From sequence record OR539218.1: a stretch of 64,000 nt of DNA. One strand, given 5' to 3'. The notes beneath the pieces were generated by a model that had not been told where the DNA came from, ran no database searches, and was given only the letters and a program-made list of their open reading frames with translations. This document shows positions 1 to 64,000 of this stretch, one piece after another (within the stretch, counting starts at the first letter, position 1; the number at the start of each line of letters is the position of its first letter). This DNA comes from Escherichia phage vB-Eco-KMB26. The translations under genes and the position numbers were made by a program.

Positions 1-2178
1 TTAGGCCGCAAGGGCCTTCATAGTTTTAGCGATTTGAGAAACTTCATCATCACTTAAAGAGTTGCGATATCCGATGAAGTCGGAAACAATACGGAATTTC
101 TTGGTAAACTCAGCAACCATTTTATCACTGTTTTTTGAAGCATTATTTGATAATACATCAAAAAGATTAGTTACTGTCCAGATGTCATGACCGATGGTAT
201 CTTTTCCACCATTAAAATATACACCGCGCAATGAACTAACTATATTAGCGAGTCGTGTATATTCTTCAGAAACTTCATCTGTACTGAAGTACTTCATCAT
301 AAAATCTAGTTCAGGATACTTGATAATTTTATCAATATATCGTTGAGCTGAACTTGAATAACCTACGTACTTATCATAATCTACATCATCAAAAGCATCT
401 ACATATAAATCACGCAGAGTTTCAAAAATACATTGGCACTGACCGAGTTCTTTTACCTTTTTCTGCAAAAGCGGACGAATAACATAAAACTCATTAATGC
501 CAATAAGATTAGCCATACGAATCAAAATATTCATAGATGGATGACAAAGAGATGTAGTACCATCCATAGAGAAAATATCAGAACGATGCATATACGCTAC
601 ATACCCAGTAATTTCATCTGCTTCTGTTGTGAGCGTAAATAATTCCTCTTTTTCCCAGCGCCCGTCTTTAATTTCAAACTTAAATGCTGTAGCAGCTTTA
701 GGACGAGGAGCTTTACTTTTAACTACCTTTGGAATATAGCTTTTAACTAAAGCTTCAATTTCTGACAAATAATGAATGTTAACTTCATCACTTTCAAACA
801 TCGCCATAATATCAGGAAGCAAATCAATCTGCGATTCTACTTCTGGATTAATAAACAGAAGGCGTTCGTTGTGATGAATATTCAAAGTGTTATTAAATTC
901 ACTATCATCTAACGCATGTGCTAATCCACGGACAATATTAACACGATTTTTAATATTATCAATAACGATATTAATTTTTGTTGCATTAATACCAAACAGA
1001 CGATAACTTGATGCAACGGCTGAAGTTTCATGACTTTGCTTAATGCGCTTCAGTCGAGGGTCAAGATTTACTTCATACACAACTCCTGCATTGCATAACT
1101 TACTATCAGGTTCAAACATGCTTTGCATCTTCTTATATGACAGATTTTTAGTCGTAAATTTGACTGAATTACTAATCATATAATCTCGAGCAGAATACCC
1201 CATCTTCATCAATTCACGATATGTATGACGGGGAGATGTGGATTCTTTAAATCGTTTTACATCTTCATTAAATGCTTTCTCACTGAGTTCTTTAACTCGT
1301 TCAATAATATTTTTACGAGTACGATCATCCAGTGAAAGAGCCTCGCGAGATGGAGCAATATCAAGTGAACCCATTGGAAACTTAATGTAATTCACTTCAT
1401 TGCGAATGCTTAGCCAGTTACGGTCTCTAATAACACCATCGATAGGATAAACAATACCGCCATAGATAGCATATAATCCACCACGATCAGGCCAGTATCT
1501 TTCTGGATTTACACCGTAATAGTCATCAAAATCCGGAAAATAATCAATTTCGCGGTCAAGACCATTAATGATAGCCAAATCTTTGAATGGTCGCATGATA
1601 TAAGAAACTTCATAAGCAAAGTTTCTAAAGTCTTTTTCTTCAACTGGAACTACGATTTCAATACCAGTTTTATCATCTGGACCCATTTCTTTTACGAATG
1701 TAGGTTTAATTTGTGGACCATCACCATCCATGTAAGCTACATAACCACGAATTTCACCTTTATGATACGAAGTAATACTAAACGTATCAGTATAACTAAA
1801 CGGAGATTTAGAACCTAAACCAAATCCGCCAATAAAGTCATTAGATTCAGCCTTAGATGAACTGAAGTATGAATTATATAACCCAGGAGAATTATCATCA
1901 CCCTGAATATCAAAATCACTCATACCCGGACCAAAATCTCGACAAACAAATCGCGGATCTAATCGTCCTGGAACTTGTATGATAAATTTTTCAGGATTTC
2001 CATTAAGTGCATGGGCATCAATCATATTAGTAATTAATTCACGGACTACTGCACGAATCTTGTTTGTATACAAATCAGATGACAGAATTTTAAATACTTT
2101 AGGATTTGCTGCGATGCTAAATGCTTTTGATTTAGAACCATTGCCAAGAATTGTTTCTTTTTCAGTGGTGATAATCAT
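1..2178 (-). CDS. rIIA: rIIA protein (membrane-associated, lysis-inhibition/rex-exclusion; N-terminal GHKL-like ATPase fold)
   Basis: 725-aa ORF whose size and sequence match my memory of T4 rIIA; stop codon sits at window positions 1-3. Confidence 0.9.
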
Positions 2179-2188
2179 AATTTCCTCA

Positions 2189-2392
2189 TTAATTCATATT
2201 ACGTTTAATAACTTCGGCAACTTCTAGTAGTTCATCTTTAGTTGCAGTGTCGGATTGAATTTTATCTCTAATATCTTTAAAGCGGTTTTTAAATTCTTCG
2301 GCTTCTCCCATATCGAAAAAGCGTTGAATGATTCTATATTCTCGATGAACTGCTTTATCAAAAAGTTCTAAATTTACTTTATATGATTTCAT
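2189..2392 (-). CDS. rIIA.1-position small protein
   Basis: 67-aa ORF immediately upstream of rIIA, same strand, with an early promoter directly upstream. Confidence 0.6.
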
Positions 2393-2417
2393 TTCAATAT
2401 CCTCATTTGCCCAATTA

Positions 2418-2447
2418 ATTATACCACATCCTTGTGGTAAAGTAAAC
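2418..2447 (-). promoter_or_regulatory. T4-type early promoter upstream of rIIA.1/rIIA
   Basis: Minus strand GTTTAC, 17 bp, TATAAT; overlaps the 3' end of gene 39. Confidence 0.6.
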
Positions 2448-4267
2448 TACTGGCTCATCCATTCTTTACGAAGGTCAGCATTATCTCCCATGAGCATTTC
2501 AAAAAGCTCTTTCCAGTTCTCAGGAAGTTTAACAACATCATATACTGGATTTTGAATCATCTCACGATATTCAGATTTTTCCAAAGAGCCAAGTCCTTTA
2601 ATATAACGGATGCTATGTTTAGGTAGAGCATCTTTAGCACTCTCATATTCAGCGACTGTATAAAACCATTCTTGTTTTTTACCGACCTGAGCGATGATTA
2701 CAGGAGTTTTGACAAAACGAATTCTTCCTTGCTCAAACAGTTCTGGCCAATTACTAAAAAACCCGAGCAGAGAAGGATAAATGCTTCCTAGACCATCATG
2801 GTCAGCATCAGTCATAATAGCAATATTATGATAATTCAAGTTTTCAGCTTTTTCACCGAGAACTAATCCAGTGATTGCGCAAATATCAAACAATTCTTTG
2901 TTTTTAAGCATATCAGCATATGACATACCCCAACTGTTGAGAACTTTACCGCGCAATGGATAACCACCGTGAAGTTCTTTATCACGAACATCAATAAGAT
3001 ATCCGATAGCCGAATCACCCTCAGTCAAGAAAAGAGTAGTGTCAGCATCTTTACCACAAAGATTCGCTTTGATATGTTTATGAACCTTAGCTTTAGAAGC
3101 CTTTTTAGCTGCTTTAGTTTCTGCTGCTTTTTCTGCCGCCAATTTACGAGCCAAAGCAGCTTCAATAATCGGCATTAGAATTGCTTCATTATTTAGAATA
3201 GCGCGTGAAATCTTTTTAGCATCAAGTTGAATATGACTACGAATTTCGCCAAATGGAGAAGTCAAACGCTCTTTAGTTTGAGAATCAAATCGCATGTTTT
3301 TCATATCACGAACAAACATAACGATAGTCAAACATTCTTTAACACGCGCTTTAGTTACATCAATTTTGAACTTACGTTTGATTTGTGGAATAAGGTCTTC
3401 ACAAATATCATCCATAACACAGTCAATGTGATGGCCACCATTCTTAGTGTGAATGTTATTGACGTATGTTAATTGACGAAAACCATCCGGTGAACGACCA
3501 ACCGCAATAGAACAATTTTCTTGTTCTTGAACAATAGCATGCTCATCATATTGGCGTGCATATTTCTTAAAATTGCCCTGAACCTTTTTACCATTAAAGG
3601 TAAATTGAATATCAGGATAAACTACTGCAAGTGTCTGGAGACGATCTAGTGTAATGTCAAGATAAACTTGGGACAGCTCATTAGTTTCAAATGACATAAA
3701 ATCAGGAATGAAAGTAACACGAGTTCCTTTCCATTTTCCAGGAATAGTTTCCCATGATTTATTTTCCATGCCATTTGAACAACGAACTACAATATTATTT
3801 TGACCATCACCAGTTTCACCGACAAACATCACAGAAAAAATGTTTGTCAAACTAGAACCAACACCATTCATACCGCCAGTGACGCGTTCTTTATCATCAC
3901 CGAAGTTACCACCTGCTTTTGGAATAGTCCATGCAGCAACAGGACCAGGAATTTCTTCACCGGTAGGTGTTTTAACCATCGCCTGCGGAATACCACGACC
4001 GTTATCTTCAACTGTTACTTGATTGTTTTTAATAGTAACATTAATTTTATTTGCGAATTTAAACTTAGTACGAATACCTTCATCTACTGAGTTATCGATA
4101 ATTTCATCAATAAGCTTAACAAGACCAGGTACATACTGAACACTTTCCCATTTACCAAACAGAAAGCGCTCATGCATTTCATTAGCAGAAGAGCCAATAT
4201 ACATGCCACTACGCTTTTTGATATGCTCAATATCGCTCAGAATTTTAATTTCATTCTTAATCATCAC
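2447..4267 (-). CDS. 39: DNA topoisomerase II large subunit (GyrB-like ATPase), continuous 39+60-type ORF
   Basis: 606 aa with GHKL motifs (IDEIIDNSVDE, NGRGIP) and TOPRIM region; one uninterrupted frame. Confidence 0.9.
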   Translation of the reverse strand: MMIKNEIKILSDIEHIKKRSGMYIGSSANEMHERFLFGKWESVQYVPGLVKLIDEIIDNSVDEGIRTKFKFANKINVTIKNNQVTVEDNGRGIPQAMVKTPTGEEIPGPVAAWTIPKAGGNFGDDKERVTGGMNGVGSSLTNIFSVMFVGETGDGQNNIVVRCSNGMENKSWETIPGKWKGTRVTFIPDFMSFETNELSQVYLDITLDRLQTLAVVYPDIQFTFNGKKVQGNFKKYARQYDEHAIVQEQENCSIAVGRSPDGFRQLTYVNNIHTKNGGHHIDCVMDDICEDLIPQIKRKFKIDVTKARVKECLTIVMFVRDMKNMRFDSQTKERLTSPFGEIRSHIQLDAKKISRAILNNEAILMPIIEAALARKLAAEKAAETKAAKKASKAKVHKHIKANLCGKDADTTLFLTEGDSAIGYLIDVRDKELHGGYPLRGKVLNSWGMSYADMLKNKELFDICAITGLVLGEKAENLNYHNIAIMTDADHDGLGSIYPSLLGFFSNWPELFEQGRIRFVKTPVIIAQVGKKQEWFYTVAEYESAKDALPKHSIRYIKGLGSLEKSEYREMIQNPVYDVVKLPENWKELFEMLMGDNADLRKEWMSQ

Positions 4268-4319
4268 TTATCCTCGTTTGGTTTCGGGAATATTATACTC
4301 CGGTAATCATAAAGCTAAA

Positions 4320-4331
4320 GGCCCGAAGGCC
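4320..4331 (-). terminator. UUCG-tetraloop hairpin between 39.1 and 39
   Basis: ggcc-cgaa-ggcc; T-run on the + side, so possibly bidirectional. Confidence 0.5.
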
Positions 4332-4333
4332 TT

Positions 4334-4603
4334 TTATTTAAAACGAATAGTCGAATCCTTGAAGAATAGTCCAGAACATACTGTTCCTTCTACTTTCTGC
4401 CCAGTAGGTCCAATAGCACGAAATCCAGTATGCTGGAAATCATTTTCAGAGCAACCGAACCAATTATATCCAGTGATTTCAATATTAGTAAAACCACTTG
4501 AAGACAAAACTTTGGTTGCATTATCAGCATCAGTACATCCTATTAAAGACACTGCTAATACTAATGCTGCGATAGAACGATTAATATATTTCATAATTTT
4601 CAC
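4334..4603 (-). CDS. small lipoprotein-like protein (39.1 position)
   Basis: 89 aa; N-terminal hydrophobic signal with lipobox-like LIGC; stop codon abuts a tetraloop hairpin. Confidence 0.6.
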   Translation of the reverse strand: MKIMKYINRSIAALVLAVSLIGCTDADNATKVLSSSGFTNIEITGYNWFGCSENDFQHTGFRAIGPTGQKVEGTVCSGLFFKDSTIRFK

Positions 4604-4971
4604 TTAAATTTAATGACTTGAAGAAGACTAATAACTCTCAAGCGACTTCTTTCATCTTTAACTGTAAAAGAAAGAGGGTCACCAGACTTCATAGTAATAG
4701 TGCATTCAAAATCAAAATCTTCGGGAACTTCTTCGAAGAAGTCAAATTCTTCATCATATATTAGAACATTACTCTGAAAACTGTGAAGAATTTTTCCGTC
4801 ATTTCCAGATGCTGTACTAATCATTGTAACGTTATTACCTTTCATATCTTCAACGATAAATTCGCTTGTAGATATTACAGCATTAATAGAACCATTCCTA
4901 TAAATAGCAGAAAATAGATATTTCTTTTCTTCACCTTCGCGAATGCGATATTTCTTACCGATTTTAAACAT
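4600..4971 (-). CDS. hypothetical protein (39.2 position)
   Basis: 123-aa ORF, 4-nt overlap with downstream gene, same strand. Confidence 0.5.
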   Translation of the reverse strand: MFKIGKKYRIREGEEKKYLFSAIYRNGSINAVISTSEFIVEDMKGNNVTMISTASGNDGKILHSFQSNVLIYDEEFDFFEEVPEDFDFECTITMKSGDPLSFTVKDERSRLRVISLLQVIKFK

Positions 4972-4973
4972 AA

Positions 4974-5150
4974 TTACCCTTTAAGTAAGTCGTAAAATCC
5001 GCCATTCACATGCTTAGGGGCAGAGACTAACCGAATAGCAATCCGATGACAATCAGGACATACATCAGTATCTCTTTCAGAAATTTTCTTGATTTTTTCG
5101 TATTCTTTTGCGCAGTCTTTTGATTGACATTTATAATCATAAAGCGGCAT
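4974..5150 (-). CDS. small zinc-ribbon protein (CxxC...CxxC)
   Basis: 58-aa ORF not in track: MPLYDYKCQSKDC...CPDCHRIAIR...; fills the 4971-5153 gap, frame fixed against neighbouring ORF ends. Confidence 0.5.
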   Translation of the reverse strand: MPLYDYKCQSKDCAKEYEKIKKISERDTDVCPDCHRIAIRLVSAPKHVNGGFYDLLKG

Positions 5151-5152
5151 AA

Positions 5153-5566
5153 TTATTCCTTAAAGTGAGCTTTCAACATCTGATACAAGGACCATGCCTG
5201 TTCATCATTTTCAATAGTAACTTTCATTACAGGGAATTTAGATTGATCAGTTATCGGTGCAGATTCTTCCTGCTCTTCAGCTGCCTGGTATGGATTTTCA
5301 ACTTCATTAAAGAATTCAGCTTCATTCGATGAAAGCCAAATAAAATCTTCATCCAAAATATCTTTACCAGAAGATAGTACTAAATTTCCAGCAAATGACA
5401 TAATTTTAATAGGACGCCCAAGAGCATCCACATCTAAAATTTTAAAAGGATGCATACCTAAACGGCGTGCATAGATTCCGTTATCAGTATGGTCTTTAAT
5501 AAAATTTTCTTGAGCTTGTTTATTTTTAAATTGATACCATTTATTAACTTCAAATTTAATAGCCAT
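5153..5566 (-). CDS. hypothetical protein (position of T4 goF)
   Basis: 137-aa ORF; assignment by position and size only. Confidence 0.5.
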
Positions 5567-5784
5567 TAATAAATTTCCTTCCAGTAAGTTGTACCATCTT
5601 CAGTGATTTCACGAAATACACCGTAAATTGGTTGTTTATCACCGACTTTCTCATATACATAAACCGAAGTCAAGTGAGTAAACTTGATAGTGTGTTCCTT
5701 TTGAACTACTACCAAATCTGGATCGAATAATACATCTTCAAATTCATCATTAGTGCAATTCTGAACAATTTTACGTTTCATCAT
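5566..5784 (-). CDS. hypothetical protein (position of T4 cef)
   Basis: 72-aa ORF with GAGGAA Shine-Dalgarno upstream of the ATG. Confidence 0.5.
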
Positions 5785-5883
5785 AATTTCCTCATTAATT
5801 GAACATTGGAGCGATGCGTTTCAGAAGAGTATCAGCGCACCTTTAACGAATTATCCATTTTATTCTTCAAGTTGTTTTCTGTA

Positions 5884-5929
5884 TCAGTAGTTGATATTGA
5901 TATAGTACCATAATCAACTACTGATGTAT
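5884..5929 (-). promoter_or_regulatory. 13-bp perfect inverted repeat enclosing a TGGTACTAT -10-like motif
   Basis: atcagtagttgat ... atcaactactgat read directly; the loop carries the same extended -10 as the early promoters but no GTTTAC -35. Confidence 0.4.
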
Positions 5930-5955
5930 ATAGTTTTATGAAAAAATTTTAAACT

Positions 5956-6447
5956 TTATGCATAGCGAGCTTTGCTGTAGTGTTTAATCCAACTTTCAGG
6001 AATGACTTTGTATGTTCCTAAAAATACCGCGTTGTATAACTTAACGCCATCTTCTACCCATTGATCAGTAATGTATGCACACATAGCGCGAGTACGCTGA
6101 GGAAGTGGTTGTCCACCTTCGGTAAATTCAAACTCATAAGGAGCAATGAACTTGATAGCTTGACCAAGTTTCCACTTAAAGTCTACACCTACATGCGAAG
6201 TATCAATCGTTTCAATTCCTTTAGCAGGAACAGCTTTCAAAAACGCAGGCTCAAGAAATTTCCATCGAACATAACCAAACTGGGGCTTAGACATTCCATC
6301 TTTAGCAATGATACGTACTTTTACTTCAGAATCTTCATCTTTAACACCGTGTTTAAGCTGAATGCTTACAACTTCGACCAATTTTCCTGCTGCTTTAGAA
6401 CGGGATTTATCAGATACACGAGCAATTTCACCGATATTAATATTCAT
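5956..6447 (-). CDS. motB: MotB-like protein (163 aa)
   Basis: Position and size agree with T4 MotB (recalled as 162 aa); C-terminal domain shared with the next ORF. Confidence 0.5.
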   Translation of the reverse strand: MNINIGEIARVSDKSRSKAAGKLVEVVSIQLKHGVKDEDSEVKVRIIAKDGMSKPQFGYVRWKFLEPAFLKAVPAKGIETIDTSHVGVDFKWKLGQAIKFIAPYEFEFTEGGQPLPQRTRAMCAYITDQWVEDGVKLYNAVFLGTYKVIPESWIKHYSKARYA

Positions 6448-6523
6448 AATTATCTCTCACTTGTTAAAAAGATTTTATACTCCACAGGACCATTATACTC
6501 TGGTCCCAAGAGTTTGTAAACTA

Positions 6524-7063
6524 TTAATTCAAAATAGCTACCACTGCACTACGAGGTACTACGCTAAAATCACCTGCATGAACAACGTTCAGAAGTTCAA
6601 CACCATCTTCAATCCATTGGTCTGTTACCCAACCACAGACCGAAATAAATGGGGTCTTAATAGCTACAGCACGAGTCAAAAGGTCAGTAGGATCAACTTC
6701 TTTGAAGAGGATAAGCTCTGCTTCAAAGACTATAGTTTTAATTACTTCATCATTATCTAAACGTTGTGCTCGAATCACGTAAGCTTTATTCTTATCATGC
6801 CAGTTACTTTTTGAAAAGCTTTTAACCACAAACTCGCCTTCACCAAAAACGCTAGTCAATGCTTTATAACCCAAATTTAGTTCAGTAGTTTTAATTTCAG
6901 TTTCAACTAGTTTGTAGGTTTTGCCGATTTCAATAGCGGTAGTCATAGTAGGTTCCTTAATTTCCAGTGGTTTAACAGGGCATACATAAGTGCTTACAAC
7001 ATCAAAATCAATCAGTTTAGCTACCGGATTTGGTATGTATTCAGGATTATAATTAAATTTCAT
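6524..7063 (-). CDS. hypothetical protein, paralogue of the MotB-like C-terminal domain
   Basis: 179 aa; C-terminus VTDQWIEDGVELLNVV resembles ITDQWVEDGVKLYNAV of 5956..6447. Confidence 0.6.
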   Translation of the reverse strand: MKFNYNPEYIPNPVAKLIDFDVVSTYVCPVKPLEIKEPTMTTAIEIGKTYKLVETEIKTTELNLGYKALTSVFGEGEFVVKSFSKSNWHDKNKAYVIRAQRLDNDEVIKTIVFEAELILFKEVDPTDLLTRAVAIKTPFISVCGWVTDQWIEDGVELLNVVHAGDFSVVPRSAVVAILN

Positions 7064-7065
7064 AA

Positions 7066-7566
7066 TTATCTCATTTCAATAAAATCTACGAGTTCAGCAT
7101 GCGATTTGCGGAACATTACTTGGTGCCCACCAATGATAACTTCATCTTCAGGAACTTCGTATACAGCGAGATAAAATCCTTTAGAAGATAATTCTTCCCG
7201 CTCTTCTCGTGTGAACCATCTCATCATATCATATTCACTAGCGAAAGCAAAATGATAAAGACCTATAAACCATCCTGGAATATGATATTCTACTCCAACA
7301 TAATCTTTCTTGAACTTAGTATTAATTACTATATTAGCGTTTTTAACTAATAGTTTATCTTCGTGTGGTAAAGGAATTCTTTTATTATTATCGCTATGAT
7401 GCATAAAATTAGGTCTGTCATAACCTACGTGTAATAGCCACTCTTCGCTCCATGAATCTATTATACTCCTGTACGGCGTTATTTGAACACAAAGATTTCG
7501 ACGTATTGTTATAGCATCTTCATAATCAAGAATACTAAACGATGATTCAACACGATAAATTTTCAT
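7066..7566 (-). CDS. hypothetical protein (motB.2 position)
   Basis: Track ORF 7066..7605 trimmed to the ATG preceded by GAGGAT, so the early promoter at 7594..7623 lies upstream of the start. Confidence 0.55.
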   Translation of the reverse strand: MKIYRVESSFSILDYEDAITIRRNLCVQITPYRSIIDSWSEEWLLHVGYDRPNFMHHSDNNKRIPLPHEDKLLVKNANIVINTKFKKDYVGVEYHIPGWFIGLYHFAFASEYDMMRWFTREEREELSSKGFYLAVYEVPEDEVIIGGHQVMFRKSHAELVDFIEMR

Positions 7567-7593
7567 TTTATTATCCTCAGTAGCTATGGTGTT

Positions 7594-7623
7594 ATAATAC
7601 CACAACTAACCGAGGAAGTAAAC
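7594..7623 (-). promoter_or_regulatory. T4-type early promoter
   Basis: Minus strand GTTTAC, 17-bp spacer, TATTAT. Confidence 0.55.
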
Positions 7624-7629
7624 AACTTT

Positions 7630-8313
7630 TTATCGTTTTGTTGGAAGAGATAGAGGATCGCAATCTTCCTCTGATGGAGCATCTTCAAGACCCATAGCAT
7701 ATCGCAAAGCGTACTTCATCATCAGGATGTCTTTCGCACAGTCATGAATAGAATCATGCGCAACGAATCCATCTAAAGTTCCTTTTGGAAGAGGACACGT
7801 GGTCATATCACGAACAAGCAGAAGTGCTTCAATTCTGGTACGAATATCACGCTGATTCCAGAATTTACATGGTTCTAACTTAAATGTGTCAAGTTCATTC
7901 TCAGAAACACCATTAAGACGTTGAATATCACGAATGAGATCGACTAAAATTGGAAAATCAAACGACATTCCACGGCACCAGCCTTGAGATTTCCAAGGAT
8001 CGATATTATGTGCATTGATGTAATCATTAAATTTCGCAATACCGTCGATAGTGCTTACATCTTCATCGGACGGTGCAATATTTTTTCGAGCTTCAGGAGA
8101 CTGATTTTTCCACCATTCGATAGTGCTTTTAGTAAAAAGACGATGTCCTTTTTGGCTTTTTAAATCAAATTTGATTTTAATGCCGCGTGAAACTAATTCA
8201 TCAAATGTTTCAACTACTTCTGGGTTAGGGTCAAAAGCAATTACAGCTAAATCAATAACAGCTGCTTTTTCACCACTTCCCATTGTTTCAAAATCTATAA
8301 TAAAATCAAACAT
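7630..8313 (-). CDS. dexA: exonuclease A (DEDDh 3'-5' exonuclease)
   Basis: 227 aa; N-terminal DxE motif (FDFIIDFET); size matches T4 DexA. Confidence 0.8.
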   Translation of the reverse strand: MFDFIIDFETMGSGEKAAVIDLAVIAFDPNPEVVETFDELVSRGIKIKFDLKSQKGHRLFTKSTIEWWKNQSPEARKNIAPSDEDVSTIDGIAKFNDYINAHNIDPWKSQGWCRGMSFDFPILVDLIRDIQRLNGVSENELDTFKLEPCKFWNQRDIRTRIEALLLVRDMTTCPLPKGTLDGFVAHDSIHDCAKDILMMKYALRYAMGLEDAPSEEDCDPLSLPTKR

Positions 8314-8588
8314 TAAATTTTCCTTGCTAAATCGCGAATTTGACCTACAGTATAATCTTGAATATAAACTTTATTAATAGGTTCATCAATAAATTTTGCC
8401 ATAGATTCAATATCTTTTTGTATTTCTTCAAGACTGTATATTATCTTTAAAGCTTTTTCGCGAATAGTAATATTTTCAGGACCAGAATTTTTCTCAATGA
8501 CAGCTTTAACATTTGTCATAAGAGATTTAAACTGACACCAACTTAATTCAATCATTAATAACCGCCTTATAAAGATGGCTAATTTCAC
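8313..8588 (-). CDS. small hypothetical protein (dexA.1 position)
   Basis: 91-aa ORF; C-terminal VYIQDYTVGQIRDL resembles the next ORF. Confidence 0.5.
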   Translation of the reverse strand: MKLAIFIRRLLMIELSWCQFKSLMTNVKAVIEKNSGPENITIREKALKIIYSLEEIQKDIESMAKFIDEPINKVYIQDYTVGQIRDLARKI

Positions 8589-8808
8589 CTAAAATGTAAT
8601 CACTGATTGTAACAGTTTTTACTTCACCACAAAAGAATTCTAACGCAATCAAATCTCGTTCAATTTCTTCCAATTGAAGCATTAACTTGCCTGATTCAAT
8701 TTTCACGTTTTTGCGATTTTTACTATAAGCTATTTCATAAATTTCGCTAACTTTATCCTGAAGAAGATAAAACTGATCTTTAGTTATTTCCACGAATAGC
8801 TTCCTCAA
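8548..8808 (-). CDS. small hypothetical protein (dexA.2 position), paralogue of 8313..8588
   Basis: 86 aa; C-terminal VTISDYILGEISHL. Confidence 0.5.
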   Translation of the reverse strand: MRKLFVEITKDQFYLLQDKVSEIYEIAYSKNRKNVKIESGKLMLQLEEIERDLIALEFFCGEVKTVTISDYILGEISHLYKAVIND

Positions 8809-9040
8809 ATTTAATTAGTAATTTACAGACACTTTCATCTAGTGTAATTACCGTATCTGTATTACTGTGATATGATTGTTTTTCAATTCGTTTAATTGCT
8901 AATATAGTATCACTTATAAGATAAAGCTTATGAAGGAGCTCAGCTCCTGTTACCATAACATTAAGATTATCTTGCTTATTAGTATGCTTCCTTATACCAT
9001 CTATTAGACGATTTAAATATTTTGAATTGATGTTAATCAT
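8780..9040 (-). CDS. small hypothetical protein
   Basis: 86-aa ORF between the dexA.2-like ORF and dda. Confidence 0.45.
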   Translation of the reverse strand: MININSKYLNRLIDGIRKHTNKQDNLNVMVTGAELLHKLYLISDTILAIKRIEKQSYHSNTDTVITLDESVCKLLIKFEEAIRGNN

Positions 9041-9046
9041 ATAGCC

Positions 9047-10366
9047 TCACACATAAAACACATCATAACGACCACGGGTAACACCAACATAAAGAAGTTG
9101 TTGGGCCAATTCAGCATCTGCATAATGAATACAAGGCGTATAAATGAAAGCACGGTCTACAGACATACCCTGAGCTTTATGGAATGTTGATGCAGGAAGT
9201 GCTTTCACTTTACTAAACTGTGATTTAGCATCCCAAAAATCACTCCATGGAGCTTTTCCGCCTTTGTTCCAATTTTTATAAGTTTCTGCCGTTTTACCTA
9301 AAAATAGGTTAAACTTATATAACTCTTCATCAGATGAAATTATTTTAATCTTTTCACGATAATATTCATCATCGCCGTAAGTTTCTACTGTTAAATCCCA
9401 ATGACGAATTAAGTATTCTCCAGGAACACCACGAGCTTTAACAAACGTCGATGTATACTCTGCTTCTATAATACGAACTAATTGTCCGTTATTAAAAATA
9501 ATTTCTGACACAGGCTTTCCATCAATTTTATATGTTTTAATTAATGGTTCCTGCATTACAATAATTTCACCGACAATAAAATCTTTATCAGTTTCAAAAA
9601 TCTTTTTACGAATAATGCTATTTAACTTGTCAACAGATTTATTCGTAAATGCCATTACGCGATTTTCAAACAAATCATCTAGTGATTTTACGATTGAAAA
9701 ATAATTTACCATAAAATCGCGTAAAGCGGTATCACCTGTAAATCCACGTACTCCATGCCCGTCAACAATTTTATCATAAATCCACTTACCGTTACGAACG
9801 TCAGTAGCTACATCAATAATAGGAGCATTACTGCGTTTAACTTCAGTGAGTTCACACTGATAAAAATCTTTGTGTGTAAAGAATGGACTGATATAAGCAG
9901 TGTTTTCTCCTGGGTCAACAGGTCTAATCTGCTTATTATCACCTATTCCAATTATAGTACACCACGGCGGGATAGTTGAAAGCAGAATTTTAAATAGCTT
10001 TCTATCATACATTGACACTTCGTCGCAGATTAATACTCTGCATTTAGCTAAATCTGGTACTTCCTTCTGTTCAAAAAGAACGTTTTCTTCATACGTAACT
10101 GGGTTAATTTTAAGAATACTGTGAATAGTACTCGCTTCTTTCCCCGACAGTTTTGAAAGAATCTTTTTAGCTGCATGTGTAGGAGCTGCCAAAATGATAC
10201 CAGTTTCGCCTGTTGATATTAAAGCTTCAATGATGAACTTAGTAAGAGTAGTCTTACCAGTACCAGCAGGTCCATTAATAGTTACATGATGTTTCTTTTC
10301 TTTAATAGCCCTCATAACGATGTTAAAGGCATTTTTCTGGCCTTCGGTCAAATCATCAAATGTCAT
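9047..10366 (-). CDS. dda: Dda DNA helicase (SF1B)
   Basis: 439 aa; Walker A GPAGTGKT; sequence matches recalled T4 Dda. Confidence 0.9.
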   Translation of the reverse strand: MTFDDLTEGQKNAFNIVMRAIKEKKHHVTINGPAGTGKTTLTKFIIEALISTGETGIILAAPTHAAKKILSKLSGKEASTIHSILKINPVTYEENVLFEQKEVPDLAKCRVLICDEVSMYDRKLFKILLSTIPPWCTIIGIGDNKQIRPVDPGENTAYISPFFTHKDFYQCELTEVKRSNAPIIDVATDVRNGKWIYDKIVDGHGVRGFTGDTALRDFMVNYFSIVKSLDDLFENRVMAFTNKSVDKLNSIIRKKIFETDKDFIVGEIIVMQEPLIKTYKIDGKPVSEIIFNNGQLVRIIEAEYTSTFVKARGVPGEYLIRHWDLTVETYGDDEYYREKIKIISSDEELYKFNLFLGKTAETYKNWNKGGKAPWSDFWDAKSQFSKVKALPASTFHKAQGMSVDRAFIYTPCIHYADAELAQQLLYVGVTRGRYDVFYV

Positions 10367-10674
10367 CGTAAATTCCCTGCAATTGGTATACTAACAATAC
10401 GCCCAGTATCTAAAATTCGCTGATATAATCTTTGTGTGTCTACGTCAGGCTTAACATGTTTAACTTCTATTTTATTAAACCAAAACTTGCGTGGAGTCTC
10501 AACTAATCTTGGAATTCCCTTACCTAAAGCTAATCGATACTGCTCTTTAAGAGTAGTAAATACTTTATCAGCAATATTCCATTCAAAAAATACAGCAGGA
10601 CGATGTTCATCAAGCGGAACTGGCGCCGTAAATCCGTCTTTGTCTCGGTAAACTATCGCATATACATAAACCAT
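10363..10674 (-). CDS. hypothetical protein (dda.1 position)
   Basis: 103-aa ORF, 4-nt overlap with dda. Confidence 0.6.
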   Translation of the reverse strand: MVYVYAIVYRDKDGFTAPVPLDEHRPAVFFEWNIADKVFTTLKEQYRLALGKGIPRLVETPRKFWFNKIEVKHVKPDVDTQRLYQRILDTGRIVSIPIAGNLR

Positions 10675-10675
10675 A

Positions 10676-11422
10676 TTATCCTCGGATAAGTTTAAAAATT
10701 GAACAATTTAGCGGATATCCTCTTTTCAGTTTAAGTTTATCAATAAAAGACAAGTTTTGATACCGCTCTACACCTTGAATAATTTTATCACACATATCAT
10801 ATTGCATTTCTGCTTCTGACAACTTTTTCACAATTTTCCAATCCGAGCCTTTAAGAAGAACGTTCAATTTAACAACTTCAGCGCCTTCTGCTATGCGAGA
10901 ACCATCAATACGAGCTTTAAGTGCTATAATCCTTAGCTTAATGTCAGAGGTCTGTTTTGATTTAGAAAGCTGAGAAATGTGTTCAATTCGGTTTTCACGT
11001 TTTTTCTGTATAGCTTTAATTTGATTATAAGTCTTTTTGATTTTAGCCCATTTCTTTTCATCTAAATTTAGTTTATGAACTTTTTTCGCAGATGAACGAC
11101 CAATTCGCAAAGCAAATAAATCACGCTTTTCAATCAACTCTTCTAAAGTATAATCAGAACGAAATGTATTGTACTTTTTCTTTACTGCAATAACATTCCC
11201 TTTAATGTATCCAACGTTATTATCAAAACGTTCTAATGATAATTTCTCTCCTTCAATACGATTATCAAAAGGTTCTCCCGAGTAAGCACAAACTTTTTGA
11301 TCTAAAATGTTCTTAATGTAATTGAAGTCTAAGTTAAAATCTTTAGAACGTCTTTTTGCAGATGCCTGAGTATGCTCTAGACGACGTTTAATTTTACGAA
11401 TTTGGTTATTAGACAGCTTCAT
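10676..11422 (-). CDS. basic, lysine-rich protein (position of T4 srd)
   Basis: 248-aa ORF; assignment positional only. Confidence 0.5.
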   Translation of the reverse strand: MKLSNNQIRKIKRRLEHTQASAKRRSKDFNLDFNYIKNILDQKVCAYSGEPFDNRIEGEKLSLERFDNNVGYIKGNVIAVKKKYNTFRSDYTLEELIEKRDLFALRIGRSSAKKVHKLNLDEKKWAKIKKTYNQIKAIQKKRENRIEHISQLSKSKQTSDIKLRIIALKARIDGSRIAEGAEVVKLNVLLKGSDWKIVKKLSEAEMQYDMCDKIIQGVERYQNLSFIDKLKLKRGYPLNCSIFKLIRG

Positions 11423-11545
11423 ATTTTTCTCACATCTTACGGACGGTTAACTACTTATACTATAACATTTTTACCTTAACTTGTAAACAACTTTATGTAA
11501 AAATGCTTTAAAACTTTCATGGTATAATGAATCTAAGTCCTTCCA

Positions 11546-12148
11546 TTATAGATTAAATCCTTCAAAATCAAGAGTATAGATAGTGTATGTTGAACACTTT
11601 TTATACTCATATCTATCTGCAATTCTAAATACACTTCCAGCTGGTATCATTACTTCTTGTTCATCTGAAACTAATTCCATATTACGATAACGATGACTAT
11701 CCGGAAACTTAAAGTTTGGATTGTATTCTTTACAGCGTAGAGCTTTTATAGCATACTCCTGGAAATTGAATACCATAGGAGCTTTGAATTCAAAAATAAC
11801 TTGTGTGTTATACTCTAAACCGGAAGCAAAATGTAGAGCTATATTTTTATCATATGAAGCTGATACGACTTTATCAAATGTAATAATATCAATTCCTTGA
11901 TTTAACACCTGCTTAGTCTCAGCTGGAACACCTCTCCAAAGAGGTTTATCGTTTGGTTCCAAACGAGATTTGATTATTTCATTTAACCAAGTATGGTCAT
12001 CTGGTTTATTAGTAATACAATGAATTAAAAGTTCAATTTCAGATAAATTAAACCCTTCAGAAAGTAATTCTTCACGAATAGAAGCACGCACCGATGCATC
12101 CATTGATTTTATTTTAAAATCTTTTAGTTGCATTACTGAGTATTTCAT
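11546..12148 (-). CDS. modA: ADP-ribosyltransferase ModA-like
   Basis: 200 aa with R...S...EQE motif (SDEQEVMIP); size matches T4 ModA. Confidence 0.7.
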   Translation of the reverse strand: MKYSVMQLKDFKIKSMDASVRASIREELLSEGFNLSEIELLIHCITNKPDDHTWLNEIIKSRLEPNDKPLWRGVPAETKQVLNQGIDIITFDKVVSASYDKNIALHFASGLEYNTQVIFEFKAPMVFNFQEYAIKALRCKEYNPNFKFPDSHRYRNMELVSDEQEVMIPAGSVFRIADRYEYKKCSTYTIYTLDFEGFNL

Positions 12149-12768
12149 TCAACTACCTCAATATCATAAACTTTAAATGTTCCAAATGAATCGTGTAATT
12201 TTTCTTTTGAAATAGAAGTTATTCTATACTTTCCAATTGGAATCATCCATTCTTGTTCACGCACAATCATCATTAAGTTATCAGTACGCTCTGAATCTAG
12301 CCCATCAGTATCTTCATACGTGTACTTAAACTCAGTATTAGGAGAAGAAAGTATAATATCGCTGATATGGTCAGAATAATTAAAAGCTTTATCAGTTTTT
12401 AAGCGAAATATTATTTCAGTGAAATACTCAACATAAGAAAAACCACATGCTGTGTGCAAACTAGTAGTAAATGAATCTACCCTATTCGTTGAAAACACTT
12501 CTCCAACTTGTAAATCTTTAATGAGTTCTTTTGTCGATTTTGATATACCACGATATAACTGATAAGGTGATTTAGTTAAATGCTTTTTAACGATTTTATT
12601 CAACTGCCGATGAAGAGCTTCATTCTTTTTAGCTTCCATACATTGCCAAAGAATTGACTGCTCAAAGTCAGTAAATTTTTCACAGACTTTTTTATACATA
12701 TCATATTGAAAATCAACGCTTTCAGCTTTTATAGATAACTGTTCAACATCTGCAAGATTAATAATCAT
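12145..12768 (-). CDS. modB: ADP-ribosyltransferase ModB-like
   Basis: 207 aa, paralogous to ModA (REQEWMIP); 4-nt overlap with modA. Confidence 0.7.
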   Translation of the reverse strand: MIINLADVEQLSIKAESVDFQYDMYKKVCEKFTDFEQSILWQCMEAKKNEALHRQLNKIVKKHLTKSPYQLYRGISKSTKELIKDLQVGEVFSTNRVDSFTTSLHTACGFSYVEYFTEIIFRLKTDKAFNYSDHISDIILSSPNTEFKYTYEDTDGLDSERTDNLMMIVREQEWMIPIGKYRITSISKEKLHDSFGTFKVYDIEVVE

Positions 12769-12794
12769 GATAGCCTCCGTATACTTCAGAAGCT

Positions 12795-12824
12795 ATCATA
12801 TCATCATTAGAAAGGAAAGTAAAC
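12795..12824 (-). promoter_or_regulatory. T4-type early promoter (weaker -10)
   Basis: Minus strand GTTTAC, 17 bp, TATGAT, upstream of modB. Confidence 0.4.
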
Positions 12825-12835
12825 AACTTTTTGAA

Positions 12836-13018
12836 TTATTTTGCCCAGGGAGCCCAAGGCGGAGGGTCAAGATGGTATGAAGCTAGTTCTTCTAGAAGAG
12901 CATCTGGGGCTTCAATTCCATAATTCTGTAATACTATACGGTACTCTTTCTTATAATCACTAGAATCATTCTGGTTATTCGTAGAATGATTATCTTCTAA
13001 CATCTCAAATAAATCCAT
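12836..13018 (-). CDS. small acidic hypothetical protein
   Basis: 60-aa ORF. Confidence 0.4.
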   Translation of the reverse strand: MDLFEMLEDNHSTNNQNDSSDYKKEYRIVLQNYGIEAPDALLEELASYHLDPPPWAPWAK

Positions 13019-13026
13019 ATTAATTC

Positions 13027-13509
13027 CTAGCGATAAAAACCAAATTGACGATTAGCTTCAATAATCTTTCTTTCTTCTTCGGACATTCTCCAGCGTAGTC
13101 CAACATCAAAATGGGCCCAGACCATCTTAACAAATGCATTTATATCTTTAATATCTTCAATGATGAATGTTTTACTTTTAGAAGGTTGACCTGCTAAATT
13201 AAGTGCTAATTTAACTTTATCGTCTTCAAACAGGGCAAAAAGACCATATTCATGAGCTCTTTTATAGCCTTTAATAGTTAAAGCTTCAGAAGAAGAAAAC
13301 GGTGAATCAGTATTCTGTAAAATATCTTCAGTATGCTTTATAATTAGAATAACATTTTCTGGATATTTTCTTTCTTTTATATCTTTAATTAAAAAATCCG
13401 GATTTTCTGCTAAAGGAATAATTAATGAGCATTTTTTACCAAGAGTATTTACTGATTTACCTTCTTTAGACATGAATTCTACTGAATAATGTTTTGCTAC
13501 TTCAATCAT
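13027..13509 (-). CDS. hypothetical protein
   Basis: 160-aa ORF, no recognisable motif. Confidence 0.55.
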
Positions 13510-13666
13510 GTGATTTCCTTTTGCCTACTAATGGACCATCGGGAATTTTGTTTTCCTGGATATATTTCTCATTTTCTTCCATCATTTTACTGCCAATTTT
13601 AAGAAGCAAATCCAGTGCTTCATTTGCTTTTGCTTTAGCCTCTTCTAACGTTATATCTTTGTTCAT
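13502..13666 (-). CDS. small hypothetical protein
   Basis: 54-aa ORF not in track ([21 protein letters not shown]...); ATGA overlap with upstream stop. Confidence 0.4.
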
Positions 13667-13866
13667 GATTTATCACCATAGATGTCTCTCATCAATTTAA
13701 GCGCTGAGCGTTCTAATTTCTTTTCTTTCTCAGCACTAATCATTGATTTCATCCATTCTTCCGATTCGTTCTGCATTTCTTTATTTGCTTGTTCAACCCA
13801 ACCATCGTCAATATACATTGAGTTTGGTCTATTGAACCATTCAAGAATCTTCTTGGGAGCTTTCAT
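13663..13866 (-). CDS. small hypothetical protein
   Basis: 67-aa ORF. Confidence 0.5.
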
Positions 13867-14338
13867 TTATTTTACCTAAAACAATAGTAGGAGCATCGTC
13901 AAATTTATGAATTTTTAGTAAATTTGGATTTAACTTATTCCATAAAGAGGTAATAAAATATGATAGCGCACTTTCGTCCGTAATTATAAATTTATTTCCT
14001 TTATCTATTTTCCAATCATATATTGAATCATATGAATAGAAGGATAACGGTTTATTATTATAATATGCTTCACTAACATCAATATAGTTAGATTTAGTAA
14101 ATGCTTGAATTGCCATAAATGGAGAATTTTGTACAGTTTCAATAATTCCGATCTTTTTAAGTTTTATTTCAACATCTTCTGGAATTGGCATTGAAATAAA
14201 ATCTTCTACTAGATACATGTTATTGTCATATCTTTTATCAATCATTACTGCTACGGTAATTGGAACATCCTTGACAAACGCCATACTAATACTATTGATA
14301 AACATTTCAAACAAAATTGCTTCCATAATTTTCCTCAA
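13841..14338 (-). CDS. hypothetical protein
   Basis: 165-aa ORF. Confidence 0.55.
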
Positions 14339-14676
14339 TCACAAGATGTAGATGAACAACTAGAATCACAAGAACTTCCACATGAATCACCTGCCCATAC
14401 GTGAACAGGAACATTTGTATCATATGAATCAGAACTAGACTGTGTTTTCTGTGCATTAGATGATGTAGTAGGTGTTGACCAGCGCCAAGGATTTTTATAA
14501 TATTCTTGGGCTTCTTCATAAGTCATAGTAACTGCTTCTACTGTTCCATCTCCCATATAAACATATTCAACTACAGTTAAAGGAAGGTAGTCATTTGAAA
14601 TAGGAACTACACCTTCTCCGGGAGTTGTAGAGAAAAAATCCGTAAAGAAACTTTTAAACCAATTAAAGATAAACAT
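14335..14676 (-). CDS. hypothetical protein with Cys/Ser-rich C-terminal tail
   Basis: 113 aa ending [18 protein letters not shown]. Confidence 0.55.
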
Positions 14677-14882
14677 TACAAAAAGCCTCTTTTGAATTCA
14701 ACTTGCTTCTCGCCATAATCATATCGAATCTCTGCATTAAATTCAACAGAACCATCTGCGTACATCATAAATGAATGCACAACAACTTCTGTAGACCATG
14801 GCTGTAGTTCATATTTCTTCATTACATGCCGTGAAATGATAATATCTAAATCTTCATTCGGTTTAATCCAACGATTTAACAT
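14676..14882 (-). CDS. small hypothetical protein
   Basis: 68-aa ORF downstream of an early promoter. Confidence 0.5.
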   Translation of the reverse strand: MLNRWIKPNEDLDIIISRHVMKKYELQPWSTEVVVHSFMMYADGSVEFNAEIRYDYGEKQVEFKRGFL

Positions 14883-14908
14883 AGCGCTCTCCTCTATAAG
14901 ATAATTCT

Positions 14909-14938
14909 ATTATACCATACTCATTTTGGAAAGTAAAC
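14909..14938 (-). promoter_or_regulatory. T4-type early promoter
   Basis: Minus strand GTTTAC, 17 bp, TATAAT. Confidence 0.6.
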
Positions 14939-14954
14939 CATTTAAATGAAAAAA

Positions 14955-14972
14955 GGACTCCCGAAGGAGTCC
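14955..14972 (-). terminator. UUCG-tetraloop hairpin 3' of soc
   Basis: ggactcc-cgaa-ggagtcc, 7-bp stem, directly after the soc stop. Confidence 0.6.
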
Positions 14973-14980
14973 TTGAATTA

Positions 14981-15226
14981 TTAACCACCAGTTACTTTCC
15001 ACAAATCTTCGTTTGCAGCAATCCATTCAGTACGCTGATTTTCTTCATATACAGTAGTATATGCTGCTTTTTCTGAAGGGAACGTCTGGTAATGAGCACC
15101 AGAAATTTTGTGAACGTCAGAATAAAGAGGGAAAGCTACTGAAATTTCCTTTCCTTCAATTTTCTTATTTCCATCTAATTTCTGCTCAAATGTTTTGATA
15201 TTAACATAACCGCGAGTACTAGCCAT
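14981..15226 (-). CDS. soc: small outer capsid protein Soc
   Basis: 81 aa matching recalled T4 Soc; late promoter upstream and hairpin downstream. Confidence 0.85.
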   Translation of the reverse strand: MASTRGYVNIKTFEQKLDGNKKIEGKEISVAFPLYSDVHKISGAHYQTFPSEKAAYTTVYEENQRTEWIAANEDLWKVTGG

Positions 15227-15256
15227 GTAATTCTCCTTTTATTTAAATTACATGAT

Positions 15257-15264
15257 TATTTATA
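15257..15264 (-). promoter_or_regulatory. T4 late promoter (TATAAATA)
   Basis: Exact TATAAATA on the minus strand about 30 nt upstream of the soc ATG. Confidence 0.6.
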
Positions 15265-15294
15265 ATAAATTCTCGCGGCTTTTAAGACGAGCTG

Positions 15295-15813
15295 TTAATA
15301 ACCTCGGTCTTGACGAGCGAAATTTTCAGCATTTTTCAGATAATAAAGTTTAAAGATTTCTTCAGCCGTAAGACCGAGGCCTTGGAACATGTTCAGAACG
15401 AAATGAAGAATATCAATCATTTCGAATTTAATTTCCAACTGGTCTTGTGGAGACAAATCAGTAATCAGAGTTTCACGTCGTTCACCATGTTGAGCTTTCC
15501 AAGGCTTCCATACAGCAGATGCATCTTTTTCACCATTGCTCATACCACCAAGAGAAGTCAGAAGTTCGCGGAATTCATCATCAATATAATCTTTCTGATT
15601 ACGCAGCCAATCAACAACTTCACCTGCAGTAGCCAAATCATCAGGATGACGGTTATATTCAGGTTTATCTTTAGCTAAACGAATCTGCAGAGATTTCTGC
15701 ATGTCAAGCATTACCTGCAGCGGGTCTTTTTCATCACCGAGAATATCCCAATATTCATTTTGAGCTTTATCAGCGCCTTCGATCAGTTGACTACATTCGT
15801 TAAAGTAAGCCAT
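15295..15813 (-). CDS. 56: dCTPase/dCTP pyrophosphatase gp56
   Basis: Track ORF trimmed to the ATG after AAGGA; protein begins MAYFNE as recalled for T4 gp56. Confidence 0.85.
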   Translation of the reverse strand: MAYFNECSQLIEGADKAQNEYWDILGDEKDPLQVMLDMQKSLQIRLAKDKPEYNRHPDDLATAGEVVDWLRNQKDYIDDEFRELLTSLGGMSNGEKDASAVWKPWKAQHGERRETLITDLSPQDQLEIKFEMIDILHFVLNMFQGLGLTAEEIFKLYYLKNAENFARQDRGY

Positions 15814-15873
15814 TATTTTTCCTTTCAATTCATCAATAAGTTAAATAATTATATCATTTGAGTATGTAAGCAA

Positions 15874-17213
<1,340 letters not shown>

Positions 17214-17237
17214 TATATCATCCTCAGCAATTTATTT

Positions 17238-17267
17238 TATAATACCATAACAAGCTGAGAAAGTAAA
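17238..17267 (-). promoter_or_regulatory. T4-type early promoter
   Basis: Minus strand GTTTAC, 17 bp, TATTAT, upstream of the nuclease-like ORF and dam. Confidence 0.55.
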
Positions 17268-17312
17268 CAAATTTATGAAATTTGTGATAAATATTAATTT
17301 AAAGGAGGACAT

Positions 17313-17513
17313 ATGGCACAAAAATTAATGGCACTTGTTAATGCCATAAAAGGTAATAAAAAACGTATAGCTTTTACTATTTCTGCTATGGTAGGAATTT
17401 TACTCTGGAACTTTATTTTATCACCAATTGCAATTGCGCATGGTGTTAATATTCCAGTAGTTACTCTTGATACATTCGTAGATCTAGCATTTGCTTTAGT
17501 TGGGTTAATTTAA
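17313..17513 (+). CDS. small two-helix membrane protein (only convincing plus-strand gene)
   Basis: 66 aa, two hydrophobic segments, canonical AAAGGAGGA Shine-Dalgarno 4 nt before the ATG; convergent with gene 61. Confidence 0.5.
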   Translation: MAQKLMALVNAIKGNKKRIAFTISAMVGILLWNFILSPIAIAHGVNIPVVTLDTFVDLAFALVGLI

Positions 17514-18538
17514 ATCTTGGCATATTTAGATAACCGCATTTTAGCCATTAACCCCTGGGCAATATTATTTTTCATATATTCCATAATTTGTTCAGGGGTT
17601 GCACCTTCCTTTCTAATCATATCATTAACATCTTTTGATTTCCAGGGAGATTTATCCCAAAACATAACCCTTTCTCCTGCATCAACTAATTTAGTCATTC
17701 GCTTGATAGTGTCAGGGTGACGAGGCTCATTATCTAAAACCCACACTCGTCTATCTTTAAATGGAACAACTTCTAGGTCTAATTGACCACCCGTAATAGC
17801 TATACCATTTTCAATAAAAAGTGAATCTATAGGTCCTTCTAGAACATATACATCACCATCTTTAACTCGTTCGACTCCATATATTTTTGTTGCCTCAGGA
17901 TAAGCTTTGATGGTGATATATTTTTGAGGAGCATCTTTCTTTAATGCACGTCCTTGAAAAGACTCAGCTTTTCCATTAGCATTATAAATTGGAATAACAA
18001 GACGAGGCTCAGAAATTTCCTTTTTGTATGTTCCCGGTGCTATGCTATTAACTAATTTAGGCCATTCGGTTGTAAACCAAAGATATTTCCATTTATCCTT
18101 TGGAATACAACGAGCTTTTACATATTTTATAATTGGATGGTCTTCCGCCAGTTTATCTAATCTAACACATGACGGAAGAGATTTAATTATTTTCTTCTCA
18201 GGATGTTTAGGAAGTTCTTTAGGTTTTTCTACTGGACGACTTTTACCTTTTTCTTTTCTTATTTCAAAGATATACTCACGATATAAATCAGGTTCAAACT
18301 CCTTTAAATATATTCCGATTGGCGCATGATAGTTACAGTTATAACAATGAATATTTCCTTCATTATTATCACCATAATACCATCCACGCGCTTTATTTTG
18401 GTCGGTTTTTGAATCTCCACAAACTGGGCATCTAAACCGTAATTTAAAAGTTGAACTATTATTTACTTGTGTGAATTTAGGTAAATGAGCTAATGCACGA
18501 TATGCAAACTCATTATCAATCCAAGCTATTGATGACAT
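17510..18538 (-). CDS. 61: DNA primase gp61
   Basis: 342 aa, N-terminal zinc ribbon (CPVCGDS...CYNC) and TOPRIM region; size matches T4 gp61. Confidence 0.9.
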   Translation of the reverse strand: MSSIAWIDNEFAYRALAHLPKFTQVNNSSTFKLRFRCPVCGDSKTDQNKARGWYYGDNNEGNIHCYNCNYHAPIGIYLKEFEPDLYREYIFEIRKEKGKSRPVEKPKELPKHPEKKIIKSLPSCVRLDKLAEDHPIIKYVKARCIPKDKWKYLWFTTEWPKLVNSIAPGTYKKEISEPRLVIPIYNANGKAESFQGRALKKDAPQKYITIKAYPEATKIYGVERVKDGDVYVLEGPIDSLFIENGIAITGGQLDLEVVPFKDRRVWVLDNEPRHPDTIKRMTKLVDAGERVMFWDKSPWKSKDVNDMIRKEGATPEQIMEYMKNNIAQGLMAKMRLSKYAKI

Positions 18539-18541
18539 TCT

Positions 18542-18706
18542 TTACTCTTCTTTTTCTTTAGATTCCTCTTTTTTCTTTTTAGGAATCTGTTCAGGACCTT
18601 TATTTACTACAGCACCTGATGTTGTTCCAGTAGAGATATTTTCAGGATTACCACCTGAATCTCCAGCAACCATATCTTCTTTAATAAATTCTTTATATGT
18701 TTTCAT
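18542..18706 (-). CDS. small Lys/Glu-rich protein (61.1 position)
   Basis: 54-aa ORF not in track (MKTYKEFIKEDMVAGDSGGNPEN...KKKKEESKEKEE). Confidence 0.4.
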   Translation of the reverse strand: MKTYKEFIKEDMVAGDSGGNPENISTGTTSGAVVNKGPEQIPKKKKEESKEKEE

Positions 18707-18707
18707 A

Positions 18708-19064
18708 TTAACCTCTATTCATAAAAGCATTAAAAATTTGGTCATCAATAGATGGAATAGCAACCTTTTCGGCATCATTTAGCAAATCATTAATTTCATC
18801 AGATAGCATAACACATGTGCCTTTATTTCCTGTAATTGTTACTGCACAATTACGAACGTTTTCTTTATTAAATTTTAGGTTAATATTTTCGTAATGAAAA
18901 TCCTTTAATGCTGAATATATTTTTAAAATAAAATTGTCTTTTACTACAATAAACCCAACCTCACTATTAAAACGTGGTTCATGGAAACTGTAATAAACCT
19001 TTTCATCTATAAAATCGTATGAAATTTTTTCCATTTTTAAATATGAAAATTCAGAACTATACAT
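18708..19064 (-). CDS. hypothetical protein (61.2 position)
   Basis: 118-aa ORF. Confidence 0.55.
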   Translation of the reverse strand: MYSSEFSYLKMEKISYDFIDEKVYYSFHEPRFNSEVGFIVVKDNFILKIYSALKDFHYENINLKFNKENVRNCAVTITGNKGTCVMLSDEINDLLNDAEKVAIPSIDDQIFNAFMNRG

Positions 19065-19076
19065 ACTAACCTCTAA

Positions 19077-19370
19077 TTACTCACCTACCACTTCAGCGAT
19101 GATATTTTTATTATTAAAGTTTTTATCGCAATACAGAACATAATTATACTGCATTACACCACCAGATTTAAGTTGTTTTTGCACTTCAGCTTTCATTTCA
19201 GGACGATCACGTTCAACGATATTCATAATATCCGCTTCAATTTGAATTTCAACTTCAGTCTGATCTGCAGTCATAGACCATTCGCACAAATCTTTGTCAT
19301 AACCCGCCATAGCAGGCTGAGCAGCGCAAGAAGATAAAGCAAAAATTGCAGCAAAGATAAATTTTTTCAT
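19077..19370 (-). CDS. sp: Spackle-like periplasmic protein
   Basis: 97 aa with a 22-aa signal peptide (MKKFIFAAIFALSSCAAQPAMA); size and sequence match recalled T4 Sp. Confidence 0.7.
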   Translation of the reverse strand: MKKFIFAAIFALSSCAAQPAMAGYDKDLCEWSMTADQTEVEIQIEADIMNIVERDRPEMKAEVQKQLKSGGVMQYNYVLYCDKNFNNKNIIAEVVGE

Positions 19371-19398
19371 GATAATCTCCTCAGTAGTTTATGTTTAT

Positions 19399-19428
19399 AT
19401 AGTATCTCAATTTCCAATAAAAGTAAAC
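19399..19428 (-). promoter_or_regulatory. T4-type early promoter
   Basis: Minus strand GTTTAC, 17 bp, TACTAT, upstream of sp. Confidence 0.55.
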
Positions 19429-19430
19429 AG

Positions 19431-19730
19431 TTATTTTAAAACTTCTGCATAATCACATGTTACAAACTGTTTCTCTAACTTGGCGATTTTACGAAAGTAT
19501 CTTTTGCATTGACGAATCTGTCGCTTTGTAGGGCGCACAGCAAACTTAATAAATTCCACTCGACCAAATGGAGGGCTTTCTTCTGCCGGAATATCTAATA
19601 CTAATTCCCACGTATCTGCAATAAGTGCTTTGAATTGAGTATTTTTCCTGACATTATACGGAGTAGGTTTAAATAAAACGATATGCATATTATCCTCGGC
19701 AATCCACTTCACATACCTTCTTGTCATCAA
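19431..19730 (-). CDS. hypothetical protein (61.4 position)
   Basis: 99-aa basic ORF. Confidence 0.5.
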   Translation of the reverse strand: MMTRRYVKWIAEDNMHIVLFKPTPYNVRKNTQFKALIADTWELVLDIPAEESPPFGRVEFIKFAVRPTKRQIRQCKRYFRKIAKLEKQFVTCDYAEVLK

Positions 19731-19872
19731 TGAAAGCTTTAACTAGTGCTTTATTAACTTCAGCATATTGAGTAGTAGCCCATTGAACGTCATCTTTCAT
19801 CATTGTGATCTCTTTAGTAAACATGCTTTCGTTCTTAAACCACCCCATAAAAACTACCTTTACCAATTCCAT
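19690..19872 (-). CDS. Dmd-like small protein (61.5 position)
   Basis: 60 aa, the size recalled for T4 Dmd; early promoter directly upstream. Confidence 0.45.
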   Translation of the reverse strand: MELVKVVFMGWFKNESMFTKEITMMKDDVQWATTQYAEVNKALVKAFIDDKKVCEVDCRG

Positions 19873-19901
19873 AACAATCTCCTCATTTAACCAACAAGAC
19901 T

Positions 19902-19931
19902 ACTATACCATAGTCTTGTCAGCTTGTAAAC
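19902..19931 (-). promoter_or_regulatory. T4-type early promoter with 9-bp inverted repeat in spacer
   Basis: Minus strand GTTTAC, 17 bp, TATAGT; caagactat/atagtcttg inverted repeat. Confidence 0.55.
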
Positions 19932-21358
19932 TAAAATTTTAATTCATTTGCCAAAGCATCTAACTGAGCTCGAGCGGATTCGTTTCTTTGATAGCGATTC
20001 TGTTCAGCCTGAATTTGCTGTGAACCTGCTACTTCGTTCACTTCAGTTGGAGTAGAATCTTGTTCAATTTCTACCCATTTCTGATTTCCTTTTTGAACAC
20101 CCATCAAAAACTTATTCCATTTATTCTTATCACCGTATCGTGATTTGATTTGCTTAATGAGTTGTTGTTCAGCAGCTGCTAGCTCCTCGGTTTCAATGAC
20201 CGCAAGCATAAAATCAGCTGTTGCTGGAAGACCGGCAGATTCTGCAATATCGCTCATGTTAACATCAGAAGAATCCCAAGCTTGTTTACCAACCTGTGCT
20301 GCAGTCCAAAGAACAGTTTCGGTTTCAACAGCAAGAGCACGTAATTCCTCTGCAATGGCTTTAACAGTTGTGTAACTATTTTCTGAGTAAACTCTAATGC
20401 GGCAAGATTTACAAATACCCAGATAGTCGACAATAATGATTGTTGGAACAAAATTCTTCTTGAGCTTTAATTCGTTTAAAAGCGATCGAAATGTATTAGC
20501 ATCTGCTCCACCAGTAGGATACTGTTTAACTATTAAACGACCGAGAGTAGATTTCTCGCGCCATTTTTCCATTTTTCCTTTATACTCAGCGTAAGAAATA
20601 TGCCCGTCATCAATGTCATCAAGAGAAACATCAAGCATATTAGCATCAATACGCTTAGCACAGACTTCTTCTGCCATTTCCATGGAAATGTAAAGAACAT
20701 TATGTCCGAGCTGCAAATAATCTGCTGCCAATGAACACAGACCTAATGACTTACCGACGTTAACACCAGCCATTAAAACGTTCAGTGTTCCAGTTTCAGC
20801 TCCACCTTTAGTAATTTTATTTAGAATTTTGAGTCTAAATGGAACCTTACGAGCTTTATTCATATAAGATAGCCAACGTGCTTCGTAGTCATCCATCCAA
20901 TCATGACCAACGTAACTATCAAATGAAATTGATAATGCTTGGCGCATGATGTCAGGAATAGCACCTACATCTGGCATTTTCTTATTTCGTTTTTCCGGAG
21001 GAAGCTCAGCATTAGTTTGAATTTCGATTATTTTAGACGTAGCATTAAACATCGCCCTTTGCTGAACATATTTTTCTGTTTCTTTTATTAACCAACTGTG
21101 GTCTTCCGGAGAATCAGCCAGTTTTGAAATAAGTGTTTTTACACCAGAATATTCTGTTTCAGTAAATGAACTATTTTCTAATGCAACATTTAACGCATTA
21201 ATAGATGGAACGCTATGATACTCATTAACATGAGATTTAATTAATTTGAATGTATTTTTAGCTGGACCACTTTCAAAATATTCTGAATCCATATATGGCC
21301 AAACTTTTGAAAAATAAGCTTGATCAAATATGAGATGAGAAAGAATAATTTCTACCAC
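19931..21358 (-). CDS. 41: replicative DNA helicase gp41 (DnaB family)
   Basis: 475 aa, Walker A GVNVGKS; size matches T4 gp41. Confidence 0.9.
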   Translation of the reverse strand: MVEIILSHLIFDQAYFSKVWPYMDSEYFESGPAKNTFKLIKSHVNEYHSVPSINALNVALENSSFTETEYSGVKTLISKLADSPEDHSWLIKETEKYVQQRAMFNATSKIIEIQTNAELPPEKRNKKMPDVGAIPDIMRQALSISFDSYVGHDWMDDYEARWLSYMNKARKVPFRLKILNKITKGGAETGTLNVLMAGVNVGKSLGLCSLAADYLQLGHNVLYISMEMAEEVCAKRIDANMLDVSLDDIDDGHISYAEYKGKMEKWREKSTLGRLIVKQYPTGGADANTFRSLLNELKLKKNFVPTIIIVDYLGICKSCRIRVYSENSYTTVKAIAEELRALAVETETVLWTAAQVGKQAWDSSDVNMSDIAESAGLPATADFMLAVIETEELAAAEQQLIKQIKSRYGDKNKWNKFLMGVQKGNQKWVEIEQDSTPTEVNEVAGSQQIQAEQNRYQRNESARAQLDALANELKF

Positions 21359-21367
21359 ACTTACTCC

Positions 21368-21730
21368 TTAAAAGAATTTAAACTTTTTCTTTGACCTTTT
21401 ATTGAATGCATCTTGCAGTTGCATTGTAATACATTTTTCTACATGAGGAGCTAACTCAGCTTTTCTTTCTTGATCAAGAACAGCAAAGTCCATTACAACC
21501 TTTCCATCAACCCAATCCAGTTTAGTTACATACACTATATGTGTAGAACCATCTTCTAGTTTAATGACAATCTCCTGGATAACATTTTCCATAGCGGATT
21601 TAATTATCTTAAGAGACTCATTAAAAAGACGTTCTTTTCTTTCTTCTTCCCCCTCCGAAGAGGGGGATTCATCGATAATTTCTAGATCTAAATCTAAATC
21701 ATCTTTATTCATTAAATTCTTCCATATCAC
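21368..21730 (-). CDS. 40: gp40-position protein
   Basis: 120-aa ORF between 41 and uvsX; positional. Confidence 0.55.
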   Translation of the reverse strand: MIWKNLMNKDDLDLDLEIIDESPSSEGEEERKERLFNESLKIIKSAMENVIQEIVIKLEDGSTHIVYVTKLDWVDGKVVMDFAVLDQERKAELAPHVEKCITMQLQDAFNKRSKKKFKFF

Positions 21731-22880
21731 TTAACTGTTCGAGGTCAGTTTCTAAATCAGCAGCTGATTTACTTTTACTTTCTGGAGATTTAAATTTTTC
21801 AACCTTTGAGTTAATCAATTCATCAACTTCAGCTTCAACAATTTCATTACTATCAATAGCACCTAACTGATAAGCACGTTTAATAGCATCTCGGAATGGT
21901 TGATGCTTAAATAAAGGACCCCAGAATGTAGTGCAGTTAGTATCTTTTGCACGCCAAGATTTTTCTTCGCGAATCATCTCGCCGGTTTCTTCATCAAGAA
22001 ATTCACGAGCATACCAACCATTTTTAGGTTTTACCACAAATCCTAATTCTAGAGCCATATCTAACAATCCAGAATAAGGATCGATACCACCGTCAAATTT
22101 AACATCAATAAAGAATTTACTTTTTTCTTTAACGGTACGAGATTTTTCTACATTTAGAACAAATTGATACCCCTGAAGATCAGAACCATCTTTAATCTGA
22201 CGCTTACCGATAATGAATACGGTATCAGCCGAATACATTACGCCTGTACCACCTGTCATCACGGTTTTACTAAACATTTCAATGGTTTCAATTGTATGGT
22301 TAACTGCAACACATGGAATATTTTTAATGCTAAAATAAGGAGTAACAATACGGAATAATGACTTCAGTGATTTAGCACGAGTCATATCTGCCACAGATTT
22401 TTCATTCAAGGCATCTTCAGTTTCTTTCTTAGAAGCCATATTACCAATTGAATCGATGAATACAATAACTTTTTCACCACGCTCAATAGTTTCAAGCTGA
22501 TTCACCATATCAATTTTCAGCTGTTCAACTGACTGGATTGGCGTATGAATTACTCGTTCTGGGTCAACTCCCATAGACTTAAGATAAGCCGGAGTGATAC
22601 CAAACTCTGAGTCATAGAACAAACAGATAGCATCAGGATACTTATTCAAATAAGCTGCTACCATTGTCAGTGACATATTAGATTTAAAATGTTTAGAAGG
22701 CCCTGCGAAAATAGTTAAACCAGACTGCATACCACCGTCCAACGCACCGCTAATTGCAATATTCAGCATTGGAATTTTAGTACGAACCACATCCTTTTCA
22801 TTAAAGAACTTGCTTTTAGTAAGCTCTGCAGTCATTTTAGAAGTGGAAGCTTTAATCAAACGGGATTTTAAATCAGACAT
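21705..22880 (-). CDS. uvsX: UvsX recombinase (RecA/Rad51 family)
   Basis: 391 aa with Walker A (GPSKHFKS) and RecA-like core; size matches T4 UvsX. Confidence 0.9.
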   Translation of the reverse strand: MSDLKSRLIKASTSKMTAELTKSKFFNEKDVVRTKIPMLNIAISGALDGGMQSGLTIFAGPSKHFKSNMSLTMVAAYLNKYPDAICLFYDSEFGITPAYLKSMGVDPERVIHTPIQSVEQLKIDMVNQLETIERGEKVIVFIDSIGNMASKKETEDALNEKSVADMTRAKSLKSLFRIVTPYFSIKNIPCVAVNHTIETIEMFSKTVMTGGTGVMYSADTVFIIGKRQIKDGSDLQGYQFVLNVEKSRTVKEKSKFFIDVKFDGGIDPYSGLLDMALELGFVVKPKNGWYAREFLDEETGEMIREEKSWRAKDTNCTTFWGPLFKHQPFRDAIKRAYQLGAIDSNEIVEAEVDELINSKVEKFKSPESKSKSAADLETDLEQLSDMEEFNE

Positions 22881-22996
22881 TATATTTTTCCATAGGCAGC
22901 ATTATATTTTACTCATGTTTATAATAAAGGGTATTGTTATACCCAGAGTTTAACTACATCATATTTAATAATGAGATAATTATATCACCTTATCAT

Positions 22997-23110
22997 TTAG
23001 CATTTACTTTTTGATTTCTTACTTTCATAAAGGTCATACAGATACAATCCAGCAAGACTAACTGCGGTAAATATTCCTAAGCCAGTAATGAATAATAAAG
23101 GTCCTAACAT
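22997..23110 (-). CDS. small single-pass membrane peptide
   Basis: 37-aa ORF not in track (MLGPLLFITGLGIFTAVSLAGLYLY...) with GAGGT Shine-Dalgarno. Confidence 0.35.
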   Translation of the reverse strand: MLGPLLFITGLGIFTAVSLAGLYLYDLYESKKSKSKC

Positions 23111-23122
23111 ATTAACCTCAAA

Positions 23123-24199
23123 TTAAGCGGTGATATCGAGAACGCGAAGAAGCTCTTCTTGCCATTCTGATTTTAAACTTTGATACTTAAATAGGGTTTG
23201 ATGTTGTATTGTAATCAATTCCCGCCTCAAGCACTCATTGGTTTTTAACTCATTTACTAAAGTTTCAAAATCATTTTTATTCTTAACGTAGAATCTAGGG
23301 TCGTCAATAATAAGATGCTCGCTATCAAACTCTTCATCGATAAGCATCACAGCATCTGATGCCATGGCCTCCCAGACTCTAATTGTGATAAAATTATCAT
23401 TGTAATCTTTATCACCAATGACTATAGTTGCTATCGCTTGGCTATTCGTGTCAATAACCAAATTTGATGCTATTTTTTGACTGAATGATGGAGCTACATT
23501 CCACGGAAATTTAGGATTTTTAAACTGTTTCTCTTTAATAGTTCCAAACATTTTAATATTTAAATTGGTATCAAAAAGAAATTCAACTATTTTAGACTCT
23601 CGTTGCCCACCTCTAAACGCGCCGCAGTACACAACGTCATATTTTTTAATAGTTTGATTCGCAGGTTTAAGTTTCTGTGAATGAATAAAATATCTATCTA
23701 CAGGAAAGTAATCATACTCAAATTCTTTACCGTATCTTTCGGTTGTTTTCTTATGAGCCTTTTTAGCAATTTCTAGATTTCTGCCCTGAGATATTACTTT
23801 AAAGTCAGATGACACAAATAAGTCTTCATCTTTGTATTCACTTGAAAATTTCTTTCTGCGAACTACCGGAAGAACTTGCATAAATCCAAGACGGCCATCA
23901 GTAAAAATATAATAAATTTTACTTCTATATTCAGCCATCAATTTATATGAATTTAAAACGATTGGATTTTTCTTTCCACCGAAGAAATTGATAGCGCCAT
24001 TAATTACTATTAGTCTATCGTATGAATTTATATCAGTTACTACATCAAATGATATAGTGTATTCAGTATTTCGCATTGAAATTATATCAACGGAATGCCC
24101 TAATTCAGTTAAAGACCTGCCTATTAAAATAGTTTCGGCTGATGATACTATTTTAAAATCACTCACAGTATTACTTAAATTTAGAATAGCTATTTTCAT
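23123..24199 (-). CDS. HMC-DNA glucosyltransferase, beta-gt family (diverged from T4 beta-gt)
   Basis: 358 aa collinear with recalled T4 beta-gt (MKIAI...DRLIV...NFFGG...GQRESK...ITLRVWE...ASDAVMLIDEEFD), roughly half identical by eye. Confidence 0.7.
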   Translation of the reverse strand: MKIAILNLSNTVSDFKIVSSAETILIGRSLTELGHSVDIISMRNTEYTISFDVVTDINSYDRLIVINGAINFFGGKKNPIVLNSYKLMAEYRSKIYYIFTDGRLGFMQVLPVVRRKKFSSEYKDEDLFVSSDFKVISQGRNLEIAKKAHKKTTERYGKEFEYDYFPVDRYFIHSQKLKPANQTIKKYDVVYCGAFRGGQRESKIVEFLFDTNLNIKMFGTIKEKQFKNPKFPWNVAPSFSQKIASNLVIDTNSQAIATIVIGDKDYNDNFITIRVWEAMASDAVMLIDEEFDSEHLIIDDPRFYVKNKNDFETLVNELKTNECLRRELITIQHQTLFKYQSLKSEWQEELLRVLDITA

Positions 24200-25053
24200 G
24201 ATATTTCCGTAACTTCAACTTTGTGAATAGCATTAAACTTATGAAATGCTTCTGATTTTTCTTTACGCGAAACGCACATGCGAAGAACCTTTAATGGCTC
24301 GTCTTCTTCACCCAACGATTTTCGTTTTTCAATATTAGAAGTTTTCCAACGAGCTTGCTCTGGAAACTCTCTATTGATTTGCTCAAGCGCTCTATTATGT
24401 TTAGAATTACTACGAATTGAACTACACCCGCCAGGAGCTTGTGCTTTTCCAGATACAACTAGATATTTGAACAAGGCCAAATGCGGATAACCTTGATTAA
24501 TTAAATTGAGAAATGCATACATATCTTCGCATAAATCAATTTTTCCATACCCAATTTGTTCTGTCGTAAGTTTTCCGAGGTCATACCATGTATTCGTGAA
24601 TCCATATGAATTTTCACGATAATTACCCCAAGATGAAGTAATTTTAAAAATTGGTAGACGAGCATGACCGTGATAATACCCGCAATCCATGGCATCTTCA
24701 ACATATTGAATCAATTCATAGAACTGTTCACGAGTTAATTGATTAATTTTATCTACGCGCCGTTTATCGTCTCTCTTTCGTATTGAACTCATACGGATAG
24801 TAGTATCATCGTCAATCATCCAGATTCGTTGACCTGCATACATATCAGTAATTGCTTTACGAGTACCGGCAATTCCATTAACATCATCAGGAATAGTTAC
24901 AATTTTAGCTCTAGACCCATAGGCATCATAATAAGCTTTTTCTTCGTGTTCACGCACTATAATATGCGGTTCATAATCAGTCGGAAACATATCAAGGGCA
25001 GAAACTGCCCCGACACGTTGATAACTTGGAATTACGAATTGAATCATTTCCAC
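24196..25053 (-). CDS. second glycosyltransferase, GT-A-like
   Basis: 285 aa with N-terminal VIPSYQR and DxD-type WMIDDD motif; lies between the beta-gt homologue and gene 42. Confidence 0.55.
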   Translation of the reverse strand: MEMIQFVIPSYQRVGAVSALDMFPTDYEPHIIVREHEEKAYYDAYGSRAKIVTIPDDVNGIAGTRKAITDMYAGQRIWMIDDDTTIRMSSIRKRDDKRRVDKINQLTREQFYELIQYVEDAMDCGYYHGHARLPIFKITSSWGNYRENSYGFTNTWYDLGKLTTEQIGYGKIDLCEDMYAFLNLINQGYPHLALFKYLVVSGKAQAPGGCSSIRSNSKHNRALEQINREFPEQARWKTSNIEKRKSLGEEDEPLKVLRMCVSRKEKSEAFHKFNAIHKVEVTEIS

Positions 25054-25784
25054 TCACCTTTATAGTCTTTTTTCACAATATGAGTTTCGCCAGTATTCCA
25101 CCAATGATCAACCAAATAAAAATGACGAGAATATACATGAAGACTTCCAACATTCCATATAATAGAACCTGCTTTATACTGACGAGTTGAATCGCCTGCA
25201 TTCAAATCAGATACTAATTTATCTAATACGTATTTTTGCCATGCATAATCATTACGGAATCCGAAGACCACGTCATTTGAGCGCATGCTTACTACCGCAT
25301 TGACTTTCTTATCACGAATCAAGTACTGTACTGTATTAGTACACATGAAATCTGACATACCATCTTTATTGTAGTCAAACTGCATAGATGGACGAGTATA
25401 AATCATGATACCACGTCGAGAATCAGGATTTTGACCAAGTTCAGCTAAACACATATCATACTGGGCATAGTTATCTTCTGACCAAATAGCCCAACCATAA
25501 TTCGAGTTAATTTCGCCTTTAGAAGATGCTACCTGCTGCCAAATCTTTGGTGTTTCACCTGGAATATCTTTAACAAACAAACTCTTAGATTTATACCATT
25601 CAAGTTCACGCTGAATGTATTCATCATTAAGAGCGCCAAAAATAAACGGTTCATCTGCTACAAATGATGCGCCAATAATTTCAATAGTTTTAACACCAGT
25701 TTTATCAACTACGAAATCTTTTTCTTTTAATGCAAGCCCCAAATGAAGACGGATTTCTTCAACTGTCATAGAGTCACTAATCAT
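25044..25784 (-). CDS. 42: dCMP hydroxymethylase gp42
   Basis: 246 aa, thymidylate-synthase-like fold; size matches T4 gp42. Confidence 0.9.
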   Translation of the reverse strand: MISDSMTVEEIRLHLGLALKEKDFVVDKTGVKTIEIIGASFVADEPFIFGALNDEYIQRELEWYKSKSLFVKDIPGETPKIWQQVASSKGEINSNYGWAIWSEDNYAQYDMCLAELGQNPDSRRGIMIYTRPSMQFDYNKDGMSDFMCTNTVQYLIRDKKVNAVVSMRSNDVVFGFRNDYAWQKYVLDKLVSDLNAGDSTRQYKAGSIIWNVGSLHVYSRHFYLVDHWWNTGETHIVKKDYKGEWK

Positions 25785-25791
25785 TTAAACC

Positions 25792-25941
25792 TCAATTGAT
25801 ACATTCATATTTAACTTGTAACAGTAATAAACTCCAACCTAAAATAATAGTTGGAATCATAAGAGGAACCGTTACACTATAGTATATACTTATTATAATC
25901 ATCAAGATTAAAAGCAACACTGCTATAATTTTGCTTTTCAT
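25792..25941 (-). CDS. small hydrophobic membrane peptide
   Basis: 49-aa ORF not in track (MKSKIIAVLLLILMIIISIYY...); ATGA overlap with the imm stop. Confidence 0.4.
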   Translation of the reverse strand: MKSKIIAVLLLILMIIISIYYSVTVPLMIPTIILGWSLLLLQVKYECIN

Positions 25942-26189
25942 TCCTTCTCTCTGATGATAATTACCTGATTTGGTTGTGCAGACTTTTTAGTTTCACCCGC
26001 AATTGACCAAATAAATGTAATAAACCAACCAATAATTGACCAGTTAAACAGTAAAGATGTGAAAAAGATTCCTACTGTCGATTTTGACCCACGCATCAAA
26101 GCAATAAACCATGGAAGCATGTATATAATAATAGCCAACACGCCTGAAACTAAAACCATAAAAATTGAACCTGCTACTAAAGTTTCCAT
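25938..26189 (-). CDS. imm: immunity (superinfection exclusion) membrane protein Imm
   Basis: 83 aa, two transmembrane segments; size and position match T4 Imm. Confidence 0.75.
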   Translation of the reverse strand: METLVAGSIFMVLVSGVLAIIIYMLPWFIALMRGSKSTVGIFFTSLLFNWSIIGWFITFIWSIAGETKKSAQPNQVIIIREKE

Positions 26190-26196
26190 GTTTTCC

Positions 26197-26577
26197 TCAC
26201 TTAGTCAAATTTTTTACGCATGAATTATAAGAATTCACTACATACTCCATCGGAGCATTTTTACCAGTACGCCATTGGTAATTATTAGCCCAATTAGCCC
26301 AAATTTCGGCGCAGTAGTTTTCAATTTTTTCTTCGTGTGTAATTACATCAGAATTACGATATGCTTGAGCAGATTCATCTGGACGAATAGCTTCGTCAAA
26401 ATTCGCCTGCATTTGTTCGACTGTTTGCTTTGGAGCTTCTTTATAACACTTGACATTAGGATTATAAAATTTGCTTGAACAGTTTACAATTTTTCCTACA
26501 TCAGACTGATTTACTACCGGTCCTTGAGCTACACAACCAGTAAGACCTAATGCAATAACCAAAATAGCGATTTTCAT
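26197..26577 (-). CDS. lipoprotein-like secreted protein
   Basis: 126 aa with signal peptide and lipobox (LGLTGC). Confidence 0.6.
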   Translation of the reverse strand: MKIAILVIALGLTGCVAQGPVVNQSDVGKIVNCSSKFYNPNVKCYKEAPKQTVEQMQANFDEAIRPDESAQAYRNSDVITHEEKIENYCAEIWANWANNYQWRTGKNAPMEYVVNSYNSCVKNLTK

Positions 26578-26587
26578 AATAATTTCC

Positions 26588-26824
26588 TCAAATGCAAGTA
26601 GTAATTACTCCAGTAGTGCTTATGCAGGTATTACCCATTTGCACACCTAAAGATCCATTTGTATTCACATGAAGATTATCATCAATTTTAACTGATATTT
26701 TACCATTAGTGTGAATAACGATGCTAGATTCAATCACAGGTTGAGTATCATTTTCAACACTAACAAATGGAACTGCTGCTAATGCAACTAAACAAACTGC
26801 TAAGCATCCCATAACAATTTTCAT
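26588..26824 (-). CDS. small secreted protein
   Basis: Track ORF trimmed to MKIVMGCLAV... (78 aa) so the tandem promoters lie upstream; GGAG Shine-Dalgarno. Confidence 0.55.
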   Translation of the reverse strand: MKIVMGCLAVCLVALAAVPFVSVENDTQPVIESSIVIHTNGKISVKIDDNLHVNTNGSLGVQMGNTCISTTGVITTCI

Positions 26825-26861
26825 TTTATTCTCCAAATCCGTATCAGTAGTTGATAGTTGT

Positions 26862-26891
26862 ATAGTACCATGGAAGAACAGGGATGTAAAC
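26862..26891 (-). promoter_or_regulatory. T4-type early promoter, copy 1 of tandem pair
   Basis: Minus strand GTTTAC, 17 bp, TACTAT. Confidence 0.55.
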
Positions 26892-26907
26892 AGTTGTTGA
26901 TAGTTGT

Positions 26908-26937
26908 ATAGTACCATGGAAGAACAGGGATGTAAAC
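26908..26937 (-). promoter_or_regulatory. T4-type early promoter, copy 2 of tandem pair
   Basis: Identical to copy 1, 46 bp upstream. Confidence 0.55.
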
Positions 26938-27024
26938 AGTTTTGTGAAAATTTTTTAGGGAATTCTAAATGTCCAGAATCATCTGTTTTTCATAAGTATA
27001 GATTTATATTACTTGTATGAAAAA

Positions 27025-27040
27025 GGGACCCGGAGGTCCC
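27025..27040 (-). terminator. tetraloop hairpin 3' of gene 43
   Basis: gggacc-cgga-ggtccc, 14 nt after the gene 43 stop. Confidence 0.55.
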
Positions 27041-27053
27041 TAGATTTATTCTA

Positions 27054-29750
27054 TCAGCCAAACAGGAAGTCTAACGAAGCTTTTTCTTCATAGTCCATAC
27101 CAGCCGATTCACACATGCCCGCAAGCGGTTTAACAAACGATTTTTGGAACAAAGTTGAGTAGTCAATCCAAGACAGTACGTCAGAACGAATTTCTTTTGG
27201 AAGTTCTGTACCCGACGGCCAAGCAATGCATTTGTCACCAAATGGATTTCCTTCACGCAATGGAAGAACCATTACTTTATTTCCATCCAAAATTGGAGCT
27301 ACACCTAAACCGCTAACAGCTCGACGATAAGTTAGCACACCGCGAATATGGAACGGGCATTTAAATCCTGGCCAACCTTTATCATCATATTTCGCTATAT
27401 CGTTCGCAGTTTTTACTTCAGCAATAACTTTATAGTCAAGTTGACGATATTCTTTCTCGAAGTTCTTGTAGTATTCTTGGACAGACTCTTCACCTTCTTG
27501 AAGAATACGACGAATACTTTCTTCGAGAGCTTCTTGGACCGCTTTAGGCGTTGAACTCTGCTGAGTTTCCATACCCATGATTTTTAGATGCGGTTCAGCA
27601 AATCGTTTATCTTCCATATCATAAACGTTCAGAGCATAACGCTTTTTCGCTTTCCAAAATCCACCAATACCCTTTGAACCAAGTGGAGGGCAAGAAATAG
27701 CTTCACGGTCCATATGCATCAGATGCTCGCGGTTATTCATATAATCACATAACTCACGATATGCAACATCAATCATAGGTTCCATCTTTTTCTTACCGAA
27801 CTGATTCATAAATTCAACCAAATCGTTCTGCTCTTTGAATCGGTCAAGACCAACTTTTTCAATAACTTTATCTACACAAACATATACCGAATCAGTATCA
27901 CCTGCTGCGATGAAATCTTCGCCATTAGTTCCACATACTTTATTCAGATACTCATTAATTTTACGAGCAATCCACTGAATACCAACTTGGCCGAAAATTG
28001 TGATAGCAGTAGCATTTCGCAAATCATAGTAACGGAAATGAATATTACCAAGAGCACCATAAAGACTGTTAATAAGAATTTTACGGTTCAGCTGATTTGT
28101 ATTAGCAAGTGTAGCAGCTTTTTCACATTCCTCAATCAGACTATTAAGAACAGATTCAGTATAATTCGACAGTTCATTTAAGAAATCATCACTGAACTTA
28201 ACATATCGTTCAACTTCTGGTTTAGTTGAACAAGACCCTGCGCCTTTCATAATAATCTTTTTAATAGCTTCGGCATTCATTTCTTCAGCGAACATTTTCT
28301 TTTTCCAGTCTTTACGCTGGAAAAATACTTTAGCGATTTCCTTTGGAATGATACCTTCTTGATGCTTATCATACATCCATCCATTCGGAGAACAAGAATA
28401 TTCATCACTCGGTTTAGGAGCTGTTCCTGCGATATATTCATGAATTGGATGAACTTTAAACTGTCCACGAATAGTCTCAGGACTAATGTTAACCTGACGA
28501 ATAATGCTCGGATACAGAGACGTCAAGTCAAAACTCATAATATATCGACGAGCAATTGGTTTAGGTTCAAATACGAATGCACCCGGAAAACTCTGTTTAA
28601 CGTGCGAACCCTGTTGAGGAATAACCTTATGTTCACCTTTCAATGAGTTAAAAATAATAGCATCCCAAGTTTTAATAGGACTCATTACACCGGAAAAAGG
28701 CATTTTAGCGTAATAAGACATACTTAAAACTAGATCGATAAACCCGCGAATTTTATCAATTGCTTGAACTGATTCTACGTCAATGATGTTATAACTAATG
28801 TATCGTTGATGATTAGTCTCACGAAGTTTATTAATAGGACCGTCGTATGGTAATTTACCTTTTTTGGTTTCATGTTGAGCAACTGATTCCAAAGAGAATG
28901 ACGGCAAATTAGTAAAAGCGAATTTCTTGTACAAATCTAAATAATCAAGAATAGATACGCCATCAATAGAATAAATTTCTTTGCTACCGTACGTATTTTG
29001 AATTAGTTTAGATTTTACTCGACCGATTGGAGAGAAGCGTTTCATACTGCGTTCACCGAGAACCATTTTAACGCGATTCATGATATACGGAACGTCAAAT
29101 CCCTCAATATTCCAACCAGTAAAAATAGCAGGTCGTTTCTGTTCCCAGAGATTGATATATTCCATGAGCATATCACGCTCATTATCGAATGGCATATAAA
29201 TTACTCGGTCAAGAATTTCTTGAGGAACTTCATCACCACCTTCACAGTCAAGCTTAGCAGCTAACTTTGCATCCCATTTTGATACTGAACCGTACATTGA
29301 ATTCAAAAGGTCGAAAACATAAAAACGATCATCAATTGAATCATAATGAGTGATAGCATCAATTTCATATTCAGCTTTCATTGGATCAGGAAATTTATCA
29401 CCAGTAACCTCAATGTCACAGTTAGCTACACGAACAAATTTTCGGTCATAAACAATTTCTGAACCATACGTATCACTGATATAAGCGAGTTTAAAATCGT
29501 TCATACCAAGAGCTTCGAGACCGATGTCTTCCATTCGCTTCATCCAATCTCGAGCATCTTTCATTGATAGAAATTTTTGAGGAGCGCAATTTTTACCATA
29601 GATGTCTTTGTACTTTGACTCTTCCTTACAATGTCTAAACATAGTTGGAAGATATTCTACTTCGCGAGTACGTTCCTTTCCATTTTCATCAATATAACGT
29701 TCAACAATGTTATTTCCGACTGTTTCGATAGAGATATAAAATTCTTTCAT
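27054..29750 (-). CDS. 43: DNA polymerase gp43 (family B, 3'-5' exonuclease plus polymerase)
   Basis: 898 aa with exonuclease FDIE motif and polymerase DTDS motif; size matches T4 gp43. Confidence 0.95.
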   Translation of the reverse strand: MKEFYISIETVGNNIVERYIDENGKERTREVEYLPTMFRHCKEESKYKDIYGKNCAPQKFLSMKDARDWMKRMEDIGLEALGMNDFKLAYISDTYGSEIVYDRKFVRVANCDIEVTGDKFPDPMKAEYEIDAITHYDSIDDRFYVFDLLNSMYGSVSKWDAKLAAKLDCEGGDEVPQEILDRVIYMPFDNERDMLMEYINLWEQKRPAIFTGWNIEGFDVPYIMNRVKMVLGERSMKRFSPIGRVKSKLIQNTYGSKEIYSIDGVSILDYLDLYKKFAFTNLPSFSLESVAQHETKKGKLPYDGPINKLRETNHQRYISYNIIDVESVQAIDKIRGFIDLVLSMSYYAKMPFSGVMSPIKTWDAIIFNSLKGEHKVIPQQGSHVKQSFPGAFVFEPKPIARRYIMSFDLTSLYPSIIRQVNISPETIRGQFKVHPIHEYIAGTAPKPSDEYSCSPNGWMYDKHQEGIIPKEIAKVFFQRKDWKKKMFAEEMNAEAIKKIIMKGAGSCSTKPEVERYVKFSDDFLNELSNYTESVLNSLIEECEKAATLANTNQLNRKILINSLYGALGNIHFRYYDLRNATAITIFGQVGIQWIARKINEYLNKVCGTNGEDFIAAGDTDSVYVCVDKVIEKVGLDRFKEQNDLVEFMNQFGKKKMEPMIDVAYRELCDYMNNREHLMHMDREAISCPPLGSKGIGGFWKAKKRYALNVYDMEDKRFAEPHLKIMGMETQQSSTPKAVQEALEESIRRILQEGEESVQEYYKNFEKEYRQLDYKVIAEVKTANDIAKYDDKGWPGFKCPFHIRGVLTYRRAVSGLGVAPILDGNKVMVLPLREGNPFGDKCIAWPSGTELPKEIRSDVLSWIDYSTLFQKSFVKPLAGMCESAGMDYEEKASLDFLFG

Positions 29751-29810
29751 AGATATTCCTTAGTTTATAGCCCGAGTTATTAGGCTCTTGATATATTATA
29801 CTCCAAATAA

Positions 29811-29824
29811 GGGGCCGAAGCCCC
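29811..29824 (-). terminator. UUCG-tetraloop hairpin
   Basis: ggggc-cgaa-gcccc between the 87-aa ORF stop and gene 43. Confidence 0.55.
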
Positions 29825-29828
29825 TTGC

Positions 29829-30092
29829 TTAAATTAGTACTATTTGTCGGGTGAAAATTGTCAATCCATCTGCATTAATTGACTTAACGACTGCAGTAAA
29901 GTGTTTTTGTTCTGGGTGAACTAATTTTTGAAATTCTACCTGAAATTTTAGTTGAAGGTTTTCTGGTAAATCGAAAAGTGTTTCTGTTGCAGAAAGATTA
30001 TATTTTTCTTTAAGAGACGCCATGTATTCTTGCGGAGTTATAGCAGTCATATTAATTACCAATCGTATATTTAGGAACGAGTTTCCATTCAT
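29829..30092 (-). CDS. small hypothetical protein
   Basis: 87-aa ORF; the true start is probably an internal ATG since the 5' end overlaps regA. Confidence 0.45.
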   Translation of the reverse strand: MNGNSFLNIRLVINMTAITPQEYMASLKEKYNLSATETLFDLPENLQLKFQVEFQKLVHPEQKHFTAVVKSINADGLTIFTRQIVLI

Positions 30093-30420
30093 GTTTTTGT
30101 TTAAAAGAAATAACTCGGAAGTTATTAGTTAAATCTTTCATAAAAGTTCTTTGACCAGGAACGATTTCAATCAGTCCCCAATCTTCTAATAGCCATGCAA
30201 TCGAATCACGACGAACTTCATCTTCTTCTGTCATTTCAACCTGGCGACCATCCATACGAAGCATTTCTTTAAAATGAACGATATAGTATAGTCCTTTTTT
30301 CTGAAGAATATGACAGGACTGATACAGAACTTTATCTTTATTATTAGCAATTCCCATACGAGTCAAAGTTTCTTTTACTTTCAGAAAATCTTCAGGTTTT
30401 TTAAGAGTAATTTCAATCAT
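30052..30420 (-). CDS. regA: translational repressor RegA
   Basis: 122 aa matching recalled T4 RegA (MIEITLKKPEDFLKVKETLTRMGIANN...). Confidence 0.9.
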   Translation of the reverse strand: MIEITLKKPEDFLKVKETLTRMGIANNKDKVLYQSCHILQKKGLYYIVHFKEMLRMDGRQVEMTEEDEVRRDSIAWLLEDWGLIEIVPGQRTFMKDLTNNFRVISFKQKHEWKLVPKYTIGN

Positions 30421-30421
30421 T

Positions 30422-30985
30422 TTACCATTCCAATGCTAGTTTTTTGAGTTGTTTCTGTTCTTTTACGTTCTTAGTCACTTCTTTCAAAAAATCATCCGTG
30501 ACTAAACCTTTTAGTTCTTTTAATACTAAAGGAAGTTTTCCATTTTTAGTAAGAATTGATTTATAGTTAATTGCATCATTTGTATTAACTTGATACCGCT
30601 TAGCAAGTAACTTAATAATCAATACTTCGGTGGAATCTTCAACCAGTTTTGCCCATTTACCATATCTTTTACCACGAGGAACTGCAGCCATTAGATAATT
30701 AAAATGAGCTTCATCACTTAATCCAGAACCGATTAAATTCATAGCATATACAGCTGGCATGCACTCTGGAAATTGTGATAATGCATTTTCAACCATGAAT
30801 TTTGAATAATCTTTTTGAGCAATAGAGCATTTAGTTTTATTATTAATAGCTCCAATTATTTCAAAAAATTCATTTTCAGCTTTTTCTTTAAAAGAATCAG
30901 CAGCGGATTGGACAGCTGTCCAATCTTTTGAATACCAAGCAACTTGATGCTCGTTTAATTGAATATCATCTTCAAATAAGCTCAT
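30422..30985 (-). CDS. 62: clamp-loader subunit gp62
   Basis: 187 aa, position and size as in T4. Confidence 0.85.
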
Positions 30986-30986
30986 A

Positions 30987-31946
30987 TCACTTCCACTGCA
31001 TTTCGCATGCTAATTGAATGAAAAGATAAGCTAAATGCAATTCAGTATTAGCTGCAATACCATGATACTGATTATTTTCGCCTACAATTTCGTACATACG
31101 AATAATACTCTGCGGAGTTACACGTGAATAGATTTCTTCGGCAAGTTTACCAACGAACCACGAATAATCAGCTGCATATTTTGGTGCTAAAGCTCTGAGT
31201 TGTTTAACATCTTTATTTTTGAGAGACTCAAGAACATCATCAATAGCACCACGATCGTTAGTAACCAGTGATAAAATACCAGCATCCAAAACACCTTTAG
31301 ATGAATAACTATCGAGCTCGCCAATAGTTTTACGAAAATCAGGAAAATTCTTTTTAACCAAAGCTGCTACAACTTTCATATCAGCTATAGCAATTCCTTC
31401 ATGCTTACAGATTTCAGTCAATCGACGAATCATCTGCTTCATCATTTCAATTTTATCTTCATCGGTCGGTTGACCGAACGTAATAACTCGGCAGCGTGAC
31501 TGAAGTGGTTTAATAATACCATCAATATTGTTAGCAGTAATAATAATACTACAGTTTGAACTATAAGCTTCCATAAAGGAACGAAGATGTCGCTGAGATT
31601 CTGCTAAACCTGAACGGTCAAATTCATCAATAACGATTACTTTTTGACGACCATCAAATGAAGCGGCGCTGGCAAAATTAGTCAAAGGACCGCGAACGAA
31701 ATCAATTTTACAATCTGATCCATTCACAAACATCATATCAGCATTTACATCATGACACAATGCTTTTGCTACAGTTGTTTTACCTGTTCCTGGAGAAGGA
31801 GAATGAAGAATAATATGTGGAATCTTACCTTTACTTGTAATAGATTTAAAGGTTTCTTTATCAAAGGCGGGAAGAATACATTCATCGATAGTAGATGGAC
31901 GATATTTCTGTTCAAGAATGTGTTCTTTTTCATTTACGGTAATCAT
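30987..31946 (-). CDS. 44: clamp-loader ATPase gp44 (AAA+)
   Basis: Trimmed to the ATG after GAGGAA (319 aa); Walker A GTGKTT and DEFD Walker B. Confidence 0.9.
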
Positions 31947-31979
31947 AATTTCCTCATTCAAGTTTTAGTGTAAATTATA

Positions 31980-31995
31980 AAGGGCCGAAGCCCTT
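31980..31995 (-). terminator. UUCG-tetraloop hairpin 3' of gene 45
   Basis: agggc-cgaa-gccct right after the gp45 stop. Confidence 0.6.
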
Positions 31996-31997
31996 TA

Positions 31998-32684
31998 TTA
32001 AAAATCGTGGGTAGAATCAGCTTCAAGAGCTACTACATAATTCGCATGTTCACCTTCAAATTTAGCAGCGCCTTGTTTACCTTTTGCCCAAAGCAGAAGT
32101 TTATAATTTCCTGGTTGCATTTTCATATTTGCCATATTGATAATGAAATTAAATGTGTTTTCACCATCATAATCACCAAGAGTCAAAGAATATTTAACAC
32201 GGGTCAGAGCAGAATCTTCTACTTTATTAAAACCGTTAATTACGATTTTACCTTCTTTTACTGTGATAGCAATTGTATCAATCTGCAGACCACGAGATAC
32301 ACGCAACAGCTGTTGAAGGTCTTCAGCTTTAATTTCGGTAACAACAGATGCTACCGGGAATGGAATTGGTTTATTAGGAGCAACTACTGTACTCGGATCG
32401 GCTGCTGGCCAAAAAATTGTTGAACGGGCATCAGCAATTTTAATATTTCCATCTTCTGACTGGGAAATTTCTGCATCATCATTAACTAGAGACAGAATAC
32501 CGAGAAAACCGTTCAAATCGTAAATTGCTACATCAAAATCAATAACGTCAGAAATATTTGCTTCCGCATAAGTTGTACCATTAACTGCGCGAGTCATAAT
32601 AAATTGACCTGATTTAAGCATAATACCAGAGTTAATAGTAGCGAAATTTTTAAGCAGAGCAGTAGTATCTTTAGACAGTTTCAT
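31998..32684 (-). CDS. 45: sliding clamp gp45
   Basis: 228 aa; size and position as in T4. Confidence 0.9.
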   Translation of the reverse strand: MKLSKDTTALLKNFATINSGIMLKSGQFIMTRAVNGTTYAEANISDVIDFDVAIYDLNGFLGILSLVNDDAEISQSEDGNIKIADARSTIFWPAADPSTVVAPNKPIPFPVASVVTEIKAEDLQQLLRVSRGLQIDTIAITVKEGKIVINGFNKVEDSALTRVKYSLTLGDYDGENTFNFIINMANMKMQPGNYKLLLWAKGKQGAAKFEGEHANYVVALEADSTHDF

Positions 32685-32713
32685 GTAATTTCCTTCAATT
32701 CAAATGAGATTTA

Positions 32714-32740
32714 ATTTTATAACTAATTAAATAAAGCAAT
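32714..32740 (-). promoter_or_regulatory. MotA-dependent middle promoter upstream of gene 45
   Basis: Minus strand MotA box ATTGCTTTA, 12 nt, TAAAAT -10. Confidence 0.55.
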
Positions 32741-33129
32741 TAACGATTAAAATCAGCTGCGATTGTTTCGGCAACAATTTGAGCAGCAACAATCAGACGT
32801 TCATCTGCATTGCCGCAATATTCATCTTCAAGGCGTTCACCACATGAAGTCATAATAAATTTAGCACCGGCGTTTAGGGATTCTGTAGTATGTTTGCGCA
32901 TTAGTTCAATCCATTTATTACTTACTTCACGATCGATAGCTTCATAATACGCATGACGAGCAGGTGCAGATTTAATTTTGTTCTGAATAACTTCCATTGC
33001 GTTATCAGAAAGAGACAAAACCCATGCTCGACGAATTTTATTTTGGTTTTGTGGATTTGATTCAGAACGCACGTGTTTTGGCTGAATATCTTTTACATCA
33101 ACAGTATAATTCACAGTAATTTTAGTCAT
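32740..33129 (-). CDS. rpbA: RNA polymerase-binding protein RpbA
   Basis: 129 aa, position and size as in T4. Confidence 0.7.
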
Positions 33130-33138
33130 AATACACCT

Positions 33139-33327
33139 TTAGTCATAATAATCAGTAACAGTCCAAGCTTCATTTCTATTGGACATTATTTTTGTATATT
33201 CTGCTTTAAATGCATTCCTAAGCATAGATTCAGTAACTATATGCTCTTCATTGGAAAAATTATTTCTCAGAATATATCGTTTTATTTCAGGAATAGTTAA
33301 TAGATGCTGTCCAGTTGAATATTCCAT
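33139..33327 (-). CDS. small protein (45.2 position)
   Basis: 62-aa ORF. Confidence 0.55.
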   Translation of the reverse strand: MEYSTGQHLLTIPEIKRYILRNNFSNEEHIVTESMLRNAFKAEYTKIMSNRNEAWTVTDYYD

Positions 33328-33344
33328 GTTTTTCCTCCATAGAG

Positions 33345-33370
33345 ATTATACTCTAATAAATTAAAGCATA
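33345..33370 (-). promoter_or_regulatory. MotA-dependent middle promoter
   Basis: Minus strand TATGCTTTA box, 11 nt, TATAAT. Confidence 0.5.
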
Positions 33371-33382
33371 ATCTCTTATAAA

Positions 33383-35065
33383 TTAAACCATTACAGTAAA
33401 TCGACCAACTTTCTTCATTTGAAGATGCTGACCGTATTCTTGTGGGTCATGGTCTTTATGCGAAATTATAAAAACATTAGTGTTTTTCATTGAATTTATA
33501 ATATTAGCTACACCTTTAATACCTTCGGCATCAAATGACCCATCAAACACTTCATCGAGTATTAATGTACTAATACTAACACCAGATACAATAGAAGCAA
33601 TATCACGCCAAGTAAATAAAAGAGCAATATCGATTCGTGCCTTTTCACCTTCACTAAATGAAGCATAACTAAAATCTTCGCGACCACGGGATTTAATTGT
33701 CTCATTAAATTCTTCATCTAATGTAAACACATAATCCGCTTCCATTATTTTAAGATAATGGTTAATCTGCTTATTAAATAATGGAATGTACTTTTTAATA
33801 ATAGCACCTTTAATACCAGAATCTTTGAGCATATCAGTCAAAATTCCTCGGTGGTATTTTTCCATTACTAAATTAGTTTTTGTCTTAACAATTTTATCAA
33901 GTTCTTCTTGAAGCAGTGCTATTTCATCAGCATGGTCAATAAACTCAGAAGATGCTTTTTCTATAGCCGCTTTAACCTTTTTAGCTTTATCTACTGCTGC
34001 GATCAGAGATTGCTTTTTATTGCGAATATCATTTGCCAACGACTGTTGGGTTTTAATATTATCTCGGTATTCATTAACAAGAACTTTTAAATTATCACGA
34101 TGTGTTGAAAGCTGTTCAAACGAATGCGTACATTCAGAAACTTTATCTTTAATTTTAGAAACAACTTTATCACCGGAACTCAATTGTGACAAACAGGTTG
34201 GACATAATCCACCTTCGTGATACATATTAATGACTTTATTATACGAGTCAATTTTTGATTTAATTAAAACTGCTTCTTGACCGATTTTATTAAATGCATC
34301 AGTCGGGTCTTCATCTAAAACAATATTAACTAATCTTTCATTAGCTTCTTCTATTTCCGATTTTAGCGTTCTAGCTTCTTTTGCCAAATCATCATACATA
34401 TTTTGAAGACGTGTAAGATTGTCACCTGTTAATTTTTTCTGGCGTTCAACGTTATCATTATATATTTTAATTTGTTGGATAATACTATCTTTTTTAACGT
34501 CAAGCACTTGGTTTTGTGAATTTAATTCACGTATTAGTGCTTTATTAAGCTTATCCATTTCAGCTAATGTTCCTACCTCAAGCAGGTCTTCCACAAGCTT
34601 TCTTCGCGCAGGGGTCGACAAACCCATGAAAGGGGTATACCCTGCTGTACCAAGGACAACAATCTGCTTGAAACTGGCATATGACATTCCGATAAGCTGT
34701 TCAAATTCTGCTTGGAAATCTTTACTGCTGGCAGATTCATTAAGACGTGTACCGTTAACGGTGATTTCAAAAACGTTCGGTTTTTGTCCTCTTTTGATAT
34801 AGTACTTTTTCTCATCATATTCCATCCACAGTTCAACTAAAAGTTCTTTCTTATTTGTGCTGTTTATTAATTGACCTTTCTTTACATCACGAAATGGCTT
34901 GCCAAAAAGCCCAAATGTGATGGCTTCTAACATAGTAGACTTACCACCGCCATTTCGTCCAGTAATAAGAGTTTTTTGAACCTTATCTAATTGAATGTCA
35001 ATAGGATTTCCACCTACTGACATTATATTTTGATACCTAACTCGGTTTAGTTTAAAATTCTTCAC
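33383..35065 (-). CDS. 46: recombination/repair exonuclease subunit gp46 (Rad50/SbcC-like ATPase)
   Basis: 560 aa, Walker A GRNGGGKST, coiled-coil middle, C-terminal signature and Walker B regions. Confidence 0.9.
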   Translation of the reverse strand: MKNFKLNRVRYQNIMSVGGNPIDIQLDKVQKTLITGRNGGGKSTMLEAITFGLFGKPFRDVKKGQLINSTNKKELLVELWMEYDEKKYYIKRGQKPNVFEITVNGTRLNESASSKDFQAEFEQLIGMSYASFKQIVVLGTAGYTPFMGLSTPARRKLVEDLLEVGTLAEMDKLNKALIRELNSQNQVLDVKKDSIIQQIKIYNDNVERQKKLTGDNLTRLQNMYDDLAKEARTLKSEIEEANERLVNIVLDEDPTDAFNKIGQEAVLIKSKIDSYNKVINMYHEGGLCPTCLSQLSSGDKVVSKIKDKVSECTHSFEQLSTHRDNLKVLVNEYRDNIKTQQSLANDIRNKKQSLIAAVDKAKKVKAAIEKASSEFIDHADEIALLQEELDKIVKTKTNLVMEKYHRGILTDMLKDSGIKGAIIKKYIPLFNKQINHYLKIMEADYVFTLDEEFNETIKSRGREDFSYASFSEGEKARIDIALLFTWRDIASIVSGVSISTLILDEVFDGSFDAEGIKGVANIINSMKNTNVFIISHKDHDPQEYGQHLQMKKVGRFTVMV

Positions 35066-35325
35066 AAAAGATTCCTTTTAATGTATCTTTTAGACCATTC
35101 TATCATATCATCATAATCTAAAAAGTATTCATCAAATTCAGCCATGCAAACAACGCCTTGTGCTGCTTTTGATGTGATATAAATTATTCCAACATATCTA
35201 GAATCTTCTTCGGTATAATCAATGTTTGCTATGAATTCATCATTAATGTCAAATGTCGAAAACTTCACAGTATGCATCCTTAATACAAGATACGGCCATA
35301 TCTCGTAATGATTTAGGTGTGTCAT
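35062..35325 (-). CDS. small hypothetical protein (46.1/46.2 region)
   Basis: 87-aa ORF. Confidence 0.45.
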   Translation of the reverse strand: MTHLNHYEIWPYLVLRMHTVKFSTFDINDEFIANIDYTEEDSRYVGIIYITSKAAQGVVCMAEFDEYFLDYDDMIEWSKRYIKRNLL

Positions 35326-35512
35326 TATCTAAAATGTTGAAGTTAAAGGATACAGCCCAGTCAGTGCAGACCGTAACCTTTTTAATACAATTATCTTCAA
35401 CCTCTAGCGGTTCAAACCAATATTCAATAATTTCTTTATGCCCAATATCATCTTTTACTTCGCATTCAAAATGCTGACTCATCATAACATTTTTAAATTC
35501 ATCAAAAGTCAT
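35249..35512 (-). CDS. small hypothetical protein (46.1/46.2 region)
   Basis: 87-aa ORF overlapping its neighbour in another frame. Confidence 0.45.
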   Translation of the reverse strand: MTFDEFKNVMMSQHFECEVKDDIGHKEIIEYWFEPLEVEDNCIKKVTVCTDWAVSFNFNILDNDTPKSLRDMAVSCIKDAYCEVFDI

Positions 35513-36528
35513 TGTGTTGCCTCTACATATAACTGATTTGCATATTGAATAAGTGCTTCACGGTCAGAATCAGTGATGTCTGGAATTGCATTAATGTATT
35601 CTTCCATCAACGTCTGAAGAGATTGAACTTCAACCTCTTCGCTGTCATCTGACTCGACAGAGTTATCAATCTTTGACACAACTCGTAACGAATGCACAAC
35701 TTTCTCTAGTTCAGATTCGAACTTCGTCAGATTTTTGTCTACTTCAGTTACTATAACACGTACTGATAGATTTGTAAAATCTTTATAGTCAATTTTTCCT
35801 TTAAATGGATAATGAATTCTACGATGCCAGGTAGTATTGTTTGGAATAAATTCCATTCGTTCTGTTTCTGTATCAAACATCCAGAACCCACGAGGGTCAT
35901 TCTCGTCACCTGCAGTTAGTGTCCATGGTGTCCCAATATATCTGACGTTAGCAGCCTCAGAAATAGTATGGAAGTGACCAGACCACACTTCTTTATAAGT
36001 CTTAAGGAAATCAGGTTCAAGACCGTGAGATTTCATTCCTTTATAAAAATAAAATCCATTCAGTTCCCAGTGACCAACACAAAAAGAAGCAGATGAAGTT
36101 TTGATATGCTCAAGAATTTCACCAGTATTTTCTTCACACATCCAAGGAATTAAATCAATTAAACATCCGTCAAAATCTACTGTAGTAGGCTTATCATATA
36201 CTTTAACATTAGGATATTTAGCCAAAAGCTCAGTAGAGGCATTTGGAGTTAAAGTATTTTTAAAGTGCATATCATGGTTTCCTACAATAGTATGTAGGGT
36301 AATACCAGCATCATCAAGCATTTGAACTATTTCACGGGCGAACTCCATAGTTTTGTGTGTGATTGCTTTTCGCACATCAAAAATATCACCGTATTGAATC
36401 CAGGTAGTAATTCCATTTTTCTTAGAATATTCTATTGCTTGTTTAATTCCATCCAACTGAATGGATTGAACCCACTCATCATCGGCTTTAACGCCTAAAT
36501 GCCAATCACCTAAATTTAAAATTTTCAT
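35509..36528 (-). CDS. 47: recombination/repair nuclease subunit gp47 (Mre11/SbcD-like phosphoesterase)
   Basis: 339 aa with metallophosphoesterase motifs (GDWH, GNHD). Confidence 0.9.
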   Translation of the reverse strand: MKILNLGDWHLGVKADDEWVQSIQLDGIKQAIEYSKKNGITTWIQYGDIFDVRKAITHKTMEFAREIVQMLDDAGITLHTIVGNHDMHFKNTLTPNASTELLAKYPNVKVYDKPTTVDFDGCLIDLIPWMCEENTGEILEHIKTSSASFCVGHWELNGFYFYKGMKSHGLEPDFLKTYKEVWSGHFHTISEAANVRYIGTPWTLTAGDENDPRGFWMFDTETERMEFIPNNTTWHRRIHYPFKGKIDYKDFTNLSVRVIVTEVDKNLTKFESELEKVVHSLRVVSKIDNSVESDDSEEVEVQSLQTLMEEYINAIPDITDSDREALIQYANQLYVEATQ

Positions 36529-36665
36529 ATATCAAGAACCGTCATTGAAATGCAAAATAAAATTATTGAAATAAACCCATCTGGTGTGCTAAAGAAACCA
36601 ATCCAGCATGCTCTAGTGAATAGATAAAATGCAAGAAAAAGTATCACATATCCAAAAAATATCAT
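36525..36665 (-). CDS. small hydrophobic protein (47.1 position)
   Basis: 46-aa ORF not in track (MIFFGYVILFLAFYLF...); its TGA overlaps the gp47 ATG (ATGA). Confidence 0.5.
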   Translation of the reverse strand: MIFFGYVILFLAFYLFTRACWIGFFSTPDGFISIILFCISMTVLDI

Positions 36666-36689
36666 TATATCAAACTCCGTATAAAGCTA

Positions 36690-36705
36690 AAGGGCCGAAG
36701 CCCTT
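36690..36705 (-). terminator. UUCG-tetraloop hairpin 3' of a-gt
   Basis: aagggc-cgaa-gccctt adjoining the a-gt stop. Confidence 0.6.
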
Positions 36706-37907
36706 TATTTTGTAATAATGTCAAACTGTTCTTTAAAGCAGAAGCTTGAATCTTGATGCTGATACAAAAATTCATATGCTTTTTCTCGCTCACGGTCATA
36801 AAGAGCTCGGTCAGATGACAGTTCTTTAATACGTTCAAACGTTGATTCCATATCATTTTCATCAAACCAAATGATACCGCTATCATGCGAGGTCAAAGGA
36901 GTATTATCAACACGGAATTTTAAATTTTCGCCAGTAGATTTCCAAAATACCGGAATTGTTCCACATGCACCAAGCTCGAGATGAGTATATTCTAAAGAAC
37001 GTTGCAGATATTTTTTATCCAACTTACTCAACTGATAACCAAATCCGGATTTACTCATGCGTTCAAGCATTTCGCTATTTACATAACGGTCAAGAATTTG
37101 CGTTGGCAAATTAGGAGCAATTTTAATTTGGTCTACTTGATGAAGACGATAATACTCGTATGGAATTCCTTTTTCTTTAATAGGAATGAACGCTGGAGAA
37201 CGTTCCAGACCTTCCATAATAGTACTTAGTCCTGCAGGTTTAAGATGTTTTTCATGAAAATCAAACATCTGATAAAAACCTTTCCATGTAGTCGTACGAC
37301 CAATCCAACGGTTGATATTCATGTTAATTTCAGAAACATCTTTCCAGTAGGTTGACCGAACCTTCGCAATATCCATAGGAGGCTGAAAGTTATATACTGT
37401 CGGTGCTTCTTCAATATCATCAAACAGAGAAACAGTTTCTGGATACCATTCTTTCATCAGAACTTTATTAAAATCACCATTATCAGAATGACTAAAAATA
37501 ACATCAGCTCGACGAACAGTTTCTTCTAATCCCAAATTTCGACGCAAAGAAAGAGAAGAATGGTCATGTTGATAAACTACAACACGAACAGAAGGTTTAA
37601 TGTTATCAATAATTTTTTTATAGTTATTAATAGTGTCTTCTTCAACCGAAGTAGCAGGAACTGAATTGATAATTAGAATATCACAATCATTTACCAGCTT
37701 AAGTGTTTTATCATATTCTTTTGCCAATAAAACCGGAATTGAAAATGATTTATAATCATGCGCGCAATTACGAGTAAATGATTTATCTTTAGCATAAACC
37801 AAAGTTACTTCATGACCATTTTTAATAAACCAATCACGTTGCTCGAGTGAGAATTTTGTTACACCACAACCTTCAAGACCTCGAGCCATAAAAATACATA
37901 CTTTCAT
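36705..37907 (-). CDS. a-gt: HMC-DNA alpha-glucosyltransferase
   Basis: 400 aa; sequence matches my memory of T4 alpha-gt. Confidence 0.85.
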   Translation of the reverse strand: MKVCIFMARGLEGCGVTKFSLEQRDWFIKNGHEVTLVYAKDKSFTRNCAHDYKSFSIPVLLAKEYDKTLKLVNDCDILIINSVPATSVEEDTINNYKKIIDNIKPSVRVVVYQHDHSSLSLRRNLGLEETVRRADVIFSHSDNGDFNKVLMKEWYPETVSLFDDIEEAPTVYNFQPPMDIAKVRSTYWKDVSEINMNINRWIGRTTTWKGFYQMFDFHEKHLKPAGLSTIMEGLERSPAFIPIKEKGIPYEYYRLHQVDQIKIAPNLPTQILDRYVNSEMLERMSKSGFGYQLSKLDKKYLQRSLEYTHLELGACGTIPVFWKSTGENLKFRVDNTPLTSHDSGIIWFDENDMESTFERIKELSSDRALYDREREKAYEFLYQHQDSSFCFKEQFDIITK

Positions 37908-37931
37908 TTAATATCCTCTTTGTTTTGGTTT

Positions 37932-37957
37932 ATTTTACCAAAAATTTATAAAGCAAT
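37932..37957 (-). promoter_or_regulatory. MotA-dependent middle promoter upstream of a-gt
   Basis: Minus strand ATTGCTTTA box, 11 nt, TAAAAT. Confidence 0.5.
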
Positions 37958-37977
37958 ATAGGAGCCGAAGCTCCTAT
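37958..37977 (-). terminator. UUCG-tetraloop hairpin
   Basis: ataggagc-cgaa-gctcctat, 8-bp stem, overlapping the stop of the small ORF upstream. Confidence 0.55.
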
Positions 37978-38147
37978 CCACATAATACGCCATACAGAGG
38001 CTCGTTAGAACTTTTAAATTTTATGCGCTTATATTTTATAGTTCCTTCTGCTTTAGCTTTATCATGAGACTCTTTAAAGCGTCTCATCATTTCCTCTTGA
38101 GAGGAACGAATTTTATTATAATCTATTTCAGAAGTCTGGGTGTTCAT
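37974..38147 (-). CDS. small Lys-rich protein
   Basis: 57-aa ORF not in track (MNTQTSEIDYNKIRSSQEEMMRRFKESHDK...). Confidence 0.4.
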   Translation of the reverse strand: MNTQTSEIDYNKIRSSQEEMMRRFKESHDKAKAEGTIKYKRIKFKSSNEPLYGVLCG

Positions 38148-38150
38148 CTT

Positions 38151-38357
38151 TCACAGTTGCCACCATTTTTTGACTTGATAAGAATCAACCCACACTTTCA
38201 TATTAGGGTCTGCTCTTACAATAGGAGGATTAACTTCTTTAATTGAACTATCATGGTATTCTTTTTCAGAAATTTTCACACAAAGATGACCATTCAAAGA
38301 TTCAGTAAATCCTGCATTAATTTTAAGACGCTTGAATTTTACGTGTGTAAGCATCAA
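38151..38357 (-). CDS. small hypothetical protein
   Basis: 68-aa ORF. Confidence 0.5.
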   Translation of the reverse strand: MMLTHVKFKRLKINAGFTESLNGHLCVKISEKEYHDSSIKEVNPPIVRADPNMKVWVDSYQVKKWWQL

Positions 38358-38640
38358 TCATATCCTCAATCTGCGATCTAGTAGTCTTCCAAAGAATACT
38401 GATGAGTTCATCGTTATATGGCTGTTTCAGAATATCCCGACTTTTCTTGATAGCATATTCGTATTGAGCAAAATTATTGTTTTCAGCTGCGATCTGAGCG
38501 TGCTTATAAAGACGATTCAGTTCGCGTTTGTTTTTAGACAATAACTTATTTGCTTTTCTTTCTGCTTCAAGACGGTTCTTTTCTTCAATAGAAGAAATAA
38601 GCTTTTCCACTTCATCATTAATTTCGGGTTTATCAGTCAT
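38323..38640 (-). CDS. coiled-coil hypothetical protein
   Basis: 105-aa ORF, heptad-rich. Confidence 0.55.
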   Translation of the reverse strand: MTDKPEINDEVEKLISSIEEKNRLEAERKANKLLSKNKRELNRLYKHAQIAAENNNFAQYEYAIKKSRDILKQPYNDELISILWKTTRSQIEDMIDAYTRKIQAS

Positions 38641-38641
38641 A

Positions 38642-38860
38642 TTATTTCTCTAATATAAAATAAAAATCATCATCTGTTAAATGATACCTGTAATTTAATT
38701 CTACACCATTAGATTTAAAAGCGGTATCATACGGATTTTCTGGATCAATATCAATGTCAAGAGCTAAAACTTCCCTGAGATACATTTTAAGTAAATAGGG
38801 AATAGCTTCAACTTCAGGTATTTCTTCCAAGAATCCGGAGAGGTTAATCGTTAGCCTCAT
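38642..38860 (-). CDS. small acidic hypothetical protein
   Basis: 72-aa ORF. Confidence 0.5.
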
Positions 38861-39401
38861 ATAAAAAATCCAAACTAGGAGAATCGTCTACAACACTTTT
38901 CTTTTCAGCCCCCGGTGTTCTATAGGTTGATTCTTCGTAATGCGTCATTTTATCGTAGATGTCTTGAATAAAAGTTTCATCTACTAACGCAACCATATCG
39001 TCGTCACGGCTGTCATAGACATTGTGAACGAAGTAACTGTATTTCTTTGCAACTTCCTTACGTTCTTTTTTAATACGCTGGACGAATGCATTAAAACAAG
39101 CTTGAGTTATATATGCATGTGGGTTTTTATATTTCGTTTCATCAAAATTATGAAGCCCCTTAATAGAAGCTTCTATACCATCTGCAATCATTTCTTGTTT
39201 CCAAGACTGGGTGTATCCTGAAAAGTTGAAACGTTTAGATAAGCCTTCTGCAATAAGCATAATGGCTAATCCGATAGTATCATTCTGACGAACTACTTTA
39301 TTTGGGTCTTTATTATTTGCTAATTCTGTTTTCCAATCAATAATAGCTTGTAAAAGCTCTTTATTGTTTACGTAATTATATTTAGGCTTAGTTTCTGACA
39401 T
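38844..39401 (-). CDS. 55: late sigma factor gp55
   Basis: Trimmed to the ATG after GAGGTG (185 aa, [23 protein letters not shown]...), matching recalled T4 gp55. Confidence 0.9.
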
Positions 39402-39479
39402 TTTCACCTCTTAGCTCAATTCATAGATCTATTATATCATAATATTTGAAGATCTATCTTAAAGCATAGAGGATATCAG

Positions 39480-39749
39480 TTATCTAAGTAAACAGTATGC
39501 TTGGAACACTTTCTCCATCATCTTTTTAAATTCATGAATATCTATATAATGACTAGTTAGATCAGCATGATATAAAAAGTCTAAAAACTTTTCATGTGTA
39601 CTAACATATTCACTTTCATTTAATTCAGAAACATGGCTTTCCCAATATCCAACACCAGTCTTATTTGGGAAAAATGAAATTTTCATGTATTGGTCAACAT
39701 AGAAAATGCCATAATTTTCAATAGTAATAGAAATATTAATAAATTTCAT
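39480..39749 (-). CDS. small hypothetical protein
   Basis: 89-aa ORF. Confidence 0.5.
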   Translation of the reverse strand: MKFINISITIENYGIFYVDQYMKISFFPNKTGVGYWESHVSELNESEYVSTHEKFLDFLYHADLTSHYIDIHEFKKMMEKVFQAYCLLR

Positions 39750-39961
39750 ACATTCATCAACTTAGCCGCTTCAAGAGCTGCATCTAGTGAATCAAATTGG
39801 TCAACATATTCAATCAATTCGCCGTAATTGGCATATAACCACCATTGGCTAAATTCATACTCAAGGATGAATCCGTTTCCTTCAATTTGAGTTAAACCAA
39901 TGCCATTTGTATTTACTTCATATCCAGCAAGACGCAAATCGTTAATAAGAGCTTCGTTCAT
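39746..39961 (-). CDS. small acidic hypothetical protein
   Basis: 71-aa ORF. Confidence 0.5.
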   Translation of the reverse strand: MNEALINDLRLAGYEVNTNGIGLTQIEGNGFILEYEFSQWWLYANYGELIEYVDQFDSLDAALEAAKLMNV

Positions 39962-39963
39962 AA

Positions 39964-40290
39964 TTATACCTTAGTAATTTTCAGGTCTGCAAATTTTTTC
40001 TTGCGTTGATTTTTCATGCGACGAATAGTTTTATCGGAAATTTCATGCTTTTGATAAGCTTTAGATTCTACACCAAAAGCTTTAACATCAAATTCTGACA
40101 AGATATATTGAACCAACAATTCACGGACAGTATTGCGTCCAATCTTCTGATCATTCTGTTTCATCGTCTGATGAAGCTCTTTTTCCCATTTATCCAAAAT
40201 TTGAGGAGTTACAATATCGCCTTTTTCTAGCAAAGAAACTACTTTATCATATGCGTAAGAATTAATGACGTTTTTAATTTGAATAGTCAT
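39964..40290 (-). CDS. hypothetical protein
   Basis: 108-aa ORF. Confidence 0.55.
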   Translation of the reverse strand: MTIQIKNVINSYAYDKVVSLLEKGDIVTPQILDKWEKELHQTMKQNDQKIGRNTVRELLVQYILSEFDVKAFGVESKAYQKHEISDKTIRRMKNQRKKKFADLKITKV

Positions 40291-40329
40291 ACATTATCCT
40301 CAATTACGTTAAAATTTTATTATCCAAAA

Positions 40330-40343
40330 AGGGCCGAAGCCCT
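40330..40343 (-). terminator. UUCG-tetraloop hairpin
   Basis: agggc-cgaa-gccct, the same sequence as at 31980 and 36690. Confidence 0.55.
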
Positions 40344-40543
40344 TAGCTAAACTTTTTGGCACCCTTCCAGCCTTCGTACATCATTGCGACTGACAATGAC
40401 AAAGCTCCTTCACATGCTGCATACTTATTATTCCAGAACCAATTTAGAAAAACTTCATCCTCAATACCATTGTGTTTCATGTTCTGGAAAAATTTGGCGC
40501 GTTCTTCAGCAATTCGCTGCGATAATTTAGATTCAGGATTCAT
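40343..40543 (-). CDS. small hypothetical protein
   Basis: 66-aa ORF. Confidence 0.5.
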   Translation of the reverse strand: MNPESKLSQRIAEERAKFFQNMKHNGIEDEVFLNWFWNNKYAACEGALSLSVAMMYEGWKGAKKFS

Positions 40544-40759
40544 TTAAATTTCCCAATTACCATTTTCATCAATAAATTTAATCCAGTCATTTACTGACCA
40601 CTTAGTTGTATCGCCTTTTGGAGTAACATTTAAAGTATATAACCCCTGCTTAAAAAGCATTCGTTTGATATTCATATTTTCCTCAGCTATAACGATAACA
40701 CTCGTTTGATTTACGTTTAGCAACTCGTTGAGAAGTATTATAATCAAAATCATCGTCAA
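40544..40759 (-). CDS. small hypothetical protein
   Basis: 71-aa ORF. Confidence 0.45.
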   Translation of the reverse strand: MTMILIIILLNELLNVNQTSVIVIAEENMNIKRMLFKQGLYTLNVTPKGDTTKWSVNDWIKFIDENGNWEI

Positions 40760-41015
40760 TGTAAACTGATTTTTTCAACTTTCTTACTTCACCGCGTAAT
40801 TGACGATTTAACTCATCTTTAACTTCTGAATCAATACCTTTCATTCTACGCCATTTATCTGAGCGAAAAATGTTTTCAACCATATCTTTATGACTTACAC
40901 CATCAGGAGCTTTACGCTTTCCGAAATAGTCATAATCACGAACTTTCAAGTCTTTACGACGATACGTTTTACCCATGGAGTTTAATTTCCTTAGCAACTG
41001 AACTAAATGCAGCAC
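40683..41015 (-). CDS. basic hypothetical protein
   Basis: 110-aa ORF, Arg/Lys-rich. Confidence 0.45.
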   Translation of the reverse strand: MLHLVQLLRKLNSMGKTYRRKDLKVRDYDYFGKRKAPDGVSHKDMVENIFRSDKWRRMKGIDSEVKDELNRQLRGEVRKLKKSVYIDDDFDYNTSQRVAKRKSNECYRYS

Positions 41016-41151
41016 GATCGCAAATCATGCGTTTATGTAACTTGAGTATAATATAGCAAACTTCAAAACTATTTACATGAGTAACACGAACAGCATTACC
41101 ATTAATGAGATAATACTGTCCCTTTTTAATTTCTTTATCAACCATAACCAT
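40969..41151 (-). CDS. small hypothetical protein
   Basis: 60-aa ORF directly downstream of an early promoter. Confidence 0.45.
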   Translation of the reverse strand: MVMVDKEIKKGQYYLINGNAVRVTHVNSFEVCYIILKLHKRMICDRAAFSSVAKEIKLHG

Positions 41152-41181
41152 ATCAATTCCTCAAAGGCAATTCATATGTTA

Positions 41182-41211
41182 ATAATACCACAGTTTGAGC
41201 TCGTTGTAAAC
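41182..41211 (-). promoter_or_regulatory. T4-type early promoter
   Basis: Minus strand GTTTAC, 17 bp, TATTAT. Confidence 0.5.
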
Positions 41212-41309
41212 AACTTTGTGAAAATTATTTTAGGGAATGATAAGAAGGGAACGATAGCTTAGAATGGTAATATACAGAATGTGAGAAAGAAGGACCCAGA
41301 GGGCCCGTC

Positions 41310-41618
41310 TTAGTCTTCTATGATATCTCTATCATATCCAAGTGAAATGAGAGTTTCTTTGAAATGTTTAATGTTCTTTTGTCTAGAATCATTAATGAAA
41401 ATGACTGGATAACGAATGTTAAGAGATGTGAATCCAGCGCGTTTAGCAAGAGATACAATCAGTGGACGATCATACTCAATCTTACCGTTATTTGTAAGAA
41501 CTTTATAGAAAGTAAAAGGAGCATTGAGCTCCTTTAGAAGTTTTGTAACTGATTGACATCCAGGACAACGACCTACTTCATCTGGAATTCCATAGACTTC
41601 AATCTTATTTTGTTTCAC
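41310..41618 (-). CDS. nrdH: glutaredoxin-like protein NrdH
   Basis: 102 aa with CPGC redox motif. Confidence 0.8.
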   Translation of the reverse strand: MKQNKIEVYGIPDEVGRCPGCQSVTKLLKELNAPFTFYKVLTNNGKIEYDRPLIVSLAKRAGFTSLNIRYPVIFINDSRQKNIKHFKETLISLGYDRDIIED

Positions 41619-41620
41619 AA

Positions 41621-41833
41621 CTATTCCTTACTGAGAGCAGCATTCAGCTTATTAGTAATTTTATCCAGACGCTCATTGAACTCACTAGAAGATAGTCCTT
41701 TTTCTGGAGAAATCAAACTAATCACGAAAAATATAGCAATAAAAGGAATAAGGAAAATAGCTCCAACTGCCATAAACAGAAAGAATGTTACAGTTGTAAG
41801 AAAATCAGCTAAACCTTTACGAAATTTATACAT
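41621..41833 (-). CDS. small membrane protein
   Basis: 70 aa with one long hydrophobic segment. Confidence 0.5.
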   Translation of the reverse strand: MYKFRKGLADFLTTVTFFLFMAVGAIFLIPFIAIFFVISLISPEKGLSSSEFNERLDKITNKLNAALSKE

Positions 41834-41948
41834 ATTTTACCCTTAATTGATTAACCAAGCATTGATAAGCACTAAACTATACTGCGAATAAAATTCTGGA
41901 CCAAAATGAAAAATCATATCATTTATAGTATCCATAATGTAATTCAAT

Positions 41949-42419
41949 TTAATCATGTGTCCACACCCCATCGGTATTTGACCAAAGTCGCTGATTATCT
42001 GATCCTCGCCACAGCTTTTTGGTCGGAAGATTTTTCTCATACTTCCCATCAATAATAACATCAACATATTTAAGCATTTCTAGCTGTTTAATATCTTCAA
42101 ACTTATATCCTGTCCACAACCAAATGCTTTTATTGGGATAAAGATTTTTAATAGTTTGAACCACAGAGTGAATCACGTCTCTGTTATCAGGATAAAGAGG
42201 GTCACCTCCGGTTATAGTTAATCCTTCTATATAATCATTATTCAAACATTCAATCAATTGTTCTAGTGTTTCACCAGTGAATGGAATACCATTTCTAGCA
42301 TTCCATGTTGATTTATTATAACACCCTTCGCATTTATGCAAACAACCTGTAACGAAAAGAACGACCCTGCAACCAGGGCCATTCACAAAATCGCAAGGAT
42401 AAAATCTATCATAATTCAT
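41949..42419 (-). CDS. nrdG: anaerobic ribonucleotide reductase activating protein NrdG (radical SAM)
   Basis: 156 aa with a Cys cluster CLHKCEGC. Confidence 0.85.
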   Translation of the reverse strand: MNYDRFYPCDFVNGPGCRVVLFVTGCLHKCEGCYNKSTWNARNGIPFTGETLEQLIECLNNDYIEGLTITGGDPLYPDNRDVIHSVVQTIKNLYPNKSIWLWTGYKFEDIKQLEMLKYVDVIIDGKYEKNLPTKKLWRGSDNQRLWSNTDGVWTHD

Positions 42420-44233
42420 TGATGCTTAACCCTATGCATGATTTCTTTATTTTTGCCGAGATTAAATCCGCGTTCGTTCGGATTTCCCAAATAACCACAT
42501 GTTCTTCTTATTGTGTTCATCTTTTTAGGATCAGTTTCTCCACAAATAGAACAAACAAATCCGTTTTCAGTAGGAGTCATTTCATGGGTACTTCCACATG
42601 TAAAACATTTATCTACTGGCATATTAACACCAAAATAATCTAAATGTTGTGCAGCATAATCCCAGACAGCCTCAAGACCTTTTAGGTTATTTTTCATATC
42701 AGGAAGTTCAACATAAGAAATGTGACCACCTGTCGCAATGAAATGATATGGCGCTTCACGAGAAATTTTTTCAAACGGAGTAATATTTTCTTCTACTGAA
42801 ACGTGGAAACTATTAGTATACCAGCCTTTATCGGTAACATCTTTTACACTTCCATATTTTTCTGTATCAAGTTTACAGAAGCGATAACAAAGGTTTTCAG
42901 CAGGAGTCGAATATAAACTAAAAGCAAACCCAGTTCTTTCAGCCCACTGTTTAAGACGAGCATTCATTTTAGTTAAAATTTCTTGTCCAATATCACGACC
43001 AACAAGAATATTCAATTCATGAATACCAATGTATCCTAAAGACACTGAACTTCTACCGTTTTTAAATAACTCAATTATGTCGTCATCAGGTTTAAGACGA
43101 ACCCCGAATGCACCTTCTTGGTAAAGAATAGGAGCAACAGTCGCTTTAACTCCTTTTAAGGAACTAATTCTACACATCAAAGCTTCAAAACATAAATCCA
43201 TTCGCTCATTGAACAATTCAGTAAATTTCTGTTCATTGAACTGTGTTCCAATATAAGAATCCAACGCAATACGAGGAAGATTCAGTGTTACAACACCAAG
43301 ATTATTACGTCCATCAAGAATTTCATTACCGGTTGAATCTTTCCACGCACTCAAGAAACTGCGGCAACCCATTGGAGAAACAGGAATAGATGAGCCGGTG
43401 ATAGCTTTATTGTTCTTAGCTGAAATAATATCAGGATACATCCTTTTGCTTGCACACTCTAGAGCAAGCTGCTTAATATCATAGTTCGGATCGTCTTTAT
43501 AAAGATTAACACCTTCTTCAACGAACATAACAAGCTTAGGGAAAATAGGAGTTATCCCATCACGACCGAGACCTTTAATACGATTTTTCAGAATTGCTTT
43601 CTGAATCATTCGTTCAGTCCAGTCAGTTCCCGTACCAAATGTAATTGTTACAAAAGGAGTCTGTCCGTTTGAACTAAAGAGAGTATTTACTTCATATTCA
43701 TAAGCTTGGAATGCATCGTATACATCTTTTTCTGTTTTAGATTGAGCATAATTTAACGCATCAGCGATTTGCCATTTTTCTGCATCCTCAATATGTTTTG
43801 CATAGGTGCGTTTAACATAAGGAGAAAGTATTTTATCTACATTCGCAAAAGTCGTTCCGCCGTATTGGTGAGAAGCAACTTGCGCAGTAATTTGTGCCAT
43901 AATTGCAGTAGCAACGCCAATTGATTTAGGAGTTTCAATCTGTGCATTACCAAGCTTAAATCCGTTTTCAAGCATTCCTTTTAAATCTACTAAACAACAA
44001 TTAGTAAATGGAAGAGCAGGGGAATAATCAATATCATGGAAATGAATAATTCCGCTTTCATGCGCTTTCATAATAAAAGACGGGACCATATTTTTGGCAA
44101 TGTGTTTAGACACAATACCAGCCATAAGGTCCCGTTGAGTTGGAAAAACACGAGAATCTTTATTAGCATTCTCGTTTAAAAGGTCTTTATTAGTTTTATG
44201 AATCAATCCTTCAATTTCTTTTTCAATTGTCAT
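42416..44233 (-). CDS. nrdD: anaerobic ribonucleoside-triphosphate reductase NrdD, intron-less
   Basis: 605 aa continuous ORF with C-terminal glycyl-radical motif RRTCGYLG and zinc ribbon CFTCG...CSICG. Confidence 0.9.
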   Translation of the reverse strand: MTIEKEIEGLIHKTNKDLLNENANKDSRVFPTQRDLMAGIVSKHIAKNMVPSFIMKAHESGIIHFHDIDYSPALPFTNCCLVDLKGMLENGFKLGNAQIETPKSIGVATAIMAQITAQVASHQYGGTTFANVDKILSPYVKRTYAKHIEDAEKWQIADALNYAQSKTEKDVYDAFQAYEYEVNTLFSSNGQTPFVTITFGTGTDWTERMIQKAILKNRIKGLGRDGITPIFPKLVMFVEEGVNLYKDDPNYDIKQLALECASKRMYPDIISAKNNKAITGSSIPVSPMGCRSFLSAWKDSTGNEILDGRNNLGVVTLNLPRIALDSYIGTQFNEQKFTELFNERMDLCFEALMCRISSLKGVKATVAPILYQEGAFGVRLKPDDDIIELFKNGRSSVSLGYIGIHELNILVGRDIGQEILTKMNARLKQWAERTGFAFSLYSTPAENLCYRFCKLDTEKYGSVKDVTDKGWYTNSFHVSVEENITPFEKISREAPYHFIATGGHISYVELPDMKNNLKGLEAVWDYAAQHLDYFGVNMPVDKCFTCGSTHEMTPTENGFVCSICGETDPKKMNTIRRTCGYLGNPNERGFNLGKNKEIMHRVKHQ

Positions 44234-44703
44234 TTTAAACTCTTTCTAAGCTGCTTCTTGAATGAAGCTATTAATTGTGTTTTGGTGTCAGATTCATTAT
44301 ATTCAAATCCTCTTTGAAGCATCTCGGCCATCATTTCCTCTTTTCCGAAACGAGAAAATTCCTTTGATTTATCTCCAACAAAGTTAGGGTGAATATTATT
44401 TTGGGTGTAATCGGATTTTAAATAAGTAAGTAAATTTTCTAACCATTCAAGATAATCAACACCTTGTCCCTTTAAGCCAGAACGATTAAATTTATGCTTC
44501 ATTTGACCTTCTGCGGCATTGCATAGATTACAAAGCAATCCACGTACCTTTCCTGCTTTTGGTCCATTTAATTCATGGTCATGATCAAGATGATTAGCTT
44601 GAACATCAGGATTTAGTTCTCGTTGGCAAATTAAGCATTTACCGTTTTGTGCATTATAAAATTTTTGTTTTTCTTCTTTGTATAATTTGCCAGTCAATAA
44701 CAT
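44230..44703 (-). CDS. 49: endonuclease VII (Holliday-junction resolvase) gp49
   Basis: 157 aa, zinc-binding CLICQ...HLDHDHE...CNLCN; matches recalled T4 gp49. Confidence 0.9.
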   Translation of the reverse strand: MLLTGKLYKEEKQKFYNAQNGKCLICQRELNPDVQANHLDHDHELNGPKAGKVRGLLCNLCNAAEGQMKHKFNRSGLKGQGVDYLEWLENLLTYLKSDYTQNNIHPNFVGDKSKEFSRFGKEEMMAEMLQRGFEYNESDTKTQLIASFKKQLRKSLK

Positions 44704-44709
44704 AATAAA

Positions 44710-44735
44710 ACCCTTACCTTAAATAGATAAGGGTA
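44710..44735 (-). promoter_or_regulatory. stem-loop sequestering the gene 49 Shine-Dalgarno
   Basis: acccttA ... Taagggt inverted repeat (7-bp stem, 12-nt loop) overlapping AAGGTAAGGG just 5' of the ATG. Confidence 0.45.
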
Positions 44736-44745
44736 TTTATTATTT

Positions 44746-44922
44746 TTAAGTATTGTAAAACATTCGATGCAATCGTTTATACTGTCGAATCATCTTTTTA
44801 GTAGGACGAGAATAGGTTCCTACGCAAGTGGTCATATGAGGGTCCGTAGAATGTCCTTTAATAAAAAGTTTCCAAACCTTACCGCCATTTAACTTTTCAG
44901 TATAAACCAATTCGGTTTTCAT
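44746..44922 (-). CDS. small protein sharing its C-terminal 14 residues with the Pin-like ORF
   Basis: 58-aa ORF not in track ending ...KMIRQYKRLHRMFYNT, versus ...QKIRQYKRLHQMFYNT in the next gene. Confidence 0.4.
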   Translation of the reverse strand: MKTELVYTEKLNGGKVWKLFIKGHSTDPHMTTCVGTYSRPTKKMIRQYKRLHRMFYNT

Positions 44923-44958
44923 TAAAATGTCCTGTCAGAAAAAGAATTTTGAGTTTTT

Positions 44959-45444
44959 TCAAGTATTATAAAACATTTGATGCAATCGCTTATATTGCCG
45001 AATCTTTTGGTCAGAAAAAGAAATTTGAGTTTCAAGCCATTCAATGTACTCTGCGGCAGCTTGCATCAGGTTACCTTCATAGCCATCGTTATTTTCTTGT
45101 GCAGCTAATTTAGCTAATGCGTATGAAATACGTTCACCTTGAAAATCGGCTTTAGGCTTCTGAACAACTTGATTAGTTCGCTCTACAACTTCTTCAATTT
45201 CGCCATTTTCGACTGATTCAGTATTCCACAAGCACCAATACGTAATTGGCTTATCGTAGATGTTAATAATCTTTCCGTCGGAAAGTTCAATTTCAATAAT
45301 TCCAGTGTCAGGCTCTATATCATCTTCACATTCTTTTACAAGTTCACGAACTTTAAAGACAGTACCTGCACTAAGTTCCGGCCAGTAATTACATAGCCCT
45401 GTATCAACACGATTAATTCTAAACCACTTATCTACTGTAATCAT
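44959..45444 (-). CDS. pin: Pin-like protein (protease inhibitor position)
   Basis: Track ORF trimmed to the ATG after GGAG (161 aa, the size recalled for T4 Pin); identification is by position and size. Confidence 0.45.
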   Translation of the reverse strand: MITVDKWFRINRVDTGLCNYWPELSAGTVFKVRELVKECEDDIEPDTGIIEIELSDGKIINIYDKPITYWCLWNTESVENGEIEEVVERTNQVVQKPKADFQGERISYALAKLAAQENNDGYEGNLMQAAAEYIEWLETQISFSDQKIRQYKRLHQMFYNT

Positions 45445-45566
45445 GTCCCATCTCCATATCAATTAAGTCATTTATCGTTGGTTCATTATATACTGTTTCT
45501 TCATCAGTGTAAACCGGTTCTTCCGGCTCTGGCTCTACAGTTTCCCATCTAGCCGCCCACCAAGGT

Positions 45567-45737
45567 TTAACCCCGAAGCTTATTAAGTTCTTCATAATCA
45601 ATCCAGGATTCTAATCCTGATGGCAAATCAGATTCAATTTCCCAAAGAAGCTCTTCAATTTTCTGAAGACGATCTAGTTCTTCGGCTGGAATAGTAACCA
45701 TTGACGGAGCTCGTGATACATTAATATCGTAAATCAT
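45567..45737 (-). CDS. small acidic protein
   Basis: 56-aa ORF not in track (MIYDINVSRAPSMVTIPAEELDRLQKIEELLWEIESDL...). Confidence 0.35.
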   Translation of the reverse strand: MIYDINVSRAPSMVTIPAEELDRLQKIEELLWEIESDLPSGLESWIDYEELNKLRG

Positions 45738-45739
45738 AT

Positions 45740-45955
45740 TTACCCCAATTTAACCATACAATCGCCGTATTTCCACTTAGAAATAGACTTTTCACCATTA
45801 GAATAATAAACTTCGAGTTTAGCACGATTATTTTTAATTTGAATAACCTTGGCTGTCATCAAAGTTCCATACCCATAATAAACTGCAACTTCATCACCTA
45901 CATATACCGCGCTTCCGCGGTAATCATGAATATAGTCAGTTCCTTCGAGCATCAT
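45740..45955 (-). CDS. small hypothetical protein
   Basis: 71-aa ORF, 4-nt overlap with nrdC. Confidence 0.5.
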   Translation of the reverse strand: MMLEGTDYIHDYRGSAVYVGDEVAVYYGYGTLMTAKVIQIKNNRAKLEVYYSNGEKSISKWKYGDCMVKLG

Positions 45956-46215
45956 TTAAAATATTCTCGCAGTTGGTCAAATCCACCAATATGACTTCCA
46001 TCAGGAGCAAATACCTGAGGCATTGTCAAGCCGATTTGAGTATCACGACCTAGTTTAGTCAGAAGCTCAGCGATTTTCTCATCATCAAAAACACCTTTTT
46101 CCGGCATAATGTTGATAAATTCAAACGGCTGTTTCTTCACAGTCAAAAGACGTTTTGCATTATCGCAATACACGCATTTATGAATGTTGCTATCATAACC
46201 ATATACTTTAAACAT
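45952..46215 (-). CDS. nrdC: thioredoxin/glutaredoxin NrdC
   Basis: 87 aa with CVYC active site; matches recalled T4 thioredoxin. Confidence 0.9.
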   Translation of the reverse strand: MFKVYGYDSNIHKCVYCDNAKRLLTVKKQPFEFINIMPEKGVFDDEKIAELLTKLGRDTQIGLTMPQVFAPDGSHIGGFDQLREYFK

Positions 46216-46216
46216 A

Positions 46217-46459
46217 TTATTCCTTAATTCCTAGTACTTGTTTAAAAGTCTCGTCGTAATCAAGACTTTGGCCCGTTTGTTCTTTATGTTTGTATATAAT
46301 ATCACTTACTTCTGATAGCATATTTTTATATGAACGAGTTAAAGCAGATTTAAGCACGCTGTATCTATCAGGAAATTTACCGTGTTCATTATAATAAGCT
46401 ATTGCTAATTCACGGACTGCCTTTTCAGCAGCCTCCATATATTCTTTACGCTTGGTCAT
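46217..46459 (-). CDS. small hypothetical protein (nrdC.1 position)
   Basis: 80-aa ORF. Confidence 0.55.
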
Positions 46460-46461
46460 TT

Positions 46462-46851
46462 TTAATCCAAAATATTATTAGGCATTGGTTGAACACTCAC
46501 AAGTTCTTTAAAGAACTCAGTAGAGTCAGGCAATTTAACCATTTCCGGAGCATGCTTACTGAATTTATGTTTACATTGACGGCATTTATATTCAAGCTCT
46601 GGTTTACGCCAGTTAATCAACTGAACTTGTTCAGTACCGCATTCAGGGCAATTAGGAACGTTTTTAGAAGCTCTTTCACGTCGTTCAACCATAGCCATAA
46701 TAGCATCCCATGCTGGAGGTTTAAAATCTAAATCGTCGCAGCCGTGAATCTTTCCACGCATTTCCATATCATCTTCCTCACCAGCCATAATAATTTTAAT
46801 TAAACTGGAATTACTTGAAGCTGCAATGTCTTCTAATAAACGCTTTTTCAT
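46462..46851 (-). CDS. zinc-ribbon protein (nrdC.2 position)
   Basis: 129 aa with CPECG...CRQC. Confidence 0.55.
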
Positions 46852-47777
46852 TTCAATACCTCAATAGCATTACGTAAACCATTTGCTTTTGCATTAAGAG
46901 CTTTTAACAATTTGGTGTGTTCTGCAATTTGGGCTTCAACTTCAATCAAACGGGCATTGAGATATTCACGTTCTTCACTCAGATTATCAACCTTTTCTAC
47001 TTTAGGCTCTTTTACAACTGTCTTATATGTATTAGGGTTCTTCAGTTTAATTAGAATGCGTGAACTGTACAGCATTGAATCATTATCTTCGGTTTCGTCA
47101 TACATTTCCACTACGTCCATCATCTCCACCATCGTGCAGAGTTTATAAGACAACGAACGAATAATTTTGTTGTGCTTATTAATTTCTCTAGCTGTCATGG
47201 TGCCGAGATTACGTGAGTAATAATAAGGAACCTGGATATTAATTAATACTGATGAACCACCTGGCTTGTGTGTTACTTCATCAGCAATAACCCAATCCTT
47301 AACATGAACTGTATTTGTACGGTCATCGCCCGCGGTAAATAGTTTACGAGCATGCTTAAAAAGCATATTCACTTGGTCATTGAATTGACAAGCGAATTTA
47401 TCAGCAAATTTAGTTTCGGGAATGGTAGATAACCAATCAGCCAAATGGGTCTTTTTAACATCGTTAACAATAGTAAATTCAACCAAATCGGTTATAGATG
47501 TCGCAGTTTTAATGAATCTCGGCTTCATAAAGTTTTTAATGTTATCGCGAGCTACAGTAGAAGATAACATACGAGAACGTTTAAACCATTCAAGTAAATT
47601 GCCTAACGAATGAGAATAAGCGTTCTGAGTATCTTTACAGATATGATTTTCCTGGCCAACATACTGAAGGAAATCACGAAGAATATTATTGATTACTGCT
47701 CTGTGTCCTATCTGATAATCACGATGTTTAGTAATAAGACTGTCAAAATAATCAATATAATGTTTACGAGTTTTCAT
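46848..47777 (-). CDS. hypothetical protein with C-terminal coiled coil (1 of 4)
   Basis: 309 aa; last ~40 residues heptad-rich ([40 protein letters not shown]). Confidence 0.6.
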   Translation of the reverse strand: MKTRKHYIDYFDSLITKHRDYQIGHRAVINNILRDFLQYVGQENHICKDTQNAYSHSLGNLLEWFKRSRMLSSTVARDNIKNFMKPRFIKTATSITDLVEFTIVNDVKKTHLADWLSTIPETKFADKFACQFNDQVNMLFKHARKLFTAGDDRTNTVHVKDWVIADEVTHKPGGSSVLINIQVPYYYSRNLGTMTAREINKHNKIIRSLSYKLCTMVEMMDVVEMYDETEDNDSMLYSSRILIKLKNPNTYKTVVKEPKVEKVDNLSEEREYLNARLIEVEAQIAEHTKLLKALNAKANGLRNAIEVLK

Positions 47778-47829
47778 ATTCTTCTCACTTGGTTAATGGT
47801 TTATACTCCGAGCCATCCTTGGCTTTAAA

Positions 47830-48831
47830 TTACTTAATTAACTGTAAAGCTTGTTCAAGACGATCAAGACGATTAACGGATTCTTCCCAAATCTTTTTAG
47901 CCTGCTCATATTCTTTCTGCGCTTTATTAGAAATTTCTAGAACTTCTTTATAAGCTTTTTCTAGTGCAATAACTTCTGGACGAATTTCTACTGGTTCAGG
48001 CGAATCGTCAAGACATTCCATTAGTTCCTCAAGGGTAGTTTCTTCTTTAGGAGTATTCACAATTTCATCACATTTTTGTTGGTAAATTTCTTTATCAGTC
48101 GGTGAGTACGCACACTTTACTTCACGGAGACTAACTACAATTTTATATCCTTCCCAACCGCATATATTCTTAAAAGGATAAGTATGAATATTTTCTACTG
48201 TTTCCATACAAAGTAATGCGGTCTCTAACTGACGAGTTATATCGCTAGCAATTGAGAAAAATTTATTAATGTTCTTTTGATTAGCTTCTGGTGTAAAAAA
48301 TTCATAATTCACAAAAATAGCTGCTTTATTTTTATCAAGCTCATATTCTTTTATGATAATCATATCAGAAGCCCAAGGATGGATTTGACGATAATCACCA
48401 TAGCATAATTTAGAAGTTGATTTTAGAATTTGCTTCTTGAAAAGTCTAAAATTACTAATCCAACGACGAGTAAAAATATTCTCAGGGTCTTCTTTATTAT
48501 TAAGATGATAAGAATTAACATCACCGAACCAACTGTATCCTACTACATCTTTAGTTCGTTTAATTTCTTTCCCAAATTTACCAAGAATATCTTGATTAAC
48601 TAAATATGAAAGAAGACGAGAACCTTTAAAAGTTTCCTTAATATCATCTTTATATTCGCGACTAGAAATTTTATGAACTTCATGAATAAATTTGCTTGAA
48701 GAAACAATACTTGCATCAATATTATTGAGCCATTGATTGATAATGGAAATAACACTATTCTGACTAAACACAGGTTTAACTTTATCATCAATAACGCTAT
48801 TGAATGATTTGATATATTCGTTACGAGTCAT
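47830..48831 (-). CDS. hypothetical protein with C-terminal coiled coil (2 of 4)
   Basis: Track ORF trimmed to the ATG after GAGGAG (333 aa) so the early promoter lies upstream. Confidence 0.6.
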   Translation of the reverse strand: MTRNEYIKSFNSVIDDKVKPVFSQNSVISIINQWLNNIDASIVSSSKFIHEVHKISSREYKDDIKETFKGSRLLSYLVNQDILGKFGKEIKRTKDVVGYSWFGDVNSYHLNNKEDPENIFTRRWISNFRLFKKQILKSTSKLCYGDYRQIHPWASDMIIIKEYELDKNKAAIFVNYEFFTPEANQKNINKFFSIASDITRQLETALLCMETVENIHTYPFKNICGWEGYKIVVSLREVKCAYSPTDKEIYQQKCDEIVNTPKEETTLEELMECLDDSPEPVEIRPEVIALEKAYKEVLEISNKAQKEYEQAKKIWEESVNRLDRLEQALQLIK

Positions 48832-48859
48832 ATTAATCTCCTCAGTAGAAAGTAAGAAC

Positions 48860-48889
48860 ATTATACCACATCCTTGTGGCAAAGTAAAC
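48860..48889 (-). promoter_or_regulatory. T4-type early promoter
   Basis: Minus strand GTTTAC, 17 bp, TATAAT, with ccacatccttgtgg inverted repeat in the spacer (near-identical to the one at 2418..2447). Confidence 0.6.
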
Positions 48890-49911
48890 TAGTTTAGTGC
48901 ATTTAGTGCATTGTTCAGTTTAGAACGTTGCTTCGTAAGATTTTTGACTTTTTCTTGAGCTTTTTCTAGCATCTTTTCAGCTTCTAGCACTTCATTAGTT
49001 GCTTTAACGAGTTCATCATCTACTGCCTTGATAGACTTCTCAATCGCATCCGCGTGCCATTTTTCAACAGGTTTAAGACTCGGATTTTCAATAGGAAGAA
49101 AATTCACTTTATTGAATTTCCATGCATCTTTATTACCTGAGCTATACATCCAAAATTTAGGATCGTTTGATGAGCAATTAGATAAATTTAAGTTATCTTG
49201 CACTTCCTGCTTTTTCTCTTGCGGGACTTCATCCTTTCTCAAAAAATCGTATTTAAATGAAACGATCATATCAAGTTCATACGTTGTTGTATGTTCCCAA
49301 TTTCGCTCAAAATGAGGTAAAATCTTAGACTGAACAGCGGCAACAACATCCATATACTTAAATGCTTCTGTCAACTGTGATTTAAGGCATTCACAAATTG
49401 AAAGAGAATTTTTTGTATTAGGTTTAAAGCTAATTCGTGCAGTTCTATTATTTTCTTTTAATGGTCTTACTTCCATCTGAAGAGTATAACCATCAAATTT
49501 CAGGTTCTTTAAGTTAATGTCAGAACCTTTTAATCGACTAGCCGTCGACAAAATTTGCTTTAATTGTTTACGGAATAGAGCAATAAATCTCCATTCAAGA
49601 CGGTAATGATTTGGATTAAAAAATCCTGTTGATAAATCAACCTTACTCTGACCAACGCCTTGAACAAATAGAGGATTTTTATAATCAATAGTTTTACAGA
49701 AATCGGTGAGCTGTTCGCGAGCAGTCATTTGCGTAATATATCCAGCTTTATCAAAATGTCGCAGCCATTCACTGCTATTCATATACTTAAAGTGATGAAT
49801 AACACGATTAACTTTATCAGGGTCTAAATTATTTTCACACAAAAATGTCATAACATCACGAGTATAGCTGGCATTACGAACCATATCTTCAATTTGAGAA
49901 CGAGTTTTCAT
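48889..49911 (-). CDS. hypothetical protein with C-terminal coiled coil (3 of 4)
   Basis: 340 aa; begins MKTR like 46848..47777; coiled-coil tail. Confidence 0.6.
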   Translation of the reverse strand: MKTRSQIEDMVRNASYTRDVMTFLCENNLDPDKVNRVIHHFKYMNSSEWLRHFDKAGYITQMTAREQLTDFCKTIDYKNPLFVQGVGQSKVDLSTGFFNPNHYRLEWRFIALFRKQLKQILSTASRLKGSDINLKNLKFDGYTLQMEVRPLKENNRTARISFKPNTKNSLSICECLKSQLTEAFKYMDVVAAVQSKILPHFERNWEHTTTYELDMIVSFKYDFLRKDEVPQEKKQEVQDNLNLSNCSSNDPKFWMYSSGNKDAWKFNKVNFLPIENPSLKPVEKWHADAIEKSIKAVDDELVKATNEVLEAEKMLEKAQEKVKNLTKQRSKLNNALNALN

Positions 49912-49919
49912 GGTGTTCC

Positions 49920-50828
49920 TTAAGATTTAAGTAAATCAACGATTTTAATTAATTTTTCACGCTCAGATTTAGCTTTACTACTCAATCCAGATAGTCTGAA
50001 AATTTCATCATCATATTGCTGAATAGAAATATTTAGCTCTTCAATCTGCTTATTAAAATAAGCAATTTGTTCAGAATGTTTTTCATTACTGCGAACTGGT
50101 ACAGGTTTTGTAGGTAATTTAGTTGAACTGGATTCATCTGGGCGATAAATTAAAATGCAATTTGAACCAATCGGACATTTAGCACCAGACACATATTCTA
50201 ATGTTCCGGCTTCTTTTAAAACTTCAAAAGCTAAACAGAGATGATGCCCCATATTAACATAATCTGTAGAGCGAGCTCTGATGTAATAATCATCTCCACG
50301 AGTACTAAATTTAAAGCATTTAAGGTCTTCTGTATTATTGGTCTTAAAAATCATTTGTTTATCTAGACCTTTAGCTAATCGAGCGCCTAATGCTAATAAT
50401 CGTCGTTGATTTTCCCACAAATCCGCAATCATTTGGTCAAATGATAATTTCGGCATTAGTCTACCATAAAGGTCATATCCTTTATTATAATTGCGAAGGA
50501 TTTCACTCGCATTAATACGAGACAACGCTCCAATTTTATTAAGGGCTTTCATGATGCGATTAGATAAACCCATTCCAGATCCGTTTGTTCGTTGCAAATG
50601 TTTATCTAACCCAAACCCAATATCAACTTTAAATTTATCTAAAATTTCAGCATGAACATCTCTGTCAATAACATTCAAATCCAAAGTTGGGTTAAATCTA
50701 TGAAAAAATTTATCTGGCTCTCCACGACGAAGTACAGTCCATTCATTTAATTTTTTATTAACTAAAGATTTAATTACTGCATTGACATTATTAATTACTA
50801 CTGACATATTTTCCTCACTCAATTTCAA
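49920..50828 (-). CDS. hypothetical protein with C-terminal coiled coil (4 of 4)
   Basis: 302 aa; coiled-coil tail. Confidence 0.6.
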   Translation of the reverse strand: MKLSEENMSVVINNVNAVIKSLVNKKLNEWTVLRRGEPDKFFHRFNPTLDLNVIDRDVHAEILDKFKVDIGFGLDKHLQRTNGSGMGLSNRIMKALNKIGALSRINASEILRNYNKGYDLYGRLMPKLSFDQMIADLWENQRRLLALGARLAKGLDKQMIFKTNNTEDLKCFKFSTRGDDYYIRARSTDYVNMGHHLCLAFEVLKEAGTLEYVSGAKCPIGSNCILIYRPDESSSTKLPTKPVPVRSNEKHSEQIAYFNKQIEELNISIQQYDDEIFRLSGLSSKAKSEREKLIKIVDLLKS

Positions 50829-51222
50829 TTTTACTAAATATACAGAATAAGATGGAACAGACTATATAAGCACCACACACAGATTGAACTAATACCATTC
50901 CAAAGAACCAAACAATATTATCAAACAATGTCTGTTTTACGTCGAAAGGACGTAAACTTACAGTAATATTATCGCCTTTTTCTATTGATGAATACATCTC
51001 TGGTGAAATATATTCACTAAATCTATAACCGTCTTTGAGTTCATATACGGCAATAAACGATAAACTAGACCCCTTTCCTTGAGTTCCTGTAAGGGTATTA
51101 ACTACAGTAACATCATAATCTTTATAATGCATATAATCATTAATTGCGTAATAACCATATGCAATTGCTATACATAAACAACATATCAATAAATTCAATC
51201 TTTTAATTATCAACTGTTTCAT
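50815..51222 (-). CDS. membrane protein (N- and C-terminal hydrophobic helices)
   Basis: 135-aa ORF. Confidence 0.55.
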   Translation of the reverse strand: MKQLIIKRLNLLICCLCIAIAYGYYAINDYMHYKDYDVTVVNTLTGTQGKGSSLSFIAVYELKDGYRFSEYISPEMYSSIEKGDNITVSLRPFDVKQTLFDNIVWFFGMVLVQSVCGAYIVCSILFCIFSKIEIE

Positions 51223-51277
51223 AATAATCTCAATTAAAAGGGCTTAGAACCATTATACCATCCTTGGTATAAAGCGG

Positions 51278-51805
51278 TTATGCGAGTACCGTCTTTAACC
51301 GTTCTTCAAACTTCCGAAGAGTATTCTGGCGTTCAGCTCTTTGCTTTTTGTAAGTTTCAATACGCTCTGAAATGAGAGTGTATCGTTCATTTACTGATTC
51401 TTTCATAAAATCAGGAATTTCACGAGAAGCTTTAATCTCATCAAATTTATCAATAACAGCTTGCTCTTCAGCAATTAAGTTATCATACATCAAAATATCT
51501 TTCTTGATGAACTCAATATCTTCTTGAGTTACACGAGATAATTTAGATGCTTTATCCTTTTTGTACTGTTCGTTAGTATCACGAGACCAGTGTAATGTAC
51601 GATTTTTATTCGTATTCTTGTAAATTTCTACAATACCAATCTCATCGATAATAACGATCCAATTCCAACGAGATTTGTAAATTTGTCCTCCGTCAACCGT
51701 GATTTCACCTCCGATTGAGATGTCATTAAAGAACTTACTTTGTGCTTCAGATTTAAATTTACCATCGTTGTAATTTACCAGGTTGAAAATATCTTTAGCG
51801 TTCAT
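51278..51805 (-). CDS. hypothetical protein
   Basis: 175-aa ORF directly downstream of an early promoter. Confidence 0.6.
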   Translation of the reverse strand: MNAKDIFNLVNYNDGKFKSEAQSKFFNDISIGGEITVDGGQIYKSRWNWIVIIDEIGIVEIYKNTNKNRTLHWSRDTNEQYKKDKASKLSRVTQEDIEFIKKDILMYDNLIAEEQAVIDKFDEIKASREIPDFMKESVNERYTLISERIETYKKQRAERQNTLRKFEERLKTVLA

Positions 51806-51833
51806 TTTGTGTTCCTCCGTAGTTGATAGTTGT

Positions 51834-51863
51834 ATAGTACCACAGAGGAACAGTCTTGTAAAC
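51834..51863 (-). promoter_or_regulatory. T4-type early promoter
   Basis: Minus strand GTTTAC, 17 bp, TACTAT, followed by ACAACTATCAAC. Confidence 0.55.
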
Positions 51864-51865
51864 CA

Positions 51866-52180
51866 CTAAAAGAAACTTCTTTCACAATTTTTTCCACTGA
51901 ACCATGCGCTTACCGCTTTCTTAGTCTCAGGAGCAGTGTTATCCATAAACCATTCAAAGGCAGCCTTTTTATGATTCTGGAGGGCTTCTCGGGCTTTAAT
52001 CTGCTCACGGTCTATTAACACTAACATATGAGCCTTTCTTGTCACCATGGGCTTCTTATGATTTTTTGAATACTCCCAGTCATTTGTCCATCGCATTGTC
52101 GTTGCGAACTTAAATACTGCTTCTTTAATTTTAGTTTCGTAAATTTCACGAGCCTTTGAGTATAACATCATTACCTCCAT
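51866..52180 (-). CDS. hypothetical protein
   Basis: 104-aa basic ORF. Confidence 0.5.
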   Translation of the reverse strand: MEVMMLYSKAREIYETKIKEAVFKFATTMRWTNDWEYSKNHKKPMVTRKAHMLVLIDREQIKAREALQNHKKAAFEWFMDNTAPETKKAVSAWFSGKNCERSFF

Positions 52181-52270
52181 TCACCAGTTTAATTCTAGTC
52201 ATCTTTTTAATGGCAGTCCATATAATCTATTTCTGAACTGCCTTTTTGTCATAGAAGTCCTCTTATGAAT

Positions 52271-53239
52271 TTATTTCAGAAGAGTAACCTCAGCGATTTC
52301 TTGCCAACCGTTTTTGTCGGTCATAATAAAGTCAGCAAGATAAAGTGCAGTACGCAGTGAAACATTGCGTAAACGGTTAACATTGACTTTCATCCATGAT
52401 AATGCTTTATAAGTTTCTTCATCAGAAAGACCGCGCTTTTGCATCATGTCAGTTGAAAGAATAACATCTTCAACCCTGACCATAATTTCTTCATTAGTGT
52501 GAACACCCAAATCCAAATAAACCGAGCGGGACACTAATGCTTGTAAATGTGGAGCAAGTTTAGTACCACGGTCTAATTCGCGGTCAATGTCAACGTTTGT
52601 GATAAAAACAATCGTTCCTTTAAATTCAAACTCACGCTCAATGCCTTTTTCTTCTAAGTAAGAAGATGCGGTGCTCCAGCAGACTTTACGGGTCTCTCCA
52701 GTGTCCAGAGCAGCTTTCAGAAGATTAAGAATGTCCATATCAGAGAAAACATCCACATCATCAATCAAAAGGACAGAATTCTCTTCACGATTATTCCAAA
52801 GTTGTTCATAAAGACCGATACCGGAGATTTTACCGTTAATGCTTTTATATTCAATGTATCCATTATCATTTGCTTTATTCAAAGCTTTATCTAAAGAATA
52901 CGTTTTACCAATACCCGCCGCACCAGAGATAATTAATGAACGAATGTTTCCGTTAATAATACCATTCGTCATCATTCCCATAACATTAAATCTTTTATTA
53001 ATGCGGGTTTTCATATCTTCATATGATTCTTTAACTTCTTCAACTTTTACACCATCATATGAAATGTCTGATTTGTAAACCCAAACACCGCGACGCTTAC
53101 CGTCAATTTCAACAAAAACTTTACCATCTCCTTGTGCATCTACCGGAGCATTATCTGGGAACCATTCACCTAAGAGCTCAAAAGTTCCAGAGATTTCTTT
53201 ACCGAAGTAGATACCCTTATTGATAGTTACAGTTTTCAT
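52271..53239 (-). CDS. P-loop NTPase
   Basis: Trimmed to internal ATG (322 aa); Walker A GAAGIGKT and Walker B LLIDDVD. Confidence 0.65.
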   Translation of the reverse strand: MKTVTINKGIYFGKEISGTFELLGEWFPDNAPVDAQGDGKVFVEIDGKRRGVWVYKSDISYDGVKVEEVKESYEDMKTRINKRFNVMGMMTNGIINGNIRSLIISGAAGIGKTYSLDKALNKANDNGYIEYKSINGKISGIGLYEQLWNNREENSVLLIDDVDVFSDMDILNLLKAALDTGETRKVCWSTASSYLEEKGIEREFEFKGTIVFITNVDIDRELDRGTKLAPHLQALVSRSVYLDLGVHTNEEIMVRVEDVILSTDMMQKRGLSDEETYKALSWMKVNVNRLRNVSLRTALYLADFIMTDKNGWQEIAEVTLLK

Positions 53240-53275
53240 TTTATTCTCCAATCTCACATTTGTTTTGATAGGGTA

Positions 53276-53305
53276 ATAGTATCACACTACTACCCTTCTG
53301 TAAAC
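53276..53305 (-). promoter_or_regulatory. T4-type early promoter
   Basis: Minus strand GTTTAC, 17 bp, TACTAT. Confidence 0.55.
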
Positions 53306-53308
53306 AAT

Positions 53309-53572
53309 TTATTTTAACGTTCGCCAAATTTTTACTGCTTCACGGCGAGATACTTCTACAGCTCCAAGTTCTACAGCTTTTTGGCGTCGGCGAGCGTGTA
53401 AGTCATAATGTTTAATGCGTTTATCTTGAAACCAAGAACGTTTCATTCCTATTGCTTCTGCCATTTCATGAAGCTCTTCAATATCTCCATCAGTGAACAT
53501 ATGACAATTTTTAGTTGGATGACCGCGAAGTTTCCATCCATGATTCATTAAAACATCTACGTAAACTGTCAT
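53309..53572 (-). CDS. small basic protein
   Basis: 87-aa ORF. Confidence 0.5.
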   Translation of the reverse strand: MTVYVDVLMNHGWKLRGHPTKNCHMFTDGDIEELHEMAEAIGMKRSWFQDKRIKHYDLHARRRQKAVELGAVEVSRREAVKIWRTLK

Positions 53573-53718
53573 TGATTCTTCTCCAAATAAGTTTCGATAA
53601 TTTTCTGAGCGAGATAAACTGCATTATCTTCAGTTGCATCTTCTAAGAAACTTTCAAAACACTCTGAAATTTCTTCTGTATCAATCAACTTTTTTACTTC
53701 AATTGGTGTAATTTTCAT
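53569..53718 (-). CDS. small acidic protein
   Basis: Track ORF trimmed to MKITPIEVKK... (49 aa) so the promoter lies upstream. Confidence 0.45.
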   Translation of the reverse strand: MKITPIEVKKLIDTEEISECFESFLEDATEDNAVYLAQKIIETYLEKNQ

Positions 53719-53755
53719 TTTGTTTTTCCGTTTAAGTGTTTGTTTTGATAGTTGT

Positions 53756-53785
53756 ATAGTACCATAAAGCTTTATGCTTGTAAAC
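53756..53785 (-). promoter_or_regulatory. T4-type early promoter
   Basis: Minus strand GTTTAC, 17 bp, TACTAT. Confidence 0.55.
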
Positions 53786-53815
53786 AATTTTGTGAAAAAT
53801 TTTTGAAATAAAAAA

Positions 53816-53833
53816 GGGAGCCCGAAGGCTCCC
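53816..53833 (-). terminator. UUCG-tetraloop hairpin
   Basis: gggagcc-cgaa-ggctccc right after the stop of 53836..54849. Confidence 0.6.
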
Positions 53834-53835
53834 TA

Positions 53836-54849
53836 TCATTTATAATAACTTCGGTGGTTTTCAAGATAAACCCTCTCAAGGAAGTCATCCCAAAAACCCA
53901 TGTCTACTTTTTGCTGCATACCGTTCTTAGAAGCTTCAGTAGATGCTGCTTCTACTTGATCGACCACATCTTCCAAAAACTCTTGAACCGTTTTAAATGG
54001 ATGTTTACCCAACTTCACGTCGAGAATAAATGGAGCATCTTGGAGTGGATAAACCAAGTCACCAGTTTTGTAAATTTCCAATAGTTGGAGTCCACCACGG
54101 CAAGCATGACTCAGAGCTTTCCAGTCAATACCTTCATTGGCTTCGGCCTTACGAGCACGTTCACCGTATTCAGCATCTAATTTGTTCAGTGACTGCTTAA
54201 GCTCAATAAGAGAAAGCGTTGTCTGATATTTACGACCCAACACTGTGTAGAACGTCTGTGGGCCTGTTTTCTCATGATTATGGAACACCCATTCACAGAA
54301 TTCGTTTTCTGGAAGACGATGCTTAATATCTTCAACTTTAGTACGACGCTGCTTAATAGAACCATCTTCTTGGTAATCAACCCATTGCTCAGGGATTTGA
54401 TTAACTACTTTCAATACATCACGTAATGCAGCCAAACGAGAACCCTTAACGCCGTATTTAGAAGCTTGCTTACGGACATATCCTAAATAGGATTTCATGT
54501 TAGTCGTATAAAAACGAGAACGGTTGTCTTGAATAAACTTCCACACATCAGGCAAATCAGATTTAACCACTAGTTCAGGTGGAGTGTGAAGCATATCTAA
54601 CGCTACAGTTTCACCATCTGCTGCTAATTTAAAGAAATATTTAAGACTGTATAGTTCATGGTCAATATCATCTTTAGTGTTTTTAGATGATGTGTTGTTA
54701 GTGTTTTTACTCATGTGCTCTTTAACATTTCCGATAAGAATATCACGAGCAGGAGGAACAAAGATTTCTTTAAAATCTACATCAGATTCTGGGGTAGAAG
54801 TTCCATAAAGATGACTACCAAAATAGCTTTTCATTACTGTTTTCATCAT
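53836..54849 (-). CDS. nucleotidyltransferase-fold protein (Pol-beta-like GS...DxD motif)
   Basis: 337 aa; N-terminal FGSHLYGTSTPESDVDF fits the hG[GS]x9-13Dh[DE]h signature; possible third acidic site at DDIDHE. Confidence 0.55.
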   Translation of the reverse strand: MMKTVMKSYFGSHLYGTSTPESDVDFKEIFVPPARDILIGNVKEHMSKNTNNTSSKNTKDDIDHELYSLKYFFKLAADGETVALDMLHTPPELVVKSDLPDVWKFIQDNRSRFYTTNMKSYLGYVRKQASKYGVKGSRLAALRDVLKVVNQIPEQWVDYQEDGSIKQRRTKVEDIKHRLPENEFCEWVFHNHEKTGPQTFYTVLGRKYQTTLSLIELKQSLNKLDAEYGERARKAEANEGIDWKALSHACRGGLQLLEIYKTGDLVYPLQDAPFILDVKLGKHPFKTVQEFLEDVVDQVEAASTEASKNGMQQKVDMGFWDDFLERVYLENHRSYYK

Positions 54850-55307
54850 TCAGCCTTATATTCAATAACAGGACATACTTTAGCTTTACGAGCTTTTAAA
54901 AATTCAACGATAATCGATTTCTTGGGTTGAATAGGAGGTAAACCTTTATACGCCCTATCAATATTTTCTACGTGTAAAGCATAATCCTTTTTCCATTTAT
55001 AATCTTTATATTTTTCACGCAGTTGTGCAGGAATAACAAATGAACCGATAATAAGTAAAACAAGCAAAATGGCAAGTATAAATGCTGATGGAATAAGAGT
55101 CCATAAACTACCAAAAATAAGCCATTTCTGTATGATTTCTGCGCAGATGATAGTTAGACCTACGAGTATAGTACATCCGAAAAAAGAAACGAAAAATGTA
55201 GGGATAACAATAGACCAAAAGTATGCGCACAGCGTCTTAGGTCGTTGCCATTCATCGTTAAACAATTTGAATAATTTATAGTGCCAAGAGTTTTCATTAA
55301 TAATCAT
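54846..55307 (-). CDS. multi-pass membrane protein
   Basis: 153 aa with three predicted transmembrane helices. Confidence 0.6.
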   Translation of the reverse strand: MIINENSWHYKLFKLFNDEWQRPKTLCAYFWSIVIPTFFVSFFGCTILVGLTIICAEIIQKWLIFGSLWTLIPSAFILAILLVLLIIGSFVIPAQLREKYKDYKWKKDYALHVENIDRAYKGLPPIQPKKSIIVEFLKARKAKVCPVIEYKAE

Positions 55308-55309
55308 AA

Positions 55310-55831
55310 TTATCCTTTCATTGAAGGTGTAACAGTTGTTAAATACTTAATCATAGCTTCAGCTTCTGATTTTGATAATGAAATTTCTTCATTGTTTTGA
55401 CGAATAGAAATAAAATCCGGATGACGGTCACCACCAGCTTTTAAAACACACATATAAGTATCAGTTTCATCTTCAATATCTGAAATGATTGAAGCAGTTC
55501 CACATGAATGCGGTTTTTGATAAATCAATACAGCTTTTCTTCCGCCATTTGACTGTTCATAAACTTTTAATACATCAAACAAATCACTTCTTTTATCAAT
55601 AGCTAAAATGTTATTTTCATCTTCAATGTTAAATCCTTCGGATACTTCATAAAGTGTCACCCATAAATCGCCAATATCAATAACAGCGTTCACTTTTCCA
55701 TGACTTTCAAGAGCATGACAAATTTTCTTGATTTCGTCATAACTCATTTTAATAATATCATCTCCTTGAATAAGAAAGATGTCATTTTTAAATTCAACAC
55801 GAATTAAACCACTTCCACTTGAAATAAACAT
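55310..55831 (-). CDS. hypothetical protein (paralogue pair, member 1)
   Basis: 173 aa; C-terminus KSEAEAMIKYLTTVTPSM resembles the next ORF. Confidence 0.6.
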   Translation of the reverse strand: MFISSGSGLIRVEFKNDIFLIQGDDIIKMSYDEIKKICHALESHGKVNAVIDIGDLWVTLYEVSEGFNIEDENNILAIDKRSDLFDVLKVYEQSNGGRKAVLIYQKPHSCGTASIISDIEDETDTYMCVLKAGGDRHPDFISIRQNNEEISLSKSEAEAMIKYLTTVTPSMKG

Positions 55832-55837
55832 ATTTCC

Positions 55838-56395
55838 TCACTTTGAAATCATAGTTGGAATGACAGAATCGAGATAAGTCTTTAGCGCAATAGCTTCGTC
55901 TTTGGTAAATGTGACAATATACGATCGAAAATCATCAATTTGACGAATAGTTAAGACATCACCATCTTCATAGCATTTTGATACGTTTAAAACAGTTTCA
56001 TCATTCTGATTGCAAGCGTTAGTAATAATAGCATTGCAATTTTTGAGCCATTTTAAACTATGTTTTCTTTCATTAGAATAATAAAAATATTTAATCTTAT
56101 CTATAAAACTATCCCAATGGATAACTGATAAACACATTGACTCACTTTTAATATTAAATCCTGGGCATGAAGAATAAAAATGAATTTTGTGCTCATCATT
56201 GATGCTTACTATTTTATCAGTATAAGGATATTCAATTTGGGTTAAATGAATGATTTCACTAGGCGTAAAATATAGCATATCGTCTTCTTGTGTCAAACGA
56301 TACATATTATTTACTTTTTCTATAGCTAATTCACCAAAAAGCGGACTAACTTCTAATACTAATCGTTTCATATTGATTCTCTTCGACTCACCCAC
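55838..56395 (-). CDS. hypothetical protein (paralogue pair, member 2)
   Basis: 185 aa; C-terminus KDEAIALKTYLDSVIPTM. Confidence 0.6.
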   Translation of the reverse strand: MGESKRINMKRLVLEVSPLFGELAIEKVNNMYRLTQEDDMLYFTPSEIIHLTQIEYPYTDKIVSINDEHKIHFYSSCPGFNIKSESMCLSVIHWDSFIDKIKYFYYSNERKHSLKWLKNCNAIITNACNQNDETVLNVSKCYEDGDVLTIRQIDDFRSYIVTFTKDEAIALKTYLDSVIPTMISK

Positions 56396-56530
56396 AATTA
56401 CATACTCCTTTGAATAATATCAATAATGTTGTTCACCAGATTATAAGTAAACATTGGATAATTATATTGAATCATCACATACACAACAAACAAAACTTTC
56501 ATTCTCTTCTCCTTGGCAGTTGACAAGATT

Positions 56531-56560
56531 ACTATATCATAATCTTGTCAACTTGTAAAC
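56531..56560 (-). promoter_or_regulatory. T4-type early promoter with 12-bp perfect inverted repeat
   Basis: Minus strand GTTTAC, 17 bp, TATAGT; ttgacaagatta/taatcttgtcaa palindrome spans the spacer. Confidence 0.55.
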
Positions 56561-56562
56561 CA

Positions 56563-56736
56563 TTAAATGACGTTTTCAATAAAATTCTGAAGCTTTGTGT
56601 GAGCATCAACCATGATTTTCATTTCTTCTTTGGCGAAAGCTGTACCTCTTTCCCGAGAAGAACACTCATAGTCAGAAACTGCATTAGCATATTCTTCAAT
56701 TAGTTTCATTAAAAACATCTGCTTTTCAGTTTTCAT
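56563..56736 (-). CDS. small hypothetical protein
   Basis: 57-aa ORF not in track (MKTEKQMFLMKLIEEYANAVSDYECSSRERG...). Confidence 0.35.
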   Translation of the reverse strand: MKTEKQMFLMKLIEEYANAVSDYECSSRERGTAFAKEEMKIMVDAHTKLQNFIENVI

Positions 56737-56920
56737 TATTCCACCTAATCATTTCAAGATATTGAACTAACTTAGCTTTGGATTTATCCAAATCCTTTTT
56801 AGCTGCTTCTATACCGTCGTATGAATATCCTTCACAATGCTCAACTGCTAATTGGTATGAATCTATTTCAATATCACGTGCTAATTTAATGATTTTTTCA
56901 AACTGTTCACGTGTTAGCAT
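56726..56920 (-). CDS. small hypothetical protein
   Basis: 64-aa ORF. Confidence 0.5.
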   Translation of the reverse strand: MLTREQFEKIIKLARDIEIDSYQLAVEHCEGYSYDGIEAAKKDLDKSKAKLVQYLEMIRWNNEN

Positions 56921-56922
56921 AA

Positions 56923-57162
56923 TTAAACTCTCGTATTATGATCGATAATTTCATCAAGAAACATATCTAACGCTTCTAAAGCATTATCAACTTTAGCTTC
57001 AAATTTTTCAATACCTTTATTTGCAATGCCTGCCGAAAACCAAGCAAAGTCACTAAGTTCCTCATCTGCTTTGCGAATTAAAGCTACCAATTCTTTAATT
57101 TTATCTGCTTGTTCAATTCTAGTCATTATTCCACCACATATGAAAGAGAGAATATTGCACAC
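56923..57162 (-). CDS. small hypothetical protein
   Basis: 79-aa ORF. Confidence 0.5.
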
Positions 57163-57314
57163 GCCATATGAGTTGCAGCTTCATCACACATATCATAACG
57201 TTTCTTAAGAAGTTCTACAAGTTCTTCACTAGTAACTTCATCCATGTCGACGAAAAAATCACCATTAATGATGACGTAGATATTTCCTTCTTGATTAAGT
57301 GCTTCAATTTTCAT
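57126..57314 (-). CDS. small acidic protein
   Basis: Track ORF trimmed to MKIEALNQ... (62 aa) downstream of an early promoter. Confidence 0.5.
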
Positions 57315-57342
57315 GATGTTCTCCTCTTTATCCGATAGTTGT

Positions 57343-57372
57343 ATAGTACCACAGCTCAAACGGAAAGTAAAC
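57343..57372 (-). promoter_or_regulatory. T4-type early promoter
   Basis: Minus strand GTTTAC, 17 bp, TACTAT. Confidence 0.55.
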
Positions 57373-57387
57373 CGGTAAAATGAAAAA

Positions 57388-57405
57388 AGTCTCCCGAAGG
57401 AGACT
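57388..57405 (-). terminator. UUCG-tetraloop hairpin
   Basis: agtctcc-cgaa-ggagact after the stop of 57410..57796. Confidence 0.6.
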
Positions 57406-57409
57406 AATG

Positions 57410-57796
57410 TTATTCGAGGGAAAGAAGATACTTACTTTGGTAAAACATTCCAGTAATATCATCTATCGTGCTTTGAATGGCTGGAGGCATTTCTTTATAA
57501 ATGCTGTTAGATTGGTCTAGTATGCGATCAATCATTTTAATTGTGTCGGTAGGAAGTTTACTGGCATCTGGAATTGAAGGCGTGTATTTTCTACCAGAAT
57601 ACCCCAAATATTGCTCACCAAATTTATCAATCAAATCTGGCAACTCGGAGAAAATAAAATCGTATGCTTTGTGTCTAGCATAACTTTTAGTTTCAAAATG
57701 TGCAGAATGAAAATAAGCTTGTGCAGCCATTAATAAACCTAAGTATTCATCTGCCTTTGAAGGTTTTCCACTTTGTGAAAAGTCGCTGAATTTCAT
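57410..57796 (-). CDS. hypothetical protein (rI.-1 position)
   Basis: 128-aa ORF, 4-nt overlap with rI. Confidence 0.55.
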
Positions 57797-58086
57797 TCAG
57801 TCTCCAATTTAATGTTCATAATTCTAGCGTATGATTGTGCCATCTCCGCGCCTCGCTCTATACATTCAAAATCGGAAGAGCACGGGTCATTTTTATAAGT
57901 CGTTCGCATAAAACTATAGAACTGTTCAGATGATTCTACGCTTTTATTTTCAAAAAGCATATAAACGTGTCTAATACCAGATTCCATAAATTTATCAAAA
58001 TGAGGATCGACATTCGCTTCAATTGGTGGAGATAAAGCAAATGCTAATCCTAGCATGGCAAATAGTGCCGTTGCTTTTAAGGCCAT
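57793..58086 (-). CDS. rI: lysis-inhibition regulator rI
   Basis: 97 aa with N-terminal signal-anchor; matches recalled T4 RI. Confidence 0.8.
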   Translation of the reverse strand: MALKATALFAMLGLAFALSPPIEANVDPHFDKFMESGIRHVYMLFENKSVESSEQFYSFMRTTYKNDPCSSDFECIERGAEMAQSYARIMNIKLETE

Positions 58087-58098
58087 AAAGGCCTCCTA

Positions 58099-58311
58099 TC
58101 ATTTTTGTCCTGTATTTACTTTATGCCGATGCACGGCCTTAACTTTATCAAGGTATTTTTCAAAATTTCGCAATCTAGTATAGTCTGCCGGAGATTGGTT
58201 GAGTGATACTTCTCGACGCAAAGCTGAAATGATATTTCCAACTTCCCTACGAATTTCATCTAATTGAAGCACAGTAAGATTGCGAAGTTGCTTTTCAGTT
58301 AATTGTAGCAT
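58099..58311 (-). CDS. small protein (rI.1 position)
   Basis: 70-aa ORF with a TATAAATA element upstream. Confidence 0.5.
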
Positions 58312-58336
58312 ATATACCCCTTTAGTTAGATAAACC

Positions 58337-58344
58337 TATTTATA
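58337..58344 (-). promoter_or_regulatory. possible T4 late promoter (TATAAATA)
   Basis: Exact TATAAATA on the minus strand between tk and the rI.1-position ORF. Confidence 0.4.
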
Positions 58345-58353
58345 ACTTTTGCA

Positions 58354-58935
58354 CTAACCGAGCTTTTTAGTTAATTCATTCCAATGCTTTCTACACAAAG
58401 AAACATAAATTTCATCACCAATACAGATTTGATTACCTTCTTTAACTGGTGTTCCATCTTCCATTAATCGAGCTGTCATAATAGCTTTTTTACCACAATG
58501 ACAAACTGCCTTTAGTTCAATAAGTTTATCTGCAATCGCCAAAAGTTCTTTAGAACCTTCAAATAATTTTCCAGCGAAATCAGTCCTTAGCCCATAAGCC
58601 ATAACAGGAACATTATATGTATCAACAATTCGACTTAATTGATGCACCTGTTCAGTTTTTAAAAACTGAGCTTCATCTACAAATACACAATGAATATCTT
58701 TTTGTGCTTCAGCCCATTTATAGAACTCAAAAATATCCATATCATCCGTAATAATATTCGCTTCCTGCTTAATTCCAATGCGAGAAACGACTTCACAGAC
58801 AGAATCGCGAGTATCAATAGCAGGCTTAAGAACTAATACACCCATTCCGCGTTCTTTATAATTATGTGCAGCAGTCAAAAGAGAAGCAGATTTTCCAGCA
58901 TTCATTGCTGCGTAAGTAAAAATTAAACTCGCCAT
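58354..58935 (-). CDS. tk: thymidine kinase
   Basis: 193 aa, P-loop YAAMNAGKS and C-terminal zinc-binding cysteines; matches recalled T4 Tk. Confidence 0.9.
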   Translation of the reverse strand: MASLIFTYAAMNAGKSASLLTAAHNYKERGMGVLVLKPAIDTRDSVCEVVSRIGIKQEANIITDDMDIFEFYKWAEAQKDIHCVFVDEAQFLKTEQVHQLSRIVDTYNVPVMAYGLRTDFAGKLFEGSKELLAIADKLIELKAVCHCGKKAIMTARLMEDGTPVKEGNQICIGDEIYVSLCRKHWNELTKKLG

Positions 58936-58944
58936 ATCACCTTC

Positions 58945-59130
58945 TTAAAGCATATTCACATAAGCTATTAATTCGTTTTCTTTCTTATCAAACCGATCAG
59001 CAAATTCTTCTTGCTGTTCGGGAGATAGCGGGCCGTATTCATCATAAAAGGTGTTTGCTTCTGTATGCTCATCTAGAAGTTCATGGATAAGCTCAAACAA
59101 TTTATCTTTTTGTTCTTTACTCAGACTCAT
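58945..59130 (-). CDS. small acidic protein (tk.1 position)
   Basis: 61-aa ORF. Confidence 0.5.
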   Translation of the reverse strand: MSLSKEQKDKLFELIHELLDEHTEANTFYDEYGPLSPEQQEEFADRFDKKENELIAYVNML

Positions 59131-59300
59131 ATATTAATTTCCAGGAGTTTTAAAATAATTCGCTTTTGCTTAAATATTTCCATAGTTAAATGACCAGTAT
59201 CTTTTTGACCGATTCCAATGGCAAAACCTTTATTAACAGCGAGTTCAATTAAATTATCAAGCTCACGTAACACTTCATACTGTAACTCAAAACTATTCAT
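59127..59300 (-). CDS. small hypothetical protein
   Basis: 57-aa ORF not in track (MNSFELQYEVLRELDNLIELAVNKGFAIG...); ATGA overlap with tk.1. Confidence 0.35.
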   Translation of the reverse strand: MNSFELQYEVLRELDNLIELAVNKGFAIGIGQKDTGHLTMEIFKQKRIILKLLEINI

Positions 59301-59509
59301 TTCGGTTTACCTTCTTTAACGAAATCTGGATAAGGATAAAATCCCGAATAAAATCCTTCACCTTTATGATTGATGCATCCTTTATTAGAACAATAGCACC
59401 AATAATCGAAATCACAAGCCATTTCATCGTTGCATAAAGCAAAAACAACTGGCCATTTACACTTTTCACAATGGGCATTTTTAAGAATACTAGTTTGGCT
59501 CATAACCAT
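59297..59509 (-). CDS. small Cys-rich (zinc-binding?) protein
   Basis: 70 aa with CEKCKW...C...CYCSNKGC; preferred over the overlapping 59293..59478 frame. Confidence 0.45.
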   Translation of the reverse strand: MVMSQTSILKNAHCEKCKWPVVFALCNDEMACDFDYWCYCSNKGCINHKGEGFYSGFYPYPDFVKEGKPK

Positions 59510-59727
59510 GTAACCTTTAAGCAGTATTCTTCTACATGCTGTTTACGACCTTTCTTATCAATAAAGGTATATTCAACGAATGTTCCAATGTAGTCTTTAT
59601 CTACATCATGCGGACTATTAATTGGACATTTAGTACGGCAAATGCGTTCCCATTGACGAATAATTACTGCCTTATTCTTTGGGTCATATGGATGTGGATA
59701 ATGTATATTCATAATAACGGTTCCCAA
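59500..59727 (-). CDS. small hypothetical protein
   Basis: 75-aa ORF. Confidence 0.5.
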   Translation of the reverse strand: MGTVIMNIHYPHPYDPKNKAVIIRQWERICRTKCPINSPHDVDKDYIGTFVEYTFIDKKGRKQHVEEYCLKVTWL

Positions 59728-60176
59728 TCAACAATCACAATTTCTAATTTAGAGGAATATGTATCTAAAATCCCCTCAATAATATCCCAGTTCCCTTTAC
59801 CTATGCCTGCACCAATCCTAGGCATATAGATTGTAGGTTTAATCAGTTTATTTTCACCAAACTCATTTAATTCTAACATACAATTCATTAAAGCGGAATA
59901 CTCAAAATTTGGCCCTGGTTGAAATTGAGTATAAAGGTTGAAGCAATACGCTTTATGAGTCCTAAAGTATTTTTCATAGACTGAGTAAGAACCGAGTTTA
60001 GTTACATCACCCCATTCAGTCTGTAATTTATCAGCTTCCAAAATTTTAGGGAAAGCTTTGGTTAATTGACCCGCTACGCCTGAACCCATAGTATGAAAAC
60101 AATTGCATCCATGCGCAATATTTTTACCTTCAGCGAAAAGGGCGACAATATCGCCCTTGATATATTTTACAATCAT
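59709..60176 (-). CDS. macro-domain protein (ADP-ribose binding/processing; tk.4 position)
   Basis: 155 aa with macro-domain-like motifs (GDIV...AIAHGCN...GSGVAG). Confidence 0.65.
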   Translation of the reverse strand: MIVKYIKGDIVALFAEGKNIAHGCNCFHTMGSGVAGQLTKAFPKILEADKLQTEWGDVTKLGSYSVYEKYFRTHKAYCFNLYTQFQPGPNFEYSALMNCMLELNEFGENKLIKPTIYMPRIGAGIGKGNWDIIEGILDTYSSKLEIVIVDWEPLL

Positions 60177-60514
60177 CTAGTACTCAATCCTCGATTATAA
60201 GAATCTACCAAACGGTCAACCATTGAATGACAAGCGGCTTTATCTTTCTCCTCCGCAACTGAACATTCTAAGGTATTCCACTTTTTAGCATATCGTTTTA
60301 ATAATGTATCGTTTTTGTATCTGCTTGATTTATCTCTTTCTCCGTCTTTATATGCATATATTAATTTCTGCGCAAATTCAGCTTGGCATGCTTTATTTTT
60401 CCCACAATAATCTGCCGCAGTGCGATTTACATATTCTCTAATTTCAGTATATGATGTATCTGCTAACGCAGAAAATGAAATTAATCCTATACATAAAACC
60501 AAAATTTTAGTCAT
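60173..60514 (-). CDS. secreted protein (position of T4 vs)
   Basis: 113 aa with N-terminal signal peptide. Confidence 0.5.
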   Translation of the reverse strand: MTKILVLCIGLISFSALADTSYTEIREYVNRTAADYCGKNKACQAEFAQKLIYAYKDGERDKSSRYKNDTLLKRYAKKWNTLECSVAEEKDKAACHSMVDRLVDSYNRGLSTR

Positions 60515-61052
60515 TTACTATTTCCAAAAGTTTATTATTTTTAAGGTAATTAGCCTTTTCTAGGACTTCAGAAGCATATTTAGAACCTGCTTTAACATTC
60601 CATCCCGAATTATAAGATGATATTGCTTTTCTTATATCGCCCTTATGTATATTTAACCAATAAGAAAGTTCAATGTACGCCCAGGAAGCTGAATTGGATC
60701 GTTTATTCAACATTCTTTTTATTTCAGCATCGGTCATATTATAACCAAGTTCCTTAACTCTTGCTCGCATAGTAGGCAAATAATTTTGGAACATTCCATA
60801 AGCGTGATGCTTTGGTTTAGATTTTAAATTAACTCCGCCAGAGCTTTCTTGCCATAAAATAGCAGCCATTATATGACCTAATCCGCTCTTGTGGATATTT
60901 TTGTGTGTTTTATATTTTCCATCCTTAGAAAACTGTTCCCCGAATTGATACGCGTAACGCATGTTATCGAGTTGGACATTACTGAAAGTATGCTCGGAGC
61001 TATGTGCCATCATAGAAATGGCCAATAGACCAGCGAGTAGTGCTTTTCTCAT
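60507..61052 (-). CDS. secreted lytic-transglycosylase-like protein (vs.1 position)
   Basis: 181 aa, signal peptide, ESSGG and GMFQ motifs reminiscent of SLT/lysozyme domains. Confidence 0.55.
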   Translation of the reverse strand: MRKALLAGLLAISMMAHSSEHTFSNVQLDNMRYAYQFGEQFSKDGKYKTHKNIHKSGLGHIMAAILWQESSGGVNLKSKPKHHAYGMFQNYLPTMRARVKELGYNMTDAEIKRMLNKRSNSASWAYIELSYWLNIHKGDIRKAISSYNSGWNVKAGSKYASEVLEKANYLKNNKLLEIVND

Positions 61053-61059
61053 GTTTACC

Positions 61060-61521
61060 TCATTGAGTTTTAATTACTGCTTTAGAAGCCTTTCCTGGTA
61101 AACGACGACTGTTGATAATTGCCATCCTACATTGAAGTGACGGGTCTTTGAACTTCTCATTAGGTTTACAAACTGTAAATCCAAGCCAAAGATTTCCATC
61201 TGTAATTTCTAAACGTCCAGGACGATATTCAACTCCATCAATAAAATCCTCATCAATGTCAGGACGCGGAGGCATACTCAGGAATTCATTAACTTCTAAA
61301 ACATGGTCTTTTATTTTATGGAATAATTCAAAAACATATGTCTCATCAATCTCCCGTTGAATTGCACGATCAAGAAGATGTTGAGAATATTTTAGATGAA
61401 ACGATGAGACCCCTGCTGCTTTTGATGCCTCACGAATCTCATTGTTAATTTGACGAAACTCCGACTCAAAGTGACGACGAAGCTTATTTCGACGGATAAA
61501 AACTTCTGTATTGATAGTCAT
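61060..61521 (-). CDS. regB: RegB endoribonuclease
   Basis: 153 aa matching recalled T4 RegB; early promoter upstream. Confidence 0.85.
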   Translation of the reverse strand: MTINTEVFIRRNKLRRHFESEFRQINNEIREASKAAGVSSFHLKYSQHLLDRAIQREIDETYVFELFHKIKDHVLEVNEFLSMPPRPDIDEDFIDGVEYRPGRLEITDGNLWLGFTVCKPNEKFKDPSLQCRMAIINSRRLPGKASKAVIKTQ

Positions 61522-61548
61522 GTTGTTCTCCTCTTAACTGATAGAAAA

Positions 61549-61578
61549 ATTATACCACAGTCAAGAGGAAAAGTAAAC
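61549..61578 (-). promoter_or_regulatory. T4-type early promoter upstream of regB
   Basis: Minus strand GTTTAC, 17 bp, TATAAT. Confidence 0.6.
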
Positions 61579-61580
61579 AG

Positions 61581-61901
61581 TTATTCTTTAAATCTAATCA
61601 ATTTATTCATAGACTTTGAAACTTCTGCACGAACCTCATGTAGATTTTTGAGCTGTTCAAGACGCTGCGTATAGTAAGCAATTTCATCTTCTTCGAGACA
61701 GTCCTGTGAATCTTCTTTAAGATACCGTGCATAGTCCTGGAAAGCGTTACGGACTACTTCCTGGAAGTCATCAAGACTTTGAATTTTCTTAGGAGCAGCA
61801 GACACACGACGAGGGGCAGTATAATACTCATAACCAAACCCTGCGCTTAATTGAGCCATTAGTATTTTTCCTCTGGTTGGAACACAGCACGACAAGCCCA
61901 C
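61581..61901 (-). CDS. hypothetical protein (vs.3 position)
   Basis: 106-aa ORF. Confidence 0.5.
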
Positions 61902-62161
61902 ATACTGGCTTCTTTGAGTTTCGTTTTAGCAATAGCTAACTGATCGAGGCTTTCAGCATAATTCTTCGCGAGTTCAAAGTCTTCGCAATTATCTAGTGCT
62001 TCCCAGAATTCATCATATAAAGCATCAAAGATAAGTCCTAAACGAACTTCAGCGTCTTTAATAGCATTTACTTTACCGATTTTTTCGTCGGTATGTGGCT
62101 TATAACCTTTAATATCTTCAATCATATTTGACTTCCTCACCAGTACATAAATCGTATTCAA
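61859..62161 (-). CDS. Vs.4-position protein; candidate Acb2-type cyclic-nucleotide sponge
   Basis: 100-aa track ORF (likely about 88 aa from the internal Met); second ORF upstream of regB in the transcript direction, the position of T4 vs.4. Confidence 0.45.
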
Positions 62162-62339
62162 CTAAACGAATAGGTTCATGAATGCCATATCCCTGAACAG
62201 AAATTTCTGTCGTAGGATAAATTCCACTAATATCACCCATATTCCACGCTTCATTAAATTGCTGTTCGCCTGAATTACTAAACCACTCGGCGAAAGCATT
62301 TAGCACATCTTCAGAACCTTCAATAATTATCTTTGCCAT
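62118..62339 (-). CDS. small acidic protein (vs.5 position)
   Basis: 73-aa ORF. Confidence 0.5.
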   Translation of the reverse strand: MAKIIIEGSEDVLNAFAEWFSNSGEQQFNEAWNMGDISGIYPTTEISVQGYGIHEPIRLVEYDLCTGEEVKYD

Positions 62340-62701
62340 TACAAACTCTCGGTGAAGGTACGAGCGATAACGTCGCGCTGCTGTTCCGGAGTCAGAGAGT
62401 TAAAGCGAACTGCATAACCGGATACACGGATGGTCAGCTGCGGATATTTTTCCGGATGCTTAACTGCATCTTCCAGAGTTTCACGACGCAGAACGTTTAC
62501 GTTCAGGTGTTGACCACCTTCAATTTTAACTGTAGGCTGTTGCTCAATTTCAATTTCACGGGCATGCAAACCATAGAAAATTTCTGGGTCTACAAAAGAG
62601 TCCTCTTTAAAGGTTTTAGAGACAATAATTCGTGCTTGAATACCATCTTCAAAATAAATAGTACCTTTATGTGTGCCTTCAAGAATTTGATATGCTTTCA
62701 T
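62339..62701 (-). CDS. autonomous glycyl-radical cofactor-like protein (GrcA/YfiD-like; vs.6 position)
   Basis: 120 aa with C-terminal RVSGYAVRF glycyl-radical signature. Confidence 0.7.
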
Positions 62702-62707
62702 ATAACC

Positions 62708-63088
62708 TCAATTAGAAAATAAATTTATCCAAGATTGTTCTTTAATTAAAAATGGCTCAGAATCATATGCCATTAAACTCTGTGTGATTAGTCCTTTAAA
62801 AGGCCCATCAATAAATTCCATGGTAAAATATGGAATTTTATTCATTAGCCGTGCATTAGGAGCCGTGCACAAAACTCTGCATCCTTTGAATACGCCTTTT
62901 TGTAATTTGTATTGCTTGGGACAAAATTCGCTCAAAATGTTATTTTTTGCCAAAATTTCAAAATGATTCACCAATTTATTTTTAATAGTTTTTGGCGAAA
63001 AATAAAGATATTCGAAAAGCTGAGTGTCTGTCATCATTGCATTCCGATTACGAAAAACTGTGGACGAGTAATACCACCAATGCAACAT
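62708..63088 (-). CDS. hypothetical protein (vs.7 position)
   Basis: 126-aa ORF. Confidence 0.5.
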   Translation of the reverse strand: MLHWWYYSSTVFRNRNAMMTDTQLFEYLYFSPKTIKNKLVNHFEILAKNNILSEFCPKQYKLQKGVFKGCRVLCTAPNARLMNKIPYFTMEFIDGPFKGLITQSLMAYDSEPFLIKEQSWINLFSN

Positions 63089-63573
63089 TTAATATTACAG
63101 CAGCAGTGTACAGTGTCAATATGGACACTATAAATCTTATCCATATCAGGAGATTTGACAGGCTCATCAATTATATACAAAATTCGCGAAAGTGATAAAC
63201 CTCTGAACTTGCTTCCTTTATTACCAATAAAACTGCGCACAGAATCAGTAAATAAACGAAAACGTATATCATCATTAGAATAACGCGAAAATTCCTTTTT
63301 AATATTATCTGCGGAAATTTTAGCGTAAGCTGAAGTATTAGAAAGAACAATAACTGTTCCACCGTCATACAACCAATTAGCGGCAAAATTAGTTACTGCA
63401 GTTGATTTACCAGATTGACGCCCACCATCTAGTCGAAGTGTACAATACTGTTTAAGTAAGTCTTCAAATGGCGGGATATATTCGTTTTTACAAATTTCTT
63501 CTACTCTAGCATCAGAATGGTGTGTAAAAGCATTCATCAGGGATAGATAAGGACCAGTTAAAAATGTTCTCAT
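63034..63573 (-). CDS. P-loop NTPase-like protein (vs.8 position)
   Basis: 179 aa, Walker A GGRQSGKST and Walker B-like ILYIIDEP. Confidence 0.55.
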   Translation of the reverse strand: MRTFLTGPYLSLMNAFTHHSDARVEEICKNEYIPPFEDLLKQYCTLRLDGGRQSGKSTAVTNFAANWLYDGGTVIVLSNTSAYAKISADNIKKEFSRYSNDDIRFRLFTDSVRSFIGNKGSKFRGLSLSRILYIIDEPVKSPDMDKIYSVHIDTVHCCCNIKCCIGGITRPQFFVIGMQ

Positions 63574-63719
63574 TTTTGTTCTCTCTAGGTTTGGGCCATT
63601 CCATGGCGCATGAATTGTCCATTTCTGTATTTACCCATTACCGCACTTGGGCTCGACCTTATTACAGGTTGGCGGGAATCCCTCACAGAATCATGAGGTC
63701 CAGGTTATTCCCATGTTAT

Positions 63720-64000
63720 TTAAATGTAAATATTTTTGCCGTAATACTTATACCAGTGTGGCTTCATTAAAATTTTTTCATCGAGTCGTTGTTGACTCAA
63801 CTTAATAGCTGATTTGCATGGATTATAATCATTTTTCCATTCTACTGGAATATCGCTGATGTCAGGAACTTCAGTATCTTTTATACTGAACCCGCGTTTT
63901 AAGCATTCCGTTATAATGTCCGATTGACGCTTTCGCAAAAATTCTAACTTATCGTAAAAGAAAGTAACATGACCAGAACCTAAAATAAATTTAGAAGATA
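63720..64000 (-). CDS. denV: endonuclease V (pyrimidine-dimer DNA glycosylase), C-terminal part; N-terminus lies beyond the window
   Basis: Frame continues to the window end (...[34 protein letters not shown]...WYKYYGK), matching recalled T4 DenV. Confidence 0.8.

Follow-up and report, generated by a model that had tools for sequence, protein, structure and literature searches.

An RlaP-family nucleotidyltransferase of a T4-like Escherichia phage, orthologous to T4 NrdC.11, with a proposed role in RNA 3'-end restoration

Characterized relatives of the gene studied here are the RlaP enzymes of Pseudomonas fluorescens and P. aeruginosa (PfRlaP and PaRlaP; Carruthers, Fatma & Huang, bioRxiv 2025), which add one or two NMPs to the 3'-OH of RNA, prefer Mn2+ and act on neither DNA nor protein (Carruthers et al., PMC12776372). 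They accept any RNA 3'-OH with little NTP specificity, labelling rRNA- and tRNA-sized species, act preferentially on the 3' end of an RNA that mimics cleaved tRNA, and raise the aminoacylation of a tRNA missing a nucleotide after its repair (PMC12776372). The role suggested for them, restoring lost nucleotides ahead of RNA ligation, is a proposal of this preprint, whose authors list unresolved problems. RlaP is a family separate from SMODS and OAS inside the NTase clan (PMC10400998), and its distribution mirrors that of RNA ligases in jumbo phages (Iyer et al. 2021). Phage T4 has a member of its own, NrdC.11 (NP_049709, 'uncharacterized 38.9 kDa protein in the nrdC-mobD region'), annotated as a nucleotidyltransferase. 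Its gene was assigned to COG3541 in 2006, by which time domain assignments of both NrdC.11 and its neighbor NrdC.10 were in place, and the protein was named as a PF10127 member by Carruthers et al. (2025 preprint, PMC12776372), in SSN cluster 5 as opposed to cluster 1a for the Pseudomonas enzymes. T4 deleted for nrdC.11-mobD.3 is viable, and the region is thus non-essential (PMC9825161), as expected of a counter-defence gene.

We analyzed a window of 64,000 nucleotides from Escherichia phage vB-Eco-KMB26 (OR539218.1), which belongs to Tequatrovirus and is matched by phage fFiEco06 at 99.8% identity. The features that bear on the argument are the following.

52271..53239, minus strand: ATPase of 322 aa, NrdC.10 orthologue; AAA+ protein with an N-terminal beta domain at about residues 1-61
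53276..53304, minus strand: early-type promoter before NrdC.10, from the promoter scan; GTTTACA, 17 nt, TACTAT, with TG
53309..53787, minus strand: cassette between NrdC.11 and NrdC.10, with a small ORF (phrog_6888) and an 87-aa DUF4031 protein
53309-53572, minus strand: DUF4031 gene; PF13223 at 8e-22, phrog_4887
53756..53784, minus strand: early-type promoter shortly after the NrdC.11 terminator, from the promoter scan
53815..53834, minus strand: intrinsic terminator immediately past the stop codon of NrdC.11; AGGGAGCC-TTCG-GGCTCCCT then TTTTTT
53836..54849, minus strand: nucleotidyltransferase (NTase) gene of 337 aa, NrdC.11 orthologue; RlaP-family (PF10127) Pol-beta nucleotidyltransferase
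54846..55307, minus strand: membrane protein of 153 aa; phrog_944 'membrane protein' at 9e-50
56531..56559, minus strand: early-type promoter, from the promoter scan; GTTTACA, 17 nt, TATAGT, 10/12 matches with TG

The three ORFs singled out by an earlier, sequence-only reading of this DNA (ATPase, NTase and membrane protein) are all present on the minus strand as listed. Since they have homologues in 1564 (NTase), 1312 (ATPase) and 929 (membrane protein) phage records, down to about 30% identity, they are real genes rather than chance ORFs. The NTase gene is the catalogued nrdC.11 of T4, a member of the RlaP family and an already known, ordinary annotated T4 accessory gene. The start annotated in T4 corresponds to the second ATG, at 54846, which gives a protein of 336 aa, and 331 of these 336 residues are identical in T4 NrdC.11 (99%, five substitutions). 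The earlier reading saw no characterized T4 enzyme here, which is literally true of the T4 protein, but the gene itself is a recognized one, given this match, its COG and its published placement in the RlaP family. As in the window, nrdC.11 of T4 lies between nrdC.10 and mobD.1-type genes. The T4 locus differs in having the mobD homing endonuclease upstream of nrdC.11, where the window has the membrane gene, and in lacking the downstream DUF4031 cassette, which is absent from the T4 map and varies in position among T4-like phages.

Several lines of evidence place the protein among the Pol-beta-superfamily nucleotidyltransferases, as the earlier reading had proposed. Pfam PF10127 matches at 44.3 bits, the cut-off being 23 (E 2.4e-11, residues 7-135 only), all the homologues listed carry a precomputed match to the same family, and phrog_388 'nucleotidyltransferase' matches at 8e-137. 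Residues 10-26 read FGSHLYGTSTPESDVDF, and the catalytic motif comprises G11-S12, D23, D25 and D63 in the 337-aa numbering. Across 125 homologues, G11, S12, D23 and D25 are invariant, D61 and D63 are conserved in at least 97% (122/125 for D63), and the basic residues K135, R138, R231, K244, H248 and R251 are invariant or nearly so in the alignment. A profile of the clade aligned with canonical RlaP by hhalign at a probability of 95% (E 2.6e-8), with the GS, the DxD and the third Asp in register, D63 falling on the invariant D83 of canonical RlaP. The AF2 model is confident (pLDDT 91.5) and consists of an N-terminal NTase sheet (3-68), helical segments, an inserted beta domain at about 155-209 and long C-terminal helices (214-336) that match HEPN-like bundles. 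Its structural neighbors are HalB, 3c18, KNTase, LinB and HEPN-type helical domains, that is, minimal and ANT-type NTases; searches of PDB sequences with the protein and with the 125-sequence profile gave no match at E up to 10. The set of PDB structures compared contained no RlaP crystal structure, and the fold was therefore set beside PfRlaP by its published description (an N-terminal NTase domain and a C-terminal helical domain that form a cleft, and a terminal helix that packs back), with which the sheet and the C-terminal helices of the model are consistent.

NrdC.11 shares with the Pseudomonas enzymes the Pfam family and the GS / DxD / third-Asp set, and its model suggests a similar succession of an N-terminal NTase domain, helical domain(s) and a C-terminal helix. 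It differs from them in being longer, in its extra beta domain, and in not being encoded beside RtcB/RtcA. The alignment to canonical RlaP covers the N-terminal 130-150 residues only; the C-terminal half, including the beta domain, is specific to the clade, and the choice of substrate could therefore differ from that of canonical RlaP. Cellular counterparts of the phage clade are found in bacteria such as Asticcacaulis, Nitrosospira and Desulfobacterales, in the form of 'long' RlaP homologues of the same length class and with the same motifs, 34-41% identical to the phage NTase over its full length. Of 79 such bacterial loci, 32 have RNA-repair genes next to the homologue, namely a second canonical RlaP (24), RtcB (6), Pnkp with a T4-Rnl1-type ligase domain (6), Hen1 (5) and Ro60-vWA (5). 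A second, canonical RlaP of 266 aa usually follows the bacterial long RlaPs, and genes of the Pnkp, Hen1, RtcB or Ro60-like kind are physically linked to them; in contrast, no second RlaP was found within the window, and in the closest phage the genes for Pnk, Rnl1 and Rnl2 lie outside this region.

By analogy with the Pseudomonas enzymes, from which we infer its activity on RNA 3' ends, NrdC.11 is probably an enzyme that restores 3'-end nucleotides of RNA in phage tRNA repair. In the mechanism we propose, G11-S12 and the carboxylates D23, D25 and D63, together with a divalent metal (Mn2+ in the characterized relatives), would form the catalytic set, and the enzyme would move one or two NMPs from NTPs onto an RNA 3'-OH, with no template. 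It would thereby put back nucleotides that RloC-type anticodon nucleases of the host have trimmed off tRNAs of host or phage, a role against nucleotide-excising tRNases that we suggest. The resealing of a functional tRNA would then fall to the phage's PseT (Pnk) and RNA ligase 1 or 2, whose genes lie elsewhere in the genome. The protein would be made early, its gene standing last in an early transcription unit with a strong terminator at its end. Among the options raised by the sequence-only reading, that the enzyme might tag RNA comes closest to what the evidence supports. The partners needed for resealing are encoded by the closest sequenced phage, as pseT (Pnk), rnlA (Rnl1) and rnlB (Rnl2), 50-80 kb from the NTase locus. 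In the phage database, genus counts for NrdC.11 and Rnl1 are 640/638 for Escherichia, 286/287 for Klebsiella, 83/83 for Shigella and 69/69 for Acinetobacter, an agreement that may reflect only shared Straboviridae ancestry, as the counts are at genus level and carry no phylogenetic correction. In distant phages, no RNA-repair genes were found near NrdC.11, whose neighbors there vary and include NUDIX/NadR-like, NAMPT, SPFH, cytosine methylase and vWA proteins.

Another possibility is that NrdC.11 tails RNA 3' ends for a purpose other than repair, such as marking host mRNA or rRNA for decay at host shut-off, repairing the 3'-CCA ends of tRNA or modifying phage transcripts. RlaP family chemistry is not inherently specific to repair (PMC12776372). 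In the phage, moreover, the gene is adjacent to neither RNA ligase nor Pnk and lies in an early unit with genes of host-takeover type. However, the bacterial relatives of the clade are found in repair operons of the Pnkp/Hen1 and RtcB kinds, and the preference of the characterized enzymes for the 3' end of a mimic of cleaved tRNA likewise favors repair. We therefore regard tailing outside repair as unlikely.

The arrangement of the locus also raises the question of whether ATPase, NTase and membrane protein act together as one functional three-component module, a three-gene unit being implied by the earlier reading. The neighbors are, as that reading had it, a P-loop ATPase and a membrane protein. 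The ATPase starts at ATG 53239, preceded by GGAG, and is 99% identical to T4 NrdC.10; its Walker A (GAAGIGKT, 106-113) and Walker B (LLIDDVD) motifs show little or no variation among 50 homologues, with DD160-161, a TN sensor-1-like pair (T214-N215) and an Arg-finger-type SRS (S237-R238-S239) also conserved. Its AF2 model (pLDDT 89.7) matches the AAA+ modules of Hda, RFC, ORC/Cdc6, RuvB and dynein at about 2e-5 in Foldseek; all its Pfam matches fall under the gathering scores, and no specific AAA+ subfamily can therefore be assigned. The membrane protein has two long hydrophobic blocks in its hydropathy profile (about 25-66 and 62-98), which fit two to three transmembrane helices, and no match in Pfam, NCBIfam or PADLOC. 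In favor of a module, membrane protein, NrdC.11 and NrdC.10 follow one another in this order in several groups of T4-like phages (Tequatrovirus, Dhakavirus-type, Klebsiella/Enterobacter and Acinetobacter), and the stop codon of the membrane gene overlaps the start of the NTase (ATGATGA). However, Straboviridae genomes are broadly syntenic, and conserved gene order alone is for this reason weak evidence for a module.

The transcription signals separate NrdC.10 from the NTase. Between the two genes lie the terminator, which has an 8-bp stem with 6 GC pairs in the terminator scan, two early-type promoters and the inserted cassette. The first promoter is predicted to drive the small ORF and the DUF4031 gene; the second, immediately before NrdC.10, resembles the T4 early-promoter consensus. 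The earlier reading, in which the ATPase flanks the NTase, is therefore loose on this point. The claim that the NTase sits among early promoters of its own did not hold either: none lies directly upstream of it, and the unit that it closes, made up of mobD.2, y05I-185, y05I-173, the membrane protein and NrdC.11, probably begins at the early-type promoter 56559-56531. The genes downstream of this promoter are tightly packed, and we infer that they are co-transcribed. Gene content argues in the same direction. T4 retains NrdC.11 and NrdC.10 but has mobD in place of the membrane gene; of 78 viral loci, only 36 have NrdC.10 at 10 kb or less from NrdC.11, and the other 42 lack it in the vicinity; a TM protein of at least 90 aa is encoded within 1.3 kb upstream of NrdC.11 in 44/78, but directly adjacent in only 16/78. 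Klebsiella phage counts differ as well (286 for NrdC.11 against 149 for the ATPase and 138 for the membrane protein), and both neighbors are absent beside 80 bacterial homologues. On the transcription signals, the T4 gene order and the locus survey we reject the three-gene module, which we consider very unlikely; NrdC.10 and the 153-aa membrane protein are syntenic accessory genes of T4-like phages and not parts of an NTase system.

A pairing of NTase and membrane protein alone would recall the Hailong defence system. HalB (PDB 9dbh, 9dbj), its oligodeoxyadenylate-synthesizing NTase, is the best structural neighbor of our model, and many T4-like phages have the membrane gene translationally coupled to that of the NTase. 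NrdC.11 might accordingly make short (deoxy)oligonucleotides and thereby act as a decoy, holding Hailong-type DNA-gated channels shut, or regulate the membrane protein, the two forming a phage-borne HalA/HalB-like pair. We find this highly improbable. NrdC.11 resembles HalB only modestly (15% identity, TM 0.26-0.39; 217 aa for HalB compared with 337 aa), HalB probably ranks first only because the structure library held no RlaP, and at the sequence level the NTase matches no PDB chain. The priming tyrosine of HalB is reportedly C-terminal. The NrdC.11 clade has no conserved tyrosine there; since the terminal YY of its YYK end is limited to close relatives in the alignment, protein priming of the HalB type, which uses a tyrosine hydroxyl, was rejected as a conserved feature of NrdC.11. 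Genomic associations differ too, as T4 has no membrane partner and the bacterial relatives sit in RNA-repair operons rather than beside membrane effectors. Slighter still is the likelihood that NrdC.11-type NTases in general are HalB-like template-independent oligonucleotide synthases with no part in RNA repair, whose product mimics the inhibitory Hailong DNA signal or gates the 153-aa membrane protein.

Small molecules or proteins make similarly implausible targets. Nucleotidylyl transferases of the ANT/KNTase, LinB, GlnE or DrrA kind match the model less well than HalB and 3c18, mainly over the shared core, the characterized RlaPs modify neither proteins nor DNA (PMC12776372), and the conserved basic residues of the cleft, together with the RNA-repair neighborhoods, point to RNA. 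Enzymes that manipulate immune nucleotides are known from phages. Even so, a cyclic-nucleotide or oligonucleotide signaling or anti-signaling enzyme of the CD-NTase/cGAS/OAS type, the lead of the sequence-only reading, has next to no likelihood here, since only the generic GS...DxD core of the superfamily is shared, no Pfam match to SMODS (PF18144), Mab-21, OAS1_C or NTP_transf_2 appeared at E up to 0.01, PADLOC gave no match (for none of the genes did it or NCBIfam give a useful result), the best 50 or 60 structural matches included no chain of a cGAS, CD-NTase or OAS, RlaP is a family apart from SMODS and OAS (PMC10400998), and CBASS-type effectors are missing around NrdC.11.

The locus is, in our assessment, no new signaling or anti-defence system. 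The idea of a part in tRNA repair has already been formulated, by Burroughs & Aravind 2016 as cited in other papers, by Iyer et al. 2021 and by Carruthers et al. 2025; nrdC.11 is cleanly deletable in a model phage, and its role is worth an experiment. If restoration of RNA 3' ends is indeed its function, NrdC.11 would join Pnk and Rnl1 as a third enzyme in the classic T4 pathway of tRNA repair and would let the phage beat RloC-type nucleotide-excising anticodon nucleases, against which simple religation is useless.

We show that the nucleotidyltransferase (NTase) gene, together with the ATPase and membrane-protein genes on either side of it, belongs to gene families that are widespread in phages:

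53836-54849, minus strand: NTase, 337 aa; residues 10-26 are FGSHLYGTSTPESDVDF
52271-53239, minus strand: ATPase, 322 aa; ATG start preceded by GGAG, with GAAGIGKT and LLIDDVD present
54846-55307, minus strand: membrane protein, 153 aa; hydrophobic over two long stretches (25-66 and 62-98)

Homologues down to about 30% identity occur in 1564 (NTase), 1312 (ATPase) and 929 (membrane protein) phage records, and therefore the three ORFs are not due to chance. The assignment of the NTase to the RlaP family is very secure: it scores 44.3 bits against PF10127 (curated Pfam threshold, 23), and PHROGs classifies it as a nucleotidyltransferase (8e-137). Across 125 aligned homologues, whose identity to the NTase ranges from 24 to 99%, G11, S12, D23 and D25 never vary and D63 is kept in 122; the Pol-beta motif had been read correctly from sequence. 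A basic and aromatic set, comprising Y124, Q128, K135, R138, R231, K244, H248 and R251, is likewise invariant or nearly so. Profile-profile comparison of the NTase clade with canonical 266-aa bacterial RlaPs put the match at 95% probability (E 2.6e-8), covering roughly the N-terminal 140 residues, with the GS, DxD and third Asp of the two groups aligned. A sequence search with the NTase matched no PDB chain; its AlphaFold2 model, confident at pLDDT 91.5, shows an NTase sheet at the N terminus and long helices at the C terminus, with a beta domain inserted at ~155-209.

The NTase gene is T4 nrdC.11. The 3.6 kb around it are 99.8% identical to Escherichia phage vB_EcoM-fFiEco06 (Tequatrovirus) and match hundreds of T4-like genomes; the NTase shares 331 of 336 residues with T4 NrdC.11, and the ATPase 312 of 316 with T4 NrdC.10. 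A nucleotidyltransferase annotation and a published RlaP RNA-repair placement already exist: a 2006 comparative paper placed NrdC.11 in COG3541 (nucleotidyltransferase) and counted NrdC.10 among the AAA ATPases (PMC1524935), and T4 NrdC.11 has been listed under PF10127, as part of SSN cluster 5 (PMC12776372). The sequence-only reading did not recognise a characterised T4 enzyme here; this holds to the letter for the protein, but the gene was already catalogued. In many T4-like genome records, NrdC.x ORFs, NTase and ATPase included, carry the label "thioredoxin" and MobD.x ORFs the label [quoted passage not shown], and one GenBank record names the NTase "HNH homing endonuclease"; these labels are name-propagation errors, not functions.

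We infer the activity and role of NrdC.11 from homology and context. Two Pseudomonas RlaPs were characterised by Carruthers, Fatma and Huang (bioRxiv, Dec 2025; PMC12776372). Both extend RNA 3'-OH ends by one or two NMPs and can add dAMP too; they leave DNA and protein untouched, favour Mn2+ and, on a mimic of cleaved tRNA, the broken end, and raise aminoacylation of tRNA repaired after the loss of a nucleotide. The authors proposed RlaP as the antidote to RloC-like nucleases, which first cleave tRNA and then remove a nucleotide (PMC12776372). In jumbo phages, RlaP distribution mirrors that of RNA ligases (Iyer et al. 2021). Among 80 bacterial and archaeal loci encoding full-length relatives 34-54% identical to the NTase, 79 had analysable neighbours, and 32 of these have genes of RNA repair no more than 4 kb away: a second RlaP, of canonical type, directly downstream (24 loci), Pnkp with kinase, phosphatase and T4-Rnl1-type ligase domains (6), Hen1 (5), RtcB (6) or a Ro60-vWA-like protein (5). 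A "long" RlaP (the NrdC.11 relative, ~300-330 aa) with a canonical RlaP of 266 aa right behind it is the typical bacterial order (L107:6001-7708, L138:2088-7802, L151:2077-7790, L119:1558-9161 and 20 further loci), and these tandems adjoin Hen1-Pnkp or Ro60-vWA/RtcB; the long and short paralogues may differ in substrate or nucleotide specificity.

In the closest relative of the phage, the kinase and ligase genes pseT, rnlA and rnlB are present, 50-80 kb from NrdC.11. Across phage-database totals, NrdC.11 counts per genus approximate those of Rnl1, and no such match is seen for NrdC.10 or the membrane protein:

Homologue counts per genus label
Escherichia: NrdC.11 640, Rnl1 638, NrdC.10 557, membrane protein 512
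Klebsiella: NrdC.11 286, Rnl1 287, NrdC.10 149, membrane protein 138
Shigella: NrdC.11 83, Rnl1 83, NrdC.10 76, membrane protein 76
Aeromonas: NrdC.11 75, Rnl1 77, NrdC.10 48, membrane protein 11
Acinetobacter: NrdC.11 69, Rnl1 69, NrdC.10 72, membrane protein not among the matches listed
Enterobacter: NrdC.11 56, Rnl1 56, NrdC.10 36, membrane protein 35

Since these totals are neither phylogeny-corrected nor record-level, they agree with a link between NrdC.11 and Rnl1 but do no more than that. The explanation we favour, and consider probable, is that NrdC.11 would add one or two nucleotides, untemplated, to RNA 3'-OH ends, and that this addition would act together with Pnk and Rnl1 or Rnl2 in repairing tRNAs damaged by anticodon nucleases that excise a nucleotide. 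Tailing of RNA by NrdC.11 for some other purpose is a clearly less likely alternative. Among the neighbours noted in more distant T4-like phages, none is an RNA-repair gene; those of Aeromonas type (L053:8782-9840, L062:12471-13934) have NAD-salvage-type genes nearby, namely a NUDIX-containing 352-aa protein annotated as a cytidyltransferase and a nicotinamide phosphoribosyltransferase, and other genes nearby encode an SPFH/Band-7 protein, a C5 cytosine methylase and a vWA protein.

The arrangement of the three genes could also reflect a true module, a reading to which the local anatomy gives little room:

56559-56531, minus strand: early-type promoter upstream of the y05I-like and membrane genes
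55838-56395 and 55310-55831, minus strand: two tandem y05I/MobD.1-family paralogues (PF24449 and PF24448)
53834-53815, minus strand: strong hairpin terminator directly 3' of the NTase stop
53784-53756, minus strand: early-type promoter (GTTTACA, 17 nt, TACTAT) after this terminator
53309-53787, minus strand: cassette, including that promoter, with a small ORF (phrog_6888) and an 87-aa DUF4031 gene (PF13223), between NrdC.11 and NrdC.10
53304-53276, minus strand: second early-type promoter, before NrdC.10

The promoters come from a scan that reports consensus matches only, and we take them to be early from their likeness to the T4 consensus. The membrane-gene stop overlaps the NTase start (ATGATG). 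The NTase thus closes a probable early unit that also includes the membrane gene, whereas NrdC.10, separated from it by a terminator and promoters, belongs to a different one; early promoters of the NTase's own, as previously proposed, give way to a shared unit whose probable promoter (56559-56531) lies upstream of the y05I-like genes. PF24449 and PF24448, found in the y05I-like genes of the same unit, are "putative transcription factor" domains. A second strong terminator (57388-57405, minus strand; AGTCTCC-TTCG-GGAGACT, then a T run), downstream of a rI.-1-like gene, has the same TTCG tetraloop as that after NrdC.11.

The order membrane protein, NrdC.11, NrdC.10 is kept in Tevenvirinae-type and Acinetobacter T4-like phages. 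Of 78 IMG/VR loci, only 36 have NrdC.10 no more than 10 kb from NrdC.11; 44 have a TM protein of at least 90 aa within 1.3 kb upstream, next to NrdC.11 itself in just 16, and the membrane gene is wholly missing from T4-type loci. Neither NrdC.10 nor membrane-protein homologues occur in the 80 bacterial and archaeal loci. This survey, with the terminator and promoter separating NrdC.11 from NrdC.10, argues for synteny of accessory genes, and a three-gene module is improbable. NrdC.10 is a generic AAA+ ATPase, in agreement with its description as a P-loop protein: its homologues keep the Walker A, Walker B, TN and SRS motifs, and its model (pLDDT 89.7) matches Hda, RFC, ORC/Cdc6, RuvB and dynein modules at ~2e-5, with a confidently predicted all-beta domain (residues 1-61) ahead of the AAA+ core. 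Some homologues, found in jumbo phages (K64-1, BF17 and ECO103 4-12-1 types), lack roughly the first 78 residues. The supposed three-helix protein does have hydrophobic blocks, which fit two or three predicted membrane helices.

Compared with T4, the DUF4031 cassette is extra, and T4 has the HNH homing endonuclease mobD (L002:14430-15209) where our phage has the membrane gene and second y05I paralogue (54846-55831); apparently, the mobD insertion replaced these genes, or the reverse occurred. In other T4-like phages DUF4031 is elsewhere or missing, and in three phage loci a copy with 95% protein identity lies just upstream of NrdC.10, although the NrdC.11 of these loci is only 68-69% identical, which suggests that the cassette may have moved horizontally.

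An oligonucleotide synthase resembling HalB, the oligodeoxyadenylate-synthesising NTase of Hailong defence, possibly tied to the membrane protein, is very unlikely, given the low similarity to HalB, a priming tyrosine that is not conserved in NrdC.11 homologues, a membrane partner absent from T4, and cellular relatives in RNA-repair contexts. Structural neighbours of the NTase model include HEPN-type helical domains, LinB, kanamycin NTase, GlnE and DrrA; we give an ANT/GlnE-like transferase of small molecules or protein a similarly slight chance. A CD-NTase-type signalling enzyme is the least credible reading, and Pfam finds no NTase family other than PF10127 in the protein at E up to 0.01.

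Examination of the biochemistry and phenotype of T4-type NrdC.11 has already been proposed by others. The nrdC.11-mobD.3 block can be deleted in T4 (PMC9825161); nrdC.11 is therefore dispensable in the laboratory, as would be expected of a gene with a counter-defence role.
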